Shown: piece by piece, positions 1 through 64,000 of the stretch
How the letters are laid out: the number at the start of each line of letters is the position of its first letter
How positions within the stretch are numbered: the stretch's first letter is position 1
From: a virus
Length of the DNA stretch: 64,000 bases
Virus record (IMG/VR): IMGVR_UViG_3300048580_000372
Coordinates: 1-64,000 of that record
Strand: one strand, 5' to 3'
Position numbers and translations under genes: made by a program
Notes under the pieces: generated by a model
What the model saw: the letters and a program-made list of their open reading frames with translations, nothing else
The model's database searches: none
Told to the model about the DNA's origin: nothing

Positions 1-458
1 TAAGAAACTTTTGAAATATGTTTCTGGGATAGTAGCATTATTGATAATTAATATCATTAGTTTGAAATTTATCTTCCCAGTAATGATTAAAAAAGGCACA
101 ACAGCCTCTGTTGTGTTAATGGGATTTTATGGCAAATTATTTTTAATTGGTGTATCAATTGGACTTATGATATATTTTGGTAATAAAATTTTCAAACACT
201 TAAAAGAAGGGAGACACAATGAAGAAGAAACCAGAAATAGTACAAACAATGATTGAAACCAATCCAACAGATTTTAATCCAGTATTGGAAAATATCAATG
301 ATGATTGTGGAACATTCTTGGGACAATTTTGTGTGGTGAACACAATTAGAAAAACTTGGGAAAATAAATCTGAAATCCAATGTGCCCTTATAAAAGGTGT
401 ATGCACAAACTGTCTGGTAAGTCAGGATTTCACTAAAAAATTAATTAAAGGCGAATAA

Positions 459-485
459 GAAAATCCTCCACTTTGGGGGATTTTT
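459..485 (+). terminator. Intrinsic terminator
   Basis: AAAATCCTCCA-cttt-GGGGGATTTTT hairpin plus T-run directly after ORF 219..458. Confidence 0.55.
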
Positions 486-507
486 AATTTGTATATTAGA
501 AAACACA

Positions 508-1047
508 GTGTTAAATAGTATTATGGATTTTATAATAATACAACTAATAGGCATTGTGGGATTTGGATTAACTTGCATTACCCCATTATGGAAAACTACC
601 AAACATATGCTAATCGTTGGGGCATTAGCATCAATGTTATTCGTCATTCATTATCTATTATTAGGGGCATGGGCTGGAGCTGCCATTGATGTTATTTGTG
701 CCAGTCGTTGTATTTTGGCTGCATATTATCCAAAAACTTGGGTCAAGTGGACGTTCTATCTTTCACCATTCGCTATCCTATTTCTAAATCCAATAAATTT
801 GGCAAACACTTGTGTCTGTATTGCAGCACTAATTAATAGTATATCAAGTTTTAAAACTGATGCACAAACAATGAGAATAATGGATTTATCCAGTATTCCA
901 TTTTGGACTTTCTATAATTTTACTAATTTATCATATGCAGGATTAATTGCGAATTTTGTTGGTTTTGTTTCTTACAGCTATTCTATATACCATTATAGAA
1001 AATCTACTTTAATTGTTCCAAAATCTCCACAACCATCGATTCATTAA
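508..1047 (+). CDS. YgjV-family inner membrane protein
   Basis: Multiple hydrophobic helices; HYLLLGAWAGAA and W..YN....SYAG segments typical of YgjV-like proteins. Confidence 0.65.
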   Translation: MLNSIMDFIIIQLIGIVGFGLTCITPLWKTTKHMLIVGALASMLFVIHYLLLGAWAGAAIDVICASRCILAAYYPKTWVKWTFYLSPFAILFLNPINLANTCVCIAALINSISSFKTDAQTMRIMDLSSIPFWTFYNFTNLSYAGLIANFVGFVSYSYSIYHYRKSTLIVPKSPQPSIH

Positions 1048-1516
1048 TAAGGCTACAAATCATCTTTGGTTCATATTTATAATCTGACTCTGCTGTTATT
1101 TTAAAGTTTTGGTTTTCCTTGAATGCTACCCACAATGGTAATATTTTTATATTAATGGTGCATTCAAAGGTCTCTGGTGGATATTCATTCATAATTGTAA
1201 TGACAGTTACTTTATATGGTTGTTTAGCACCTTCATCAATTCTTTTTTCTGTTACAAAAGTATTATAAGTATATGTTTTTGTTCTATCTTTTTCAGACAA
1301 AATAAAGAATAATAGTGCAAGTGGGACTAATAATGCAACAACAACTGTAATAATTTTTTTGGGAAGATTGCGTTTTTCTTCTGCTTCTTGTTTTTTCCAC
1401 AATGCTTTAAAATTGACTGCTTTTTTTGGGTCAAATGTTTTTTGTGGTTTTGCAGAAGGTTTTTCCTCCAATTTCTTTGGAGGTTCGTTATCTGGGTGAA
1501 TTACTGCGTTTTTCAT
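1004..1516 (-). CDS. Hypothetical single-pass membrane protein
   Basis: 170 aa with one TM segment (IITVVVALLVPLALLFFIL). Confidence 0.55.
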   Translation of the reverse strand: MKNAVIHPDNEPPKKLEEKPSAKPQKTFDPKKAVNFKALWKKQEAEEKRNLPKKIITVVVALLVPLALLFFILSEKDRTKTYTYNTFVTEKRIDEGAKQPYKVTVITIMNEYPPETFECTINIKILPLWVAFKENQNFKITAESDYKYEPKMICSLINESMVVEILEQLK

Positions 1517-1649
1517 AATTTATCCATCCTATTCTTAAAATGGTTTATCTATACACAATATCATAAGATGCATCTTGTGTATATAATTATTTATAAAAAA
1601 ATTGTAAAAACTAAATATTATTGATATAATAATACAAAAGGAGTAAAAA

Positions 1650-1928
1650 ATGAAAAGGTTAATTTTAATATTATTTTTCATATCATCATCTGCAATGGCT
1701 GGTGAACCATTCTGCAATTATCTTGGTGATTTTTTTAATTTCATAACGCTTCAGCCATCATGTTATGAACGAATAAGAAAATATAATTATGATCATTCAG
1801 AACGTTCTGTTACTGATTTGGCTGATATTTATGGACCACACAGCCCAGAACATCCACCTGAAAATTATCATAGGGTTAAAGAAGGGTTTGGGAATGATGC
1901 TTGGGAGAAAAATAATAGAGGATGGTAA
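1650..1928 (+). CDS. Hypothetical secreted protein
   Basis: AAGGAG SD; signal-peptide-like N-terminus MKRLILILFFISSSAMA. Confidence 0.6.
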   Translation: MKRLILILFFISSSAMAGEPFCNYLGDFFNFITLQPSCYERIRKYNYDHSERSVTDLADIYGPHSPEHPPENYHRVKEGFGNDAWEKNNRGW

Positions 1929-1934
1929 AAAATA

Positions 1935-1959
1935 AAAAGGGAGCCGAAGCCCCCTTTTT
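1935..1959. terminator. Bidirectional intrinsic terminator (ends tmRNA transcript and ORF 1650..1928)
   Basis: AAAAGGGAGC-cgaa-GCCCCCTTTTT with A/T runs on both sides. Confidence 0.8.
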
Positions 1960-2255
1960 ATAATAATATTATTTAACAGGGAATTATCATAACCCCGAAT
2001 GTTTTTGGAAAAGTTCAAGTGCTCACGCAGCTTGAAGTTCAGTTCCCATAACATAGTTGTCGTTTGAAGCGACAGTTTTAATTTTTCTCGCGGTAACCCT
2101 GCTGGAATTCGGGTGAACGCAACCTTGCGATATTCACTCCAATTACTATCCACCCCATCAAACCTAAATGTGCCCCATAAGAAATTATGGTTCGTGGAGC
2201 ACTGGGGACTTGCACCCCATTCTACAGTGGTCTTCATCTTTGTTCAAACGTCCAT
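1960..2255 (-). ncRNA. ssrA: Circularly permuted (two-piece) tmRNA
   Basis: On the minus strand: T-arm TGGGG-TGCAAGT-CCCCA (2219-2203), acceptor 3' strand GTGCTCC-A (2202-2195), 18-nt intervening segment, then 5' strand GGGGCAC (2176-2170). These give a 7-bp stem with G3.U70 and A73. Tag frame 2070-2023 encodes ASNDNYVMGTELQAA* after AAAACTGTC. Outer ends approximate. Confidence 0.9.
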
Positions 2256-2261
2256 TGTGAT

Positions 2262-2290
2262 AATATACCACAAACCTATTTAGTAGTCAA
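2262..2290 (-). promoter_or_regulatory. Sigma70-type promoter of tmRNA
   Basis: TTGACT-N17-TATATT with extended -10 TG. Confidence 0.75.
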
Positions 2291-2323
2291 TTAAAAAAAC
2301 ACCCAGTTATCATCTTTTTTTCA

Positions 2324-3769
2324 CTATTTTGCAGTTTGTTCAATATAAAGGATTTCTTCTTCTGTTAACTCATATTCAATAGGATATTCATATCCTGTCT
2401 TGATTTGAGATAAATCAAAATCTTTCATATATCTAAACACCATACCTCTTGTTTTTTCGTGTAATTGTTTTGTTATATATTTCATCAATGGGTTATTTAA
2501 AATAAACAACTTTGCAGCTTCTGCTTCTTCAATTGTATTAAAAAACAAAGTACAAGCTGAACCAACATAAGCAATATCATTCACAACAGAATAACTTTTC
2601 ATTGACTCAAGCCCTTTAAACATAAGTTTTGGACCTTTTGGTAACGAACCACCATTAATATATCCATAAACAATATTAGGCGTTGAACTATTTGGAATAT
2701 CAATAACACCATAATTAAATCCATCAACTGGTGTTTGTGAAATTTTATTTTTTTCAATAAGAACTTTAAAACTTCCACTAATTGCACTTTTATATGGCTT
2801 GCTTATACTAATATCATATAATTTAGAAATGATTTTATCATCATCAACATTGGTTTGAGCATTTTCTTTGTTGATAGAAATAAAATAACCAGCTGTATAT
2901 TGCCACCAAGACGAAGTATTTGAACAATATTTTGTAACAGAATAATTATCCATTGCATATTTAATACCATTTCGCTGAACAACCAACGCCACAATACCAT
3001 CTGATACTGCACAATTAAATGATTTTGAAATGAATTTTTTATATAAAGTTGTATTACCAGAAGTCCCTGCAATTGTATTAGCAGAAGATGGTGCCTCGTT
3101 GAACGGCGGGTTACCAACGATAACATCGAATTTCATTTCAGGCTCCCATTCACGAAAGTTTTCATTAAACCCATTTCCACCACCTAATCTAAACCGAGTC
3201 CATTCAACCCAGTTATTATTTATATCATTAAAGTATAACATATTTTTGTCAATATAGTCAAGCCTTTCTTTTTCCGGAATCATTACAAGCCCAGCCATCA
3301 ATCGTTTCTGAATTTGTACAACGAATTCACCAGTCCCACAAAATGGATCAAGAAAGGTCTTATCAGGATTAGTCCAAGTATCAATGGGCAATTTATCCAA
3401 AATATTATTGACCAATAATGCAGGTGTCTTGTAGCATTGGGTGTACAATTTGTCCAAACCAGTCATTACCCCAACAGACAATTTATCCATAACAGTGTCA
3501 TTGCCAACAGAAAAAATTGTCAACTTCCGAAAACATCTCACATATTGTTCCATCAAATAACTATAAGGCTTATAGGGCATGTTTTTAATAGTCTTGATAG
3601 TGCCACCAGCCTTCAAATAATTAGTATCAAAAACAATCGAATCAAACAATTCAATCGTTTCATCATTGGTAATTTGAGTCAACATCGAATATTTAAAATT
3701 TGTCCTAACGATGAATACAGAGATTCTCGCAGTGATATGAAGTTGACGTTTGATATGAAGGTCGTCCAT
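2324..3769 (-). CDS. N6-adenine DNA methyltransferase (Eco57I/gamma-like motif order), apparently solitary
   Basis: Motif I FLDPFCGTGEF precedes motif IV FDVIVGNPPF. Confidence 0.85.
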   Translation of the reverse strand: MDDLHIKRQLHITARISVFIVRTNFKYSMLTQITNDETIELFDSIVFDTNYLKAGGTIKTIKNMPYKPYSYLMEQYVRCFRKLTIFSVGNDTVMDKLSVGVMTGLDKLYTQCYKTPALLVNNILDKLPIDTWTNPDKTFLDPFCGTGEFVVQIQKRLMAGLVMIPEKERLDYIDKNMLYFNDINNNWVEWTRFRLGGGNGFNENFREWEPEMKFDVIVGNPPFNEAPSSANTIAGTSGNTTLYKKFISKSFNCAVSDGIVALVVQRNGIKYAMDNYSVTKYCSNTSSWWQYTAGYFISINKENAQTNVDDDKIISKLYDISISKPYKSAISGSFKVLIEKNKISQTPVDGFNYGVIDIPNSSTPNIVYGYINGGSLPKGPKLMFKGLESMKSYSVVNDIAYVGSACTLFFNTIEEAEAAKLFILNNPLMKYITKQLHEKTRGMVFRYMKDFDLSQIKTGYEYPIEYELTEEEILYIEQTAK

Positions 3770-3781
3770 TTAAAAAACCTT

Positions 3782-4408
3782 TCAATCTTTCCCATTAGCC
3801 TGTCGCAAAGCCTTCCGATGCTTATAACGAGTGGAATTTTCAACCTCAACAATCCATTCAGTCTTAAACAAGGGATTATCACCATAATGCTTAATGGCGT
3901 GTTCAAGACCATCTGCAGCATCCCATTCAAAACACCGACGAAGGTCAGCAATATCAAAAGCAAGACGAGCTTCAATGAATTTCTGAACATTCTTTTCCAA
4001 TAATACAATGTTAAAAGTCATGCTCCTGCCACCATAACCACGATACTTCATATCGTATTCTTGTTCAGTCAAAACACGATCTTCAAACTTTTCTTCCCAA
4101 GCACCAACAAACACAATTCGAGGTTCATCATTAACTGTGATGAACTCAATTTCACCATCATCAACCATGGCATGATGGATATGCCGACAAAGCCCTTCAA
4201 AAGATACAGCATCATTCACACTTCCAGCCCAACATTCGGGAAGAATGGAATAGGGATTGATTTCAGTTTCCATAAGCCAACGAATAAGCAGCTTGAAATC
4301 CTGTTCATAGTCCTTGTCTGTATTCAGCATGGAATTGATATTTTCCAATGCTTCATCATGAGCCTTCTGAAACTTTTCCAAACGATTGATGATTTCCATT
4401 TTCGTCAC
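3782..4408 (-). CDS. Hypothetical early protein
   Basis: 208 aa ORF with GGAG SD, directly behind an early promoter. Confidence 0.75.
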   Translation of the reverse strand: MTKMEIINRLEKFQKAHDEALENINSMLNTDKDYEQDFKLLIRWLMETEINPYSILPECWAGSVNDAVSFEGLCRHIHHAMVDDGEIEFITVNDEPRIVFVGAWEEKFEDRVLTEQEYDMKYRGYGGRSMTFNIVLLEKNVQKFIEARLAFDIADLRRCFEWDAADGLEHAIKHYGDNPLFKTEWIVEVENSTRYKHRKALRQANGKD

Positions 4409-4429
4409 TCCAATTGATTAACTTTACCA

Positions 4430-4457
4430 AGTATAGCAGGATTTATAATTTTGTCAA
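4430..4457 (-). promoter_or_regulatory. Phage early promoter
   Basis: TTGACA-N16-TATACT with CTGC before the -10; same family as copies at ~21.4, 21.9, 22.2, 36.9, 59.0, 59.4 and 59.8 kb. Confidence 0.75.
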
Positions 4458-4468
4458 TGGCTAAAAAC

Positions 4469-4497
4469 AAAAGAACCCGCCTTGCGACGGGTTCCCC
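4469..4497 (-). terminator. Intrinsic terminator closing the microORF-array transcript
   Basis: GAACCCGTC-GCAA-GGCGGGTTC followed by T-rich tail on the minus strand. Confidence 0.85.
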
Positions 4498-4529
4498 TTC
4501 TTCTGGAAGTTAACTAACTCTCTTACTCT

Positions 4530-4880
4530 ACTATCATTATCATCAATATACAATATTAATTTTGAGTCGTCAAGTCCAAGTCATTTTGTCCTCCTCTAAC
4601 GTTTTTCTACAATCCTCAATCTATCATCTATCAATCTAAAAAATTTTTAACCCTTTTAGGGACCAGCCCGAATGCTTGTCATTTTATTTCTCCTAAAACT
4701 TTCTAACACTCAATCTATCATCTATCAATCTAAAAATCTTGGGGTTAACCCCGAGGTCGGTCTCTGCTGTGTGTCATTTTATCTAACTCCTAAGTTCAAC
4801 CAGTCTCTACAAATCTATCAATCATCTATCAATCTAAATTGGTGTCTGTGCTCTGTCGCTTGCCTTTTTTATCCTCCATT
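4530..4880 (-). repeat. Array of ~95-100-nt units: SD-ATG-microORF-stop followed by a TTTAGATTGATAGATGATAGATTGA repeat
   Basis: 25-nt repeat exact at 4616-4640 and 4710-4734, variant at 4812-4838, degenerate near 4530-4555. MicroORFs MTHSRDRPRG* (4777-4745), MTSIRAGP* (4682-4656) and MTWT* (4584-4570), each behind AGGAG/GAGGAGG. Confidence 0.8.
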
Positions 4881-4917
4881 GGGTTTCTATCTTCTTTGTC
4901 TCACTCTCTATGTTATT

Positions 4918-4946
4918 AATATAGCAGGATTTGAAAAATAAGTCAA
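4918..4946 (-). promoter_or_regulatory. Early promoter of the microORF array
   Basis: TTGACT-N17-TATATT with CCTGC before the -10. Confidence 0.8.
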
Positions 4947-4978
4947 CCACTTTTTTGAAAATCATATAAATAATTTTC

Positions 4979-5542
4979 ATGAAAGATATAAAACACAATA
5001 TGGAAATTTTAAAACGAGGGAATGATTTGTTCTTTCGTTGGACAGCTAAAAATTTAACCAAAACCCCAATCAAAATAAAACCCGGTATGGCACTAATCCA
5101 CCCTTTCCACGATTATATCCATACCATCTATAAATTTATTAATTTTACCAAAAAAGAATGGATAGAACCTAACGAAACATTACTCCTTATACAAGAACAA
5201 TTAATCAAGGATAAGGTGGATAATTATCGTTTTAATTCAATACGTTATAAATCACTTGGATTGGAAAGTGCTTCAGGACTACAATACCCAATAACTGACT
5301 TACAATTGAAAAAAATAAGAAAAGCATTCCAAGAATTAGCGTTGGAATTTGGATTACCAGAACATTTGGAACAGGGAATGATATTGCGTTTGGATGAACA
5401 AGACAAACAAATCCAAGAAGTAGTCAATAGAACACCAGCCAAAAATGGATTGCCACAGATAATCACTATAACCATGGAAGAAGGTTATTGTGAAAAAGCA
5501 GACAAAACAGAAAAAGATATTCAGATCATTGATAGACGTTAA
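4979..5542 (+). CDS. Hypothetical protein
   Basis: 187 aa ORF, no recognisable motif. Confidence 0.6.
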   Translation: MKDIKHNMEILKRGNDLFFRWTAKNLTKTPIKIKPGMALIHPFHDYIHTIYKFINFTKKEWIEPNETLLLIQEQLIKDKVDNYRFNSIRYKSLGLESASGLQYPITDLQLKKIRKAFQELALEFGLPEHLEQGMILRLDEQDKQIQEVVNRTPAKNGLPQIITITMEEGYCEKADKTEKDIQIIDRR

Positions 5543-5919
5543 ACCAACAATGATAACAGAAAACCAATCCCCAATCCTGCTGTGGTTTTAGTCACATGAT
5601 AAAACATTGTTTCAGTCAATTTATCCCTTGTGTCAATGGCTGGTATCAATCTTGGTTGAGTTAAATAACCAAACACAAATGATAACCCAACCGCTTGCCA
5701 AATAGTTAATGGTTTTATACCAAGAATTGGTACCAAAAACCAACTCCATAATTTATAAACCACAAAACAATTATAAAAGAAAAAACAACCAAACAATAAT
5801 ATAAGTGACGACCCAATTAGAAAACGATATTTTGGCTCATATTCAGCAAAGTTTTTATGTAAAAATTTCATTCTGCACCTCCATATTAGCATTATACCTA
5901 TGCTCAACATATTTGTCAA
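5539..5919 (-). CDS. Hypothetical membrane protein
   Basis: Hydrophobic helices; LWSWF.VP..G..PLTIWQAVGL pattern common in phage membrane proteins; true start probably at MKFLHK. Confidence 0.6.
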   Translation of the reverse strand: MTNMLSIGIMLIWRCRMKFLHKNFAEYEPKYRFLIGSSLILLFGCFFFYNCFVVYKLWSWFLVPILGIKPLTIWQAVGLSFVFGYLTQPRLIPAIDTRDKLTETMFYHVTKTTAGLGIGFLLSLLV

Positions 5920-5993
5920 ATTTATCTTGCATTATGCTGCGATGCAATATAAAATGTATAAATAGAAAGGGATTAATCTTTAGGAGAAATAAA

Positions 5994-6554
5994 ATGAAAA
6001 TTATGAAATTGACAGAAGTTCAAAAAAATGATTATTTAAAGCATCTACTTGAGTTACCAGAACAAGACAAAAAAATGCGGTTCAATGGTGCAATGCATGA
6101 TGCATCAATCACAAATTATGTCGATAGTATCAATTGGGATCGTGATATGATTTTGGGCAAATATGATAAAGATTTGAACTTGGTCGCTGCAGCCCATATT
6201 GGTTTTTATATCACTAAAGATCAAACCACAGCAGAAATTGGGTTGAGTGTTGATTCTAACCATCGTGGTAATGGAACTGGTTATCAAATTTTTTCCCAAG
6301 CAATTATGTATGCAAGAAATCATAATGCTAATAAAATTTGGGTATCTTGTTCCCGCTCCAATCGCAAAATGATTAATATTGCAGCCAAACATGGACTTGA
6401 ATTGGTCTCAGAATCAACAGACATGGAAGGGTATTTGACAGTTGATAAAGGAAATCTCGTTACTTGGTTATTGGAAATTAGGGAAGATAATTTAGCATTT
6501 GTGGATTATCTTGGGAAAAAGCATACTAAGATTTTTAGAGATATATTCTTTTAA
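5994..6554 (+). CDS. GNAT-family acetyltransferase
   Basis: AEIGLSVDSNHRGNGTG acetyl-CoA motif, N..MI..A.K.G; start re-assigned to ATG 5994 after the AGGAG SD. Confidence 0.85.
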   Translation: MKIMKLTEVQKNDYLKHLLELPEQDKKMRFNGAMHDASITNYVDSINWDRDMILGKYDKDLNLVAAAHIGFYITKDQTTAEIGLSVDSNHRGNGTGYQIFSQAIMYARNHNANKIWVSCSRSNRKMINIAAKHGLELVSESTDMEGYLTVDKGNLVTWLLEIREDNLAFVDYLGKKHTKIFRDIFF

Positions 6555-6582
6555 AAAAGGGGGCTAAAGCCCCCTTTTTTTA
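6554..6582. terminator. Bidirectional terminator
   Basis: AAAAAGGGGGC-taaa-GCCCCCTTTTT between convergent ORFs. Confidence 0.85.
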
Positions 6583-6930
6583 TTCCTCAATTGTTTGAAC
6601 CTGTGCAGTAGGTACAGACAATAGATTTACCACCTTGGCTTTTGTATCATAATACAAGAACGTTGATAGACTGTGACGCCCATTCTTCATGGCAATGGAA
6701 AGCATTTCACCTGCCCATGGTCCAAGCTTATTGTACATTGGATGCTTATCAGCACGTTTATAAAGTTCAACCCTTGGCGGGTCAACCAATAAAAACCCAT
6801 TGGCATTGATCTGAAGCTCAAACTTCATGTCTTTGTCTAATTCAAAACGTGGTTTGAAATCACAAAACCCTTTGTCGTTATAGGACATTACCCGTCCTTT
6901 GGTTCCCTTTGGGACAATCATCTTTCTCAT
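6580..6930 (-). CDS. Hypothetical protein
   Basis: 116 aa ORF with GAGGA SD. Confidence 0.65.
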   Translation of the reverse strand: MRKMIVPKGTKGRVMSYNDKGFCDFKPRFELDKDMKFELQINANGFLLVDPPRVELYKRADKHPMYNKLGPWAGEMLSIAMKNGRHSLSTFLYYDTKAKVVNLLSVPTAQVQTIEE

Positions 6931-6999
6931 TTGTTTATTCCTCTTCTAAAATTTTAAATATAATTTATATTAACACTTTTTACAATTCTGTCAACGTTT

Positions 7000-8178
7000 T
7001 TAATCAAACGTGTTTTGTGATGCTTCAAGAATTTGTTGTTCCATCAATGACCTATCAGGTAACCTATCCGAATTTAAAACATCATTCAATGATGGGACAC
7101 CAATTGCCTCCATGACTTTATGGGCAACGAAACATGGATTCATAAAATTTAAAGCATAAGCCAAAGCATGGGATGCCATATCCAAAACCATTCTCAACAA
7201 TTTCAAAATTTCATTCAATATCAACAATAATGGTGCAATCAATCCCATCAACAACATTGCCAATGGTGCCAATAAATCCCCCAAAGCTACCATCAATGAT
7301 TGGAGTAATTTATCCAATCCCCCCAACAAACTCCCCATTGTCCCTGTCAACATTCCACAAGGGTCCAATTGTTGCATTTTTTGATATAACCCTGTAGCAC
7401 CACCTAACATTGGCAATAGGGAACCAGCAGCCCCGATATGGGCACCTGTATGGATGTTAATGATAGACCAAACATCTGTTGCATTAAATCCACCAATTGA
7501 ACCGGGATTATCAAAAAAGCTTCCACCACCACTGTTGTTGGCTGTTCTGTTCAAATAGGCAATAATATATTGAGCAGTAGCACCACCATCTGTTGGACCA
7601 AATAATCTATTAGCCAATCCTTCCAATGTTGTCAAGTCATGCATTTGTGACAAGGTTTCAAACATAATATAAATGTTATTCTGTAATTGGTCTCGTTGTG
7701 GATAACCAGCATTATCCAAAAATGGATTCCCGTTAGCACTTTGTATAGTTGTAGATGGTGTTGGTGATAACATATCACGCATCATTTGTAATTCATTTCT
7801 GCGTTGTGCTGTCAATGGTGTACTATAATCTAATTGACAAGATGCTGTTGTGCCACCTGGAAGAAAATCATAATCCAATGTTAATGCCATTTCAACACAA
7901 TTCAATCTGTCTGCTATTGCACCAGGTATAGCTGCAATCAATGCAGCCAAATCTGGTGGCATTCTAAATGCAGGGAGAACTTGTGGATTGGCTTGCAATG
8001 GGTCTTCTTCTACATAATTTCTTAAATAATTCCAAGTGTTAGCGACCCCATCGTTTGGGGCAATTGTCCCAATAGGTTGAATGTTCGGACCACCAATGTC
8101 TGCAGTACTTGGTGTTATTTTAGATGGGTCAATACTTTGTTCAACCACACACTCGCTAACTTGACTAATAGTACTCAT
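7000..8178 (-). CDS. Putative virion/baseplate-associated protein
   Basis: 392 aa, directly downstream of the PAAR gene; Gly-rich with a hydrophobic helical C-terminus. Confidence 0.5.
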   Translation of the reverse strand: MSTISQVSECVVEQSIDPSKITPSTADIGGPNIQPIGTIAPNDGVANTWNYLRNYVEEDPLQANPQVLPAFRMPPDLAALIAAIPGAIADRLNCVEMALTLDYDFLPGGTTASCQLDYSTPLTAQRRNELQMMRDMLSPTPSTTIQSANGNPFLDNAGYPQRDQLQNNIYIMFETLSQMHDLTTLEGLANRLFGPTDGGATAQYIIAYLNRTANNSGGGSFFDNPGSIGGFNATDVWSIINIHTGAHIGAAGSLLPMLGGATGLYQKMQQLDPCGMLTGTMGSLLGGLDKLLQSLMVALGDLLAPLAMLLMGLIAPLLLILNEILKLLRMVLDMASHALAYALNFMNPCFVAHKVMEAIGVPSLNDVLNSDRLPDRSLMEQQILEASQNTFD

Positions 8179-8190
8179 TTTAATTTTACC

Positions 8191-9207
8191 TCACGTATAT
8201 AATTGCAATCCTGTAGTTAATTTATAATTTTTATCCATTGTTGATACCTTGAATGGACTTCCCTTGGTTCGTTCTGGAAATGAAACATGAATCCATGGCA
8301 ATCTGCTTGGATATTCCAATATCATCTGCCCAAATGGTAAGCCTGAATTTTTAATTCGTTGTGCAATTTCAAAAACTTCTTGATTGGATTTTCCATTAAA
8401 ACGCAAATCAGCAGCTTGTCCATATTCATGCTGACTATTCTTACCCTGAACATTTCTAAATGCACTATTGACAACAAATTCATATCCCATTCCACGAATT
8501 GGCTCAAGAACGTTGTCACACAATTGTTTTAAATTACAAACTATTTCTGCTTCTGTTAACCCATGTTGTGCCCGCAATGGATGACTACCTGCTGGTGTTC
8601 TTATTGTCAAATCACCTAAAGTAAAATTTTGACTCAATCTTGTCGCAGATGTAAATGGTGGCACCAATCCACCACAATCTGGTGGCGGCGGGGTTGTTTG
8701 AACTGGTGGAACATCATCCTTTTGTGCAGGTGTTGCTGGTGGTGCATCTGGGTCCACACCATTAGCTTTACTTTGTTTTATTTGGGCTTCAGTTGGTGTA
8801 GCACCTTGTTTTAATGGTGGCCAAATTCGCAACCCTTGCATCTGCCCTTCATCTTCTAAATCTGCTTTATCTTTTTCTTCTTCACTTTGTGGAGGTGGCC
8901 AAGAATGATTGACGTTACAAGACATAACATTCGAACTACCACCAATAACAATTGAACTACAACCCAAAATATCACCAATTCTGGCAATGGGTTTTCCATT
9001 GACTAAAACTGTTGGGTCACCAGTTACAACATCACTAACATGGTCTGAAGTATTAGGACAGTGGGCTGGACAAGGTTCCCATGGGTCGCCTTGTCTGGTT
9101 ACTGGAAGTCCATTGACGATAACGTTTGGAGAACCAACATTACTCGATGATGTTCCCCAACAATTGTGTCCTGAATTTGGATCTGTTATACGTGTTACAC
9201 CTGGCAT
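8191..9207 (-). CDS. PAAR spike-tip protein fused to a C-terminal peptidase M15-type (LAS) Zn-peptidase
   Basis: N-terminal PAAR-like repeats (GVTRITD, NGLPVTRQGD, NGKPIARIGD) with His/Cys ligands; Pro-rich linker; C-terminal SAFR...SQHEYGQAAD...WIHVS. Confidence 0.85.
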   Translation of the reverse strand: MPGVTRITDPNSGHNCWGTSSSNVGSPNVIVNGLPVTRQGDPWEPCPAHCPNTSDHVSDVVTGDPTVLVNGKPIARIGDILGCSSIVIGGSSNVMSCNVNHSWPPPQSEEEKDKADLEDEGQMQGLRIWPPLKQGATPTEAQIKQSKANGVDPDAPPATPAQKDDVPPVQTTPPPPDCGGLVPPFTSATRLSQNFTLGDLTIRTPAGSHPLRAQHGLTEAEIVCNLKQLCDNVLEPIRGMGYEFVVNSAFRNVQGKNSQHEYGQAADLRFNGKSNQEVFEIAQRIKNSGLPFGQMILEYPSRLPWIHVSFPERTKGSPFKVSTMDKNYKLTTGLQLYT

Positions 9208-9211
9208 GATT

Positions 9212-9523
9212 TTACTTTCCCTTCTTTGGTGCCTTTGGCATTTTTGGCGATCCTTCTATTGCCCATTCAGAACCTTGATGAACTAAACAAGAAATCCCTG
9301 TTGGCATGGAATATACCATTGAAAAACTCTTCCCTTCTTTTTCATCATTTTTAGCAAATAATGTCAAAATATTAGATTCATTGGTTAATCCAGCCCACAC
9401 CTGATGTTCCCCATATGCCCCAGTTAATCCAGCAAAAAGTTTTTCTGTTGGCATACACATCATTTCTTGTGCAACTGTTTGTGAACTAAACAACATCAAA
9501 ATAACCACCAATATATATTTCAT
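9212..9523 (-). CDS. Hypothetical secreted protein
   Basis: Signal-peptide-like N-terminus and two Cys. Confidence 0.6.
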   Translation of the reverse strand: MKYILVVILMLFSSQTVAQEMMCMPTEKLFAGLTGAYGEHQVWAGLTNESNILTLFAKNDEKEGKSFSMVYSMPTGISCLVHQGSEWAIEGSPKMPKAPKKGK

Positions 9524-9532
9524 ATCATATCC

Positions 9533-9868
9533 TCAAAATTTAATAATGTTATCAGTATTAGTAGCAGTTTCTAATCCTGTGGTGGCTTTAATATATTGTC
9601 CTGCAGCTGATGAATTAGCTTTTACCATCAATACTATATTCTTGCGGTCTAAAGTGATTGCAGCTTGATCATCTGCACCCAACATAAATGGTGCAAAAGC
9701 AACACTACCTTGTCCACCATGACCTGCAGTTAAAATTAAAGTAAATGGTTTGTAGACTGTTACAGTTGTATCATCAACTTCTTTTACTTTGGCAATAATT
9801 TCTTCACCAGTGGTGATTTTCATTGTAACGATATCATTAGCATCGATAGTTCTTTTTTGTATTAGCAT
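9533..9868 (-). CDS. Small Sm/SH3-like phage protein
   Basis: KITTGEEIIAKV motif typical of small beta-barrel proteins of T4-like phages. Confidence 0.55.
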   Translation of the reverse strand: MLIQKRTIDANDIVTMKITTGEEIIAKVKEVDDTTVTVYKPFTLILTAGHGGQGSVAFAPFMLGADDQAAITLDRKNIVLMVKANSSAAGQYIKATTGLETATNTDNIIKF

Positions 9869-9960
9869 GTTTTATCCTCTTTTAAAGTTCTGTATTTATT
9901 TATATTGAAATTTTCTTCTTTGTATTATTATTTAGATTAAAAATTAACTCTATAGTTAAT

Positions 9961-9988
9961 AAAAAGGGTGGGATAAACCCACCCTTTA
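9961..9988 (-). terminator. Intrinsic terminator after the dUTPase C-fragment
   Basis: AAAGGGTGGG-ataaa-CCCACCCTTT. Confidence 0.8.
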
Positions 9989-10279
9989 TTTTGTCCCTGT
10001 GGAACCAAACCCACCTGAACCTCGTTTTGTCTCTGTAACTTCATTAGCCATAATAAAGTGTGCTTGGACAACAGGTGAAATAACACCTTGGGCAATTCTC
10101 ATCCCACGTTCAACTGTGAATGTTTTTTGTGAAGTGTTATGAAGAATAACTTTTACCAAGCCACGATAATCACAATTATGCAGTATAGTATTTTCGATTA
10201 TATAATTACTATTGTTTTCAACAGTCAAATCATATACTGGCATTTTACCCAACGATGTTATATTTTTAATTTTTTTCAT
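9986..10279 (-). CDS. dut: Split-intein C-fragment (35 aa) fused to dUTPase C-extein
   Basis: VYDLTVENNSNYIIENTILHN|CDYRG (intein blocks F/G), then dUTPase motifs RIAQ and RGSGGFGSTG. Confidence 0.9.
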   Translation of the reverse strand: MKKIKNITSLGKMPVYDLTVENNSNYIIENTILHNCDYRGLVKVILHNTSQKTFTVERGMRIAQGVISPVVQAHFIMANEVTETKRGSGGFGSTGTK

Positions 10280-11172
10280 TATTTTTTCTCCAAAAATGTT
10301 AATATTTCTTTTTTCAATTCATCTCGTTTTTCTTTCCAATCATGTTCCCATATTATTAAAACATCATAACCTTTTGATTTCAAAAAAGTCAATCTATTTT
10401 CATCATCTTGCCATTTTTGTTCTGCTGTTATACCCAAACTTTCATTGATTTCTAAAGGTTCAAATAATGTTGGAGAACAATGCCAATAACTACCATAAAA
10501 TTCTATAATCTTATTATCGACTGTAATATCTGGTATATAAAAATTATTATTATCATTGTAAGTTATAGTATTATGCTGAATCGGTTCAAATGATTTTTCC
10601 ACCAAAAAAGAAATTATTTCTTTTTCGCCATTGGATACTTGTGTTACTTTAAATTTAGCACACTGTTCAGAACAATATTTTCTTTTAGCCCATTTTGGGG
10701 CAACAAAGTCTTTTTTACAAGTTGGACAATTTAAATGATCTCTTCTTGATTCATCATGACATTCTACCGAACAAAAACGAACCCCTTCTTTTTCTCTATA
10801 ACGGTGTGTTAAAAATTCCTTTTTACAATGTTCACACACTTTTAAAACCATAGTAGATTCTGGAATTTTATATAAAACACCTTGATTATTTTTATTGTAT
10901 TCACCATAACATTTACTCGAACAGAATTTTTGTTTCTCCATTTGGATACTACAACCTTTTCTATCCCGTATATCATAAATTTGGTTACAATTTAAACATA
11001 CTTTTTTTCTATCTTTTCTCAATGGGTTTTTATCTGATGCCAACCATTTGGACATACAATCAATATTACAAAAACGATGCTTTGTCCTTTCAAGTCTACA
11101 TTTAGTTGTTGTTATTATATTTTGACAATAATCACAATTTATTTCAATATTATGTTTTTTACACATACTCAA
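10279..11172 (-). CDS. Free-standing homing-type endonuclease (Cys-repeat Zn modules plus Vsr/DUF559-like PD-(D/E)xK domain)
   Basis: Repeated CxxC...(F/Y)CSxxC modules; PDI...IIEFYGSYWH...IIWEHDW. Confidence 0.85.
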   Translation of the reverse strand: MSMCKKHNIEINCDYCQNIITTTKCRLERTKHRFCNIDCMSKWLASDKNPLRKDRKKVCLNCNQIYDIRDRKGCSIQMEKQKFCSSKCYGEYNKNNQGVLYKIPESTMVLKVCEHCKKEFLTHRYREKEGVRFCSVECHDESRRDHLNCPTCKKDFVAPKWAKRKYCSEQCAKFKVTQVSNGEKEIISFLVEKSFEPIQHNTITYNDNNNFYIPDITVDNKIIEFYGSYWHCSPTLFEPLEINESLGITAEQKWQDDENRLTFLKSKGYDVLIIWEHDWKEKRDELKKEILTFLEKK

Positions 11173-11176
11173 TACC

Positions 11177-11716
11177 TCAAATAATATTATCCTTTTCTGT
11201 TAATTCATTGGCTTGTTTCCAACCATTTTCTGTTAAAATTAATTGTGTATCTGTACAAACAATTTCGGTGCCATCATCAAATTCAATTTTAACAACCTCC
11301 TTTTCCCCAACTTCCCAAATTTTTAAAACTTCATCTCGTTCATATTCTTTAGTGTTGGTATTATAAGATAAAATTGTTGTTTTATTTTCAATAAAATCTT
11401 CAATTGTTTTATCACCTTCTACAGTTTTAATTTTCATAAATGATGGCACACAATCAACAGTACCTGGCGAATTTAAAACTGTTATCCCATTTTTAGCAGC
11501 CAAACCAGAACGAGGACGAACTTGGAGTTCAAACCCTTCTGGAATTTCAAAAATCAATCCAGTATTGATTAATTCTGTACAACCTGGATTAATAATAATA
11601 TCATCTGTAATTGCAGCACGAAAATCAAAACCTGCAGCACCAGAAGTTTCATACTGTGGTAGTTCCAAACCATCAAAATCATCAGTTGGAATTATATTAA
11701 CATTCACTTTATTCAT
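11177..11716 (-). CDS. dut: dUTPase N-extein (88 aa) fused to split-intein N-fragment (91 aa)
   Basis: GAAGFD, RPRSGLA and PGTVD dUTPase motifs, then intein block [11 protein letters not shown] and block B-like [17 protein letters not shown]. Confidence 0.9.
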
Positions 11717-12070
11717 TGTAGTTCTCCTTTTTAAATTATTTTATACTATAACATTAATACTTTCTTCTATTCAATAAATTAATATTTTTCTGAATTTTTT
11801 CTACCATCAATAATCCATCGAGCCATTCTGAATAAATAAAATCAATAGTGTCAGATTTTTTCTGATTAATAATCATTTGTTTTTCCAAATCTTCTTTTAA
11901 TATTTTGATCATATCTTGTTTGTAATTTGACATTTTAATGCCCTCCATATATAAATATAATTGTATAAGAAAGAAAAAGTGGATACCTCCATTTTCACTG
12001 GAACAAAGTGGTGATAGACTTTGTTCCTCTTTCTTATATACTTATTTATCTAAATGGCGAAAAAAGTGCC

Positions 12071-12328
12071 TCAAATAGATAAAAAAATCGTCTTTTTTAA
12101 TCTATATTTTTCCTTGTTTTTCTTGCTGATTTCTTCTTTATGGATTTCTTTATAATTTTTTGACGCCTGATTTATGGATTCAATGTTCCGAATAGACGAT
12201 TCTTTTTGGCATTCCAAACAAGCACCACTGGAAGTATATCTATCTGATAAGTGCCCATTTCGACAAGGCTTACCTGTATTATACTTGTCCAGTCCCTGTG
12301 CCTTCGCTTCTCTTCTTTTCATCTTCAT
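12071..12328 (-). CDS. Zn-binding module typical of phage HNH/homing endonuclease N-termini; nuclease domain absent
   Basis: REAKAQG..KYNTGKPCRNGH...RYTSSGACLEC. Confidence 0.55.
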   Translation of the reverse strand: MKMKRREAKAQGLDKYNTGKPCRNGHLSDRYTSSGACLECQKESSIRNIESINQASKNYKEIHKEEISKKNKEKYRLKKTIFLSI

Positions 12329-12522
12329 CCTTTTTCTTTTTGGAAATATCAGCCAATTTCTTTTCTTTAGATATTTCTGCTTTGCGGTCTTTATCCAATT
12401 TTTCTTGCCTGTTTTTAACCAATTGTTTTTTGGACAACTTTATCTGTTGTTCTGTGTCTTCATTGACTATTTCATGCCATCTCATAATTTGATACCTCTT
12501 ATAATACAATTGTATTTAGCAT

Positions 12523-13092
12523 TTATCGAATGATTCTAAATCCCAAGCTATTTTCAATTGGCGATTTTTGTTGTGGTTCTTCTTCTGAAGTAGTCAATCT
12601 GTGTTTTTGATTTAAATACTTTTGATTATAATCATAATATTCACTATTGTTCATTGTACCTATATAGTTGCATGAATCCAATAAATTTCTTAATGATTGT
12701 TCATTTTTTACTCTAAATCTGTGGGAACCAACCATTATTTCTGTTCCCCAAACAATAAAAGTGGTCTTGTCTTCAATAACGAAATTCAATTTAGTCAACC
12801 CTTTTACCGTCATATCATTTCCACAATATTCATACACTGTGCCTGTTTGTTGGGGGACTGTTGTATTGGTAACTGTATAATCCAATGGACTGACAATTTG
12901 ATCTTCTTTTTCTTGGGACCACACAAAATTATTTTTCTTCAAATTCAAAAAATGTTCTCTTATCCACTTTGGTGCATCAAAGTTTTCTATTTCTTTAATT
13001 GTCTTGTGTTCCAATCTTGTAAAGAATAAATATTGTTCTGGTTTTTTCTTTAAACAACTTATAAAATATTGCCCAGACTTTGTATCCCTCAT
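12523..13092 (-). CDS. Hypothetical protein
   Basis: 189 aa ORF overlapping the upstream stop (ATGA coupling). Confidence 0.6.
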   Translation of the reverse strand: MRDTKSGQYFISCLKKKPEQYLFFTRLEHKTIKEIENFDAPKWIREHFLNLKKNNFVWSQEKEDQIVSPLDYTVTNTTVPQQTGTVYEYCGNDMTVKGLTKLNFVIEDKTTFIVWGTEIMVGSHRFRVKNEQSLRNLLDSCNYIGTMNNSEYYDYNQKYLNQKHRLTTSEEEPQQKSPIENSLGFRIIR

Positions 13093-13556
13093 TTGATTTT
13101 GAATCCTTTTTTATTTTTGACAAAAATATCCTTTACAATATACAATTCATTTGCTGATTCTTTATTTAAATCAATAATTTCATTTCTTGAATAATTCATT
13201 AACCATCTATTATCAACTATTAATACCATGAAGATTTCTTGTTCGGTTAATGTTTGTACTAATTTTAACTGTAGATTACCATCATTCCATTTTTTATCAT
13301 TTGATAAAACAAGGGTCCAGTACATCATTAACGCCAAGGTGGATTTTGAATAAGTATCTTCTTCAATGATTTCCCAAGGAGTCCGCCATGTTTCTGGTTT
13401 TTCGTAATCCAAGCACCACATAATTAATCCAACTTTTTCCCAAAATTGTTGAACCGATAATAGGGTATTTTGATTGTTGTCTTTATCCGCTATTTCTTCA
13501 CGGAATTCTTTCCACCGATGGCGTTTGTCGTGCCCACTTAATAAATTAAAATTCAT
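13089..13556 (-). CDS. Hypothetical phage protein
   Basis: 155 aa ORF with AAGGA SD; W.TPWEII motif. Confidence 0.7.
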   Translation of the reverse strand: MNFNLLSGHDKRHRWKEFREEIADKDNNQNTLLSVQQFWEKVGLIMWCLDYEKPETWRTPWEIIEEDTYSKSTLALMMYWTLVLSNDKKWNDGNLQLKLVQTLTEQEIFMVLIVDNRWLMNYSRNEIIDLNKESANELYIVKDIFVKNKKGFKIK

Positions 13557-13636
13557 AATTGTTTTCCTTTCTTATATGAATATTATCATCTATTTATAGG
13601 TATTAAATCAATATTAAATATTTTTTATTTAAAATA

Positions 13637-14293
13637 TTATCCAAATGGGTCGATGATAACTGGAACATTATCATTTCTAATCATAATATTTTGTTCATGA
13701 AGATCAAACTGAAACTGTCCAACATTTTTTTCAACAATAGTTAATGCTTTTTTAAAATCTGGATATTGTTGTTCAAATTCTAACGATTTATTTTTAATAA
13801 TTTTATTAAATTCTCGTTCATTATAATTTTTTTTGATTTTATCTCTCCAATCCAATAAAATGAATCTCCAACATAAACCACCACCATGTTTGGTAGTCCA
13901 ATTGGTAATCATCCAAGATGCAATTTGTATTTCCAAATCTTTATTGGTTTTCAATGGTTGAAGTTTTTCCATATAACTAATGAAATATTCTTTGCCACAC
14001 AGATCATATTTAATAATTCTTGAAACTTTTAAAAAATGTTGATTATTATAGTTGGTACATAATTCGGCATAATGCAACCAACTAACATCAGTTTTTAACG
14101 CAATTTTTAAAACAGAATTCATACCCGATTTATTATAAACTCTTGAATAGTACCCTTTCCCAATTAATTTATATCCTTTATTTTTTAAAAAAGAATCAAT
14201 AAAATTTTGTTTTTTATTTATATTACTATCAACAGAACACAATCCTTTCTCTAATGATAAATTATTTGGGTATTTTAATTCATTAATTATCAT
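13637..14293 (-). CDS. Protein-kinase-fold protein
   Basis: Gly loop IGKGYYSRVY, VLKI lysine, hinge MEKL, catalytic DLHEQNIM, IIDP. Confidence 0.75.
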   Translation of the reverse strand: MIINELKYPNNLSLEKGLCSVDSNINKKQNFIDSFLKNKGYKLIGKGYYSRVYNKSGMNSVLKIALKTDVSWLHYAELCTNYNNQHFLKVSRIIKYDLCGKEYFISYMEKLQPLKTNKDLEIQIASWMITNWTTKHGGGLCWRFILLDWRDKIKKNYNEREFNKIIKNKSLEFEQQYPDFKKALTIVEKNVGQFQFDLHEQNIMIRNDNVPVIIDPFG

Positions 14294-14302
14294 ATTAATT
14301 CC

Positions 14303-16411
14303 TTACTGTGTTGTGCCATCCCAATAACTGGTTGTATACTTGAATATACCTGTACCAGGATTCGGCAAATCGCTTGATTTATATTGCAACTTCACAGTAT
14401 TACCAGATGCATCATATTGTACATTAAATAACACACCAGTTCCATATGGATATGGTATCAAGGATGTATCAGGTCCAGTTTCAACGAAATCATCTGTCCA
14501 GTTTGTACCATCTTGATGTCCGGTCGTGATAATCTTCAAAGTGCCCATTCTAAATCTTGTGGCACCAGATGCTGAATCACTTCTCCATACACTATAATCC
14601 AATATAATGCAATTTTGTACACCTGTGTTAAATGATATGGCTGGAACAAAGTCAGTCCAAACACTTCTATTGTTTTGAATGGTTATACCAGCGGAAGTAC
14701 TTAATGCAGCACCAGAACCATTAAATGCAGAACTTGATGATGAATATGCACCATCATAAGCATTAATGATAACATTCAAATCCCCAGCAGTGTGTGTCAC
14801 ACGCAATAATGGTAAATTACCTTCATAACTGAATATGTCGGAAATACTTGTGCAACCACTAACTTTCTTATCAAAGAATATAGCTGGAACATTTGGTGTT
14901 GGTGGTGTTACAGGTGGTAATCCACCAGTTAATGGATTAGCAAATCCAATATTTTCAAAAGTATTGAATGAACTCACATGTCCATAATATATAACATTAC
15001 CATCATCATTTGGTTCACTTCTACTAATATAGATAGCACTGTCTTTGATATTACCAAAACGATTGTGTGTCATTTTGAAATTTTTTGGTCCTTCATTATA
15101 TGCACTTGATGAAGTGTTATAATCTAATGGTGTCAAATTTGAATTCATCGTCAATGGGCTTTGGTTCAAATTAACAGCACGATAAAGAGTATCAAATTTA
15201 CAAGACATTATTATAACTTCATTAACGTTATCTGTGACATTGAATGCATAAGTGGAGTTTTTAAACACACAGCCTGTGAATGAAAAATTTTCAGATCTGG
15301 CAACATTACCTGTTGCATAACTATCAATCAACACCCCAATAGTATCCCTTCTTGGAATATATTTTTCACCATTAGTCAATTTATGGTATTCTGGTGGATC
15401 TGTGGTAATCATATTGGAACGTTGCCAAGAACGGAAATGAGCAGGTTTTCCATTCCATTGTAGTCTAACAGTTGGGTCTAAATTGGATGCACCATTGACA
15501 AAATTATCATAAGCAGTATAGGCTGCATTTGTCCAGTTGGCTTCAAATGAACAATTGGTAACATCAACGTTGGCAGAATAAATCAACTTCAATACCGCGA
15601 AATCTTCTTGTGGAGATTGACGCAACATATCATTTTGTTCAAACCCCAAATAAACAAAGGTAATACCATACAGGGAAAGATTTTCAATTCTAACAGAGGT
15701 AGAAGTGATATTACTAAAAAGAACTTCTAATTCTGGAACATCATAATTGTGCCCAGCAGCTAAAACTTTTTCCCAATCCCATTCATCAACATCAGATATA
15801 CTCATAGCCGGAATGGTTCTTGCGACTGTGTAACAGTTTGGATCAGTCATAAAAATAACTGTCTTGTTGATACCATCACCAATCCATGTTGAATTTGGTG
15901 GAATAATTAATGGGCGGGATATTTTATAAAATCCAGCTGGAAAATATAATGCACGTTTTTCCGGTACACCAGGACGAGTAACATCAACTGCAGCTTTACG
16001 AATAGCAGTTGTATCGTCAACCCCAATGGTAGTCACAGGATCATAATTACCAACAGCACCATATGATTTGATTGAAACACTTTCGTCCAATTTTTCTTGT
16101 AAGAATTGATAATAATCCGAATTACCACGATTAGATAATGGTGTTGGAAATTCTGGGTTTTGGGTATCACGATAGTTATAATTATAACGTGTCAATGCAG
16201 CGACAGGTGTTAACTCAGTCAATACTTCAACGTTGTGTGGATCAGATTTGGTTCTTGGGGCAGAAATGTTGTTGTCATAATTTGGTGAACCAACGAATAA
16301 ACGAGCACTATCTGTGGTGAAACCCATCTCACCTTCTTGAAGAAGAACTTTGTTAATGTTTTCATCTAAACCTCTTCTTAACTTTATTCTACTAATTTGT
16401 GTTACAGCCAT
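14303..16411 (-). CDS. Virion fibre/spike with pectin-lyase-like beta-helix
   Basis: N-terminal RIKLRRG...EGEMGFTTD...LFVG attachment-type motif; SIKSYGAVG..DDTTAIRKA..LYFPAG.YKIS; GATAAATA upstream. Confidence 0.75.
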   Translation of the reverse strand: MAVTQISRIKLRRGLDENINKVLLQEGEMGFTTDSARLFVGSPNYDNNISAPRTKSDPHNVEVLTELTPVAALTRYNYNYRDTQNPEFPTPLSNRGNSDYYQFLQEKLDESVSIKSYGAVGNYDPVTTIGVDDTTAIRKAAVDVTRPGVPEKRALYFPAGFYKISRPLIIPPNSTWIGDGINKTVIFMTDPNCYTVARTIPAMSISDVDEWDWEKVLAAGHNYDVPELEVLFSNITSTSVRIENLSLYGITFVYLGFEQNDMLRQSPQEDFAVLKLIYSANVDVTNCSFEANWTNAAYTAYDNFVNGASNLDPTVRLQWNGKPAHFRSWQRSNMITTDPPEYHKLTNGEKYIPRRDTIGVLIDSYATGNVARSENFSFTGCVFKNSTYAFNVTDNVNEVIIMSCKFDTLYRAVNLNQSPLTMNSNLTPLDYNTSSSAYNEGPKNFKMTHNRFGNIKDSAIYISRSEPNDDGNVIYYGHVSSFNTFENIGFANPLTGGLPPVTPPTPNVPAIFFDKKVSGCTSISDIFSYEGNLPLLRVTHTAGDLNVIINAYDGAYSSSSSAFNGSGAALSTSAGITIQNNRSVWTDFVPAISFNTGVQNCIILDYSVWRSDSASGATRFRMGTLKIITTGHQDGTNWTDDFVETGPDTSLIPYPYGTGVLFNVQYDASGNTVKLQYKSSDLPNPGTGIFKYTTSYWDGTTQ

Positions 16412-16508
16412 GAAAAAACTCCATTATGAAATATATAATGTTATTTATCTTTTTTATAGATTTTTTGATTATTAAATGATACAGTGGAAAATAAAAAAGG
16501 AGGAAAAC

Positions 16509-16691
16509 ATGGAAATTTCTAAACTCATACAACAATTAACCACAATTAAAGAAATGTATGGCGATCTTCCAATTGGGGATGGCGAAGAACAATCTGCAGT
16601 TAACATCAGGATAGTTGGTAGATCAGGACGAGATGTTGGATTTGGTGATTTTTCAGAAAAACCAGAAATGGTCTATTTAAAAATTTGGTAA
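16509..16691 (+). CDS. Small hypothetical protein
   Basis: AGGAGG SD; MEISKLIQQL...YGDLPI. Confidence 0.6.
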   Translation: MEISKLIQQLTTIKEMYGDLPIGDGEEQSAVNIRIVGRSGRDVGFGDFSEKPEMVYLKIW

Positions 16692-16730
16692 AATAAACGG
16701 TATTATAAACGGTATTATAAGGGGATTAAT

Positions 16731-16973
16731 ATGGCAACTAAACTACAAATAGTAAAAGAACAATTGGCTGAAATGAAAGTATCAGAGGAAAGCCTACGAG
16801 ATAAAATCCCAATGTTGAAAACATTATGGGAAAATATGCAGGCAATGAAACGTGAAATGAACGAAGCCAAACTCAAAGCATTGGCAGAAATTGAAGGTCC
16901 ATATTTGGAAACTTTAACAGAAGCAGAAAATAAATATGCATTCTATATGCAATTAACCAGAACTAAAGTATAA
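16731..16973 (+). CDS. Small coiled-coil protein
   Basis: 80 aa ORF with SD. Confidence 0.65.
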   Translation: MATKLQIVKEQLAEMKVSEESLRDKIPMLKTLWENMQAMKREMNEAKLKALAEIEGPYLETLTEAENKYAFYMQLTRTKV

Positions 16974-16983
16974 GGAAACCATC

Positions 16984-18180
16984 ATGGCATTAAAAATATT
17001 CGATGAAGCATATATAGGATTACAAAAACGCCAAAAAAGCGTCAATGAAACAAAGGATTTATTACCACTTGGATTTATGGTCCCAAATGGTACAGATTCA
17101 GGTGCATTAAAAAGAAAAGCAACTGTTGATGATTGGGCGAATAGTAATTATTATGGGCAAAAAAATAATACCATCGAACCAATCATAATTCCAAATCTTC
17201 CAACATATGGTTTCAAATTTCATGGTGGAATTAGAACAAGTAGCCAAGGTGGGGAGACCCATTTTAGACTTGAAGACCCAAGAGGGTTTGAATTGGAAAT
17301 TAAAGCATCCAATGTTGCCTTTTTATTAACATTCACAACCTTTCATAATGGTGAAATTTTAGAAGAATGTGTGTGGATGCGTGATGGTTCATCAAATTGG
17401 TTAATCCCAATAAAGTCAGATGAATATAAAGAAGCATTAGCAATGCATTCTAAATTAACCACTGACAAAATATCATTCAAAGATGTTAAACCAGGATTTA
17501 AAGTAACACTTCACAATGGATTAATGGGGACATATTTGGGTTCACACTATCCAGTAACAAATAGTTCAAGATATTATGATGATAAAGAATTTATTAAATT
17601 TCCAGATAAAAAGCATTTTTTCTTATGTATGGAAAAAATTGATGGCATTGATAGAGAAGGGAAAACTCCCATAATTAGAACAGTAAGTTCACCAAAAGTA
17701 ATATCAATTGACGAACGCATTGAAAATTCAATACAAGATTGTGAAAATATTATCAACGAACATATTTACAACGATGGATATTTTGGTGGGGCAAAAATTG
17801 ATGGATATGGATGTTATGAATATACCAATGACATTATTTTTGTTTCAAATTCAAAAATATCATTCCAAGATATAAAGATGGATATTAGGACACTTAGCGA
17901 ATTCAAATCAACTAAAACACAACGATTAACTCGCTTATTATCATCTGGTAATGACACCTATTGGCAAAATGGTTCAAACATATTATTGATTGATAGAAAT
18001 AAATTATTAAAAAATGAATTATACACTTTAAATAAATTTAGCAATGAATCATATTATAAGAACAATTCTTATCGATATACTGGTGTTCAATATCTTGATA
18101 CATTTGATTTTGATAAACGTTGTTTGGTTATTAATATTAAATTGAAAAGTGGGAATGAATTAAAGGATCGCTTGATATGA
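16984..18180 (+). CDS. Hypothetical phage protein
   Basis: 398 aa ORF with AAGGA SD; PLGFM.P and EDPRGFELEI motifs. Confidence 0.75.
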   Translation: MALKIFDEAYIGLQKRQKSVNETKDLLPLGFMVPNGTDSGALKRKATVDDWANSNYYGQKNNTIEPIIIPNLPTYGFKFHGGIRTSSQGGETHFRLEDPRGFELEIKASNVAFLLTFTTFHNGEILEECVWMRDGSSNWLIPIKSDEYKEALAMHSKLTTDKISFKDVKPGFKVTLHNGLMGTYLGSHYPVTNSSRYYDDKEFIKFPDKKHFFLCMEKIDGIDREGKTPIIRTVSSPKVISIDERIENSIQDCENIINEHIYNDGYFGGAKIDGYGCYEYTNDIIFVSNSKISFQDIKMDIRTLSEFKSTKTQRLTRLLSSGNDTYWQNGSNILLIDRNKLLKNELYTLNKFSNESYYKNNSYRYTGVQYLDTFDFDKRCLVINIKLKSGNELKDRLI

Positions 18181-18404
18181 TAAAAGTAATGGTCTATATG
18201 GTGATTAGTATATTTGGTGAAAAAGCTATCACTATAGGACCATTACCATATGATATGGAAACTTGCCAAGAAAATATCCATATGGCTTACAAACCATTTG
18301 ACGACGATTGGAAAGCTGGTAAAAAATTTATCGTCCAAGGTCGAGAAATTAAAAGAAAAGATATATCGGTTAAATGCATTGAAAAGAAAGAAGCTATAAT
18401 ATAG
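18177..18404 (+). CDS. Small hypothetical protein
   Basis: 75 aa, translationally coupled to the upstream ORF. Confidence 0.55.
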   Translation: MIKVMVYMVISIFGEKAITIGPLPYDMETCQENIHMAYKPFDDDWKAGKKFIVQGREIKRKDISVKCIEKKEAII

Positions 18405-18414
18405 CTTCTTAATT

Positions 18415-19941
18415 TCAAGGATTTGGTGTGTCTGTTGAACTATTTGCAGATGTGATGTTATTCAAGCTCCAATTTTTAGAATTCCATACACCAAGGTCTG
18501 CACTATCTTGTCCAAGATTATTAGCATTTTTAAATTCTAAATATGAACCATTTGGTCCAAGCGGTCCAACATATTTTTTTGGTTTCCAAATACCACCAAT
18601 ATCAATACCAAAATCATTAACTGTGACTGTTTGATTATCTATAATATAACATTCAGCCAAGTATCCACCAAAATATGACCCCCAATATTGTTGTCTACCC
18701 CAATAATGAATTCTTGTTTGGTTTATATTTCCAACATCCATACCTTGAGTTGATGGGAATACTTGATAAGCCCAAGAAGTATTTCTTACACCATCAATAT
18801 ATAATTTAGCACGGTCGGTTTGTATAGATTCATTAGTATTAACAATTAAACATATATGATACCATTTATTTAAATCTGTGTATGTCGACGTTGTGTGTAT
18901 GTTAATTGGAGCGGTACCAGATCTATAAAACGTTATATTTATTTGATTAGCACTATTAAATAAAATAGTATCATCATAATCAGTTGGATCTCCGTCAACC
19001 GAAAGCATAGCTTGATTAGTACCATTATTAGCTTTTTTAACCCAAAACGAAACTGCATAATTTATATTACTTCCATTTGATGGTGGGGTTCTTTCTAACC
19101 AAGCTGTTTGTGATGGATAATATAAACGCAATGAATTAGTTACAGTATAAGAAGTAGCCATAATTGTAATAGAAAATGATCTATCTGCAATTCCAAAATT
19201 ACTATCAGTTGCTTGAACTGTAAAATTACTTGTAGTAGTTGAACTAACAGTGGTTGCAGTACCAGTTATAACACCCAAACTACTCATTGATAACCCGGTA
19301 GGTAACGAACCAGAAATCACAGAATATGTTATTGGATCACTATTTGGATCAGTAGCAGATAAACTATAATTAAAACTACTATTCATATTAATACTACCAA
19401 GCGATCCTGCTGCTGTACTCCATACAGGGGGTTCATTAGTTGAATTATTTACAGTTATAGTGAATGATTGTTGTGTATTTTGAGCACTATTGCTCACATT
19501 TATTATAAATGCAAAAACTGTATTAACTGTCACCTGTGGTGTTGTACCAGATATAACACCTGTTGAACTATTTAAAGTCAATCCACTTGGTAATGCACCA
19601 GATGTAACTGTATATGTTAATGTTAACCCATTTGGGTCAACAGCCAATATATTAGCAGAAAAAGCAACTTGTTCATTCACTATCGCTATATTTCCAGATT
19701 GTGTAACCCATATTGGATCTGTGAAACCAGACCACATACCATCACCTCTAAAGAATGAAGATGATGATTGGGTACCAGTTGTGGTAATCATCGGAAGATC
19801 AATCTTTGTCAACGACGACGCTGGGGCTGTAGTGACAGTTCCATCAGGTGTTGCCCATACACCATCACCACGCAAATAAGTTGTGCTATCTGGAGTACCA
19901 GTAGCCTTTAACATGTTAGTTGAAATTTTAGTTAATGCCAT
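18415..19941 (-). CDS. Virion protein with tandem Ig-like (He_PIG/cadherin-like) repeats and a LamG/concanavalin-like domain
   Basis: YLRGDG.W repeats; DPNG..LTY...SGALPSGLTLN..TGVISGT twice; SFWVK...WYHI...LYIDG; start set at ATG 19941 after the AGAGGA SD. Confidence 0.8.
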   Translation of the reverse strand: MALTKISTNMLKATGTPDSTTYLRGDGVWATPDGTVTTAPASSLTKIDLPMITTTGTQSSSSFFRGDGMWSGFTDPIWVTQSGNIAIVNEQVAFSANILAVDPNGLTLTYTVTSGALPSGLTLNSSTGVISGTTPQVTVNTVFAFIINVSNSAQNTQQSFTITVNNSTNEPPVWSTAAGSLGSINMNSSFNYSLSATDPNSDPITYSVISGSLPTGLSMSSLGVITGTATTVSSTTTSNFTVQATDSNFGIADRSFSITIMATSYTVTNSLRLYYPSQTAWLERTPPSNGSNINYAVSFWVKKANNGTNQAMLSVDGDPTDYDDTILFNSANQINITFYRSGTAPINIHTTSTYTDLNKWYHICLIVNTNESIQTDRAKLYIDGVRNTSWAYQVFPSTQGMDVGNINQTRIHYWGRQQYWGSYFGGYLAECYIIDNQTVTVNDFGIDIGGIWKPKKYVGPLGPNGSYLEFKNANNLGQDSADLGVWNSKNWSLNNITSANSSTDTPNP

Positions 19942-19945
19942 AATC

Positions 19946-19991
19946 AATCCTCTTTTAAAAGTATAATGTTATTTATACTTTTTAGAGGATT
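19946..19991 (-). promoter_or_regulatory. RBS-sequestering hairpin with an internal late promoter
   Basis: AATCCTCT-AAAAAGTATAA...TTATACTTTT-AAA-AGAGGATT; TATAAATA at 19977-19970; the 3' arm contains the SD of the next gene. Confidence 0.65.
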
Positions 19992-19999
19992 TTTAGGTA

Positions 20000-20719
20000 T
20001 TATCTACCAATCATTTTGTAATATTGTTCTACCCGATTGAACCATTCATTAACATAAAAATCAAAACGTTCTCCCTCAATAACATATTCAGCATATTCTG
20101 CTTCCTTGCCTGTAGTTGGGTCTGGTCGAGTTGCCATCATAATAACAGCACACCGAATATTAGTCCCAAACATCCTATTATGGGTATAACCATAACATGC
20201 TGTTTGTAGATAATAATCCTGAACATATTCTTCTTTTTTGATTTTCTTGGATGTTTTATAATCAATGATTGCAGGTTTTCCCTTCCAAACTCCTGCTGCA
20301 TCAAAGCTCCCAGCCCAAAGCGAGGGTTCAAACACAGACACTTCTTGTGCCCATACTTCATCAACATTACAAAGCCCATTATTAATAATTTGATCAGCCA
20401 TTTGTTCAGCCATTACACGAACAACATTATTCCCAGTTGGTCGTTCAATACCCAATGCATAATTTTCCAAATGGGTATGCATTAGTTTTCCCAACCCGGT
20501 GGCTTCCTTGGACTCTTGATTGGCTTTGGCATCCCCAACACGATTGCGCCATGCTATTAGGGCGGTCTTGTCTGCTGTATCCCCTAAAATGGTGGTGACT
20601 GATGACATTCCAGAATGACAAGTGCCATCTGCCCCAACATAATTATAATGACGCTTCCCTGTGACTTTATCTGTGACTTGTTCTAATTTTGGATAGGTGA
20701 ATTGTGGGTTTAATTTCAT
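20000..20719 (-). CDS. PD-(D/E)xK (Cas4/MGME1-like) exonuclease
   Basis: SVTTIL, G..MH..LE, AGSFD, IIDYKTS, Y.LQ...Y. Confidence 0.85.
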   Translation of the reverse strand: MKLNPQFTYPKLEQVTDKVTGKRHYNYVGADGTCHSGMSSVTTILGDTADKTALIAWRNRVGDAKANQESKEATGLGKLMHTHLENYALGIERPTGNNVVRVMAEQMADQIINNGLCNVDEVWAQEVSVFEPSLWAGSFDAAGVWKGKPAIIDYKTSKKIKKEEYVQDYYLQTACYGYTHNRMFGTNIRCAVIMMATRPDPTTGKEAEYAEYVIEGERFDFYVNEWFNRVEQYYKMIGR

Positions 20720-20865
20720 TTATTGTTTCCTCATTAAAGTTTAAACCAGTATACAATTAGTTTAAACAATAATGCAATTTATTCTTTTTAAATTTTTAAT
20801 CATAACTACACCTATAGTTGCAAGTATAAAATCTTACAACTTTCATTACCATTTTAAAATGGTTT

Positions 20866-21063
20866 TCAAGCTGGTTCCATTTCTGAAAAAAATTCATCTA
20901 AAGTCTTCGCCCAAATGTGCCCATTTGAACCTTGATAGATAACAGTCAATGGTAATAAATTAAAATCGTTGGAATATTCATTGGCTATTTGAATAACCTT
21001 ATATTCAACGTTTTCATGGTGCAACCAAGTTGAACCAATATCTGGAATTTGTATAATGCTCAT
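20866..21063 (-). CDS. Small DUF1653-like protein
   Basis: W.H....YKV..IA......VIY......WA+.L.EF pattern. Confidence 0.55.
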   Translation of the reverse strand: MSIIQIPDIGSTWLHHENVEYKVIQIANEYSNDFNLLPLTVIYQGSNGHIWAKTLDEFFSEMEPA

Positions 21064-21114
21064 ATCAATATCCTCCCTAATATATTTAATACCATTAGGG
21101 AGGATAATGTCAAA

Positions 21115-21408
21115 TTAATTTTTCACAGTTACGTTAAAAACCAACTTTTCATCAACGTGCTGCATATTAGTCAAACGATTATCAACCTCCATCAAGGTAT
21201 CAAATTCACCCAAAATGGCTTCCTTACGCTCGGTGGCGACAAAGGCAACCATCTTGCCATTCTTATTGGTGAAATCAATCGGAATGACAATGGTTTCATT
21301 CTCTACCGAAAAGGCATCCAAAATCCAACGAGGGACATTGGTGGGGTCGGTGATGACAACACGAAAACCTTCGGCATCATGATAAATCTTCGCAGGGAAT
21401 ACAGACAT
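21115..21408 (-). CDS. Hypothetical early protein
   Basis: GGAG SD, own early promoter. Confidence 0.65.
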   Translation of the reverse strand: MSVFPAKIYHDAEGFRVVITDPTNVPRWILDAFSVENETIVIPIDFTNKNGKMVAFVATERKEAILGEFDTLMEVDNRLTNMQHVDEKLVFNVTVKN

Positions 21409-21433
21409 AATCGCTACTCCGTTCTATTGAAAC

Positions 21434-21938
21434 CCAGTATAGCAGAAATAATGGGAATGTCAAGCGTTAATTTTCAGTGTTGATAATAACCCATGCATCG
21501 TTCTTGTATAACCCAACAATGTTACGCCCATCTCCAACATTGATTTCAAACACACCTGAACGAACACCAAACCGACGATTGGTAGTAATGCGGGTGAAAT
21601 AGGCAACAATAGCATCAACATCATCATAATCACGAAGGTCACCATGAACAGTCACAGTATACGCAGCCATGCAGTTATCCATCGGATTGGTCCAAACTTC
21701 AACATTGACACTCCCCTCAGAACCTGTGGGACGGTCGCAACGTTCCCAAGCATCATCTTCATCATCCCAACCAACACCAACGCCAACATCAGGTGCCTGA
21801 CCACCAGTATTGCAGCGAATATCATCCAGACGAATAGAACCATTAACATGAGTCCAAATAGACATTTTAATTCTCCATCATTTGATTAACTTTGTCCAGT
21901 ATAGCAGAAATAATGGGAATGTCAAGCGTTAATTTTCA
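21434..21938 (-). repeat. 43-bp exact direct repeat carrying an early promoter and flanking one gene
   Basis: CCAGTATAGCAGAAATAATGGGAATGTCAAGCGTTAATTTTCA at 21434-21476 and 21896-21938 (minus strand: TTGACA...CTGCTATACT). Confidence 0.9.
21467..21865 (-). CDS. Hypothetical early protein
   Basis: MSIWTHVNGSIRLD...PTGSEGS...GDLRD motifs; GGAG SD. Confidence 0.75.
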   Translation of the reverse strand: MSIWTHVNGSIRLDDIRCNTGGQAPDVGVGVGWDDEDDAWERCDRPTGSEGSVNVEVWTNPMDNCMAAYTVTVHGDLRDYDDVDAIVAYFTRITTNRRFGVRSGVFEINVGDGRNIVGLYKNDAWVIINTEN

Positions 21939-22134
21939 CACTGGAAAAAATCCCAAAGCGAACAAAGTTGTAAACACGATTGGAACGACGAACCCAGAAT
22001 TCCTGAACATCATCACGAGTATGAAATGCCCTACCCAAACACACCCAACCATATTTGTAAAAACGATGGGCACGAATGATGTTGCGAATGAAACGAGGGA
22101 ACATCTTCGAAACAGGCTTGGTAATCATTTTCAT
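21922..22134 (-). CDS. Small basic early protein
   Basis: GGAG SD and promoter at ~22156-22183. Confidence 0.55.
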   Translation of the reverse strand: MKMITKPVSKMFPRFIRNIIRAHRFYKYGWVCLGRAFHTRDDVQEFWVRRSNRVYNFVRFGIFSSVKINA

Positions 22135-22254
22135 TACTCCCTAAATTATCCTTATAGTATAACAGATTCTTTGAAAATGTCAAGGGGAAAAATTAATTGT
22201 CAAACCAAAATCCTCATGCTATATTGAGGGATAATTTGAAAAAGGAGAACCATT

Positions 22255-22506
22255 ATGACAATTTCCAGAGACGAACTAATAGACTTACTTAAAGAAAAAG
22301 TGCTCATCGTTACATTTAAAAAAGTGGATGGTGATGAACGAATTATGACTTGCACTTTAAAAAAAGATGTTCTTCCATTGTATGAAGCCAAAGAAGATGC
22401 CAAACCAAGAAAACCAAATCTTGAAGTCGTTCATGTGTGGGACATTAATAAATCATCTTGGCGTTCATTCAGGTATGATTCAATTATTAATATTGAAAAT
22501 ACCTAA
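22255..22506 (+). CDS. WYL_2/SH3-like small phage protein
   Basis: VTFKKVDGDERIMTCTL...VWD....WRSFR. Confidence 0.75.
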   Translation: MTISRDELIDLLKEKVLIVTFKKVDGDERIMTCTLKKDVLPLYEAKEDAKPRKPNLEVVHVWDINKSSWRSFRYDSIINIENT

Positions 22507-23352
22507 TCACCATTGAACAAACCATTGGAATGTTGCATTTGTGGACAGGGAGCCAACTAAATTAAATGTTGCCCCTGTACCATGAGCACTTGTCACAGAC
22601 ACAGGATTGGTTGGTAATTTCCCATAAGAACCATTATTTGCAATTGCAACATTTTTTGCGCCCATGGTCAATCCCAATATCAAACCAGAACCAATACCAG
22701 AAGTAGTGCTGCTCGCACCCAATATAGATGGATTACTGGAATATTCCCCTGCATTTAATAATTCTAATCCAGTAACATTTCCCACACCACCAACAGATGT
22801 TACCTTATAAGTGGCTTGTGTAATATACACACCAGTTGATACATAAATTATATCATTAACTGCATAATTTATACCAGGTACATTTATTGTCCAACTTGGA
22901 GTTAATGAACCAACTAAATTAGATATTTGGGTTGTCAATAAAGTTAATGTTGCGTCTGTTGATGCAATCCCATTGTTTACTTGCACAGTTAAAACATCCA
23001 TTGGATAATATCCAGAGCCTGTTGTATTAACACTTGCTTGTGTGACATTATATAACGACACTGGTTGTACAGCCAAAGTATACTTTAATAAACTGAAATA
23101 ATCAGTTATGGTTTTTATTTGAGATGAATATTTTCTATTCACAATATCACCATTGTATGTTTGCCAATATGCATGGGACGTTGGGGATAATGGGGTTGTC
23201 ATCACTGTATTATTAATGGTAGCTTCCCTATTTCCAGAATTGGCTGCAACTAAAATTGCACGTTCAATAGCTTTTATTTCATCAAAAACTACTAAATCAG
23301 TTGTTGATTGTGTTGTTATTAAATTAGTTGCAATTGGAAATATATCAGCCAT
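22507..23352 (-). CDS. Putative virion structural protein
   Basis: Thr/Gly/Val-rich beta repeats (GSGY, PGINY, NAGEY, NNGSY). Confidence 0.6.
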   Translation of the reverse strand: MADIFPIATNLITTQSTTDLVVFDEIKAIERAILVAANSGNREATINNTVMTTPLSPTSHAYWQTYNGDIVNRKYSSQIKTITDYFSLLKYTLAVQPVSLYNVTQASVNTTGSGYYPMDVLTVQVNNGIASTDATLTLLTTQISNLVGSLTPSWTINVPGINYAVNDIIYVSTGVYITQATYKVTSVGGVGNVTGLELLNAGEYSSNPSILGASSTTSGIGSGLILGLTMGAKNVAIANNGSYGKLPTNPVSVTSAHGTGATFNLVGSLSTNATFQWFVQW

Positions 23353-23810
23353 TATAGTTTATCCCCACCCTTTAAATCTTTATTAACAGCATTCTTTGCC
23401 ATATTATCAACATTGCTTTCAGCTGCAGCTTTATTTTGGTCATCTAATACTCGTTCTGATTGTTTACCTTGTTTTTGTTGCAAGTAGACAATACCATTTT
23501 CAATTTTTTCAACGAATTCTGGTTTTTCTTTATCATCAGCACCCATAATAAGATCAATAGCCATATCTGGTTCATCTGGGTCAATTTCAGCGAAACCCAT
23601 TTCATTTGAAACGTCATTCAATTCTTTAACGATAGATTCCAACGATACCTCTTTAACATTTCTATCACGCAATTGTGTCAAATGGGCTTTAACCCAAAAT
23701 TTCATGGTTTGTTGAACCATATCAATTGGTGACTCTCTGAGTGCTTTCTTGGCTATATAGCGTTGTATATCTTTCAACGAGACTTCACCGAATATTTCAT
23801 CTAATAACAT
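23352..23810 (-). CDS. Hypothetical late protein
   Basis: 152 aa, coupled within the late block. Confidence 0.65.
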   Translation of the reverse strand: MLLDEIFGEVSLKDIQRYIAKKALRESPIDMVQQTMKFWVKAHLTQLRDRNVKEVSLESIVKELNDVSNEMGFAEIDPDEPDMAIDLIMGADDKEKPEFVEKIENGIVYLQQKQGKQSERVLDDQNKAAAESNVDNMAKNAVNKDLKGGDKL

Positions 23811-23817
23811 TTTGTTT

Positions 23818-25230
23818 TTATCCTAAATTGTTGACAATTTTCATTGCATATTTTTGTATATTGGTTGCAGTATTGGTATCTGTAAATGAAACGATTCTCG
23901 AACCTTCTTTCATTAAATGAATACCAGTTGATTCTTGTATGGTTTTCCATGATTTTGGATTACCATATTTATTGACCAACCCTAAAACGAAATCAAATGA
24001 ATTAGCTTTAGTATCTTTGGTAACATTTTCAAAGAATGGTCTAAATGGGTCAGATAAATCTGCTTTAGTCATTTCAATCATATAATTAATTCTATCTTCT
24101 ATTTGTTTTGTTTCATTGAATTTAACACCATTGTGTGTTTCATTCAATAATTTATTTGTATAACGGGAAATATATTGTGGAATATTAATGTTTTGTTCAT
24201 TAACATTTTTAATAGTATTCCAATTTTCCATAATCCATTTTTCTCTTTTTGAGTTGGATGTGAAACCAATACTAAATTGTTTATTTTCTTTAATGCATTT
24301 AACCAAATAAACATCTTTTTGTTTTGTTTCTGATAATGCTAATTTAGATAATGAATAATTTTTGCTATTATTTAATTTTTCTGCATTTAATTTTTCTGTT
24401 GCGTCTAAAGCAGTTTTAACTGCAGCTGCAACTTTGGTTGATTTACCATTTGGGTTTTGGTCTTTGGCGATATTTTGCAAACCCAATTTCAAGTTATTTT
24501 CGATTCCTTTTTTCTTGGTGTCTTTGTCTTTATCAGCTGCAGCTTTAGCTGCAGCTTTAGCTGGATCTGTCCCAGAAGCATCTGCCATTTCTGCTGCATC
24601 ACCGAGCATACCAAGAATATCTGTATCTTCATTTATTTTACCTTCACCAATTTTTGATTGATATTCAACTTGTCCTGGCTCAAGAACCATCGATTGTAAT
24701 TTTTTCATAAATTTCATTTCAATGACTTTGTTGAGTTTGAATTTTTCTCTGAGGTCAAATGTGTGTGACATACCACCAAAATTATGTCCTGAAGCCACAC
24801 CATCAAAAATGTCACCTATTTTACAACCTTTCAAACCTTTGACATATTTTAATCCCATAGCAGAATATGCTTCATAAGTAGCATCAACGAATGCTTGACG
24901 AATATTGTATATATCTCTATCCGTAAAACCTGCACCTTTCAATCTTTGTTGAATGGCCCTGGCATTATATCTTAAATCACCATCTTCATTATCACCTTTA
25001 AAAAGAATATCTTCCAACCAATTCATAATAGTTCTTCCTTTATAACCCGGACGAGTATGAACAATATCTGAAACTTCTTGTGGACTAAATGCTTCCAACA
25101 AGGTTTTGCATTCTTTCAAGTCAATTTTATTAACTGTGATGGTGTCATTGGTAGCTGAGAATACAATCCCTTCGTTAACCAATATATCGGTGGCTTTTTT
25201 AATATCCTTTACAGTAATTTTTGCGTCCAT
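23818..25230 (-). CDS. Hypothetical late protein
   Basis: 470 aa; GATAAATA upstream (25269-25262). Confidence 0.7.
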   Translation of the reverse strand: MDAKITVKDIKKATDILVNEGIVFSATNDTITVNKIDLKECKTLLEAFSPQEVSDIVHTRPGYKGRTIMNWLEDILFKGDNEDGDLRYNARAIQQRLKGAGFTDRDIYNIRQAFVDATYEAYSAMGLKYVKGLKGCKIGDIFDGVASGHNFGGMSHTFDLREKFKLNKVIEMKFMKKLQSMVLEPGQVEYQSKIGEGKINEDTDILGMLGDAAEMADASGTDPAKAAAKAAADKDKDTKKKGIENNLKLGLQNIAKDQNPNGKSTKVAAAVKTALDATEKLNAEKLNNSKNYSLSKLALSETKQKDVYLVKCIKENKQFSIGFTSNSKREKWIMENWNTIKNVNEQNINIPQYISRYTNKLLNETHNGVKFNETKQIEDRINYMIEMTKADLSDPFRPFFENVTKDTKANSFDFVLGLVNKYGNPKSWKTIQESTGIHLMKEGSRIVSFTDTNTATNIQKYAMKIVNNLG

Positions 25231-25298
25231 GGTAATATTTCCCTATAATTGATGTTTATTATATTTATCTTTTTCTATTTAAAAAGTGGATTTAATTT

Positions 25299-26318
25299 TT
25301 AGTAATCATCATATCCAGAACCACGTTGTTTTGATATTCTTACTTTACCAACATATTCCAACGCATCCATATTAAACCATGCTGTGCTTTCAACATCATA
25401 ACTATAGCTCCAACTATCGTTATCATATCCATACCCTTGTCTGCCCCAAGAATGAATACCATCAACTCTTGATGTTATCAAATCCCATGGAAAATATTGG
25501 GAAAAATCATAATATTCTTGTGAATCATGAATTTTATGATAAATTTCAGGTGTTATAATTTCATCACCAATCATAAGATAATTCAAACATATTTCTTTTG
25601 CATCTCTGGTATCACGAATATCTAATATTTTAGCAGTTGGTTTTACCCTGAAAAGTTCACCAACTGGACTCCACCAATCATCTTGATTTCCCAATACCCA
25701 ATCATTCCATTCAGAGGTAACATAATTTTTACCATCACTTTTGATAAAATTTGTAACTGTTGAAGTCCAAAATGAACCAGATGGTTTGTTGCCACCCCTT
25801 GATGATGGATTTAATCTTGGTCTTGTGACTGTCTCTTTCAAATTCCCTTCATCATCATATTGATATTTCCAACTTCCCCTTCTTTGTCCTTGTTGATACT
25901 TTGATAATGCTGCTGTTTTTCTAAATTCTTTATTTGGAATATGAAGTTGATATTTATAATTTTTACGATTAACATTAAACATATGACGTTCAATATTATT
26001 ATATGCAGCATATCGCAATTCTTCCCTTTTATTTTTTGCCCAATCATCTACACCTGCTACTACTTGGGAAAGGTCAGTTGCAATTTTTTGATAAGTGGAT
26101 ATTGTTACCGGAAAATCTAACCTAATATCAGTATTCCAACGTTGAATACCATAACTTTCTAATTTTTGAAGAACTTGTTCACGCAATTCTGCATCGACTG
26201 TCAAACGCCATTGTTTTCCATATGCTTGATATAATCGCAACCCACGTTCTGCTGCATCTTGTTGTATACCAGCCCATGTTCTCAAATTTGCCTTTTCAAA
26301 TAATTCATATGCTCTCAT
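25299..26318 (-). CDS. Hypothetical protein with MRAYELFE N-terminus
   Basis: 339 aa; NKPSGSFWTS motif. Confidence 0.7.
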   Translation of the reverse strand: MRAYELFEKANLRTWAGIQQDAAERGLRLYQAYGKQWRLTVDAELREQVLQKLESYGIQRWNTDIRLDFPVTISTYQKIATDLSQVVAGVDDWAKNKREELRYAAYNNIERHMFNVNRKNYKYQLHIPNKEFRKTAALSKYQQGQRRGSWKYQYDDEGNLKETVTRPRLNPSSRGGNKPSGSFWTSTVTNFIKSDGKNYVTSEWNDWVLGNQDDWWSPVGELFRVKPTAKILDIRDTRDAKEICLNYLMIGDEIITPEIYHKIHDSQEYYDFSQYFPWDLITSRVDGIHSWGRQGYGYDNDSWSYSYDVESTAWFNMDALEYVGKVRISKQRGSGYDDY

Positions 26319-26327
26319 GTTTAATCC

Positions 26328-26606
26328 TTATGCCAAATAATTAATAATTTCTTGAAGTTGGATTACTGGAATCAATGGATTATTCAGTCCCTTATATTTC
26401 AACAAGGCATCTGCTAATAATTTTGCTTGATGGTCATAAGTTGCCTCTCTCATAAGAACTGTTATTAAATTTTCTAATGCACCTTGGGGAACCCTTGTTT
26501 CTGCATTTCTGCATAATAACTTTAATTGTTTGACAGCATCACTTATTTCATTATATCTATCTTCATTTAGAGTTACTGTTTCCATTAATTTACGCATACT
26601 TGTCAT
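26328..26606 (-). CDS. Small protein with MRKLME N-terminal motif
   Basis: GGAG SD; GATAAATA upstream. Confidence 0.7.
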   Translation of the reverse strand: MTSMRKLMETVTLNEDRYNEISDAVKQLKLLCRNAETRVPQGALENLITVLMREATYDHQAKLLADALLKYKGLNNPLIPVIQLQEIINYLA

Positions 26607-26649
26607 AATAGTTTCTCCATAAGGTTATTATTTATTTATCAAAAATAAA

Positions 26650-26680
26650 AAAATGGGCTGCAGAATTTGCAACCCATTTT
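26650..26680 (-). terminator. Intrinsic terminator
   Basis: AAAATGGGCTGCA-gaatt-TGCAACCCATTTT; T-run on the minus side. Confidence 0.65.
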
Positions 26681-26702
26681 AATTTAAATAATAAGAAATA
26701 TA

Positions 26703-27230
26703 TTAACCTAATTCACTTATTAACGATTTCATTGCGTCTTCTTTGGATTCTGCTGTCAAAAACTCCCAACTCATTCCTGTTTTTGAAAGTTCTCCTTCCC
26801 AATTTCCGTCGCTATTTTGCCAAACAATACCAATTTTCTTTCCATCTTTTTCAACATCAAATGTTTTACTATCTTTAGATTCATTAACAGAAGAACTTTC
26901 TAATTTAGAAATTTCATTTTTTACTTTTTTAAAGTAATCTTCCCCATCAATAACTTCTAACATTCTTTTCAAAATTTCTGAACGAGTTATTTTGATTTTA
27001 TCTCTTTCTACAAGTTTGCCATCAACAACTTTTACATCTGCACCATCAGTTTTGTTATATACTTTAACTAATTTATTTGTTGGCAATGCATTAATTTGTT
27101 TTGCTAATTTATTTATTTCAGATTCAATATCTTCATCAGACATTTTATCCCAGCTTTCTCTCAATTTAACAGATTGCAAGTTTTTTAAATTTATAGCTTC
27201 CATTAATTTACGCATATCTTGCGAACTCAT
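26703..27230 (-). CDS. Protein with MRKLME N-terminal motif
   Basis: 175 aa; GAGG SD. Confidence 0.7.
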   Translation of the reverse strand: MSSQDMRKLMEAINLKNLQSVKLRESWDKMSDEDIESEINKLAKQINALPTNKLVKVYNKTDGADVKVVDGKLVERDKIKITRSEILKRMLEVIDGEDYFKKVKNEISKLESSSVNESKDSKTFDVEKDGKKIGIVWQNSDGNWEGELSKTGMSWEFLTAESKEDAMKSLISELG

Positions 27231-27241
27231 AATAATACCTC

Positions 27242-28039
27242 TTATTTCTTACACTTTTTGTCTGCTGGCTTTGCAACTTTCTTACCAGCTTTTTTATCTT
27301 GATATGCTTTTAATCCTGCTGGAATTTTACCTTCGTCTAATTCTTTTTCACACTCTTTGTCTCCTTTCTTGCATTCTTTATCTGCTGGTTTTGCATCTTT
27401 CTTACCAGCTTTTTCATCTTGGTATTTTTGTAATCCTGGTGGTAATTTACCTTCTTTAATAGCTTGCAATTTTCTTGCAGTTTCAGCTATCTTTTTACGC
27501 AATGCTCTTTTGGCTTCCATGATTTTTGCTTTCTTGGAGCTAATCTTTGCAGATTCTTTCTTGGCACGACCCACACCATCATCTGAACCACCAAAAATAT
27601 CATCCAATTCTTCTTCTGTATCACCACCAGCATCACCTTCCATATCAGAACCTTCTGTGTCTTCAGCACCAGTTTCTTCTTCAGATGGTTCAGCAGCAGC
27701 TGCAGCATCATTTTCTAAATCACTTGGACCTGATGCTTCTGGGGCTGCCTTTCCTTCTAAACGCAATACTTCGTTGGCTACTCTGTCTTTTGAACTCTTA
27801 ATGGCTTCCAATGCTGCATCTAATGCTTCATTAACTGCTGTTTCAAAAGTATCAGCCTTTTCTGGACCAAATGTTCCACGCATATCATCAACGATTGGCA
27901 TAACGTCATTTACAGACATTTTGGCAATTTGTTCAGCCATGCTTTGAAGACGATCTACTACATCGTTAGTTGCGAATATCAAGCGAGCTTGTTCTAAATC
28001 GCTTTCAAGTAATTTTGATAAATTATTCAATGTTGTCAT
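27242..28039 (-). CDS. Putative prohead core/scaffold-like protein
   Basis: Helical N-terminus, acidic linker, duplicated EGK(L/I)P.GL..YQD.KAGKK.AKPADK.CKK C-terminal repeat. Confidence 0.5.
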   Translation of the reverse strand: MTTLNNLSKLLESDLEQARLIFATNDVVDRLQSMAEQIAKMSVNDVMPIVDDMRGTFGPEKADTFETAVNEALDAALEAIKSSKDRVANEVLRLEGKAAPEASGPSDLENDAAAAAEPSEEETGAEDTEGSDMEGDAGGDTEEELDDIFGGSDDGVGRAKKESAKISSKKAKIMEAKRALRKKIAETARKLQAIKEGKLPPGLQKYQDEKAGKKDAKPADKECKKGDKECEKELDEGKIPAGLKAYQDKKAGKKVAKPADKKCKK

Positions 28040-28097
28040 TTTTATAAGTTTCCTCTATTAAAAAGTTTTATATATTTTATTTATCTTTTAGAATAAA

Positions 28098-28376
28098 TTA
28101 TCTGCTACTTTTTTTCCTATTTTTACGGGTTGGCGCAATTTCTTTTAAATAAATATTTAACGCTTCACAGATTAATACAGCTTCACTATATTGTGGATTA
28201 AATGTTTGCATACCAAAATGGCTTTCACGAACTACATTAGATTTAACATCTTGATAATAGTTCAAGCTTTCAGTAATGGATTTCATGTCGTTGTTTAAAT
28301 TAATCGATACACCAAAACTTTCTCTCAAAGTTCTGATTATTTTCTTTAAACGATATTCTGCACTTGTTATAGCCAT
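28098..28376 (-). CDS. Hypothetical late protein
   Basis: 92 aa; GATAAATA upstream. Confidence 0.65.
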   Translation of the reverse strand: MAITSAEYRLKKIIRTLRESFGVSINLNNDMKSITESLNYYQDVKSNVVRESHFGMQTFNPQYSEAVLICEALNIYLKEIAPTRKNRKKSSR

Positions 28377-28454
28377 AATACTTCCTCTATATTGTTTTAT
28401 TTATTTATCTTTTTTTTAAAAAAAGTGCCACTTATTTTTGTTTGATATCAATAC

Positions 28455-29024
28455 TTAACATATTTTCCATTTATTTTGTTTTTCTTTTGTTCTTATTTTA
28501 TATTTATAAGTATCTAAATATTGAATATCACCAATTAATGATGGATTTTGTATCACTATTGTTGTTCCCCAATCAGGATGCTTAAAAACAGTCCCATTTA
28601 ATTTTGTTGTTAACCCAAAGTCCTTTAACGTGGCTATTGAATTCGCCATATAATGACCTTTATCAAAAAAATCAGAAAACATTTCTATATCCCTAACTTG
28701 CCATTCACTTAAACTTTTATAATCAATACTCAAAATATCAAATTGATTTTTTAATGAAATTTCACCATAAACTTTTAATGCCAGTTCTTGTTCTAATATT
28801 AAAAAATTTTCTAACTTAACAATCCCTTTTATTATTTGTGACCCATAAGTTAAAATATCATCAATCCTATCCCAATCTAAAATACCATATACACCATTTC
28901 CATAATCACCATTTTCACTCACATAAAAACCTGACTTAAAATCTTTTGGATTTTTATTAGTACAATGATAGAATGGAACCCCAAATACATTAATATTTTC
29001 CAATAATAAATCAACGATCTTCAT
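28455..29024 (-). CDS. Possible ADP-ribosyltransferase-fold protein
   Basis: FYHCT...YGNGVY...YG pattern resembles phage ART-like domains. Confidence 0.4.
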   Translation of the reverse strand: MKIVDLLLENINVFGVPFYHCTNKNPKDFKSGFYVSENGDYGNGVYGILDWDRIDDILTYGSQIIKGIVKLENFLILEQELALKVYGEISLKNQFDILSIDYKSLSEWQVRDIEMFSDFFDKGHYMANSIATLKDFGLTTKLNGTVFKHPDWGTTIVIQNPSLIGDIQYLDTYKYKIRTKEKQNKWKIC

Positions 29025-29025
29025 A

Positions 29026-29673
29026 TTATTTGATATTTTTCAACAATTTAGCGACTTCTTCCTTCGCCACTAATGCATTTTCCCTTGCACGATGGAAACG
29101 ACCTTCAAATATGCTTCCTTGTTCGTTGTTTCTGCTTTCATAACATTGTTTGGCTTTCTTTTTAAAACGAATGGCATCAGCACGTTGGGTGTAATATGTT
29201 TCTTCTAATTGAAGAACTTTTTTAATATTTGTACCATTAATCATTTCGCCCTTGTTTAGATACCTTGTCAACAATAATGCAGCTTCATAAAGAATCAAAT
29301 CACTTGCAATATTTTGTTTAGAGTTACTATAAACAACATCATAAAATGAAGTATTACCAGAACCTTCGCTCAATCTTTGACGAATTTCATATTGCCCAAT
29401 CACTACACCATTTTGTGTCTTTTTACTATTGAGAGCATCATTGGCTTCAGTACTGTAATGGGATTCTTCAACCAATTGATTAACAGCATCATTACCAGCA
29501 CTATAAAATCTTGAAAGAATTTGTTTCATATCATCTTTCATATCAACTGAATTTTCCACAATGGCTGTGTGGGCTGAATTGATTGTTTGTTTAACAGGTG
29601 TTCCTTCTTCAACTGAATTTAATATGTTTAAAAGATTAGACATTGCGTTTACTTCTTCATGTGAAACTACCAT
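29026..29673 (-). CDS. Hypothetical late protein
   Basis: 215 aa; AAGGAG SD. Confidence 0.7.
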   Translation of the reverse strand: MVVSHEEVNAMSNLLNILNSVEEGTPVKQTINSAHTAIVENSVDMKDDMKQILSRFYSAGNDAVNQLVEESHYSTEANDALNSKKTQNGVVIGQYEIRQRLSEGSGNTSFYDVVYSNSKQNIASDLILYEAALLLTRYLNKGEMINGTNIKKVLQLEETYYTQRADAIRFKKKAKQCYESRNNEQGSIFEGRFHRARENALVAKEEVAKLLKNIK

Positions 29674-29685
29674 AATATTTCTCCT

Positions 29686-29913
29686 TTAATATCTCGAAAT
29701 TTCTTCAACGTTATTAATATAATAATAATATTTATCATCAATTTTTTCACGGAGTAGAATTTCTTTTGCGAACAATCGTCTGACTACTTCTAATTGACGT
29801 TCAGACAATTTCTCCCTTGGGTATTTATTATTGTTTTGTTTAATCATCTCTAAAATCATTGCTTCTTCATTGTTGACAACAATTTTACCTGTGGCTATTT
29901 CCCATGCTCTCAT
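29686..29913 (-). CDS. Small protein, possibly winged-helix
   Basis: MRAWEI start; LSERQ.EV.RRL..K.IL.R. Confidence 0.6.
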   Translation of the reverse strand: MRAWEIATGKIVVNNEEAMILEMIKQNNNKYPREKLSERQLEVVRRLFAKEILLREKIDDKYYYYINNVEEISRY

Positions 29914-31400
29914 ATTCCAATCTTCCCTCTAATCATTTCAATTGCCATATTGACATATTCCGAATCATCACTATTATCAAGATAATCTACTATTTGTTGT
30001 TGGTCAAAATGATCCCCCTTGACTTTCCCAATAGCATCACTGACAACATCATGGGCAATACCGGGTATATCAGACTCATCATAATGAACATCAAATACAG
30101 CTTTATTTAATAAAACATCTTGATATTGTGAATTTAAAATACGATTGATTTCAGATTTAATTTCACCATATACTTGGTCCATTTCCCTATCATTGATTTC
30201 ACCCGTGTATGGGTCATTGGTTATTTCACCAGGCACAGACTCCATAACTTGATCTGATGGATACATAAATTCTTCCCATTCTGGTGAACCATATTCTAAT
30301 CCAAGTTTTGCAGCTTCATTAGCTTTAATATCATATGCCTTATCATCATCTTGTTGTTCAAACTTTGATGCTGCTGCTTCCCTGCCTTGTGGTGTATTGT
30401 AATAGTCCAATAAACTCATTGCCTTACCACCAGAATTAGCACTTGCGACTATTCTGTTAGTGGTTTTTTCCACAACATAATTTTCACCATTCTTATAAAC
30501 AATATCAAATTCAAATTGTTCTGGGTCATATGATTCATTGATTTGTGCTGATTCTTTAATAACTTTGTTTGTCTTGGAATCAAATTTATAACCTTTGTCT
30601 TCCAATTCCCAAATCAATTTCAATGCATCATCTTTGCATTTGTCACCCATTTTTTCAAAGTGGGCTTTTTTGATATCACTTTTTGAAGTACTGGTTATTT
30701 TTTTGGAACGATATTTAGCATACCATTTTTCTGATTCTTGGCGCAAGTCATTAATACGTTTTTCATATCTTGCGATTTCTTCTGGTGTTATTACGTCTGG
30801 TTGTTGGGCTTTTGGTTCAACAATATCTTTATTTAAATTTGATATTGGTGGCTCATCACCTTCTTTTAAATCATCTCTCAAATGACCAAAATCATAATCA
30901 TCCTCATCCCCTTTTGCACAGGTTTTTTGATATTTTGGTGCTTTTGGGTTGACAACCTTTTTTTCTTTTTGATTAACAGGTGCCCATCCTTGTTTTTTAG
31001 CATTTTCAAAGACAATATAGCGTCCTGTTTTATTCAAAGTGTTCCCAAACCACATACTTTCGACTAAAGAAGTGCTTGTTTCAACATCACCTTCTGGATT
31101 AATAAGTTCAACTTCTAATTTTTTATCTTCTGCTTTTTCTTGAAAAAAATCAAAAGCATCTTCATAATCATTAAAAGATTTTCTTTTGCCATTGACGGTA
31201 ACGTACCACTTATTTTCATTTAATTTAGCACTTTCCAACATTGATTCTACTGGAATAAGTGTGGATAAACTTTTATATGCAGTTTGGGGGGTTATTTTTT
31301 TATTTTTAATACAGATATGTTCAACCGCTTCAGCGACAGACTCATCATAATCACCTGTATCCCAATAATTGGCCAAGAACATTTCCATGCCCTCGGCCAA
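29910..31400 (-). CDS. Acidic hypothetical protein (putative head-internal protein)
   Basis: 496 aa with many (L/I/V)xES segments; start uncertain. Confidence 0.65.
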   Translation of the reverse strand: MAEGMEMFLANYWDTGDYDESVAEAVEHICIKNKKITPQTAYKSLSTLIPVESMLESAKLNENKWYVTVNGKRKSFNDYEDAFDFFQEKAEDKKLEVELINPEGDVETSTSLVESMWFGNTLNKTGRYIVFENAKKQGWAPVNQKEKKVVNPKAPKYQKTCAKGDEDDYDFGHLRDDLKEGDEPPISNLNKDIVEPKAQQPDVITPEEIARYEKRINDLRQESEKWYAKYRSKKITSTSKSDIKKAHFEKMGDKCKDDALKLIWELEDKGYKFDSKTNKVIKESAQINESYDPEQFEFDIVYKNGENYVVEKTTNRIVASANSGGKAMSLLDYYNTPQGREAAASKFEQQDDDKAYDIKANEAAKLGLEYGSPEWEEFMYPSDQVMESVPGEITNDPYTGEINDREMDQVYGEIKSEINRILNSQYQDVLLNKAVFDVHYDESDIPGIAHDVVSDAIGKVKGDHFDQQQIVDYLDNSDDSEYVNMAIEMIRGKIGI

Positions 31401-31408
31401 TATTGAAC

Positions 31409-32779
31409 TTATCTTCTCACTTTTTTTTTACTTGTTTCAACAATTTTTGAGTTTTTCATTGTCAAATTGCGATGTTCACGCAATGCATCAATACCACGCC
31501 CACGAATTTCACTGACAAGGGATTCTAAACGAGACAACAATGGTTTGAATTCTGATAATTTAATATCAAGAATCTTTCCTTGAACACCATTCAATAAATC
31601 TTGGATTTCCCCATATGCATCTGCAGATACCGCTGGCATTGCAACTGGTTCAATGGATGGAACTGATGGTGGAGCAGATGGCATAACTGGTGTGTCCAAT
31701 TCTGCATCAACGTCATTACCAACTTCAAAATCAGCATCATCATCCAAATCTTCATCATAATCAGATGAATAATCTGTTGCATCATCGCCCATGGAAACCA
31801 TACCTGTTTCACCACCTGGGAAATTATCAGCCAAATCGCTTGCACCTGCTGCATCCATTGTACCACTAACATCAACTGGACCTGCACTCAATGCAGGGGA
31901 AGAACCAACAACGTTGTCATATTCTTCTTCTTCTCTAACTGGTGTTCTCATACCAGCTAATTGACGCATTCTTTCAATGCTTGGAATTCCTGTGATGCCC
32001 ATAACGCTTTCACTTATTTCATTTCTTTTAACCATTGTAATTTCTCCATTTATTGAAACTCTATATGTTCTATTTGGTCCTTCTTGTATTATAGTTGCAC
32101 AGCGACCATCGTTCAGAACAACTGTTTCATTTATATCAAAGTTATTTATCAAATCTTCTTCAATTGGTGTCCTTTTATTTTCACCTTTCTTCTTAAATTC
32201 CTTCTTTTTGTCAATTTGTGGTCCACCTTTTTTCATTAATGGATTGCTTCTTGCCATATTAGCCCGACTTGCCAATTTTTCTTCTTTTGTCCTAACATCT
32301 TTTTTAGATGATTCATTAAATAATCCATCAATTTGATCATTAATATCTTTTGTTTTTTCTTCATTATCTATGTCTTCAGAAGTATCTTCGTCTTCGTCTT
32401 CAGCATCCAAATTATCTTCTTCGTCTTCTTCTTTAGATTCTGTTTCTTCTTCAGGTTCTTCTTCGGGTTCTTCTGGCGCTTCAGGTTCAACTGGTTTTTC
32501 CTTTGGTTCTGGGGGAGCCTTGCCTTCAATTTTAGCCAATATATCAGCTGGAATTTCTACTTGTTTTAAACTCAAAAAATTCATAATTTCTTTTTTGGAT
32601 GAAACGTCTTTGTCCAATAACTCAATTAGATTTAATTCATCACCAATAGAAACATTACTTACAAGTTTAACTGCTGCTTCATCATCAATACCCAAAACAT
32701 TAGCCAAGGCTTTATGAATGGACCCTTTGGTATCATCTAACATACTTTCTTGCAATAATCTAAATAATTCAAAAGCCAT
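31409..32779 (-). CDS. Acidic low-complexity protein (putative head-internal/scaffold-like)
   Basis: 456 aa; E/D-rich tracts; RMRQLAG motif. Confidence 0.7.
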   Translation of the reverse strand: MAFELFRLLQESMLDDTKGSIHKALANVLGIDDEAAVKLVSNVSIGDELNLIELLDKDVSSKKEIMNFLSLKQVEIPADILAKIEGKAPPEPKEKPVEPEAPEEPEEEPEEETESKEEDEEDNLDAEDEDEDTSEDIDNEEKTKDINDQIDGLFNESSKKDVRTKEEKLASRANMARSNPLMKKGGPQIDKKKEFKKKGENKRTPIEEDLINNFDINETVVLNDGRCATIIQEGPNRTYRVSINGEITMVKRNEISESVMGITGIPSIERMRQLAGMRTPVREEEEYDNVVGSSPALSAGPVDVSGTMDAAGASDLADNFPGGETGMVSMGDDATDYSSDYDEDLDDDADFEVGNDVDAELDTPVMPSAPPSVPSIEPVAMPAVSADAYGEIQDLLNGVQGKILDIKLSEFKPLLSRLESLVSEIRGRGIDALREHRNLTMKNSKIVETSKKKVRR

Positions 32780-33024
32780 TATACTTGTTCCTTCGTTAAT
32801 ATTTTCGTTAATTTGGTCTTCTTTTTAAAGTCTTGTGGATTAATCAATTCTTCTTTGTTCTTTACCACTTTACCCTTGTCAGGACCATTTAAACATTTGA
32901 ATAGTTTGACCAATTTACCATCACGTTTACGCCAAACTATCCCAATATCCTCATTCAATATATTTAGAGAATTATTGTTTAAATCATCATTTCTTTTTGT
33001 TTCAAATAATTCCCATAAATCCAT
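32779..33024 (-). CDS. Small hypothetical protein
   Basis: MDLWELFE start; KC.NGP.KGKVV. Confidence 0.65.
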   Translation of the reverse strand: MDLWELFETKRNDDLNNNSLNILNEDIGIVWRKRDGKLVKLFKCLNGPDKGKVVKNKEELINPQDFKKKTKLTKILTKEQV

Positions 33025-33029
33025 TTTTC

Positions 33030-33458
33030 TTACCTTCCACCAGAATCACCTTGATAACCATAAGTACGATCACTTATTGGCATGTTACATACAGGTACTT
33101 TTTTACCTTTATTTTTATTAATAGCATCTATATATGCATTAATAGCATCTTCTTCGTTTTCATAGTGTAAACCTGGTGGATGAAAATAACCATTATATTT
33201 ACACCCGTCAACAAGACTACAATAATAAACATAATTTCCATCTTTATAAGGAGATACCTTATTAAAATGTTTTACTAATTTGCATAATTTTTCTTTTGGG
33301 TTTTCTTTACTTACAACCCAACGATATATTGGATTTCCACCTTTTACATTTCTAATTTCAAATTGTTCTCTGCTAATAGGTAGTGTAAAAGAACCCATTT
33401 CTTCTGTGGTCCCACTTTCTAATGCTTCCATTAATTTACGCATATATTGTCCTGACAT
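33030..33458 (-). CDS. Protein with MRKLME N-terminal motif
   Basis: AAGGAG SD. Confidence 0.65.
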   Translation of the reverse strand: MSGQYMRKLMEALESGTTEEMGSFTLPISREQFEIRNVKGGNPIYRWVVSKENPKEKLCKLVKHFNKVSPYKDGNYVYYCSLVDGCKYNGYFHPPGLHYENEEDAINAYIDAINKNKGKKVPVCNMPISDRTYGYQGDSGGR

Positions 33459-33476
33459 AATAATCTCCTTATTTAA

Positions 33477-34829
33477 TTATCTTCTCATTATCTTTGCAAC
33501 ACTTTCTACCAATGAGGCAATTTCATTATTTGTAGATTCATTAAAATTACTACCTTCAAATTCATCAACAATTTCCATCATATGTTGTGGTAAAATGTCA
33601 CAATCAATTCCAGGTAAAGTAACAAAGTCTTCACCATCCCAGTTAAATCTATCTTCAATTGATTTATAAGCATTATATATTGCATTACGTTCTTCAACAG
33701 AATAACAGTCTCTTGCACCGCCATCATTACAACAACCAATTGAATCATCTGATTCTTTAATTGCATATTTTTTGACTAATTCTGTTTCGCCAATATATTG
33801 AGCGAATGTTGTAACCAATTTACCATTTTCAAATATTGATTTCATGGAACTTTCTCCTAATTTATCTACTTTTTTTGTATAATCACGTTGTGCTTTTCTT
33901 TTTTTGGACAATAAATCATCTCTGCGTTTTTCATGGGATACCAATTCATGGGCACACATTGGTCCAGATTTATTTTCTTGTTCGATTTTATTTGTTGCAT
34001 GGTTGGATAATTCTTCTTCTGCATCTTTAATTGAACCTTCAACCAAATCTCTATCATAATCATAATCTCTATCATCACCCGGTTCAACACTATCATAACC
34101 AAATGTTAAAATAATATCTTCAATTTCATCCTTGGTGAATAAATCTGTAACATCTTCATCATTATCTGATCTTGTGACAAAATATTCATCAATATAACTT
34201 TGCATTACACCAACTTCTGGTTCTGCAGGTTGCATACGCCAAGTAATAGTTACCGGCACATCATCTTCACCATTGATATCCAAATTCCATCCCATTGATT
34301 TTGTTCCATTCCCTAAATCCATTTTACTTTCTCCTAATTTGTTTTTTCCACTTCCATCACAAACAGGACAACGAACTAACGCATTCTGTGTATGAAATTT
34401 ATATTTACCTGTTCCCTTGCATTTTTTACATGGGTTTTTCATTTCTTTTTTTGGGAGTGTTACCAACTCTTCATCAGACAAATCGCCCATCGCTTCATTC
34501 ATACTTTCTAATATACTATTACCCAAGTTATCCATTTTTGGAATTTCAACATCTAAAGAATGATCTTCTGGATATTCTTCATGCCATATACGCTTTACTT
34601 CATCAACAGATATATGAAATCCCTTGGCTGCATAAACCAATAATTCTGACACTGGAACTTCATAATCAATGCAGCTTTCATAAAACTCAATAAATTCCAC
34701 AACTGCTTTTTCAACATCATTATTATTATTCTTCATTAATTCCTTAACATCTGCAGCCACAACAGCATCATCTAAATGCCCAGGTACTCTTGGCTGCACA
34801 TTGCTAATTGTCATTTCTTTTAGTTTCAT
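33477..34829 (-). CDS. Modular acidic protein containing a DnaJ-type CxxCxGxG Zn-finger pair
   Basis: CKKCKGTG...CPVCDGSG; modules separated by (L/I)xES. Confidence 0.7.
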   Translation of the reverse strand: MKLKEMTISNVQPRVPGHLDDAVVAADVKELMKNNNNDVEKAVVEFIEFYESCIDYEVPVSELLVYAAKGFHISVDEVKRIWHEEYPEDHSLDVEIPKMDNLGNSILESMNEAMGDLSDEELVTLPKKEMKNPCKKCKGTGKYKFHTQNALVRCPVCDGSGKNKLGESKMDLGNGTKSMGWNLDINGEDDVPVTITWRMQPAEPEVGVMQSYIDEYFVTRSDNDEDVTDLFTKDEIEDIILTFGYDSVEPGDDRDYDYDRDLVEGSIKDAEEELSNHATNKIEQENKSGPMCAHELVSHEKRRDDLLSKKRKAQRDYTKKVDKLGESSMKSIFENGKLVTTFAQYIGETELVKKYAIKESDDSIGCCNDGGARDCYSVEERNAIYNAYKSIEDRFNWDGEDFVTLPGIDCDILPQHMMEIVDEFEGSNFNESTNNEIASLVESVAKIMRR

Positions 34830-35197
34830 TACCTATTACTCCAATCCATTTGGTTATTATTTATTTATCATTTTTTTAAAATTTTGATAAATAAAATAAT
34901 AATCAAGAAATAAGGATTTTAAAAATGCGTGAATTTGATATAGTCAACGAAGCTAATATGGGACAAAAAGTATTATACCAAAGACCTACAAAAAATGAAA
35001 AACATGGCTGCTCGTTATGGTAGGACAATATTAATTGCACTCGACCCAAAAACTTATAAACAAGAATATTACAAAAAATTATATACATTGAAATATAACG
35101 GACTTCATGGGAAAATTGAATATAAAAACAAACCAGAAAGCGAAGACCAATTAATTCCACAAACCAAACAACATTTTGGGCATTTTTATCCTCTTCA

Positions 35198-36585
35198 GAC
35201 GAAGAAACCCCCCATTCAGGTGGGTCGGAAATGCTTCGCATTTCTTGGGATGAATTTGGATCTCCCATCGTTGGCTTTAAATAAATACAAATAAATAATT
35301 AATATATTGACAACTTATTGGTAATAAAGTATAAATAGTATTATGATAAATAAGGCATTCAAATTTAGACTAAAACCAACCCAAGATCAAGTAATCAAAT
35401 TGACTCAGTGGTTTGGAATAAGTCGCTTTATTTATAATTATTGTCTCCAAGAGAACATCCAATATTACCAAGAAACCAAAAAATTCCTTTTTTATAATAC
35501 TTTGGGAGTTAGATTACCAGACCTGAAAAAAATCTATCCTTGGTTATCCGATATACCAAGCCAATCTTTACAACAAAAAATGAGAGATTTCGAAAAATCA
35601 CTAAAGGCATCTTATAAACAAAAAGATGCAGGATTCCCAAAATTCAGATCAAAGCACATCGAGTCCCATAATAGTTTCCGTATTATTCAGACCAATGGAC
35701 ATATAAAACCAACAGCCAGTCATATAATCATCCCAAAATTAGGTGATGTCAAATGGAAACGTCACAGACCACTTGAGGGGAAACTAAAAAGTATAACAAT
35801 TAAAAAAGAAAATAATTATTATTGGTGTGTATGCCTTTGTGAATTACCAGATATACAACCAATACAAGAATTTACTTCTAAAAATTTGGTTGGTATTGAT
35901 GTCGGATTAACGACTTATGCTATAACCTCAGATGGAGAGGTATTTGATACACCAAAGTTTTATCGCAAGAAACAAAAGAAATTAAAGAAATTACAACGAG
36001 TTTTATCGAAAAAGAAAAAAGACTCTAAAAATAGACAAAAAGCCAAAGCGAAAGTGAATAAATTACACTATAAAATAAAAAGCCAAAGACTTGACTTCAT
36101 TCATCAGATAAGTAGTTCGATAACCAAGAATTATTTATTTGTAGGAATTGAGGATCTGAATCTAAAAGGAATGAGTAAATTATATGGTAAGTCAGTAACT
36201 GACCAGTCATTTAATATGTTCTTCCAACAATTAACATATAAAAGTTTATGGAATGGTGGGGCAACGATAAAGATTAATCGTTGGGCACCATCCAGTAAAA
36301 CTTGTTCCCATTGTGGTAATGTCAAAGAAAAACTGTCATTATCAGAAAGAACTTATGTGTGTTCAGAGTGTGGGTTGGTAATTGATAGAGATGCCAATGC
36401 AACCATTAATATTAAAAAATGGGCATTGGCTGAACTAATGAATAGGTATGGAACATACCAAATTAAAGCCTGTGGAGATACCTCTGATGGGATAGAGAAA
36501 TCTATTAGTCAAGTATCGTTGAATCAGGAAAAGTTCCCTCTTATTGTAGAGGGAAGCCCAGTCCTTTAGGGATGGGGTAGTTCAC
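35198..36585 (+). mobile_element. IS200/IS605-family non-autonomous (TnpB-only, IS1341-like) element
   Basis: Related subterminal hairpins GAAACCCCCCATTCAGGTGGGT (left) and GAAGCCCAGTCCTTTAGGGATGGGG-TAGTTCAC (right); no tnpA; removal restores the flanking reading frame. Confidence 0.8.
35343..36569 (+). CDS. tnpB: TnpB RNA-guided endonuclease
   Basis: KAFKFRLKPT HTH start; RuvC GIDVG, IEDL, DRDANA; Zn finger CSHC...CSEC. Confidence 0.95.
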   Translation: MINKAFKFRLKPTQDQVIKLTQWFGISRFIYNYCLQENIQYYQETKKFLFYNTLGVRLPDLKKIYPWLSDIPSQSLQQKMRDFEKSLKASYKQKDAGFPKFRSKHIESHNSFRIIQTNGHIKPTASHIIIPKLGDVKWKRHRPLEGKLKSITIKKENNYYWCVCLCELPDIQPIQEFTSKNLVGIDVGLTTYAITSDGEVFDTPKFYRKKQKKLKKLQRVLSKKKKDSKNRQKAKAKVNKLHYKIKSQRLDFIHQISSSITKNYLFVGIEDLNLKGMSKLYGKSVTDQSFNMFFQQLTYKSLWNGGATIKINRWAPSSKTCSHCGNVKEKLSLSERTYVCSECGLVIDRDANATINIKKWALAELMNRYGTYQIKACGDTSDGIEKSISQVSLNQEKFPLIVEGSPVL

Positions 36586-36877
36586 CAAATTATTGAACAA
36601 AATATTAAAGATATAATAGCCAATCCAGAAAATACCAAAAAAGCCTGTAATGAAATTTTCAAAAAAATGAAAGATTATGGTGGGTATAATGATTATAATG
36701 ATGAAATTGTATCTGATACAATGAAAAACAATCTCCATTTATATAAAGGATTTGGTATAAAAAAATTCTTACTATTATTGAAACAACGTGGGTTCTTATC
36801 TCCCCAAGACACCAAGAAAATTTTTAAAAAATTCGTCAATCAATTTGGTGATGATGTGTAAAATTTTAAAAAATCAC

Positions 36878-36906
36878 TTGACATTAAAATCAAACCTGCT
36901 ATACTT
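36878..36906 (+). promoter_or_regulatory. Early promoter of the large ncRNA
   Basis: TTGACA-ttaaaatcaaacctgc-TATACT. Confidence 0.8.
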
Positions 36907-36911
36907 ATATT

Positions 36912-37425
36912 ATGGATTGGGAAGTAACCAACCAAACAGATTTTAGAAATTCAACCCTCTGAGGAGGATGGAGAGCCAAGGTCGGATGTGGGTTAGTTTG
37001 AAAGGGCTAACGAAGTTTCGACAAAGTTTTGTTAGGATGCACGTAATGACCTATCGGCTGGTCATCCATTTAAAATGGTTGTGCCCTTCAACCATAGGGC
37101 GTCATGAACCCTTAGAAGAGATGCTGGTTCGAATCCAGTCTGACAAATAAGCTTGGGTGTTTTGAGCAGCGATTGCGCTCCACCCCTTTCTATAGGGAAG
37201 AAATTCCCACAGTTGTCCCTGTTGGGTTCGAGTCCCAACTTGTGTATGGTAGTGAAAGGAAACAGTAACCGTTGGAAATGATATCAATGCCAACGCCAAA
37301 AGGTTCCAAGTAATGAGGCCAAACTATTTGTGGAAAAATATTGGGTAAAGTTTTAGGATAAACTCCAATAAAGGTTCGCGACCACCACATTTAGGTCGGG
37401 TTCGATCCCCGCTGACGCTAAAAAT
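36912..37425 (+). ncRNA. Large structured non-coding RNA of unknown class
   Basis: GC-richer gap without a credible ORF, between promoter and terminator; three T-loop hairpins (37123-37139, 37221-37239, 37397-37411); GAAA tetraloop; long-range helices. Confidence 0.7.
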
Positions 37426-37427
37426 AA

Positions 37428-37452
37428 AAATGGGAGCCAAAGGCTCCCATTT
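37428..37452. terminator. Bidirectional terminator
   Basis: AAATGGGAGCC-aaa-GGCTCCCATTT. Confidence 0.85.
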
Positions 37453-37474
37453 CTTTTTCTCAATTCATTGCGAA

Positions 37475-37867
37475 TTAAAGAACGTCTGCTTCTACAACTA
37501 CTACGTTGTCTGTTGCATCACCAACATTCACGAAGCCTGCAATGCCATTGAGCATTGAGCCAAGTTCTGCTGTACTTACTGCTTTGGTGTGTTCAACAGC
37601 GAAGCGGAAAGTATATGTGTTGCCTGAAACATATGCTGGTACTGAACCTGGGTCTGTACCAACGTTAGTTACAACGCCACCCATGATAACTGGTTGAGCA
37701 CGCATGGAGATTGCTTCAACCAATTTGTCCAATGCAACTTGTGTAGCTGCTGCTGGGTCTGCGCTTGCGCTTGGAGTAATATTCACTGTTGTATAAACTG
37801 TGAAGAAATCCATATTGCCAGTTAAATGTTCCCCTGGAAAGGAAGTTCCGTGTACTTTGTCTACCAT
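37475..37867 (-). CDS. Putative abundant small virion protein
   Basis: MVDKVHG start; AAGGAG SD; GATAAATA promoter and own terminator; Ala/Val/Thr-rich. Confidence 0.6.
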   Translation of the reverse strand: MVDKVHGTSFPGEHLTGNMDFFTVYTTVNITPSASADPAAATQVALDKLVEAISMRAQPVIMGGVVTNVGTDPGSVPAYVSGNTYTFRFAVEHTKAVSTAELGSMLNGIAGFVNVGDATDNVVVVEADVL

Positions 37868-37975
37868 TTTAAATTCTCCTTTAATTAGAATTAATTTGTT
37901 GTATATTTATTTATCTTTTTATTCTAAAACTGTGTCCCAAATATTATAAAAATTCACCTTTTTTAAAAATTATTT

Positions 37976-38302
37976 TTAATCGTTGAATTCACGCTCGCTT
38001 TCATAACGAGAATGTTCGTTACTTTCATCAGAAATCCACATAGAGACCGCGGACATCATCGCAGATTGAAGATCTTCATTTTCTGGTGGCCAATTACCCC
38101 TTGATGTTAAATCACCCAATTCAAGTTCTGGATGGGTTGTTTTTGCCCAATTGGCTACTACCGCCCAAAAAGCATTTTCTGCTTCTTGAACAACACCTTC
38201 AAGCTCCATATCCATATCTTTGAAATAACCTTCATTGAGTTTTTTAGTTGGTTCAATAGTTTCATTAATAATATTCATGAATTGTCTTAAATTTTGGTTC
38301 AT
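37976..38302 (-). CDS. Small acidic protein with LRQFMNIINE N-terminus
   Basis: AGGAG SD. Confidence 0.65.
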   Translation of the reverse strand: MNQNLRQFMNIINETIEPTKKLNEGYFKDMDMELEGVVQEAENAFWAVVANWAKTTHPELELGDLTSRGNWPPENEDLQSAMMSAVSMWISDESNEHSRYESEREFND

Positions 38303-38325
38303 AATTCTTCTCCTAACAAGATATT

Positions 38326-39219
38326 TTATTTATTTATCTTTTTCTTTGATTTTTTGGTAATTATATTTTCACCATATGGTGGACGACGCAATATAACCCC
38401 CATTGGGGCTGCAATACTGGCAACGTTACCAGAACATGTTCCACCCAACGACGCTTCTTCAGTTAAATCACCATTTATTAACTTCATCGCTTCAACCCAT
38501 AACCCATATAACCTTTTATAAAACGCTTTCTTATTACGAGAATTTAATGTTTTCAAAAAATCATTCTCATGATAACCATTCTTGGATAATACTTTCTCCA
38601 TTGTGTTTTTAAAATTATCAGTTATTCCAAAAATTTTAGCCAAACGATCTGGGTCGCCCTTTTTAGCAGCATTAATGAATGCCATCAAATGACTTACCGA
38701 ATTATGATAATATGCATTGAATTCTACAGGATCATTATAATATTTATCATCATTGCGTTTTGGTAATTCTCCATCTGACTGTTCAGAACTATTGCTTTTT
38801 GCATCTAACATATTTGGTATCCTAAATGAATCCAAATAATGAATATACTCATGCTCCAATACACGATGAATTTTATTATCATGCACAACTTCTTTAGCCA
38901 AAGTTTCTAAATCCAATCCTGTTCTAAATGGATCACCCAATAATTTTACAATTATAACTGGTTGTTTTGAATTTTGAAATTTACTAAATGCACCACCAAC
39001 TGTGTAAAAATTTGGACCACGAAGAAACATTACCTTTATATCATCAATGTCCAACGTCGCATAAATTTTACCATCAATTCGCAATAATTTCATACCGTAA
39101 CCATAATATGCAGCATCTTCATTTAAAAATATTTTCACAATTTTACTAACGAATTCTTTTGCCTGTTTATTATATCCGATATCATCTTTAGCATTTTCAA
39201 ATAAATCTAATAATCTCAT
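38326..39219 (-). CDS. Putative zincin metallopeptidase
   Basis: LEHEYIHYLD (HExxH) with downstream YYNDPVEFNA. Confidence 0.7.
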   Translation of the reverse strand: MRLLDLFENAKDDIGYNKQAKEFVSKIVKIFLNEDAAYYGYGMKLLRIDGKIYATLDIDDIKVMFLRGPNFYTVGGAFSKFQNSKQPVIIVKLLGDPFRTGLDLETLAKEVVHDNKIHRVLEHEYIHYLDSFRIPNMLDAKSNSSEQSDGELPKRNDDKYYNDPVEFNAYYHNSVSHLMAFINAAKKGDPDRLAKIFGITDNFKNTMEKVLSKNGYHENDFLKTLNSRNKKAFYKRLYGLWVEAMKLINGDLTEEASLGGTCSGNVASIAAPMGVILRRPPYGENIITKKSKKKINK

Positions 39220-39968
39220 CTCACAACCTTTGCATATTTAAAATTCTTTTTATACCAATTTAAATAATTTGGTAAATCTTCAGTCAAATACTCCACAACA
39301 TCACCATAAGTAGTAATTTGTCCCTTGAATTCAGGCACTCGTCTATTCAACACTTCTTCAGTATATTTATATTTTGTTGGATCAAATTTTAAATTAGTTA
39401 ACAATTGTCGCAAATTTAACATATAATATTCTTTGCAATCTAAAATTAATTCATTTTTTATTTTATTATCTGGCCAACCTTCTTTATAAGTAGAAGCGAA
39501 CTCCTTACCAACCATTCTCTTTTTGTCATAATCCCAAGTTGATACATTACCAGTAGAAATGCTCCCATAATTATCCTTATTTTTCCCAACAATCCTATTC
39601 CCACCTAAATCTTCAACAATTGGACTCCAAAAAATGTTATAATTCAATGGGATAACAATATGAGATTTGCCCAATACACCTTGGGTACCATTTGAATGAA
39701 AAACACAAAATACAGGATATTTTATCCCCAATTCTTGTAATAATTCTGGTTGCAATTCATTTTCACCTTGTCTTGCTTTATATTCACCTCTATCATTGAT
39801 TACTTTTATCAATGCAGTGTTTTGTTTTATATTATGGGTAAATTCTCTGAACAAAAGTGGATAGCTGGATAATGGTTCAACGACTTTAGCCAATGATAAT
39901 GACCAATTGATTAAATTATCAATAGTGTCTGCAGATGATACTTCCTCAAATAATTCATAGGCTCTCAT
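39216..39968 (-). CDS. Hypothetical protein with MRAYELFE N-terminus
   Basis: 250 aa, coupled to neighbours. Confidence 0.65.
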   Translation of the reverse strand: MRAYELFEEVSSADTIDNLINWSLSLAKVVEPLSSYPLLFREFTHNIKQNTALIKVINDRGEYKARQGENELQPELLQELGIKYPVFCVFHSNGTQGVLGKSHIVIPLNYNIFWSPIVEDLGGNRIVGKNKDNYGSISTGNVSTWDYDKKRMVGKEFASTYKEGWPDNKIKNELILDCKEYYMLNLRQLLTNLKFDPTKYKYTEEVLNRRVPEFKGQITTYGDVVEYLTEDLPNYLNWYKKNFKYAKVVR

Positions 39969-40714
39969 TTCTTGTCTCTTGTTATATATTTGTAGCCAGC
40001 ATATATACCACCTGCTACAGCAGCATTGACAGCCAATTTTTTCAATAATGATGGTTCTTCTTTTTTGGTTTCATTTTCCCATTCGCCTGTTTCTGGATTG
40101 AATACGTCTGTTAAATGAAGTTTTTGTTCATTGGCAATTTTATTCAAATATGGAAATAAATCACTTTGATAACCTTTAGCCCTAAATGCTTGCAACAATC
40201 TTGTCATAAGCAATTGTTTTTGCATTCTTGATAATGTTTCCCAATCAATAGCCAATCTTCTCATGGATGAATAAATTGAATCTTGTTTTAAATCATATGA
40301 TAATTTCAAAGTATAACGTCTGTCAGTTTGATAATTTATATTATTATTTGCAATACGTGTTATATATTGAATGAATTGGTTTTTATCAAAATGAATTCTA
40401 TCTGTATAAACTGAATCATTTTTATATTTTGTATCATCCAATACTTCTTCTTTATCAACCAAAGCATATGCTAATTGATACATATCATTGGACGAATATT
40501 GTGGACCAGAAAAATTCTTATAACGATAAATTAATCTTGCATAATTTTGGGCATCACGCATTGTTGAATAATTATTCTTTATGATTTCCAAACCAATAAC
40601 ATGCAAGAAAAATAAATCAACAATTTGTTTAGCGTGCATATTGTGCATTACAGATAAATTGCGAAACATCTTTGTTTCGTTCAATTCTTTCAAAAATTCA
40701 AATTTTTCAGCCAT
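39965..40714 (-). CDS. Hypothetical phage protein with hydrophobic C-terminal tail
   Basis: FEFLKELNE start; C-terminal AAVAGGIYAGY. Confidence 0.7.
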   Translation of the reverse strand: MAEKFEFLKELNETKMFRNLSVMHNMHAKQIVDLFFLHVIGLEIIKNNYSTMRDAQNYARLIYRYKNFSGPQYSSNDMYQLAYALVDKEEVLDDTKYKNDSVYTDRIHFDKNQFIQYITRIANNNINYQTDRRYTLKLSYDLKQDSIYSSMRRLAIDWETLSRMQKQLLMTRLLQAFRAKGYQSDLFPYLNKIANEQKLHLTDVFNPETGEWENETKKEEPSLLKKLAVNAAVAGGIYAGYKYITRDKK

Positions 40715-41069
40715 TCAATATCCCCATCTGTTGTTGTAATGCAGCCAATTTTCCATATGCTGCGAAATATGCTTTTATATTTTTTTCTTCACCTGCATTT
40801 ATAGCATCGGATAAATGTTCATGGTATTCTTTAAACATCTTTGTAGCTTTTTCATTACCAAATTCTGCTATTTCGGCTGCATTTTTATCTAAAAGTTTCA
40901 AAGTAGCTTGCATTAATGGTAATCCTTTTTCCATTTGTGCCAAAGCAGAAGTCAAAAAATCACCACCCTTGAATAAATCTTTGAAAGATTCATTCAAAAT
41001 AGTTTTCTGTACTGTATTCATATGTTCTCTAATGTTCATGGTTAAAATCCTTTTTCTTTTATTTATCAA
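40707..41069 (-). CDS. Small helical protein
   Basis: Probable start at MNIREHM after the AAAGGA SD. Confidence 0.6.
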   Translation of the reverse strand: MINKRKRILTMNIREHMNTVQKTILNESFKDLFKGGDFLTSALAQMEKGLPLMQATLKLLDKNAAEIAEFGNEKATKMFKEYHEHLSDAINAGEEKNIKAYFAAYGKLAALQQQMGILNG

Positions 41070-41137
41070 ATTTTATAAAAAACGCTTTACATTTTTTTCA
41101 AAGATGATATAATGGTTAAAATCGAAAGGATGAAATT

Positions 41138-41566
41138 ATGAAACGCATCGCTCTGGTTGCCCATGATCAAATGAAACCCTTGCTTCTTCAGTGGGTTATT
41201 GACCATCGAGCCACCTTGACACAACATGAATTTTGGGCTACGGGGACAACTGGACGAATTATTTCAGAACATTGTCCTGAAATGAAAATTACATCACTAT
41301 TTTCAGGGCCATTGGGTGGAGATGCCCAGATCGGGAATTTGATTGTCGAAGGTAAGTTGGATATTCTGATTTTCTTTACCGACCCTCTTACCAGCCAACC
41401 CCATGACGTTGACGTTAAAGCACTTTCAAGGCTTGCCAGCGTCTATAATGTCCCAATGGCTTGTAACCTTGCCACCGCGGATTTCCTTGTGTCGTCGCCT
41501 TATTTTAATGAACCTTATACCCCACACAAATTGGATTTTTCCAGCTATATCAATCGCAAGGTATAA
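41138..41566 (+). CDS. mgsA: Methylglyoxal synthase
   Basis: IALVAHD..K, ATGTTG, SGPLGGDAQIG, DPL..QPHDVDVKAL.R, ACN.ATAD. Confidence 0.95.
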   Translation: MKRIALVAHDQMKPLLLQWVIDHRATLTQHEFWATGTTGRIISEHCPEMKITSLFSGPLGGDAQIGNLIVEGKLDILIFFTDPLTSQPHDVDVKALSRLASVYNVPMACNLATADFLVSSPYFNEPYTPHKLDFSSYINRKV

Positions 41567-41591
41567 AAAAGGAGGCTTACGCCTCCTTTTT
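41566..41591. terminator. Bidirectional terminator
   Basis: AAAAAGGAGGC-ttac-GCCTCCTTTTT. Confidence 0.85.
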
Positions 41592-41612
41592 CCATGCCCA
41601 CTTGGATTACTT

Positions 41613-42092
41613 TCAGTCCCACCAAACTCTTACATATTTTTGACCATCAATGGTATCAATATCAATTTCATCTGGTCCACCCAATGCAGAACTATACATT
41701 TCAATTTGTTGTTTCAAAAGTTTAATATCTGGATAAAGTCCACGAACATAAAGAACAACAGAACCTTCTCTGCCTGGAACCATTTCTAATGGTACACATT
41801 GTTCACCACAATTTTTTTCCAACGATTTAAAACCTTTATATACAGTTGTTGTATCATAACTATTATATCCTCTTGGAACAGCGAAAAGCATTGTATTATA
41901 CCATGAATCTAAATCTTGTGGAGTTCCACGAATGTCCAAATCACGAAATTTATTACTATATGCTCTAACGATATCATCATTGGATGCACCATTTTTCTTT
42001 GAACTGAAATTTGGGTCCATACCTTGTGGTACCGTTCCACCAACACTTTCATCCAAACGTTGTAAAATCTTTCTCATATCAGAACTTGACAT
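41613..42092 (-). CDS. Protein with DMRKIL..LDE N-terminus
   Basis: C-terminal GREGSVVLY...PDE...VRVWWD. Confidence 0.7.
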   Translation of the reverse strand: MSSSDMRKILQRLDESVGGTVPQGMDPNFSSKKNGASNDDIVRAYSNKFRDLDIRGTPQDLDSWYNTMLFAVPRGYNSYDTTTVYKGFKSLEKNCGEQCVPLEMVPGREGSVVLYVRGLYPDIKLLKQQIEMYSSALGGPDEIDIDTIDGQKYVRVWWD

Positions 42093-42142
42093 TTTTTAAT
42101 CTCCTTATTGAATTTTAATCATAATATTATTTATCTTTTTTG

Positions 42143-43168
42143 TCAAATATTTTGCAATTCATCAGGCAATTCCAAACCAGGATATGATTTCTCAAATGTT
42201 TCCTTCACATCTTTCAAAATTTTCATTTTAAAGGCTGGGCTATAAAGTTTACTTGCCATAAAGACTTTATAAACAGACTCAAATGAACCCAAATCTTCTG
42301 GCTTGGTTCCCGGTCCAAAAATATACGCAGCGATTTCTTCTGGCTCGTCAGTCTCAATATAACCCTTCTTCAATTCTTCCCTTGTCGTTTCCGGCCACTT
42401 TGCCTTCACTGTGTTATAGTATTCTTCAAAGTCTTTTATTGAGTTGTCTGTTGCGTTGAATTTGGTTGGGTCTTTCTTATTAATCTTATGCTTATATCCC
42501 CACATTAAACCCCTTTCTAAAGCCAAGGATGGTCCAGAATATGCAACCAATGTTTCCCCATCATATTTAACCCAATGGCGTCCTTCCAATTCCCTGAGTC
42601 CAGAAACGATACGCATCAAGAATATGGTTCTAAATACACCCTTGTATTTTGATTCTTCCAAAGATGGTGAATGCCACATGAATTTCAAAATTTTAGCTTT
42701 ACCAAATACCAAATCAACTTGGACATATTCAGCATCGCTTCCCTTTACCATTGGACTACCAATTGTTGATATTGGTGTTGGGACGAAAATACAATTCCCA
42801 CCTTTCTGTTTGACATTTTCTTTTCCAAAACTATTTTGCAATTTTTCCAATAATTTTGCTTGGAAATCTTCACCAAAAGTTTTAACATCAACAGCTATAT
42901 CCATATCACCAGATATTGGTTTCTTACCAACACTACCCATAAGATTGTCTATTAAATATTCTGTTGACAATCCAGTAGCGGCTGACAATACACCAATGGT
43001 TCCATATCCTGGTGGAACTGGAATAATTTCCCCGTCATCATCTCTACCAAGAAACTTGATACCTTTTTCTCTCAATCCTTGTTCACCAAAGATTTCTTGA
43101 ACCGCTATTGAACGGGTCTTTCCCGAAAAGGCATTACCACCTTCCATTAAAAATTCTCTTGCTCTCAT
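42143..43168 (-). CDS. DNA polymerase beta-superfamily nucleotidyltransferase
   Basis: MGSVGKK..SGDMDIAVD (GS...DxD) and third Asp in YVQVDLV. Confidence 0.8.
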   Translation of the reverse strand: MRAREFLMEGGNAFSGKTRSIAVQEIFGEQGLREKGIKFLGRDDDGEIIPVPPGYGTIGVLSAATGLSTEYLIDNLMGSVGKKPISGDMDIAVDVKTFGEDFQAKLLEKLQNSFGKENVKQKGGNCIFVPTPISTIGSPMVKGSDAEYVQVDLVFGKAKILKFMWHSPSLEESKYKGVFRTIFLMRIVSGLRELEGRHWVKYDGETLVAYSGPSLALERGLMWGYKHKINKKDPTKFNATDNSIKDFEEYYNTVKAKWPETTREELKKGYIETDEPEEIAAYIFGPGTKPEDLGSFESVYKVFMASKLYSPAFKMKILKDVKETFEKSYPGLELPDELQNI

Positions 43169-43182
43169 TTTCTTTCTCCGTT

Positions 43183-43806
43183 TTATGGATTTGGATATTT
43201 ATCAGAACCTGTATTTGGTCCAAAATCATAACGATTTAAATTTTTTATAAATTGTTCACGCAACACCAAATCGTTTTTATCTTCATACTGAGTTTCAGCC
43301 AAAATCACCACATCTCTGGACCCATCCCAAGGATTTGGAATTATTAAATTATAATTTGGAACAGAGAACTGTGTTTTTTGTTTTGTAACAGTATTAAAAT
43401 GAAATAATTTTAAATAACCAGGCGTTTGTATAAGCCACTGCCACATATCACGAGCATTTGGTGACTGATGAAAATCACTTATCAAAGGTCCAACCTCATT
43501 CACATAATAGTATAATAAACATCTTATCCACCCTTGCTTTCTATACAATGGGTGGGTTAATGTTTTTACTATTTGATGACATGGATATTCTGATATTTCA
43601 TTAATACACAAATATGATATTAACAATTCTTCTTTAAATACCCCATACATATCAAAATATGGACCTTTTTTATATTTAATAATTACATCCAAAGATGGAT
43701 ATTCTTTAACTATCTCAGCATCGTCAAATCTTTGTTGATAATTGTCAATGAAATCATCAGTTTCTGGACCAACAACTATTTCAGAGATAAATTCTCTTGC
43801 TCTCAT
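43183..43806 (-). CDS. Possible GNAT-fold protein
   Basis: THPLYRKQGW motif; SD..QS..AR.MW. Confidence 0.5.
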   Translation of the reverse strand: MRAREFISEIVVGPETDDFIDNYQQRFDDAEIVKEYPSLDVIIKYKKGPYFDMYGVFKEELLISYLCINEISEYPCHQIVKTLTHPLYRKQGWIRCLLYYYVNEVGPLISDFHQSPNARDMWQWLIQTPGYLKLFHFNTVTKQKTQFSVPNYNLIIPNPWDGSRDVVILAETQYEDKNDLVLREQFIKNLNRYDFGPNTGSDKYPNP

Positions 43807-43812
43807 AATAGA

Positions 43813-44238
43813 TTATTCTCCTAATAATTCTGCTTCTATTATTTTTACTTGTTTTGGATATAATGCAACATAAACATTATAACAACTATCAGAAATAGCA
43901 GATGGATGACTAAAAGTTAAATATTTCAATCCATTCTTTCTTGCATCAATTGCCAATTTTGAAATATATTCCTCAATATCACCTTCCATTAATTCATCAT
44001 AAAATTCATCATTCTCAATGTTCATTGAATTAGTATCTGTAACATCATTAATGACAGTATATAAAAAATGTTCTTCGCCTTTTACATTTGGACGATGGGC
44101 ATTAAATGCATAACTAACAGCCTCATCAACATTATCAGTTAAATAAACAACATCACCACTAAAAAATTCAAGATACCTATCCGACCCATGAAACAAATAT
44201 TTTGAAACCTGTTCTGCTATTTTGATAAATTCTCTCAT
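43813..44238 (-). CDS. Possible ART-like small protein
   Basis: LFHGS...VYLTDN...A.SYA pattern. Confidence 0.45.
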   Translation of the reverse strand: MREFIKIAEQVSKYLFHGSDRYLEFFSGDVVYLTDNVDEAVSYAFNAHRPNVKGEEHFLYTVINDVTDTNSMNIENDEFYDELMEGDIEEYISKLAIDARKNGLKYLTFSHPSAISDSCYNVYVALYPKQVKIIEAELLGE

Positions 44239-45683
44239 TCTAATTTATCCCCAAGCATAATAGTTATTAAATCAACTGGTTGTTTTGCATTCTTTACATC
44301 ACGAAGATTATCTCGCAATCTTTTAAATGTTTCTGCATATACTGATTTGGTACGTTCATTAATTTCACCCTCATAAGAAAATGTTTGATTGAATGAACCA
44401 GATTGGAATGTCTTCTTTAAATTTGGTAAGTCTTTCATATATTGTTCATACATGGTATTCAACTCTACCAATGATGCTTCCAAAATATCAATAAATTTTT
44501 GTTTTGTTTGATTGAAATCCACTATACGTTGGGATATTTTAGTTGCACGTTCTTCAGGTGTATTACCAGATGCTGCAACGAATGCCTTTATGGATGGTTT
44601 ACCCAATTCTGGTGTATTGGCTGCATTAGCCAATGCTATTTTGACTCTGCCAGCCAAATGGTCACCACGACTATTGGACACTTTAGTTCTTTCAATAAAA
44701 TTCCATTGATTGATGGCTGTGAATATTCCCTTATCAACCAATTTAACGAATGCATCTTTACCTAATGGACTATCACCTTTAATTTGCATTACAACGCCTT
44801 CAATCCAACCACCTTCTGCTGGTGTTGGACCAAATTTACTACTAATACGTCTTACTAATTGGTTCAACAATAACTCCTTAATGCCCAATTTCAAATTGGT
44901 TATATGTTCTTCTACTTTTTCCTTTTCTGCCTTTAAACCTTCTTTAATGGATTTCCACTCTTCTTTACTAATAAAGGATGGGGTAGTGTTGAATTTAATA
45001 AATGCAATTTGGCTATTAGTTAATGTTGGGAAGGTTGTGTTTTTAGAACGCAAGTATTTGTATAATTCAATAAGATTTGTTTTAAATTCATCACTTGACA
45101 CAACTTCTCGCATTTTATCATTTGGAACATGTGGGGTACGATCAATTGACCATTTATAAACTGGGCTTTGTTCAAATGAAACTTCTTTACCTGTTTTAGT
45201 AACCGGTATAGTATCTAATTGTGAAGTAGCCTTTAGCCCAACCATCCCATCAATATCTGGATTACCATCAGTAGCTTGAAGAACGATGATTTGATTATTG
45301 GTTTTTGAATATGGAACTGCGTTTGGCAATTCACCAAAAAGAATTTCTGAATTCACTCTATCTCCTGGGTGGAGAAATGGTTGAACGATTTTTTCCAATG
45401 CTTTATGGGCTGCTCTAAAACCAACTGACCAAAATTTATCTTGTGGATATTCTTTATCTGAATAAAATACTTGCCCATTTTTAACTGCACGGTCTGTATA
45501 AAATTTTCCCTTATCGTCCATACCAAAGCCCATGGCAGCACCATCGACTTTTTCTGTCAATTCATATTTGGATGGATTTTTAACCATATCTTTGCGAATA
45601 TGATTAACCAATTTTATAAATTCCTTTAATGGAAGGTCTTCAAAATGGTCAATACCTTCTACTATAAATTCTCTTGCTCTCAT
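44235..45683 (-). CDS. ATP-dependent ligase-superfamily (RNA ligase-like) nucleotidyltransferase
   Basis: Motif I LTEKVDG, motif III-like SEILF, motif IV IEGVVM, motif V VKLV. Confidence 0.7.
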   Translation of the reverse strand: MRAREFIVEGIDHFEDLPLKEFIKLVNHIRKDMVKNPSKYELTEKVDGAAMGFGMDDKGKFYTDRAVKNGQVFYSDKEYPQDKFWSVGFRAAHKALEKIVQPFLHPGDRVNSEILFGELPNAVPYSKTNNQIIVLQATDGNPDIDGMVGLKATSQLDTIPVTKTGKEVSFEQSPVYKWSIDRTPHVPNDKMREVVSSDEFKTNLIELYKYLRSKNTTFPTLTNSQIAFIKFNTTPSFISKEEWKSIKEGLKAEKEKVEEHITNLKLGIKELLLNQLVRRISSKFGPTPAEGGWIEGVVMQIKGDSPLGKDAFVKLVDKGIFTAINQWNFIERTKVSNSRGDHLAGRVKIALANAANTPELGKPSIKAFVAASGNTPEERATKISQRIVDFNQTKQKFIDILEASLVELNTMYEQYMKDLPNLKKTFQSGSFNQTFSYEGEINERTKSVYAETFKRLRDNLRDVKNAKQPVDLITIMLGDKLE

Positions 45684-47455
45684 GTTGGCTCCAATATTTG
45701 TTTTCCAATTTTCATTAACTGTGTTCTTTGTGTTTTAGATAATTTTTTATAAAACTCTGCGAATGCTTTTGGATCATTAATATCCAACTCATCAACTTGT
45801 TGTTTCAATGTTATAATTTTTGGTTGTTTCAATTTCATTTGTTGAAATGCTGGTTCGATAAATTCTGGCTTCACACCATTGTCTGTCAAAAATTTATGAA
45901 GTGAAGCATTATTCAATATTGGTTTACCTGCTTGTTTACTGGCTTTCTTCCATTTTTGCATTAATTTATCTGCTGTAATTTTAGTAGTAAGGTTTTTTCC
46001 TTTGGTGGCAACTTTTTGTGCTGCTGCTCCTGCAATTTTTTTACCTGCGTCTGCAACTTTGGAAGCGGCACCTTTGGCTGTACTTTTAACTTTATCCCAT
46101 ATTGGTCCTTCAGTCAAAATTTGTTGTTGTTCAATTGCTTCAAATAATTCCATCATTTGCATTTCGTTAAATGGATTGATGGATTCTTTGGTTTTTTCTT
46201 TTTTATCTTCTGATTTTCCATCATATGATGCTGCACCTGTGGCCGCGCCTTGGGCTGCAGCCTGAATGGCATCTCCCATTTTTTTAATACTATTTAATGT
46301 TTTATTATAATTTTGTTTATTAACCTCATCAGCTAATTCTGCTATTTTCCTAGCAGCAGCATTTTTTGCATCTTGTGCCAAACCTTTATTTATTTCATCT
46401 AAATATTTTGGGTCATTCATTTCTGCAAGTTTCTTTGTAAATTTAAAATATGCAGATGTCATACGTTGTTGATTCTCCGCTATATCACTAGGACTAATAA
46501 CATTATCACCAGCATATTTTGCAATCGAACCCAACGCTTTATATCTAACCATACTTTGATTATCACTGGCAAATTTATGAACACTATCTGTAAAAATGCT
46601 TCGCAACTTCATTAACTGTTCTAAATCTTCTGTTTTACCATAAAAAGTACCGTCTATATAAGGAATTTTACTATATGAAGAATAAACTTTGATTGTGCCC
46701 ACATTTGTTGTATGTGTGCCAAGTTGGAGTTTTGCAATTTTTTTAATTTCACTAGTACCTATTTCAAACATATCACCCACTTTATTCCCCAACCCAATCA
46801 TATAATCTTTGACTTCTTTTACTGCCATACCAGTCAACCAACCAATAGCAGCAGTTTTCAAGCCCTTTCCAATAGCTGTGGATAATTTTTCACCCTTTAA
46901 TAATTCAACTGTGCCACGCAATACTTGACCTGCAATAGCACCACCCATTGGACCACCAGCCAATGACGCCAACGCAGTTAGTACACCAATGATACAAGCT
47001 GTTTTTCCTGGATGTTCTTTAGCCAACTCACCCAACTTTTTAGTATACTGGACAATCTTTGAATCGTCACCACCCAATTTTTCAGCTACCTTGGCTTTCA
47101 AATCTTCAAACTTTTGGTCGAATGCTTTAACAGGTGCTGTATCTTGTAACCATTTAGCTGCTTTCCCCATAATTTCTTTAACTTTGACAGCAACATCTTT
47201 CCCTTTACCAATAGCTGTTCTATTACCACCACCTGAAGTAACATTATCTTCAATTTTTTTAAACAAATCCAATACTGCATTTTGCCCTTTTAATTCTTGT
47301 TTCAAAGTTGCTTCTATTAATGGGAGGAATTCATTATAAACACCTTCAACAACGATTTGTTGTTCCAAGGTCAATCCTTCACAGGATTCACGCAATATTT
47401 TGCGTCCTTCCATTAATTTTTGTTCATATAAAGGTATTATTGTATTTGCTCTCAT
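45680..47455 (-). CDS. Helical protein with hydrophobic Gly/Ala segment (possible ejection/internal virion protein)
   Basis: 591 aa; IIGVLTALASLAGGPMGGAIAG. Confidence 0.55.
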   Translation of the reverse strand: MRANTIIPLYEQKLMEGRKILRESCEGLTLEQQIVVEGVYNEFLPLIEATLKQELKGQNAVLDLFKKIEDNVTSGGGNRTAIGKGKDVAVKVKEIMGKAAKWLQDTAPVKAFDQKFEDLKAKVAEKLGGDDSKIVQYTKKLGELAKEHPGKTACIIGVLTALASLAGGPMGGAIAGQVLRGTVELLKGEKLSTAIGKGLKTAAIGWLTGMAVKEVKDYMIGLGNKVGDMFEIGTSEIKKIAKLQLGTHTTNVGTIKVYSSYSKIPYIDGTFYGKTEDLEQLMKLRSIFTDSVHKFASDNQSMVRYKALGSIAKYAGDNVISPSDIAENQQRMTSAYFKFTKKLAEMNDPKYLDEINKGLAQDAKNAAARKIAELADEVNKQNYNKTLNSIKKMGDAIQAAAQGAATGAASYDGKSEDKKEKTKESINPFNEMQMMELFEAIEQQQILTEGPIWDKVKSTAKGAASKVADAGKKIAGAAAQKVATKGKNLTTKITADKLMQKWKKASKQAGKPILNNASLHKFLTDNGVKPEFIEPAFQQMKLKQPKIITLKQQVDELDINDPKAFAEFYKKLSKTQRTQLMKIGKQILEPT

Positions 47456-49488
47456 TATTTAACCCTCTTCTTGCTTTGTAATACAGCAGCAGCCACAGCC
47501 AACATTTTTTCATCAGCGCCTTCTCCAGCCAATTTTTCTGCTTGTGCCTTTATACTATCTTGGTCAATCGCATCACCAGTTATAGTGTCTGGATTTTCCA
47601 CAGCAGCCACATAATCTTCTATTTCATTGCCAGTTAATTCTTGTTCTGGGTCTGTATGTTTTGTTTGGCTATTAACAGCTTTTATTGTTTTAACATCAGC
47701 TTTTTTTGCAGCCAAAAGTTCTTTATCAACTTGTCTAACAGTTTTAGTTGTTTTCAAATCATTTTCTTTTGGTTTTACCAACTTTGCTTTTAATTCTTTT
47801 GCTTCTTCAGGTGATAGTTCTTCTTTTGGATTTTTATATTCTGGATTTTGCTGAATAAATTCTTTTGCTTCGCCTTGTTCAACATTACCATTTTTCAATT
47901 CTAATTCAAACACATCACCAACTGTAGTGGTTTCTTGTTCAGATGTTTCATCGCCTGTAGGGGCATCTGTTGGTTCTGCACCATTTTTATTTAATTCATT
48001 TGCAGTATTAATAACTCTGGCAATATCATCATCAGATAAATCCCCTTCAAACAACACGTTGGTATGCCCTTTTAATATTTGTTCAGTAAACCAACCTTCA
48101 AATAATAATTTATCCAAATATCTTTCTAATTTTATTGACTCACCCAAGTCAATTGGTTTGCCTTGTGCTACAGTTATCTTTTTATCATTGTATAATTTTC
48201 TAAACAATTCTAAATCTTCAGAATTTCCAATTTTTGGTGGTGTAATGTTATTTTTCTTAAACCAAGAATTAAATTTCCCATCTTTATCAGCCTTGCGTTC
48301 ATCAGTCCATTGTTTATATTTTTGTGCTAATTCATCAATAACATTGGCTTTTTCAAATGCAGCAGCAGCAGCAGCTGGGGACAATTTACTTGAAAGATAA
48401 ACCATCAAATCTTTAGATTTATCACCTGTTCCATTAGACTCAGACCATTTTGTAAAATCCTCAACTGAACATTGATTATCAGATTCTTCATCTTCATCTG
48501 TGCCAATCTTCGCATCAATTTTATCTTTGAATTTTGTATAAACAGCATTTGTAACTTTAATAAGGTCTTCAACTGATAATGCTGCTTTTGGATCAATTTT
48601 TTTTGGTTTTTCTGTTCCTTCTGGATTCTGTTTCGCATCAGCATTTCCTTGTTGCTGGTTTTCTTCACCATCTTCTTTTAATATATTATTTTTATATTTT
48701 TTACTTTCAGTCAATGCCTTGGCAATTGCTTCCTTAACTTCTGGTTCTGGTAACCCAAGACTTTTGTAATATGAAACTATATTGTCATATGTTATTTTAT
48801 TAATATCAACCCCATTCTTTTTACACCAACCAGTCATGTCTGTTTTCAAACGATTGGAATATTGTTTTTTGACAGGACCACCTTCTCTTCTATTTTCACC
48901 GCCCTTTTTTCCTTCTAAATCTTCATCACTATCGGCGTGCATATTACGCAATGCAGCCCCAATACGTTTTTGGGTAGCTGGAGATAAATCTTTATCAGGT
49001 TTAAATGCCAAATAACCTTGTTTAATCATTACATCAGCCAAATTACCCAAAGCATCCTTTAATTCTTGATCTGTAAAAGGAATGGGTACACGTTTATTTG
49101 CACCCCCATATTGCACTAATACCTTTTTAAAAAGACTACGAGCAGCTGCACTCAATACAGTACTTTCATCAATGTTAAATTCTCTTGAACACCATTCAAC
49201 AAACCCTTCCGGATAAACGTTCAATTTACCATCCTTTGTTTTAGCACAAGCACCTTTAGCTGTTCCACCAGTTATATAATCAGCATCTTCTATATGATCA
49301 GCAGCGAACTGTTTAATACCACTTTCCATGCTATAAATCATTTTTACAACTTCTTTCTTTAAAATTAAAGACTTCAATGAATCATCACTAACAATTGCAG
49401 CAGCTGCGCTCCCTGCTGTACTCAAAGTATTCTTCAATTTACTCATAAATGATATTTCATCTATTCTTTCTATTTCATATGCTCTCAT
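47455..49488 (-). CDS. Large hypothetical late protein with MRAYEI N-terminus
   Basis: 677 aa ORF. Confidence 0.7.
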   Translation of the reverse strand: MRAYEIERIDEISFMSKLKNTLSTAGSAAAAIVSDDSLKSLILKKEVVKMIYSMESGIKQFAADHIEDADYITGGTAKGACAKTKDGKLNVYPEGFVEWCSREFNIDESTVLSAAARSLFKKVLVQYGGANKRVPIPFTDQELKDALGNLADVMIKQGYLAFKPDKDLSPATQKRIGAALRNMHADSDEDLEGKKGGENRREGGPVKKQYSNRLKTDMTGWCKKNGVDINKITYDNIVSYYKSLGLPEPEVKEAIAKALTESKKYKNNILKEDGEENQQQGNADAKQNPEGTEKPKKIDPKAALSVEDLIKVTNAVYTKFKDKIDAKIGTDEDEESDNQCSVEDFTKWSESNGTGDKSKDLMVYLSSKLSPAAAAAAFEKANVIDELAQKYKQWTDERKADKDGKFNSWFKKNNITPPKIGNSEDLELFRKLYNDKKITVAQGKPIDLGESIKLERYLDKLLFEGWFTEQILKGHTNVLFEGDLSDDDIARVINTANELNKNGAEPTDAPTGDETSEQETTTVGDVFELELKNGNVEQGEAKEFIQQNPEYKNPKEELSPEEAKELKAKLVKPKENDLKTTKTVRQVDKELLAAKKADVKTIKAVNSQTKHTDPEQELTGNEIEDYVAAVENPDTITGDAIDQDSIKAQAEKLAGEGADEKMLAVAAAVLQSKKRVK

Positions 49489-49490
49489 GG

Positions 49491-49742
49491 TTAAATTCTC
49501 TTTTTAGTAGTTTCTTTGAATTCACGTATCTTACGAGTAAATTTTCTTGGGTCTTCACCACGAACAGCCAAATCAATCCTCTTAATTAATTCTTCAGCTT
49601 CTTCAGCAATAAATTTATTCCTAATCTCTTGTTTAATATTAATTAACGCAGACACAGCATTCACCACACGTTGTTCGATAATCTGATGTTTATTGCGCTC
49701 CGGTATAATGGAATCTAATTCGTCTATTATGTTTCTAATCAT
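49491..49742 (-). CDS. Small hypothetical phage protein
   Basis: IIDELD...AEELIKR....RGEDPRKFTR. Confidence 0.7.
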   Translation of the reverse strand: MIRNIIDELDSIIPERNKHQIIEQRVVNAVSALINIKQEIRNKFIAEEAEELIKRIDLAVRGEDPRKFTRKIREFKETTKKRI

Positions 49743-50239
49743 TTATCCACCTTCCTTAATAAGTCTTCTAAACTTGAACTTGCCAACAAATAACCTTGTT
49801 CTACACCGTAATCTATATCAGAATTACCAGAATTCTCCTTTAGATAAGACCACTTCTGAATCAATTCCCTAATACCTTCAACTAATTGATCATATTTTGA
49901 ATTAACATTATTACTACTTCCTTCAAATTGACTTTCAGTTATAACAGAAACAAAACCCGGTAATGAACGCCATGCAACATTTTCTAAATCTGTACTTGAA
50001 ATTCTAATAAAACGTTCTTCAATAACTTCATTCCAAATACCATTGTCTAATATTAATTCACTACTATCAATGGCATTATCACCATCATCCATTTCCAATA
50101 AATAAAACATATCACCAGTTGGCAATAATGGTTCATCAACTGCTTCAAATGTTGTTTCTTCTATATAGTCTTCAACAGCTTGTTCGGTTAAATAAATATA
50201 CTGTCTTAAATCGTTGGGATGATTCATCCAATTCTCCAA
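49739..50239 (-). CDS. Acidic hypothetical protein
   Basis: 166 aa; GATAAATA upstream. Confidence 0.6.
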   Translation of the reverse strand: MENWMNHPNDLRQYIYLTEQAVEDYIEETTFEAVDEPLLPTGDMFYLLEMDDGDNAIDSSELILDNGIWNEVIEERFIRISSTDLENVAWRSLPGFVSVITESQFEGSSNNVNSKYDQLVEGIRELIQKWSYLKENSGNSDIDYGVEQGYLLASSSLEDLLRKVDK

Positions 50240-50288
50240 ATGTTTAATAGTTATATTTTATTTATCCTTTTTTTAAAAAAACAAGATT

Positions 50289-51692
50289 TTATTTTTTCTT
50301 CATGAAATTATCACGCAATGATTTGCCTTTAACAGCAACAGTATCATCTGTTTTCTCTTGTGATTGTGTTTCTTCAGGTTGTCCAGCACCACGACGCAAT
50401 TTATTAATCAAATCTGTAGATGATGTTGTAGCTATACTTGTCCCTGCAGCAGATGCATCCTCGTCCTTATCAGAAATACAAAGTGTTTCAGGATCAAAAC
50501 TCAAATAACCCTTCATACCAACACCACCAGATGAACGTGTTTTCAAAAATTGTACCTGCATTTCACCACGACCACGCATTGCGTCAGTCATCAAAATACC
50601 AATAACGTTATCAGAGGTATTAATCTTTGACACACCACCAGCGATATGGGTAAAATCAAATTCTAATTCTGACATACCTTCACGGTTAACCTGTGATGCA
50701 GTAACCAATAACATCTTATACTCAATAGCCAATCCACGCAATTCTTCAGACACAAATTTATCTTTGATGAACAGATTACTTGGATCAACTTTTTTGTTGT
50801 TTGGAAACATAAGGTCCAAATAGTCAACCACAATAGCATCAGGTACATACCCATATTTGATTTCATACTCTTTCAAATATGCCCGCAATTCTAAAGTCGA
50901 ACCACCCTGTGGCATTTGTTTGGTAACAAGACTACCCTTGGTCTTTCTTGCTTTTGCACCAATCTTTAATGCTGTTTCCTCAAGGTTCTTCATAATATCT
51001 TTTTGTGGTGTTCCAACCAACATCGAACCCAAACGTTTGTTGATTAATGCCTCAGACAATTCAAACGAAAAATAAACAACGTTCAATCCAGCCATTGCCC
51101 AATTCAACGCAACGTTCTGCATAATAAGACTCTTACCACCACCAGAACGAGCGATGAAAACATTCAATTCCCCACGATTGAAACCACCATAAAGAACCTT
51201 GTCAACCATTTTAAATCCAGTGGATTGGGTACCGTTGTTGGTTTGCATGTCCTCTAATGATGATTGGAAATCTTTGAAAAAATCAGAACCCAAATCTTTG
51301 TTTAACGATATCAAAAGGGCATCCTTTAACCCTTGCTCAACGTCTGCGTACTTACCCTTCTCAATTAATTCTGGGGCTTCCATGATACGATTGGACACAG
51401 CCTTATGACGACAAAATTTTTCAATCTCAGTTAATATAAATTGTTGTTCTGGTAATGTTATCTTTAATGGCTCAATGTCAATGTTTGTTTTGGCTTTTAA
51501 TATTTCTTGACTTGGAACAGCATGATATTTTTCAGCATAATCTAAAATAAAATCAACAGTTTTTTGTAACCGCTCATCAAAATATTCTTTATTTAATATA
51601 CCAACACACCTTGTGAAAATAGTATCATCACCTAAAAAACAATTAATAAAAAGTTTCTGTGTTTCAAAATTATATTCTAAATTATCATGCAT
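50289..51692 (-). CDS. Replicative DnaB/T4 gp41-like helicase
   Basis: Walker A ARSGGGKS, FSFELSE, VVDYLDLM, TASQVNR, KTRS. Confidence 0.92.
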   Translation of the reverse strand: MHDNLEYNFETQKLFINCFLGDDTIFTRCVGILNKEYFDERLQKTVDFILDYAEKYHAVPSQEILKAKTNIDIEPLKITLPEQQFILTEIEKFCRHKAVSNRIMEAPELIEKGKYADVEQGLKDALLISLNKDLGSDFFKDFQSSLEDMQTNNGTQSTGFKMVDKVLYGGFNRGELNVFIARSGGGKSLIMQNVALNWAMAGLNVVYFSFELSEALINKRLGSMLVGTPQKDIMKNLEETALKIGAKARKTKGSLVTKQMPQGGSTLELRAYLKEYEIKYGYVPDAIVVDYLDLMFPNNKKVDPSNLFIKDKFVSEELRGLAIEYKMLLVTASQVNREGMSELEFDFTHIAGGVSKINTSDNVIGILMTDAMRGRGEMQVQFLKTRSSGGVGMKGYLSFDPETLCISDKDEDASAAGTSIATTSSTDLINKLRRGAGQPEETQSQEKTDDTVAVKGKSLRDNFMKKK

Positions 51693-52792
51693 TAACGATT
51701 ACCTCCTACCAACATTCCTTCTTTTACTTTTATTTTCATAACATCATTGTCATTATTACTACCTGTTATGTTATCCATTACAGTTTTCAACACCCATAAT
51801 CTACCATATTTAGCCACAGCATCTGCAGCATCTTTAACATTCTCATCCCAAGATTGCCAAGGGAAGCTAACCAACCAATTATTCTTTATTGCAATATCAG
51901 TCAAATGTTTTCCAGCTTTATCCCTATCTGGTAATATGATAACTTTCTTACCATATGAATTTATCCAGTTAATTTGTTCCTTGGTTAATGTTGAACCCAA
52001 ACTTGCCATACACCCCAACGATATTGCATCCAACACACCCTCAACTATTAATAGATAATCACGAGTTTCCATAAGATTACAATTGAATATATAATCCTTT
52101 GGTGTGTACCCAACATATCTAAAGGTATTTTGTGGTTTACAAGTTCTTGCATGGAACCCAACAAAATGTTCTTTCCAAAAAAATGGAATTATGATTCGGT
52201 GGTTTATATCTTTAAAATTCATTCCCTGCCCAGAATATGGGGCTGGTGTCCAATAAAAATCATAATAATTAATTAAATCTGAATTCCTTGAATCCAAATA
52301 TGTCAACACTTCAATAAAATCGTCTGGTGGATTGGTTGACGTTGCCCAAAAATTAATATCCTTGGCACCACTTGGCCAAGCAATCGGGTCAAATTTCAAC
52401 TTGGCAGAATATGCATTCAAATATTCTTTTTGTGTCGGGTCTTGTTGAACAACTTGTTGTAATTGCCAAGCCTTGAAATTCAACTTTTTAATTTCATCTT
52501 CTGTGAAAGTCAATGATTTTAAATATTTTTTAATTCTGGCGTTTAATTGTTGCCCCGGCGTGAATACAGTTTTAAATCCACAATTAAAACAATTGATAGT
52601 AAACGAACCATTGCCAATAATTTTTAAACCACCACGCATACGTGTGTCAGGGCGAGATTGTCCATTCGCTGTACAAACAGGACAATTATATGATAACCAA
52701 GAACCCGGTGTTTGATGACGTTTGGATGGCAATCTACTCGTTATTGCATCCAAAAGAAAATTTATATTGTATTCAGATATGTCGTGTGTCAT
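51692..52792 (-). CDS. DNA primase (T4 gp61-like)
   Basis: Zn finger CPVC...CFNC; RIIIPF; TOPRIM VEGVLDA and PDRD. Confidence 0.9.
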   Translation of the reverse strand: MTHDISEYNINFLLDAITSRLPSKRHQTPGSWLSYNCPVCTANGQSRPDTRMRGGLKIIGNGSFTINCFNCGFKTVFTPGQQLNARIKKYLKSLTFTEDEIKKLNFKAWQLQQVVQQDPTQKEYLNAYSAKLKFDPIAWPSGAKDINFWATSTNPPDDFIEVLTYLDSRNSDLINYYDFYWTPAPYSGQGMNFKDINHRIIIPFFWKEHFVGFHARTCKPQNTFRYVGYTPKDYIFNCNLMETRDYLLIVEGVLDAISLGCMASLGSTLTKEQINWINSYGKKVIILPDRDKAGKHLTDIAIKNNWLVSFPWQSWDENVKDAADAVAKYGRLWVLKTVMDNITGSNNDNDVMKIKVKEGMLVGGNR

Positions 52793-52852
52793 TTGTTCCT
52801 ATCCATTATTAATAAAACCATAATAATAGATAGTGTGGTATGAAATCAATAT

Positions 52853-53338
52853 TTAATACTCAAAAAGAATAAGATTATGTTCTCGCAATGTTGGTATTGT
52901 AATTGCAACAAAGCTGTTATCATCACTTTCTTTATTCTTTTTATGAATCATATCAATCTTACCAGAACCAATCAAAAGCAATAATTTTTGAATATCAAAA
53001 CAAACAGCCCATAAGAAATCTGTTTGACGATAGTTTGATATACCATAAATAAAAATATCAGCTTTGATTTTTGAAAATTCGCCTGCACGTTTTTCAGCAC
53101 CATTTTCATAACGAATGGTTACATCCTTATAAGGACTGTATTTTGCATTCCGAAAACGCTCTTGAATGGTTAAATGTTTGTCACCAAGCATTGCCACATA
53201 ATCAATCTTGTCATGATAATCTTTGTGGGTTCCAACTTCACTTTTAATGTTATCAAATCCCCATTCTGGATATAGTTTCGTTAATGCAACATCGTGCATC
53301 TTATTGGTGAAATTCATTGATGTTTGGGAAAATGTCAT
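52853..53338 (-). CDS. Possible PD-(D/E)xK nuclease-fold protein
   Basis: D.IDY.......IQERFR-type motif. Confidence 0.45.
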   Translation of the reverse strand: MTFSQTSMNFTNKMHDVALTKLYPEWGFDNIKSEVGTHKDYHDKIDYVAMLGDKHLTIQERFRNAKYSPYKDVTIRYENGAEKRAGEFSKIKADIFIYGISNYRQTDFLWAVCFDIQKLLLLIGSGKIDMIHKKNKESDDNSFVAITIPTLREHNLILFEY

Positions 53339-53398
53339 AATGGTAATCCTTTCATTGATTATCCATTATCATAACTGCGATGGCAGTTGAATGTCAAA

Positions 53399-53860
53399 TT
53401 ATTTGTTTTTGGTGAATACTAAACCATACCCACCCCAATTGGTCCCTTCAACTGTATCAAAAAATACTTTGTATCCGTCAGATGTTATAAAAACAGTTGA
53501 ATTTGGAGAAGCTGTTATTGAATCATACCAATTCTTAAATTCGTCTGCCATTTCTTGTTTGATTTTATAATCAACAGTTCCACCAATTTTTACAAAGGTT
53601 TGAAAAAATCTACTAAAGCCATAAGAACCACCAGGAACTTGTGTTTTTGGGGCATACTCGATCATCCCACTTTGTTTGGCTAAAAATTTAGTGGAATCTG
53701 GGGCAGATGGAATGGAACGTCCATCGTTGACATATTGTTGATATTCTGCAACTTGTTCTTTCATGAATTCTTCAGCACCTTCAACCAATTCAATACTACT
53801 AATAACATCATCAAATGGTGATTCCATCAAATTCATAAATTTTCTAATATCTTGTCCCAT
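53399..53860 (-). CDS. Protein with DIRKFMNLME N-terminus
   Basis: AAGGAG SD. Confidence 0.65.
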   Translation of the reverse strand: MGQDIRKFMNLMESPFDDVISSIELVEGAEEFMKEQVAEYQQYVNDGRSIPSAPDSTKFLAKQSGMIEYAPKTQVPGGSYGFSRFFQTFVKIGGTVDYKIKQEMADEFKNWYDSITASPNSTVFITSDGYKVFFDTVEGTNWGGYGLVFTKNK

Positions 53861-53872
53861 AATCGTTTCTCC

Positions 53873-54772
53873 TTAAACAGCTTTTTTCAATTCATAAGTT
53901 ACCAATTTAGCTTGACCTTGATTACCCGGCATTGGCTCAAGCATAATTCGCCAATAGTTCAAATCTTCTTTTATCAAAAATTCAGTCACACCAGTTGTAT
54001 TCATTACAGATATAAAATTTCTATCTAAATCCTCATCCAATTGTATATATTTCCAATCTGTACCATCAGGATTACTATCATTATTACTATTAGTCAATTG
54101 TTGATGGTCATTTTTTTGAATATAAATGTTTCCACTAAAATTGTCCATATACACCTTAATGGAATTCCAATATTGTCCAGCCAAATCTCTATTAACATTT
54201 CCCTTTATAGCAGAACTTACTCTTCTGGTGTTACCTTGTCCCAACCCAGTATTCCAGCCATAATTCATAATAGCGAAATTTAATGGATTGAACGATTGGA
54301 CATTTAAACTTGATTGATATAATGGTGCCTTCAATGTTATATGTCCTGTGCAACTTTGGACCATATCTGTGAATAATGGGAAAGTATAATCGTTTTGATC
54401 TGTCAAGAATACTGTGTAATTATATCCACCCAATGACCATGTTTGTGTATCCGCCATATTAATGGTAAGGTTGGCTGTCCCTTTATATTCATCAACAACT
54501 GTCAAAACTTTATCCAAAACTACTTCACCATTATCAGGGTTACTAACTATAATTTTTAAAACTTTACCAACAAGAACAACAGCTTTACGGTCAAGCGAGC
54601 GTATGAAAAAATTTAAAACTTGGTTGGCTCCTTTATGGATGATAAATGCATTATTACTCATTGGGTAATTCTCCGTAAATTGTTTGCGTAATGGTTCAGT
54701 TTCGTTGCCAAGCGTTCCATCCCTAAAAGTAAGGTTAATATTAATATCATAAGAATATAGCGTGTTCAACAT
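53873..54772 (-). CDS. Putative virion structural protein (beta-sandwich)
   Basis: IHKGANQ.LNF.I...DRK...G.YNY pattern; GATAAATA upstream. Confidence 0.55.
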   Translation of the reverse strand: MLNTLYSYDININLTFRDGTLGNETEPLRKQFTENYPMSNNAFIIHKGANQVLNFFIRSLDRKAVVLVGKVLKIIVSNPDNGEVVLDKVLTVVDEYKGTANLTINMADTQTWSLGGYNYTVFLTDQNDYTFPLFTDMVQSCTGHITLKAPLYQSSLNVQSFNPLNFAIMNYGWNTGLGQGNTRRVSSAIKGNVNRDLAGQYWNSIKVYMDNFSGNIYIQKNDHQQLTNSNNDSNPDGTDWKYIQLDEDLDRNFISVMNTTGVTEFLIKEDLNYWRIMLEPMPGNQGQAKLVTYELKKAV

Positions 54773-54917
54773 TTTTAAAATTCCCTTTTTATTTTATTTA
54801 TCAAATTTTTTATTTACAAGATTCATTTTTTGTTCATAAATAAATTAAATATACAGTTAATGACTAAATGATTGATATAAATACTTTATTAGCTTTTTTT
54901 AAAAGGAACCAACAAAA

Positions 54918-55307
54918 ATGTCAGAAGAAAAGAATATATACCAAATATTGACTGAAAAATTCCCATTTTTATCATATGGAACCTATAATGAGGAAGATTA
55001 TGTTGGAATTATTCAAAATCACGACACAACATTTGTAATGATGTACGTGTATAATAAAATTCAAGATGAAAAATTAAAAAAATTATTCTTGGAATATTCA
55101 GATGAATATTATTGGTCAAGTAATCGCTTGGTACCAATCAATATTTATTTCCGTAACAGATTTAAAGTTTTCACCCCATATCTAATGGCATTCTCTGCTA
55201 AAGATTTTAATCTAATATGTGGACCATCACCATCAATTGATGCCTACATGTCAAAGAGAATTAAAAGAAGAACTGTGGCATTAGTATCAACTAAAAAAAT
55301 TAGTTAA
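54918..55307 (+). CDS. Hypothetical phage protein
   Basis: FPFLS...YVGIIQN...W.SNR.VPINIY. Confidence 0.7.
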   Translation: MSEEKNIYQILTEKFPFLSYGTYNEEDYVGIIQNHDTTFVMMYVYNKIQDEKLKKLFLEYSDEYYWSSNRLVPINIYFRNRFKVFTPYLMAFSAKDFNLICGPSPSIDAYMSKRIKRRTVALVSTKKIS

Positions 55308-55914
55308 ATTGCTCCAAAATCAAATTCATCTGAACAATAACCAATGATGCATAACCATACGCATGACTCTTTTTGAAACCATATTGAGCCTCTTCTTCAT
55401 CAGAACCAACTTGAACAGGTTCCCAAATAGATTTTTCAATTTCATCCCAAGATTTGTCAATCAAATATTTCTTACCTGGACGAATCAATGCCAACACCAT
55501 TGCCAATTGGTCAATGTTTTTAGGTTTTAATTTTTTCAACAAATCAATTTGCCCATGAAGCTGAAATATAGGCTCACCAGTTTTAGCCCCAGATACAACA
55601 TCATCTTCTTCCAAAAGTTCCCACACAGGTTCTTGATTTAACATTCGTTCCAAATGTTCTTCATCTTTGATTTTACTATATATGAAAACATTCAAAAAAT
55701 CTACCTTCATATATCCACGAGCATTAGCATCACGATAGTCAATTGATGAATACCCTGTCAATGGATCAACCATTGGTGTGTTATAAAAATAAACACCTGT
55801 GTTATGCTTGATAGTTTCTGTCTGTTTGATAATTGTTGCAGGGACATGTGGAACACAAGCCAATGCCTCGTCCCTGTTGGCGAAATCAATGTCAATGTCA
55901 AAAAGTTTTCCCAT
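55300..55914 (-). CDS. Miniature DnaE (Pol III alpha)-like protein
   Basis: DIDIDF, H.TGVY, GYMKVDFL, ALIRPG, YGFKKSHA..Y are C-family polymerase motifs, compressed into 204 aa. Confidence 0.8.
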   Translation of the reverse strand: MGKLFDIDIDFANRDEALACVPHVPATIIKQTETIKHNTGVYFYNTPMVDPLTGYSSIDYRDANARGYMKVDFLNVFIYSKIKDEEHLERMLNQEPVWELLEEDDVVSGAKTGEPIFQLHGQIDLLKKLKPKNIDQLAMVLALIRPGKKYLIDKSWDEIEKSIWEPVQVGSDEEEAQYGFKKSHAYGYASLVIVQMNLILEQFN

Positions 55915-55917
55915 GTT

Positions 55918-56196
55918 CTACTCCATTATAAAAGTTAATCTAAACAACATTTCATCTTTACTGTGAATAAATTTTATCTTCATTGCACAATTGGCTTGTT
56001 CTATCATTTCAACCTCAACTGGTCGTTCTTCTAACCAGTCGTATGCCCGCTTACCTTCTGATGAACCTTCCCAAATAACATAAATATTACCTTTTTCAAC
56101 ATATATAGCACTATCAAACCCTAACAACGAATCAACCTCTAATGATGTCAATACTCTATTTTCATTTTGTGGGTCAGGATGTTTGATTATTATCAA
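55918..56196 (-). CDS. Hypothetical protein
   Basis: Coupled ORF in the replication block. Confidence 0.5.
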   Translation of the reverse strand: MIIIKHPDPQNENRVLTSLEVDSLLGFDSAIYVEKGNIYVIWEGSSEGKRAYDWLEERPVEVEMIEQANCAMKIKFIHSKDEMLFRLTFIME

Positions 56197-56486
56197 AACT
56201 TAACGTCCATTTTATTATCAAGTTGTTCTTTGACAGCTTTTAATTCATCAATCAATCCATTTACTGTGGCTATTAAAACTTTTTGATTAGCAGTTACTTC
56301 ATGAAGTTTCTTTTTCAAAAGCCCATTTTCTTTTTCCAAATCATTCATAGACGATAGTGTTGGAACATCAATGAAACTCTCGCCTAATTGAATTCTCGAT
56401 ACTTTACTATTGAGTTGTCTACTTTTCATCTCCAATATTATTTTTTGTGCTCTTGGTGGCGCAGTCCCTGAATATTGTTTTGTCAT
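56193..56486 (-). CDS. Small coiled-coil protein
   Basis: GGAG SD, heptad pattern. Confidence 0.6.
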   Translation of the reverse strand: MTKQYSGTAPPRAQKIILEMKSRQLNSKVSRIQLGESFIDVPTLSSMNDLEKENGLLKKKLHEVTANQKVLIATVNGLIDELKAVKEQLDNKMDVKF

Positions 56487-56947
56487 TTAATCTCCCTCTT
56501 ATTCAATTTAACCCAATAGCGTTGTTCTTGTTCTTGGCGTTCTTTTTCTTGTTTTTTGGTTATGCTAATATGTTCTTTAATCAAACGCTCTTTATTAGCA
56601 GTATGATATTTATTATTTTTCTGTTGTTCTGCCAATTCTTCAGTATGACACAAACGAACAAGCATTTCCAATTCTTTCAATTTAGCCTTGACAGCAGGAT
56701 GTTCAGAATTAGCTGCAACGTTCAACACAGGCTCTTGGAGATATGGATTAATATCCAATGGTGGTTGCCCATAACTTTCAATATCAAGATAGCCATACAT
56801 TGAATTCATCATTTGCTTTAAAGTGTTTCTTGCGGTCCTTGTAATAGACTGTTGCAGATATGTTGATTTACCATGTGAATATAATTGCATCACAGAATTA
56901 TTCTGGTGCCCATATATCATGCTATTAAAAATTGAACTATTTGACAT
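56483..56947 (-). CDS. Hypothetical protein
   Basis: 154 aa with SD. Confidence 0.55.
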   Translation of the reverse strand: MSNSSIFNSMIYGHQNNSVMQLYSHGKSTYLQQSITRTARNTLKQMMNSMYGYLDIESYGQPPLDINPYLQEPVLNVAANSEHPAVKAKLKELEMLVRLCHTEELAEQQKNNKYHTANKERLIKEHISITKKQEKERQEQEQRYWVKLNKREIK

Positions 56948-56959
56948 TTTATCTTCCTT

Positions 56960-57640
56960 TCATATTCCTGCATTATCACAAGTGTCTTTAACAAATTTAA
57001 CATCTTCTTTCTGTCTTGCAAACTTTAATTTCCAAAATTTTGGATTAACAGTCTCATAAATTTTAGTCAATTGTTCATCGTCCATTCGCTTGAATAATTC
57101 ATCTGCAGTGTTGGCATGATATAGAACCCATGGACTAATACGCCCAGATTTTATCCATTGAACCGCAACGTTAGTATTCAATTCCCTGAAAAAATCAGTC
57201 CAAAGTTTATCATGCTCAAGTGCCCATTGTTCCATCAACAAAATGGTTCGCTCAAGAGATACTTCTGGTGGTTCTTTTTTAGATACCTCTCGCAGATACA
57301 TCTCATATACATGGTCCTTAACCCAATCATCTATCCTTACAGTGTTTTTAATTATAAAAGTAATAAAATTTTCAGGTGATATTGCTTGAATATCAATAAC
57401 ATGTTTCCCAAACCTTACAAATGCATTATAAAGTTTGTCATTACAAAATTTATCATAAGATGCATCGCCACGGATTTTATTATACTTTCTAAAAAATAAC
57501 CAAGTCTGAAAACCAATTCTAACATTGGAATCTTGTTTCTGAATATGACGCAATTTTTTAGTACAAAGATGATCCACCAAAGTTTTAGCTCTGGCAAATT
57601 CTTTACCACAAAATTCACAATGATACTTTTCTTCTGTCAT
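56960..57640 (-). CDS. Zn-finger-containing phage protein
   Basis: N-terminal CEFC.K.F.....L..HLC; GRISPW. Confidence 0.7.
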   Translation of the reverse strand: MTEEKYHCEFCGKEFARAKTLVDHLCTKKLRHIQKQDSNVRIGFQTWLFFRKYNKIRGDASYDKFCNDKLYNAFVRFGKHVIDIQAISPENFITFIIKNTVRIDDWVKDHVYEMYLREVSKKEPPEVSLERTILLMEQWALEHDKLWTDFFRELNTNVAVQWIKSGRISPWVLYHANTADELFKRMDDEQLTKIYETVNPKFWKLKFARQKEDVKFVKDTCDNAGI

Positions 57641-58239
57641 TTAATTTTCTTCAATTCTTCTGTGTGTTTCTTAATTTCTTTATCATCCATGCCTGTATCT
57701 TTACACAATTCAACAAGGCGTTCTTGGGTGATAATCATCTTAAAAGTGTCCATTTCCTGCTTCCCAATCAATGGGTTATGGATTTTAATTAACGCATCTA
57801 TCAAAGGCGTACTGGAAGTACCTGCAACAGGAACCCAACCATGCATTGTACGAGGATTGCCTGTGCCAGCCACACACAACATCAACCATTGTAATTTTTT
57901 ATGGTCACGGTCTTTGGATGATGGGATATTGAATAATCCAATTTTATTAATCATTTCGTTAATGAACACAATACTATTTTGTGTTTCTGATGAATGCTCA
58001 ACATTAAAACCTTTGTTGACTGTGGTTAACCATCGCAACAATACTGGTGGGAATATGGATGCACGTTCTTCTTCTGTGCATTTGTCATAAAAATCAAAAT
58101 CTTTCCTATTGATAGCTGGCATAACATCCTTGAACAAATCCAATTTATACTTTTTTACTTCTTCAATTGGTTCTTCATCTTTGAATGTTGTCTTGGGTTT
58201 TTTAGCCATTGTGTATCCTTTAATAAAAATGCTTCCCAA
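57637..58239 (-). CDS. Hypothetical protein, possibly clamp-loader small-subunit-like
   Basis: LDLF..M.AI..KD..FY...P.VLLRW; located in the replication block. Confidence 0.35.
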   Translation of the reverse strand: MGSIFIKGYTMAKKPKTTFKDEEPIEEVKKYKLDLFKDVMPAINRKDFDFYDKCTEEERASIFPPVLLRWLTTVNKGFNVEHSSETQNSIVFINEMINKIGLFNIPSSKDRDHKKLQWLMLCVAGTGNPRTMHGWVPVAGTSSTPLIDALIKIHNPLIGKQEMDTFKMIITQERLVELCKDTGMDDKEIKKHTEELKKIK

Positions 58240-58278
58240 TCATAATATCGGGAAGCATTCCAAAAGTCAAATTTTCTG

Positions 58279-58611
58279 TTAGGCTGCTTCAAAAATCTTT
58301 ACCATTTCAGTAAGCTTCGCAACACCCTTCTCGTTGATAGTCAAAAATGCAATGTGCTTGCCTTCTGGGCTAATGTCGGCAAATTCCAAATAACCATCAT
58401 AAACCAAGTCAGTCAACGCCTCGTCGTTCTTCCATGGTAGGGAGGTTTTGGTGCGGGTATTGAATGGTCCCTTGGTTTCATCCAAGAAATAATAGTCATC
58501 AAAAACTTCAGGGGTGGATGCATCAGGATATTCCCGAAAGATTCCCCTAACCATCGCAGTGGTTAAAAGATAGTTCATCTGAACAGTTTCAAAAGGGGTC
58601 AATTTAGTCAT
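58279..58611 (-). CDS. Hypothetical early protein
   Basis: AAGGAG SD. Confidence 0.6.
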   Translation of the reverse strand: MTKLTPFETVQMNYLLTTAMVRGIFREYPDASTPEVFDDYYFLDETKGPFNTRTKTSLPWKNDEALTDLVYDGYLEFADISPEGKHIAFLTINEKGVAKLTEMVKIFEAA

Positions 58612-58623
58612 TTTCTTTACTCC

Positions 58624-58956
58624 TTAATCCACCATGCTGCTGGCATAAGCTGTAATACCATACTTTCGCATAACATTTGCAAAAGCAATTGCGCCACGTT
58701 CACGGGCGATAATGGACTGCCCAGTAGCCTTACCGGGATTGTTCACCATCACACCACCCTTATAATAACGATCAGCAGCCTTAATACTAACAAGATACTT
58801 CGCCATCTTGCAATTTCCAGGGCGCAAAATTGTCCAAGCGAAACCACAAATGTCCCTATCACCATACTTATCCACAAATTCCTGTGTAGCAGCTTCTGCA
58901 GCCATGAAAGCTTCTCCTGCAATCCGTTCAACATCAAAATCAGATAAAGTAGCCAT
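58624..58956 (-). CDS. Hypothetical early protein
   Basis: Start re-assigned to MATLSD after GGAGG; CGFAW and Q....E.GA.AFA motifs. Confidence 0.7.
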   Translation of the reverse strand: MATLSDFDVERIAGEAFMAAEAATQEFVDKYGDRDICGFAWTILRPGNCKMAKYLVSIKAADRYYKGGVMVNNPGKATGQSIIARERGAIAFANVMRKYGITAYASSMVD

Positions 58957-59006
58957 AATCTTCCTCCACCAATTGGTTAACCAGTATAACAGGATTTTTG
59001 GATTTG

Positions 59007-59324
59007 TCAACCCTTAAAAAATTCAACAGCAGCAGCAATCAATGCTGGCTCAAGAGGTCCACTACTACCGCTCACATATCGTGCAAGCCCTGTATAAAAA
59101 TGACCAGTCATAGTAGTAAGGTCAATATTGATATCAACACCATGCCCATTAATGTAGCCAACAGAACACAGCCGAATAAATCGGTCATCAATATCAACAT
59201 CAACATCAACTGATTTAGTGCCATCAAACAATTTAATGGCATTATTTTCCCAATGGCTGTCAAAACAAAACGCAATCTGCACAAGTTTGTTACCATTACA
59301 ATATCCAACCAGCACAATAGACAT
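59007..59324 (-). CDS. Hypothetical early protein
   Basis: AAGGAG SD. Confidence 0.6.
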   Translation of the reverse strand: MSIVLVGYCNGNKLVQIAFCFDSHWENNAIKLFDGTKSVDVDVDIDDRFIRLCSVGYINGHGVDINIDLTTMTGHFYTGLARYVSGSSGPLEPALIAAAVEFFKG

Positions 59325-59374
59325 GATTTTTCTCCTTCAATTGTTTAACCAGTATAACAGAATTTTTGGATTTG

Positions 59375-59752
59375 TCAAGCGAGATTCAACAGTTCACGCT
59401 CTTCCTTGGTCAACTTCGCAAGGGCTGCAGCCTTCTTCGCCATACGCTCTTCAGCTTCCAACCTATCACTACGCTTGTCTTCAACGTCCAACGCAAGTTC
59501 CCGAAGAGTCTCTGCGTTTTCTTCAGTCCAATAATTATCAAACACGAACCTGCGACTGCGAGCGTCGTCATAATCACGAACGACAAACTGGAAATTCACA
59601 ACCTTAACTTCAAAGGTTTCAGCTGTGGCGTTGGTAAGGACTTCCATCATCCGAGTAGGATAACTATCAAAAGCCTCCTTATCACGACGAGCCTTCTCCA
59701 TCATCGCTTCATATTCACGTTCAGCCTTGGTCTTGCGAGCCATAATCGTCAC
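59375..59752 (-). CDS. Hypothetical early protein
   Basis: GGAG SD; C-terminal ALAKLTKEERELL. Confidence 0.7.
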   Translation of the reverse strand: MTIMARKTKAEREYEAMMEKARRDKEAFDSYPTRMMEVLTNATAETFEVKVVNFQFVVRDYDDARSRRFVFDNYWTEENAETLRELALDVEDKRSDRLEAEERMAKKAAALAKLTKEERELLNLA

Positions 59753-59915
59753 TCCATTTGATTAACTGTACCAAGTATAACAGATTATTTGGATTTGTCA
59801 AATGGTATTTTGAAATAAAATACACAATTTTCAAACAAATTGATAAATAAGTATAGGAGGGCGTTGGCACACCCCCCTACACAAGAACACAACTTTATTC
59901 TGGGAGAATAAAATT

Positions 59916-61256
59916 ATGAACAATATTATTTATCATAACATAAGAGAACAAGAAAAGAAAAAATTAGAATTTTGGAATAATTATTTAAAAGATAATGGAT
60001 ATACTTTAATCTCTGCAGATTATCGTGGAAATGGAGTTATAATACTTAGTTTTTCAGACTCAACTGGGATAATATATAGTAGAAAAATATCAAGATTAAA
60101 AACAATTGGTTTACAAAATTTAACACCAAAAAGTAATAAACCAAAAACCAAAAATATTATAGGTGACGAATATTTTGAAATAATTAAAAACATTGCCAAA
60201 TCAAGAGGTGGTAAAATAATATCAAATGGTTATAAAAATAGTGGAACAAAAATAGAATGTGAAGACATTGCAGGTAATCATTTTTGGATGTCACCAGAAT
60301 GCATAAAACGAGGTAGTTGGAGTCCATATGAAAAAAACACTTGTGAACATATATGCAGACAGATATTTGAATATATATTCAATTGTAAATTTATTATAAC
60401 AAATAAAATTGTTGTTAGACAAGGGAAGGTCAATCTCCAATTAGATGGGTATAATGATAATGTTATAATAAACAATAAATCTTATAAAATAGCATTTGAA
60501 TATCAAGGTTATTATTCACACAGAACCGACCAAAATGCCATCGAACGAGATAATTATAAAAAAGAATATTGTAAAAATAATAATATTGTTTTATTTGTAA
60601 TTGATGAATTTTCAAAACATCTACTCGATGATAACTGGATATTTTCATATATAAAAAATATGATAGTTGAACAATTTCCAGAAATTAATATAAATTACGA
60701 TTTTAAAATAAGATACGACCTTATAAATTCAAATATTATTAAATACAATTATTGGAAAAATAAAGCAGAACAAGACGGATTCACATTAATAAGCGAAACA
60801 TATATCAATTGTGGCAATAAAATGATATGGAAAAGAAACAGCGATGGTTATATTTTCAAACGAAGCATTGACAACATACTACAAAATGGTTGGCCACCAA
60901 ACAACAATATATCAAAAGGAAAACTATTAACAAAAACTGAATTATTAAATAGAATACAAAATAAATGTCAACAATATGGTGGAAAACTTTTAGACACAGA
61001 ATGGAAGGGAGACCGCACAAAACATAAATTCCTTGATGTTTTGGGAAACGAATTTGAATCAATGCCATGCAATGTTTTTCATAAAAACAGTTGGTCACCA
61101 TATGAAACAAACCGCTATTGTACTATTCACAAAGAAAATAATATGTTATATATAACAACAAAAAATAACACAGAGTTATGTTATGATATATCCAATGAAA
61201 AAATATTAAAATATGTGAAATATCCAACAGGAGAGATTAAATATTTCTCCTGCTGA
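59916..61256 (+). CDS. Putative homing-type endonuclease (repeat modules plus PD-(D/E)xK domain)
   Basis: Repeated GG.(I/L)...Y/W.....K....D..GN.F...P......WSPYE modules; LQLDGYN...AFEYQG..SH; opposite strand to neighbours. Confidence 0.7.
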   Translation: MNNIIYHNIREQEKKKLEFWNNYLKDNGYTLISADYRGNGVIILSFSDSTGIIYSRKISRLKTIGLQNLTPKSNKPKTKNIIGDEYFEIIKNIAKSRGGKIISNGYKNSGTKIECEDIAGNHFWMSPECIKRGSWSPYEKNTCEHICRQIFEYIFNCKFIITNKIVVRQGKVNLQLDGYNDNVIINNKSYKIAFEYQGYYSHRTDQNAIERDNYKKEYCKNNNIVLFVIDEFSKHLLDDNWIFSYIKNMIVEQFPEININYDFKIRYDLINSNIIKYNYWKNKAEQDGFTLISETYINCGNKMIWKRNSDGYIFKRSIDNILQNGWPPNNNISKGKLLTKTELLNRIQNKCQQYGGKLLDTEWKGDRTKHKFLDVLGNEFESMPCNVFHKNSWSPYETNRYCTIHKENNMLYITTKNNTELCYDISNEKILKYVKYPTGEIKYFSC

Positions 61257-61270
61257 ACACAAGTATATGG

Positions 61271-61777
61271 TCATGGTGCTACAGGTTTTAATTCTGCCAA
61301 CACTTGATCTGCCATTTTCATACTTATAATAATATCTGGGTCAACTACAGCACCACTTTGTGGATCGCCTTTTTTAATTTTATCCACAGCTGTCATTCCC
61401 GAAATTACCACACCCCACACAGAGTACTGGCGATCCAAAAATGTTGAATCTGCAAGACAAATAAAGAATTGTGATGATGCAGAATTAACATCTGAACTTC
61501 TGGCCATACTGCATATTCCCCTTGTATGACTTATCTGGTTAAACTCAGCCTCAATGTTAACGCCACTACCACCTGTGCCGTTTTTATTTATTGGGTCTCC
61601 GGACTGTGCAACAAACCCTGCTATAACCCGATGAAATGGTGCCCCATCATAAAACCCAGACCTCACAAGCTCCTTTATCCTTGAAACGTGTTTTGGTGCA
61701 TATTGTGGCAACATTTGAATAGCCACTGTACCATCTTTTAATTCTAAATATAATATATTGTTCAAATCTATTTCCAT
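61271..61777 (-). CDS. Cyclophilin-type peptidyl-prolyl isomerase
   Basis: APKH..RI..L...GFYDG..FHRVI.GFVAQ.GDP, SMARS, SASSQFFI, LD.QY.VWG.V. Confidence 0.92.
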   Translation of the reverse strand: MEIDLNNILYLELKDGTVAIQMLPQYAPKHVSRIKELVRSGFYDGAPFHRVIAGFVAQSGDPINKNGTGGSGVNIEAEFNQISHTRGICSMARSSDVNSASSQFFICLADSTFLDRQYSVWGVVISGMTAVDKIKKGDPQSGAVVDPDIIISMKMADQVLAELKPVAP

Positions 61778-61787
61778 AATAGTCTCC

Positions 61788-62309
61788 TTAAATTAATTTA
61801 CTAATATCTAATACTTCTGAAATTTTTGATATTTCTTTTACAAAAAATGCACACATTGGATTATGACCTTCTTCTAATGGAACAGTCAAAATATGCCCAC
61901 TTTTTAATTTTGGAACAGTCCACTTAATATTTGGAAAAATATTAACTACTTCAATTGTCAAAAAACTTGGCAAATATCCTTTTCTATTTTCCCCAATAGG
62001 ATTAAAACAAAATCCCTTAAATCCACGATCATTCAAATGTTTTATATTCATTACTTCTATACAATCCAAATCACCAACAACAATACTCCAATCTAATGGG
62101 ACAGCCACAAAATATTGTTCCCCAATCATTAACTCAACTACAGGACTGGAAAAAGTCTCAATCATAACTAATGGATGGAAATAATAGTCTACATTGTTTG
62201 GATCAGCATAATCTAATACACAAAATCGTATATCGTCAATTTGTTCAGGTACCTCATTCATTTCAAACGAAGCATTAAAATTCGTTAATATTTTCATAGC
62301 GTTCTCCAA
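61788..62309 (-). CDS. Hypothetical phage protein
   Basis: 173 aa ORF downstream of the helicase. Confidence 0.7.
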   Translation of the reverse strand: MENAMKILTNFNASFEMNEVPEQIDDIRFCVLDYADPNNVDYYFHPLVMIETFSSPVVELMIGEQYFVAVPLDWSIVVGDLDCIEVMNIKHLNDRGFKGFCFNPIGENRKGYLPSFLTIEVVNIFPNIKWTVPKLKSGHILTVPLEEGHNPMCAFFVKEISKISEVLDISKLI

Positions 62310-62361
62310 AAAGTTTCATAATTTTATTTATATGAACTTTTTGGATTTGGTAAAAATTATT

Positions 62362-63204
62362 TTAACGGTACTCAACCTTCGTCACTGTGTATGGATACTT
62401 AGCTTCGTCATAAAACTTCTTTCTTTCAGATAAGTGTTTCTTGGAGTATTTAGTAGATGCAGTAATATCAAAAATGTTCGCGAAGTCTTTATCACTCGAC
62501 ATTCTAATACTTCTACCAATACTTTGAATAACCTTGATAAAACTTTTACCAGCTTCAACCATAACCAAATTAAATATTCGAGGAATATTAATACCAGTGC
62601 TACAAGTACCAAATGTTGCAATCAAAATTTCATTATTCGAATTATTAACTTCTTCAAAATGCTCCCTGCGTTTTTTATTCTTTGTGGCACCTTGAATAAA
62701 GATAGTATCTTTGGTTATATATTCAACCAACTTTTCACCTGTTTCAATTCTATCAATTAAAACCAAAGTATTCCCTGTATTGGACACTTCTTCAATAAAA
62801 TTAGCCAACCAACGAACCCTTGTTTCATCTGTAACCAAGAACCTATATTCGTCTGCATATTCTTTATAAGAAACATGGTCTTTAGTTTGAATAATATCAA
62901 TATGCAAATTAGCCAACACACCTTGGTCCTGCAATTCATGAGCTTTCAACGTATTAACAATTGGACCAATACAAAACAACAAACACAAAGAATCTATTTC
63001 ATCTTTTGGAATTGTTCCTGTAAATCCCCAACGAATTGGAATATTGGCAAATGGACCAGTCAAAAGTTCTTGCAATTTATCTGCTTTTGTGGTGTGACAA
63101 TTGGCGACAATAGCATCATCAACTATATAATTGTGATCATTTTTAATATGAAGATTATACACCTCATTTGGCTTTTCTATTTCTTTTCTTTTTACAAGCT
63201 TCAT
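62362..63204 (-). CDS. uvsW: Split-intein C-fragment (35 aa) fused to the C-terminal half of a UvsW-like SF2 helicase
   Basis: VYNLHIKNDHNYIVDDAIVAN|CH (rest of the DExH box), GFTGT, STGINIP, QSIGRSIR. Confidence 0.85.
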   Translation of the reverse strand: MKLVKRKEIEKPNEVYNLHIKNDHNYIVDDAIVANCHTTKADKLQELLTGPFANIPIRWGFTGTIPKDEIDSLCLLFCIGPIVNTLKAHELQDQGVLANLHIDIIQTKDHVSYKEYADEYRFLVTDETRVRWLANFIEEVSNTGNTLVLIDRIETGEKLVEYITKDTIFIQGATKNKKRREHFEEVNNSNNEILIATFGTCSTGINIPRIFNLVMVEAGKSFIKVIQSIGRSIRMSSDKDFANIFDITASTKYSKKHLSERKKFYDEAKYPYTVTKVEYR

Positions 63205-64000
63205 AACATTTCTCCAATTTTTTAACTGTTTCTAACTCTAATTCATTTAATCTAAAATTATACCAATTATCATAAATCCAATCTTCATCTATAACACTAT
63301 AGCAGTAACCATTGGTTAAACACCAATTTAATAATGCTGTTTCTTTGATTTTTTCTTTAATTCTTGTTTGATGGATTTTTGGCTTAATTTCGTACACCAT
63401 TTTTGTATCATGATTTATAAAATCAACTATATAAACCTTTGTTTTTCCATCAAGTTCATATTTGATTCTCAATGTTTCATAATCACAACCTTCATTTATA
63501 TGGACAAATGCAGCTTCCCAACTTGAACGATATTTTTGTCCTTTATAAACTGTTGTCATATGGGTATTACTATTATGAATATTTGGGGTGAACTTACCAT
63601 CTGCAATCAATTCTTTCATACATTCTGATTTTTGTTCACGTTCTTCTTCTGAATAAACAGTTCCAAACATTGGATTTCTATCACCAATTTTAGATTCACT
63701 TATTTTTTTAACAGATTCATTTGTTTCTTTAGTTAGCCCTTTATTCCAAGCGGTAACTACCCCAACTGTTCCTGTATGCCAAGGAACCCCTGTGTTCAAA
63801 TTTAATTTAATTTTATCACCATGTTGTTGTTGACACGCAATACCACCTTTTTTAGCTGTTAATGTTATAATTAATTGTTCTGTTTTTTCACGTTCTTGTT
63901 TATCTGTTGAATACAACGAATCAATAAAATTTATTAACACGCCATGTTCAATTCTTCTTTTAAAAGTGTTTATTTCAACAGGAGTATTCAATTGGACACC
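63164..64000 (-). CDS. Homing-type endonuclease (NUMOD-like repeats plus TnsA-like PD-(D/E)xK); may be 5'-truncated by the window edge
   Basis: AWNKGLTKE, KISESKIGDRNPMFG, YRSSWE, YIVDF...EIKP; frame open to the window end. Confidence 0.75.
   Translation of the reverse strand, partial: GVQLNTPVEINTFKRRIEHGVLINFIDSLYSTDKQEREKTEQLIITLTAKKGGIACQQQHGDKIKLNLNTGVPWHTGTVGVVTAWNKGLTKETNESVKKISESKIGDRNPMFGTVYSEEEREQKSECMKELIADGKFTPNIHNSNTHMTTVYKGQKYRSSWEAAFVHINEGCDYETLRIKYELDGKTKVYIVDFINHDTKMVYEIKPKIHQTRIKEKIKETALLNWCLTNGYCYSVIDEDWIYDNWYNFRLNELELETVKKLEKCYEACKKKRNRKAK

Follow-up and report, generated by a model that had tools for sequence, protein, structure and literature searches.

The minus strand of an uncultured phage has a stretch of about 440 nt that is flanked by a promoter and a terminator and holds no normal gene, an arrangement that raises the question of what an RNA made from this stretch would consist of, whether it occurs in nature and by what means it could act. 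A first-pass annotation had read the locus as a stand-alone transcript built from repeated SD-microORF units, one of them ending in the SecM arrest motif, and had proposed that it could trap ribosomes or serve as a decoy.

The window, i.e. the whole 64-kb stretch of DNA analysed, is the first part of a 73.8-kb IMG/VR record for which CheckV gives a completeness of 24%. This estimate fits a fragment of an uncultured giant (jumbo) phage, and the jumbo phage label of the first-pass annotation is retained on that ground. The G+C content of the window is 33%, and 45 of its 51 long ORFs are carried by the minus strand. The sequencing runs that contain the stretch came from lake and other fresh water, and no phage in GenBank resembled positions 3500-6500. 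The neighbours of the array are a methyltransferase, proteins without assignment and a GNAT acetyltransferase. The methyltransferase (2324-3769, minus strand) is an N6 DNA methyltransferase of the Eco57I-like type; a nuclease partner was not recognisable next to it, and it is probably an orphan anti-restriction methylase. Further away, a PAAR domain protein (8191-9207, minus strand; E 4e-14) also gave a weak match to M15 peptidases (E 1e-3, 19.4 bits vs a Pfam cut-off of 23.2), and its product is possibly a spike tip joined to a cell-wall hydrolase.

A terminated unit of tandem micro-frames

The promoter (4946-4918, minus strand) is of the sigma-70 type, with TTGACT at -35 (4946-4941), a 17-nt spacer and the extended -10 TGcTATATT (4926-4918), and predicts a transcription start at about 4911. 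It has AAATCCTGCTATA in common with the next promoter (4457-4430). An extended -10 motif of the cTGCTATA type, (T/C)CTGCTATA, was found at 12 sites in the window vs 2.7 expected, and by its recurrence appears to be the mark of a class of phage promoters. The sites include 4432-4441, 4920-4929 and 36894-36903, the last of which precedes another gene-free stretch at about 36.9 kb. The term "early" for the transcript derives from the host-type promoter, and the RNA is thus presumably, not demonstrably, early.

At the other end, an intrinsic terminator (4498-4469, minus strand) with 13 pairs, 6 of them G-C, is followed by a T run, and is the best terminator in the first 12 kb. Promoter and terminator thus bracket about 440 nt without a normal gene, as the first-pass annotation had claimed. 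Since the T run is present on the minus strand only, it points together with the promoter to the minus strand as the one transcribed. An ORF of 89 aa on the plus strand (4672-4941) was rejected as a gene; it had no PHROG match and overlaps the promoter.

The leader and the first unit, here called unit 0 (4911-4839), contain GGAGG at 4877-4873 and, where ATG would be expected, AAG at 4866-4864, in agreement with the earlier description. The frame reads KASDRAQTPI up to a TAG stop at 4836-4834, and is probably untranslated. Unit 0 is followed by the first copy of a GAT-rich tract (copy 0, 4838-4810), in which a 25-nt match with 2 mismatches (4838-4814) and two tandem copies of the 11-mer GATTGATAGAT were found. 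Unit 1 (4791-4745) has the SD AGGAG at 4791-4787, ATG at 4777-4775, a frame of 10 codons (MTHSRDRPRG) and TAA at 4747-4745, whereas unit 2 (4694-4656), with AGGAG at 4694-4690 and ATG at 4682-4680, encodes the eight residues MTSIRAGP before TAA at 4658-4656. Behind them lie, respectively, tract copy 1 (4736-4709; exact over 25 nt at 4734-4710) and tract copy 2 (4642-4615; exact over 25 nt at 4640-4616). Unit 3 (4596-4570) is the shortest, with the SD GAGGAGGA at 4596-4589, ATG at 4584-4582, the four codons of MTWT and TGA at 4572-4570. The remaining 3' part (4569-4499) contains a degenerate GAT-rich tract. Partly within this 3' part, and overlapping the MTWT stop, is a promoter-like site on the minus strand (4573-4545, TTGACG-17-TATATT), from which a second, shorter RNA (about 75 nt) could run to the same terminator.

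The units of about 95-100 nt with SD, AAA-ATG-AC, micro-ORF and tract are thus present, and so are the three peptides first proposed. The starts of successive tracts are 94 and 104 nt apart. The tract, 25-28 nt long, occurs in three copies in the array and nowhere else in the 73.8-kb record, and shuffled sequence gave no copies. Copies 1 and 2 are identical at 28 of 28 positions, although the segments between the tracts differ. Two of the stops had been placed in hairpin loops: the GGGG-TTAA-CCCC hairpin (4752-4741), with the TAA of unit 1 in its loop, is indeed predicted, but CCC-TAAAA-GGG would have only three pairs and is absent from the minimum-energy fold.

All three start sites combine a strong GGAG-type SD, 5-9 nt, and AAA-ATG-AC. 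The real genes of the phage start in the same manner, with (A/T)GGAG-N5-9-ATG and often AAA before the ATG. The start region of unit 2 (4698-4680, minus strand) is even identical over 19/19 nt (E 9e-5) to that of the GNAT gene (5979-5997, plus strand; the gene, at 5994-6554 on the plus strand, was assigned by both Pfam and PHROG), which suggests that start-site cassettes may have been swapped or copied within the phage. The proposed SD-microORF architecture is thus supported, its start sites being built like those of real genes. Within the window, the minus strand has three GGAG-N4-10-ATG frames of at most 12 codons, all of them in the array; on both strands together there are 7, vs 22.4 +/- 4.7 in shuffles. 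Across the window, SD-led frames of at most 12 codons are strongly depleted, and the main coding strand has none besides the array.

The RNA around these start sites is predicted to be open. Units 0-2 show no more folding than their shuffled counterparts (z +0.4 to +0.5), the terminator part alone is more structured than shuffles (z -3.25), and the whole RNA has a z of -1.76. A search of the array RNA against Rfam gave no match at E up to 1, and a structured RNA was rejected on these two results. The pads of 55-64 nt before the ATGs, made up of tract, spacer and SD, contain 0-2 C each vs 13.9% C on the strand. The record has C-free runs of at least 55 nt at 15 sites, of which two belong to the array, so that the C-free pads are an enrichment and not a unique feature. 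With open RNA and gene-grade start sites, ribosome binding is likely.

The frame bodies have a G+C content of 41-55% vs 23-31% in the pads and in two of the three SD-ATG segments, the GAGGAGGA segment of unit 3 having 47%. Several of their codons are among the rarest in the phage (per 1000: CGG 1.1, CCC 1.2, CGA 2.7, CAC 2.8, AGC 3.9), with CAC, AGC, CGA and CGG in unit 1 and AGC, CGG and CCC in unit 2; this rarity is inseparable from the G+C richness of the segments, and describes usage in the phage. Units 1 and 2 share M1, T2, R5 and P8 with differing codons (AGA/CGG, CCT/CCC), and the ATG-less unit 0 has Arg at codon 5 as well. Shuffle tests for the shared residues were marginal (p 0.05 and 0.03).

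Presence in RNA libraries, natural variants and relatives

Three lake metatranscriptome runs from three studies (X8, X17 and X24) and one DNA run (X2) were compared with the record over 1500-7500, the runs having been selected with 3800-5600 as the query. X8, a library of only 4 million letters, gave a contig of 310 nt covering 4590-4898 with 100% identity at a depth of 24. A contig of 220 nt from X24 covers 4675-4894, and one of 269 nt from X17 joins 4503-4614 to 4709-4870. These three are the only contigs from the RNA libraries with at least 95% identity on 1500-7500, and all lie between the predicted ends 4911 and 4498, whereas the DNA run covers the neighbouring genes too. In fair terms, the array alone was assembled from the RNA libraries within the 1.8 kb of 3800-5600; the lack of RNA-run cover for the tmRNA and other genes is uninformative, since the runs were picked by that query. 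Promoter, terminator and contigs confined to the unit thus support the stand-alone RNA claimed in the first-pass annotation, which we also call abundant, the contigs carrying neither strand, ends nor expression level.

The contigs also revealed natural variants. In X17 exactly 94 nt are absent (4615-4708), between identical 28-nt tracts, and this corresponds to the whole MTSIRAGP unit. The same contig lacks one of the two tandem GATTGATAGAT 11-mers in tract copy 0 and has an insertion of 6 nt behind 4532. X24 has GAC>TAC at 4762, by which Asp6 of unit 1 becomes Tyr (D6Y), and shares a spacer change at 4802 with X17. The polymorphisms listed for the DNA run and for the RNA contigs of X8, X17 and X24, a list that leaves out one further difference in the 3' piece of X17 (4503-4614), all fall outside the start and stop codons of the covered units.

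The run index uses 31-letter words of Logan contigs, longer than the 28-nt repeat, and we take the contigs to be assembled from 31-letter words as well. If so, the repeat is shorter than the word, and for this reason, and because the contig has other private indels, the X17 deletion is taken as real. It is most simply ascribed to recombination between the identical tracts. From the variants it therefore seems that the array changes mainly by gain and loss of repeats, and that the IRAGP unit is dispensable in the phage population found in that RNA library.

It had been suggested that the 25-nt repeat be looked for in related phage genomes, and the search returned no diverged homologue from GenBank phages, IMG/VR or GTDB; beyond the source, only near-identical lake strains were found. 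Neither the 23-nt tract nor ATGAC-gap-tract patterns were found in IMG/VR, nor a 20-mer of the tract in GTDB genomes. A pattern of two tract cores 65-95 nt apart matched a single record in IMG/VR. This is a MAG contig of a true giant virus, encoding PCNA, eIF4E and a protein kinase; its 28-nt tandem repeat is unrelated, and it was rejected as a homologue. The repeat (4.4 copies at 4196-4317 of that record) matches the short variant form of the unit-0 tract at 24/28 positions, a likeness that is probably coincidence. A 20-mer of the unit 1 frame had one match in GTDB, which lies within an ATPase-encoding gene from a Patescibacteria MAG and was set aside as being, by our own estimate, at about chance level for the size of the database. 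The gene downstream of the array encodes a protein of 205 residues with a homologue of 69% identity; two more distant relatives (36% and 39% identity) lie among packed genes with no array upstream. The upstream ORF of 187 residues has no relative in IMG/VR.

The IRAGP frame and the proposed SecM-type arrest

Unit 2 ends in an R-A-(P/G)-P core with Pro as the last sense codon, and its I-R-A-G-P equals the five residues that close the SecM arrest motif of E. coli. A RAPP-like end would arise by chance in a body of such composition with p ~5e-4 per frame in what is a post hoc test, and the match to the motif is genuine and would not be expected trivially. Previous work showed that R-A-P-P and R-G-P-P arrest ribosomes in many contexts, while R-A-G-P of the SecM type is weaker and relies on an N-terminal region and on uL22, and that R-A-G-P is strongly avoided in proteomes (PMC12992588).

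Beyond these five residues, the SecM-type arrest put forward in the first-pass annotation is not supported. The N-terminal exit-tunnel region (F150, W155 and I156 in SecM) is missing, just four residues preceding R-A-G-P, and a chain of 8 residues cannot reach the constriction. SecM and the RAPP-like peptides ApdA, ApdP and ApcA are much longer, and each precedes a gene, the start of which it exposes (PMC12992588, PMC10951299). Here no regulated gene is found 3' of the frames, which are followed by the stop-rich tract, the next micro-frame and then the terminator, and the next gene has its own promoter. As judged from the sequence, membership in the arrest-peptide family fails on two defining features, the tunnel-contacting region and the regulated gene. 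SecM-like arrest may thus be regarded as a lead rather than a finding, and, because the X17 variant lacks the IRAGP unit, it cannot be the full explanation.

What the RNA may do

The best reading, to which we assign a probability of roughly 45%, is that of a tandem minigene RNA that acts through ribosome loading. A dedicated early RNA of about 440 nt, from which no protein would be made, would present tandem units of about 95 nt, each with a C-poor, unstructured, GAU-rich pad, a gene-grade start site, a frame of 4-10 codons and a stop. Ribosomes would start efficiently on the micro-frames and would then run into rare codons (CGG, CGA, CCC) and into ends that are slow, in the form of Pro-stop, Gly-stop and possibly an R-x-x-P motif. 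In this way the RNA may retain ribosomes, sequester scarce tRNAs in the form of peptidyl-tRNA, or burden the machinery of termination and rescue, and the cost to the phage genes would be low, since they avoid those codons. The trap of ribosomes or tRNAs originally proposed thus stays the preferred explanation, as something that we infer.

Small RNAs whose action depends on their own translation are known from minigenes of 3-8 codons (PMC2490762) and from CreT (PMC8501985), and by analogy the lambda bar minigenes and the CreT RNA toxins appear to be the nearest known systems. The lambda bar and engineered minigenes of 2-8 codons are carried on a phage transcript as a strong SD and an AUG followed within a few codons by a stop, and act through translation itself, by peptidyl-tRNA drop-off and tRNA starvation, rather than by way of a product (PMC2490762). 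Units 3 and 2 fit this toxic format and unit 1, with 10 codons, is just outside it. The array differs from lambda bar by its three tandem units, its own terminated transcript, its longer frames (4, 8 and 10 codons) and the tract of 25-28 nt after each. CreT, likewise a small RNA, combines an efficient start site with about six codons of reading frame, rare ones among them, sequesters a scarce tRNA, and has an effect that depends on translation efficiency (PMC8501985). It is however a single unit with two consecutive identical rare codons, repressed by the CRISPR-like CreA with Cascade, whereas the array belongs to a phage and has mixed rare codons (CGA-CCT-CGG; CGG...CCC). No CreA-like or CRISPR-like repeat and no cas gene were found around it.

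Several observations count against the minigene reading. Minigene effects fade at the length of 8-10-codon frames, which are at the limit or beyond it (PMC2490762); the rare codons do not form the identical tandem pairs seen in CreT; and one unit is dispensable in the X17 variant. Finally, the tract is identical at 28 of 28 positions between two units while the frames differ, which points to a role tied to the sequence of the tract and not accounted for by ribosome loading alone.

In a more far-reaching form of the minigene reading, the abundant early RNA would be a natural ribosome-trap array that stalls or slows host ribosomes for the benefit of host takeover or counter-defence. The R-x-x-P motif, the Pro- or Gly-stop ends and the rare codons would here drain scarce tRNAs, release factors, Pth or rescue capacity, and joint action with the permuted tmRNA of the phage, which has the same type of promoter, might occur. 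We consider this form doubtful. The two-piece tmRNA (1932-2290, minus strand) was called by ARAGORN together with its tag peptide, and matched tmRNA_permuted of Rfam with 46.1 bits (gathering 47) and E 6e-7. A promoter of its own (TTGACT-17-TATATT, 2290-2262), alike in form to that of the array, precedes it, and its terminator lies at 1961-1932; a functional tie with the array, 2.2 kb off, is a guess.

The invariant tract is better accommodated if the RNA is a non-coding sponge or decoy, in which GAU-rich tracts and/or GGA motifs titrate a host or phage factor (CsrA, Hfq, an endoribonuclease, a defence nuclease or a small RNA), or alternatively if the tracts are cut sites from which unit-length RNAs are released; the micro-frames would then be incidental or RNA-stabilising. 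An unstructured RNA called abundant, a unit number that varies between strains as in repeat-array RNAs, and a unit 0 that retains tract and SD-like motif without an ATG are all in line with such a role. On the other hand, the Rfam search, CsrB/Rsm families included, was negative, and the four GGA-bearing sites, about 95 nt apart, do not lie in hairpin loops as is typical of CsrB/RsmZ. Pairing partners of the tract in the phage record were no better than those of shuffled tracts, and an antisense role was rejected on this result. The tract is absent from the IMG/VR and GTDB genomes searched, and three units retain AAA-ATG-AC with the SD at a spacing in the functional range. Taken together, a sponge or a cleavage array seems unlikely, if somewhat less so than the far-reaching trap.

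Decayed tandem duplicates of gene starts, transcribed without function in a plastic early region, would account for the start region that unit 2 shares with a nearby gene, for the lost ATG of unit 0 and for the gain and loss of units by recombination between repeats. Moreover, homologues were not found elsewhere, and an upstream array is lacking in the distant relatives of the downstream gene. Debris would hardly be expected, however, to possess its own strong promoter and terminator, to appear in RNA libraries of three studies, or to maintain tract copies perfectly, nor would the sole SD-led micro-frames of the coding strand be expected to cluster there in a compact genome. We therefore hold evolutionary debris to be distinctly unlikely.

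The residues common to units 1 and 2 in different codons, and the Arg at codon 5 of unit 0, would be explained if the peptides of 8 and 10 residues were themselves the products, for example inhibitors of host enzymes or peptides directed in cis at the ribosome. The marginal shuffle tests, the variants with D6Y and with loss of a whole unit, a third frame of just four codons and the lack of modification or export genes nearby make this improbable. Slightly more improbable still is an element acting at the DNA level, in which the direct repeats would be iterons or would be bound in the course of replication, partition, packaging or recombination, the transcript being incidental or an origin primer. 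The stretch is A+T-rich, free of genes and next to a promoter, and its three direct repeats of 25-28 bp would suit such an element, but they are spaced at 94-104 bp, unlike the repeats of known iteron arrays, no recognisable initiator-like gene adjoins, and the SD-ATG modules and the strand-specific terminator would be left unexplained. Cumulative G-C skew shows no switch at the array, and a replication origin there was rejected accordingly.

Like ToxI antitoxin arrays and phage pseudo-ToxI, the array is a tandem-repeat RNA between promoter and terminator with a repeat number that varies between strains, and the layout with a gene of about 200 codons behind it recalls toxIN; that it is a type III antitoxin (ToxI-like or a pseudo-antitoxin) for the downstream 205-residue protein is nevertheless very improbable, since its units of 94-104 nt bear start sites and frames while those of ToxI measure 34-45 nt, and the gene has its own promoter and relatives without an array. 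The protein was rejected as ToxN-like, having no Pfam, PHROG or PADLOC match and a mostly helical model (pLDDT 79.5) without a match among solved structures.

A full-text literature search found no paper that describes minigene arrays in jumbo phages. Minigenes that poison translation have so far been met in mutant studies of lambda bar, in synthetic constructs and in the CreT toxins. If the tandem minigene reading is true, a natural and abundant phage RNA with several minigenes would mean that phages use translation poisoning on purpose, and the metatranscriptome support makes this array a better starting point than purely genomic instances. If the RNA acts instead through its invariant GAU-rich tract, it would represent an undescribed phage decoy or sponge RNA.
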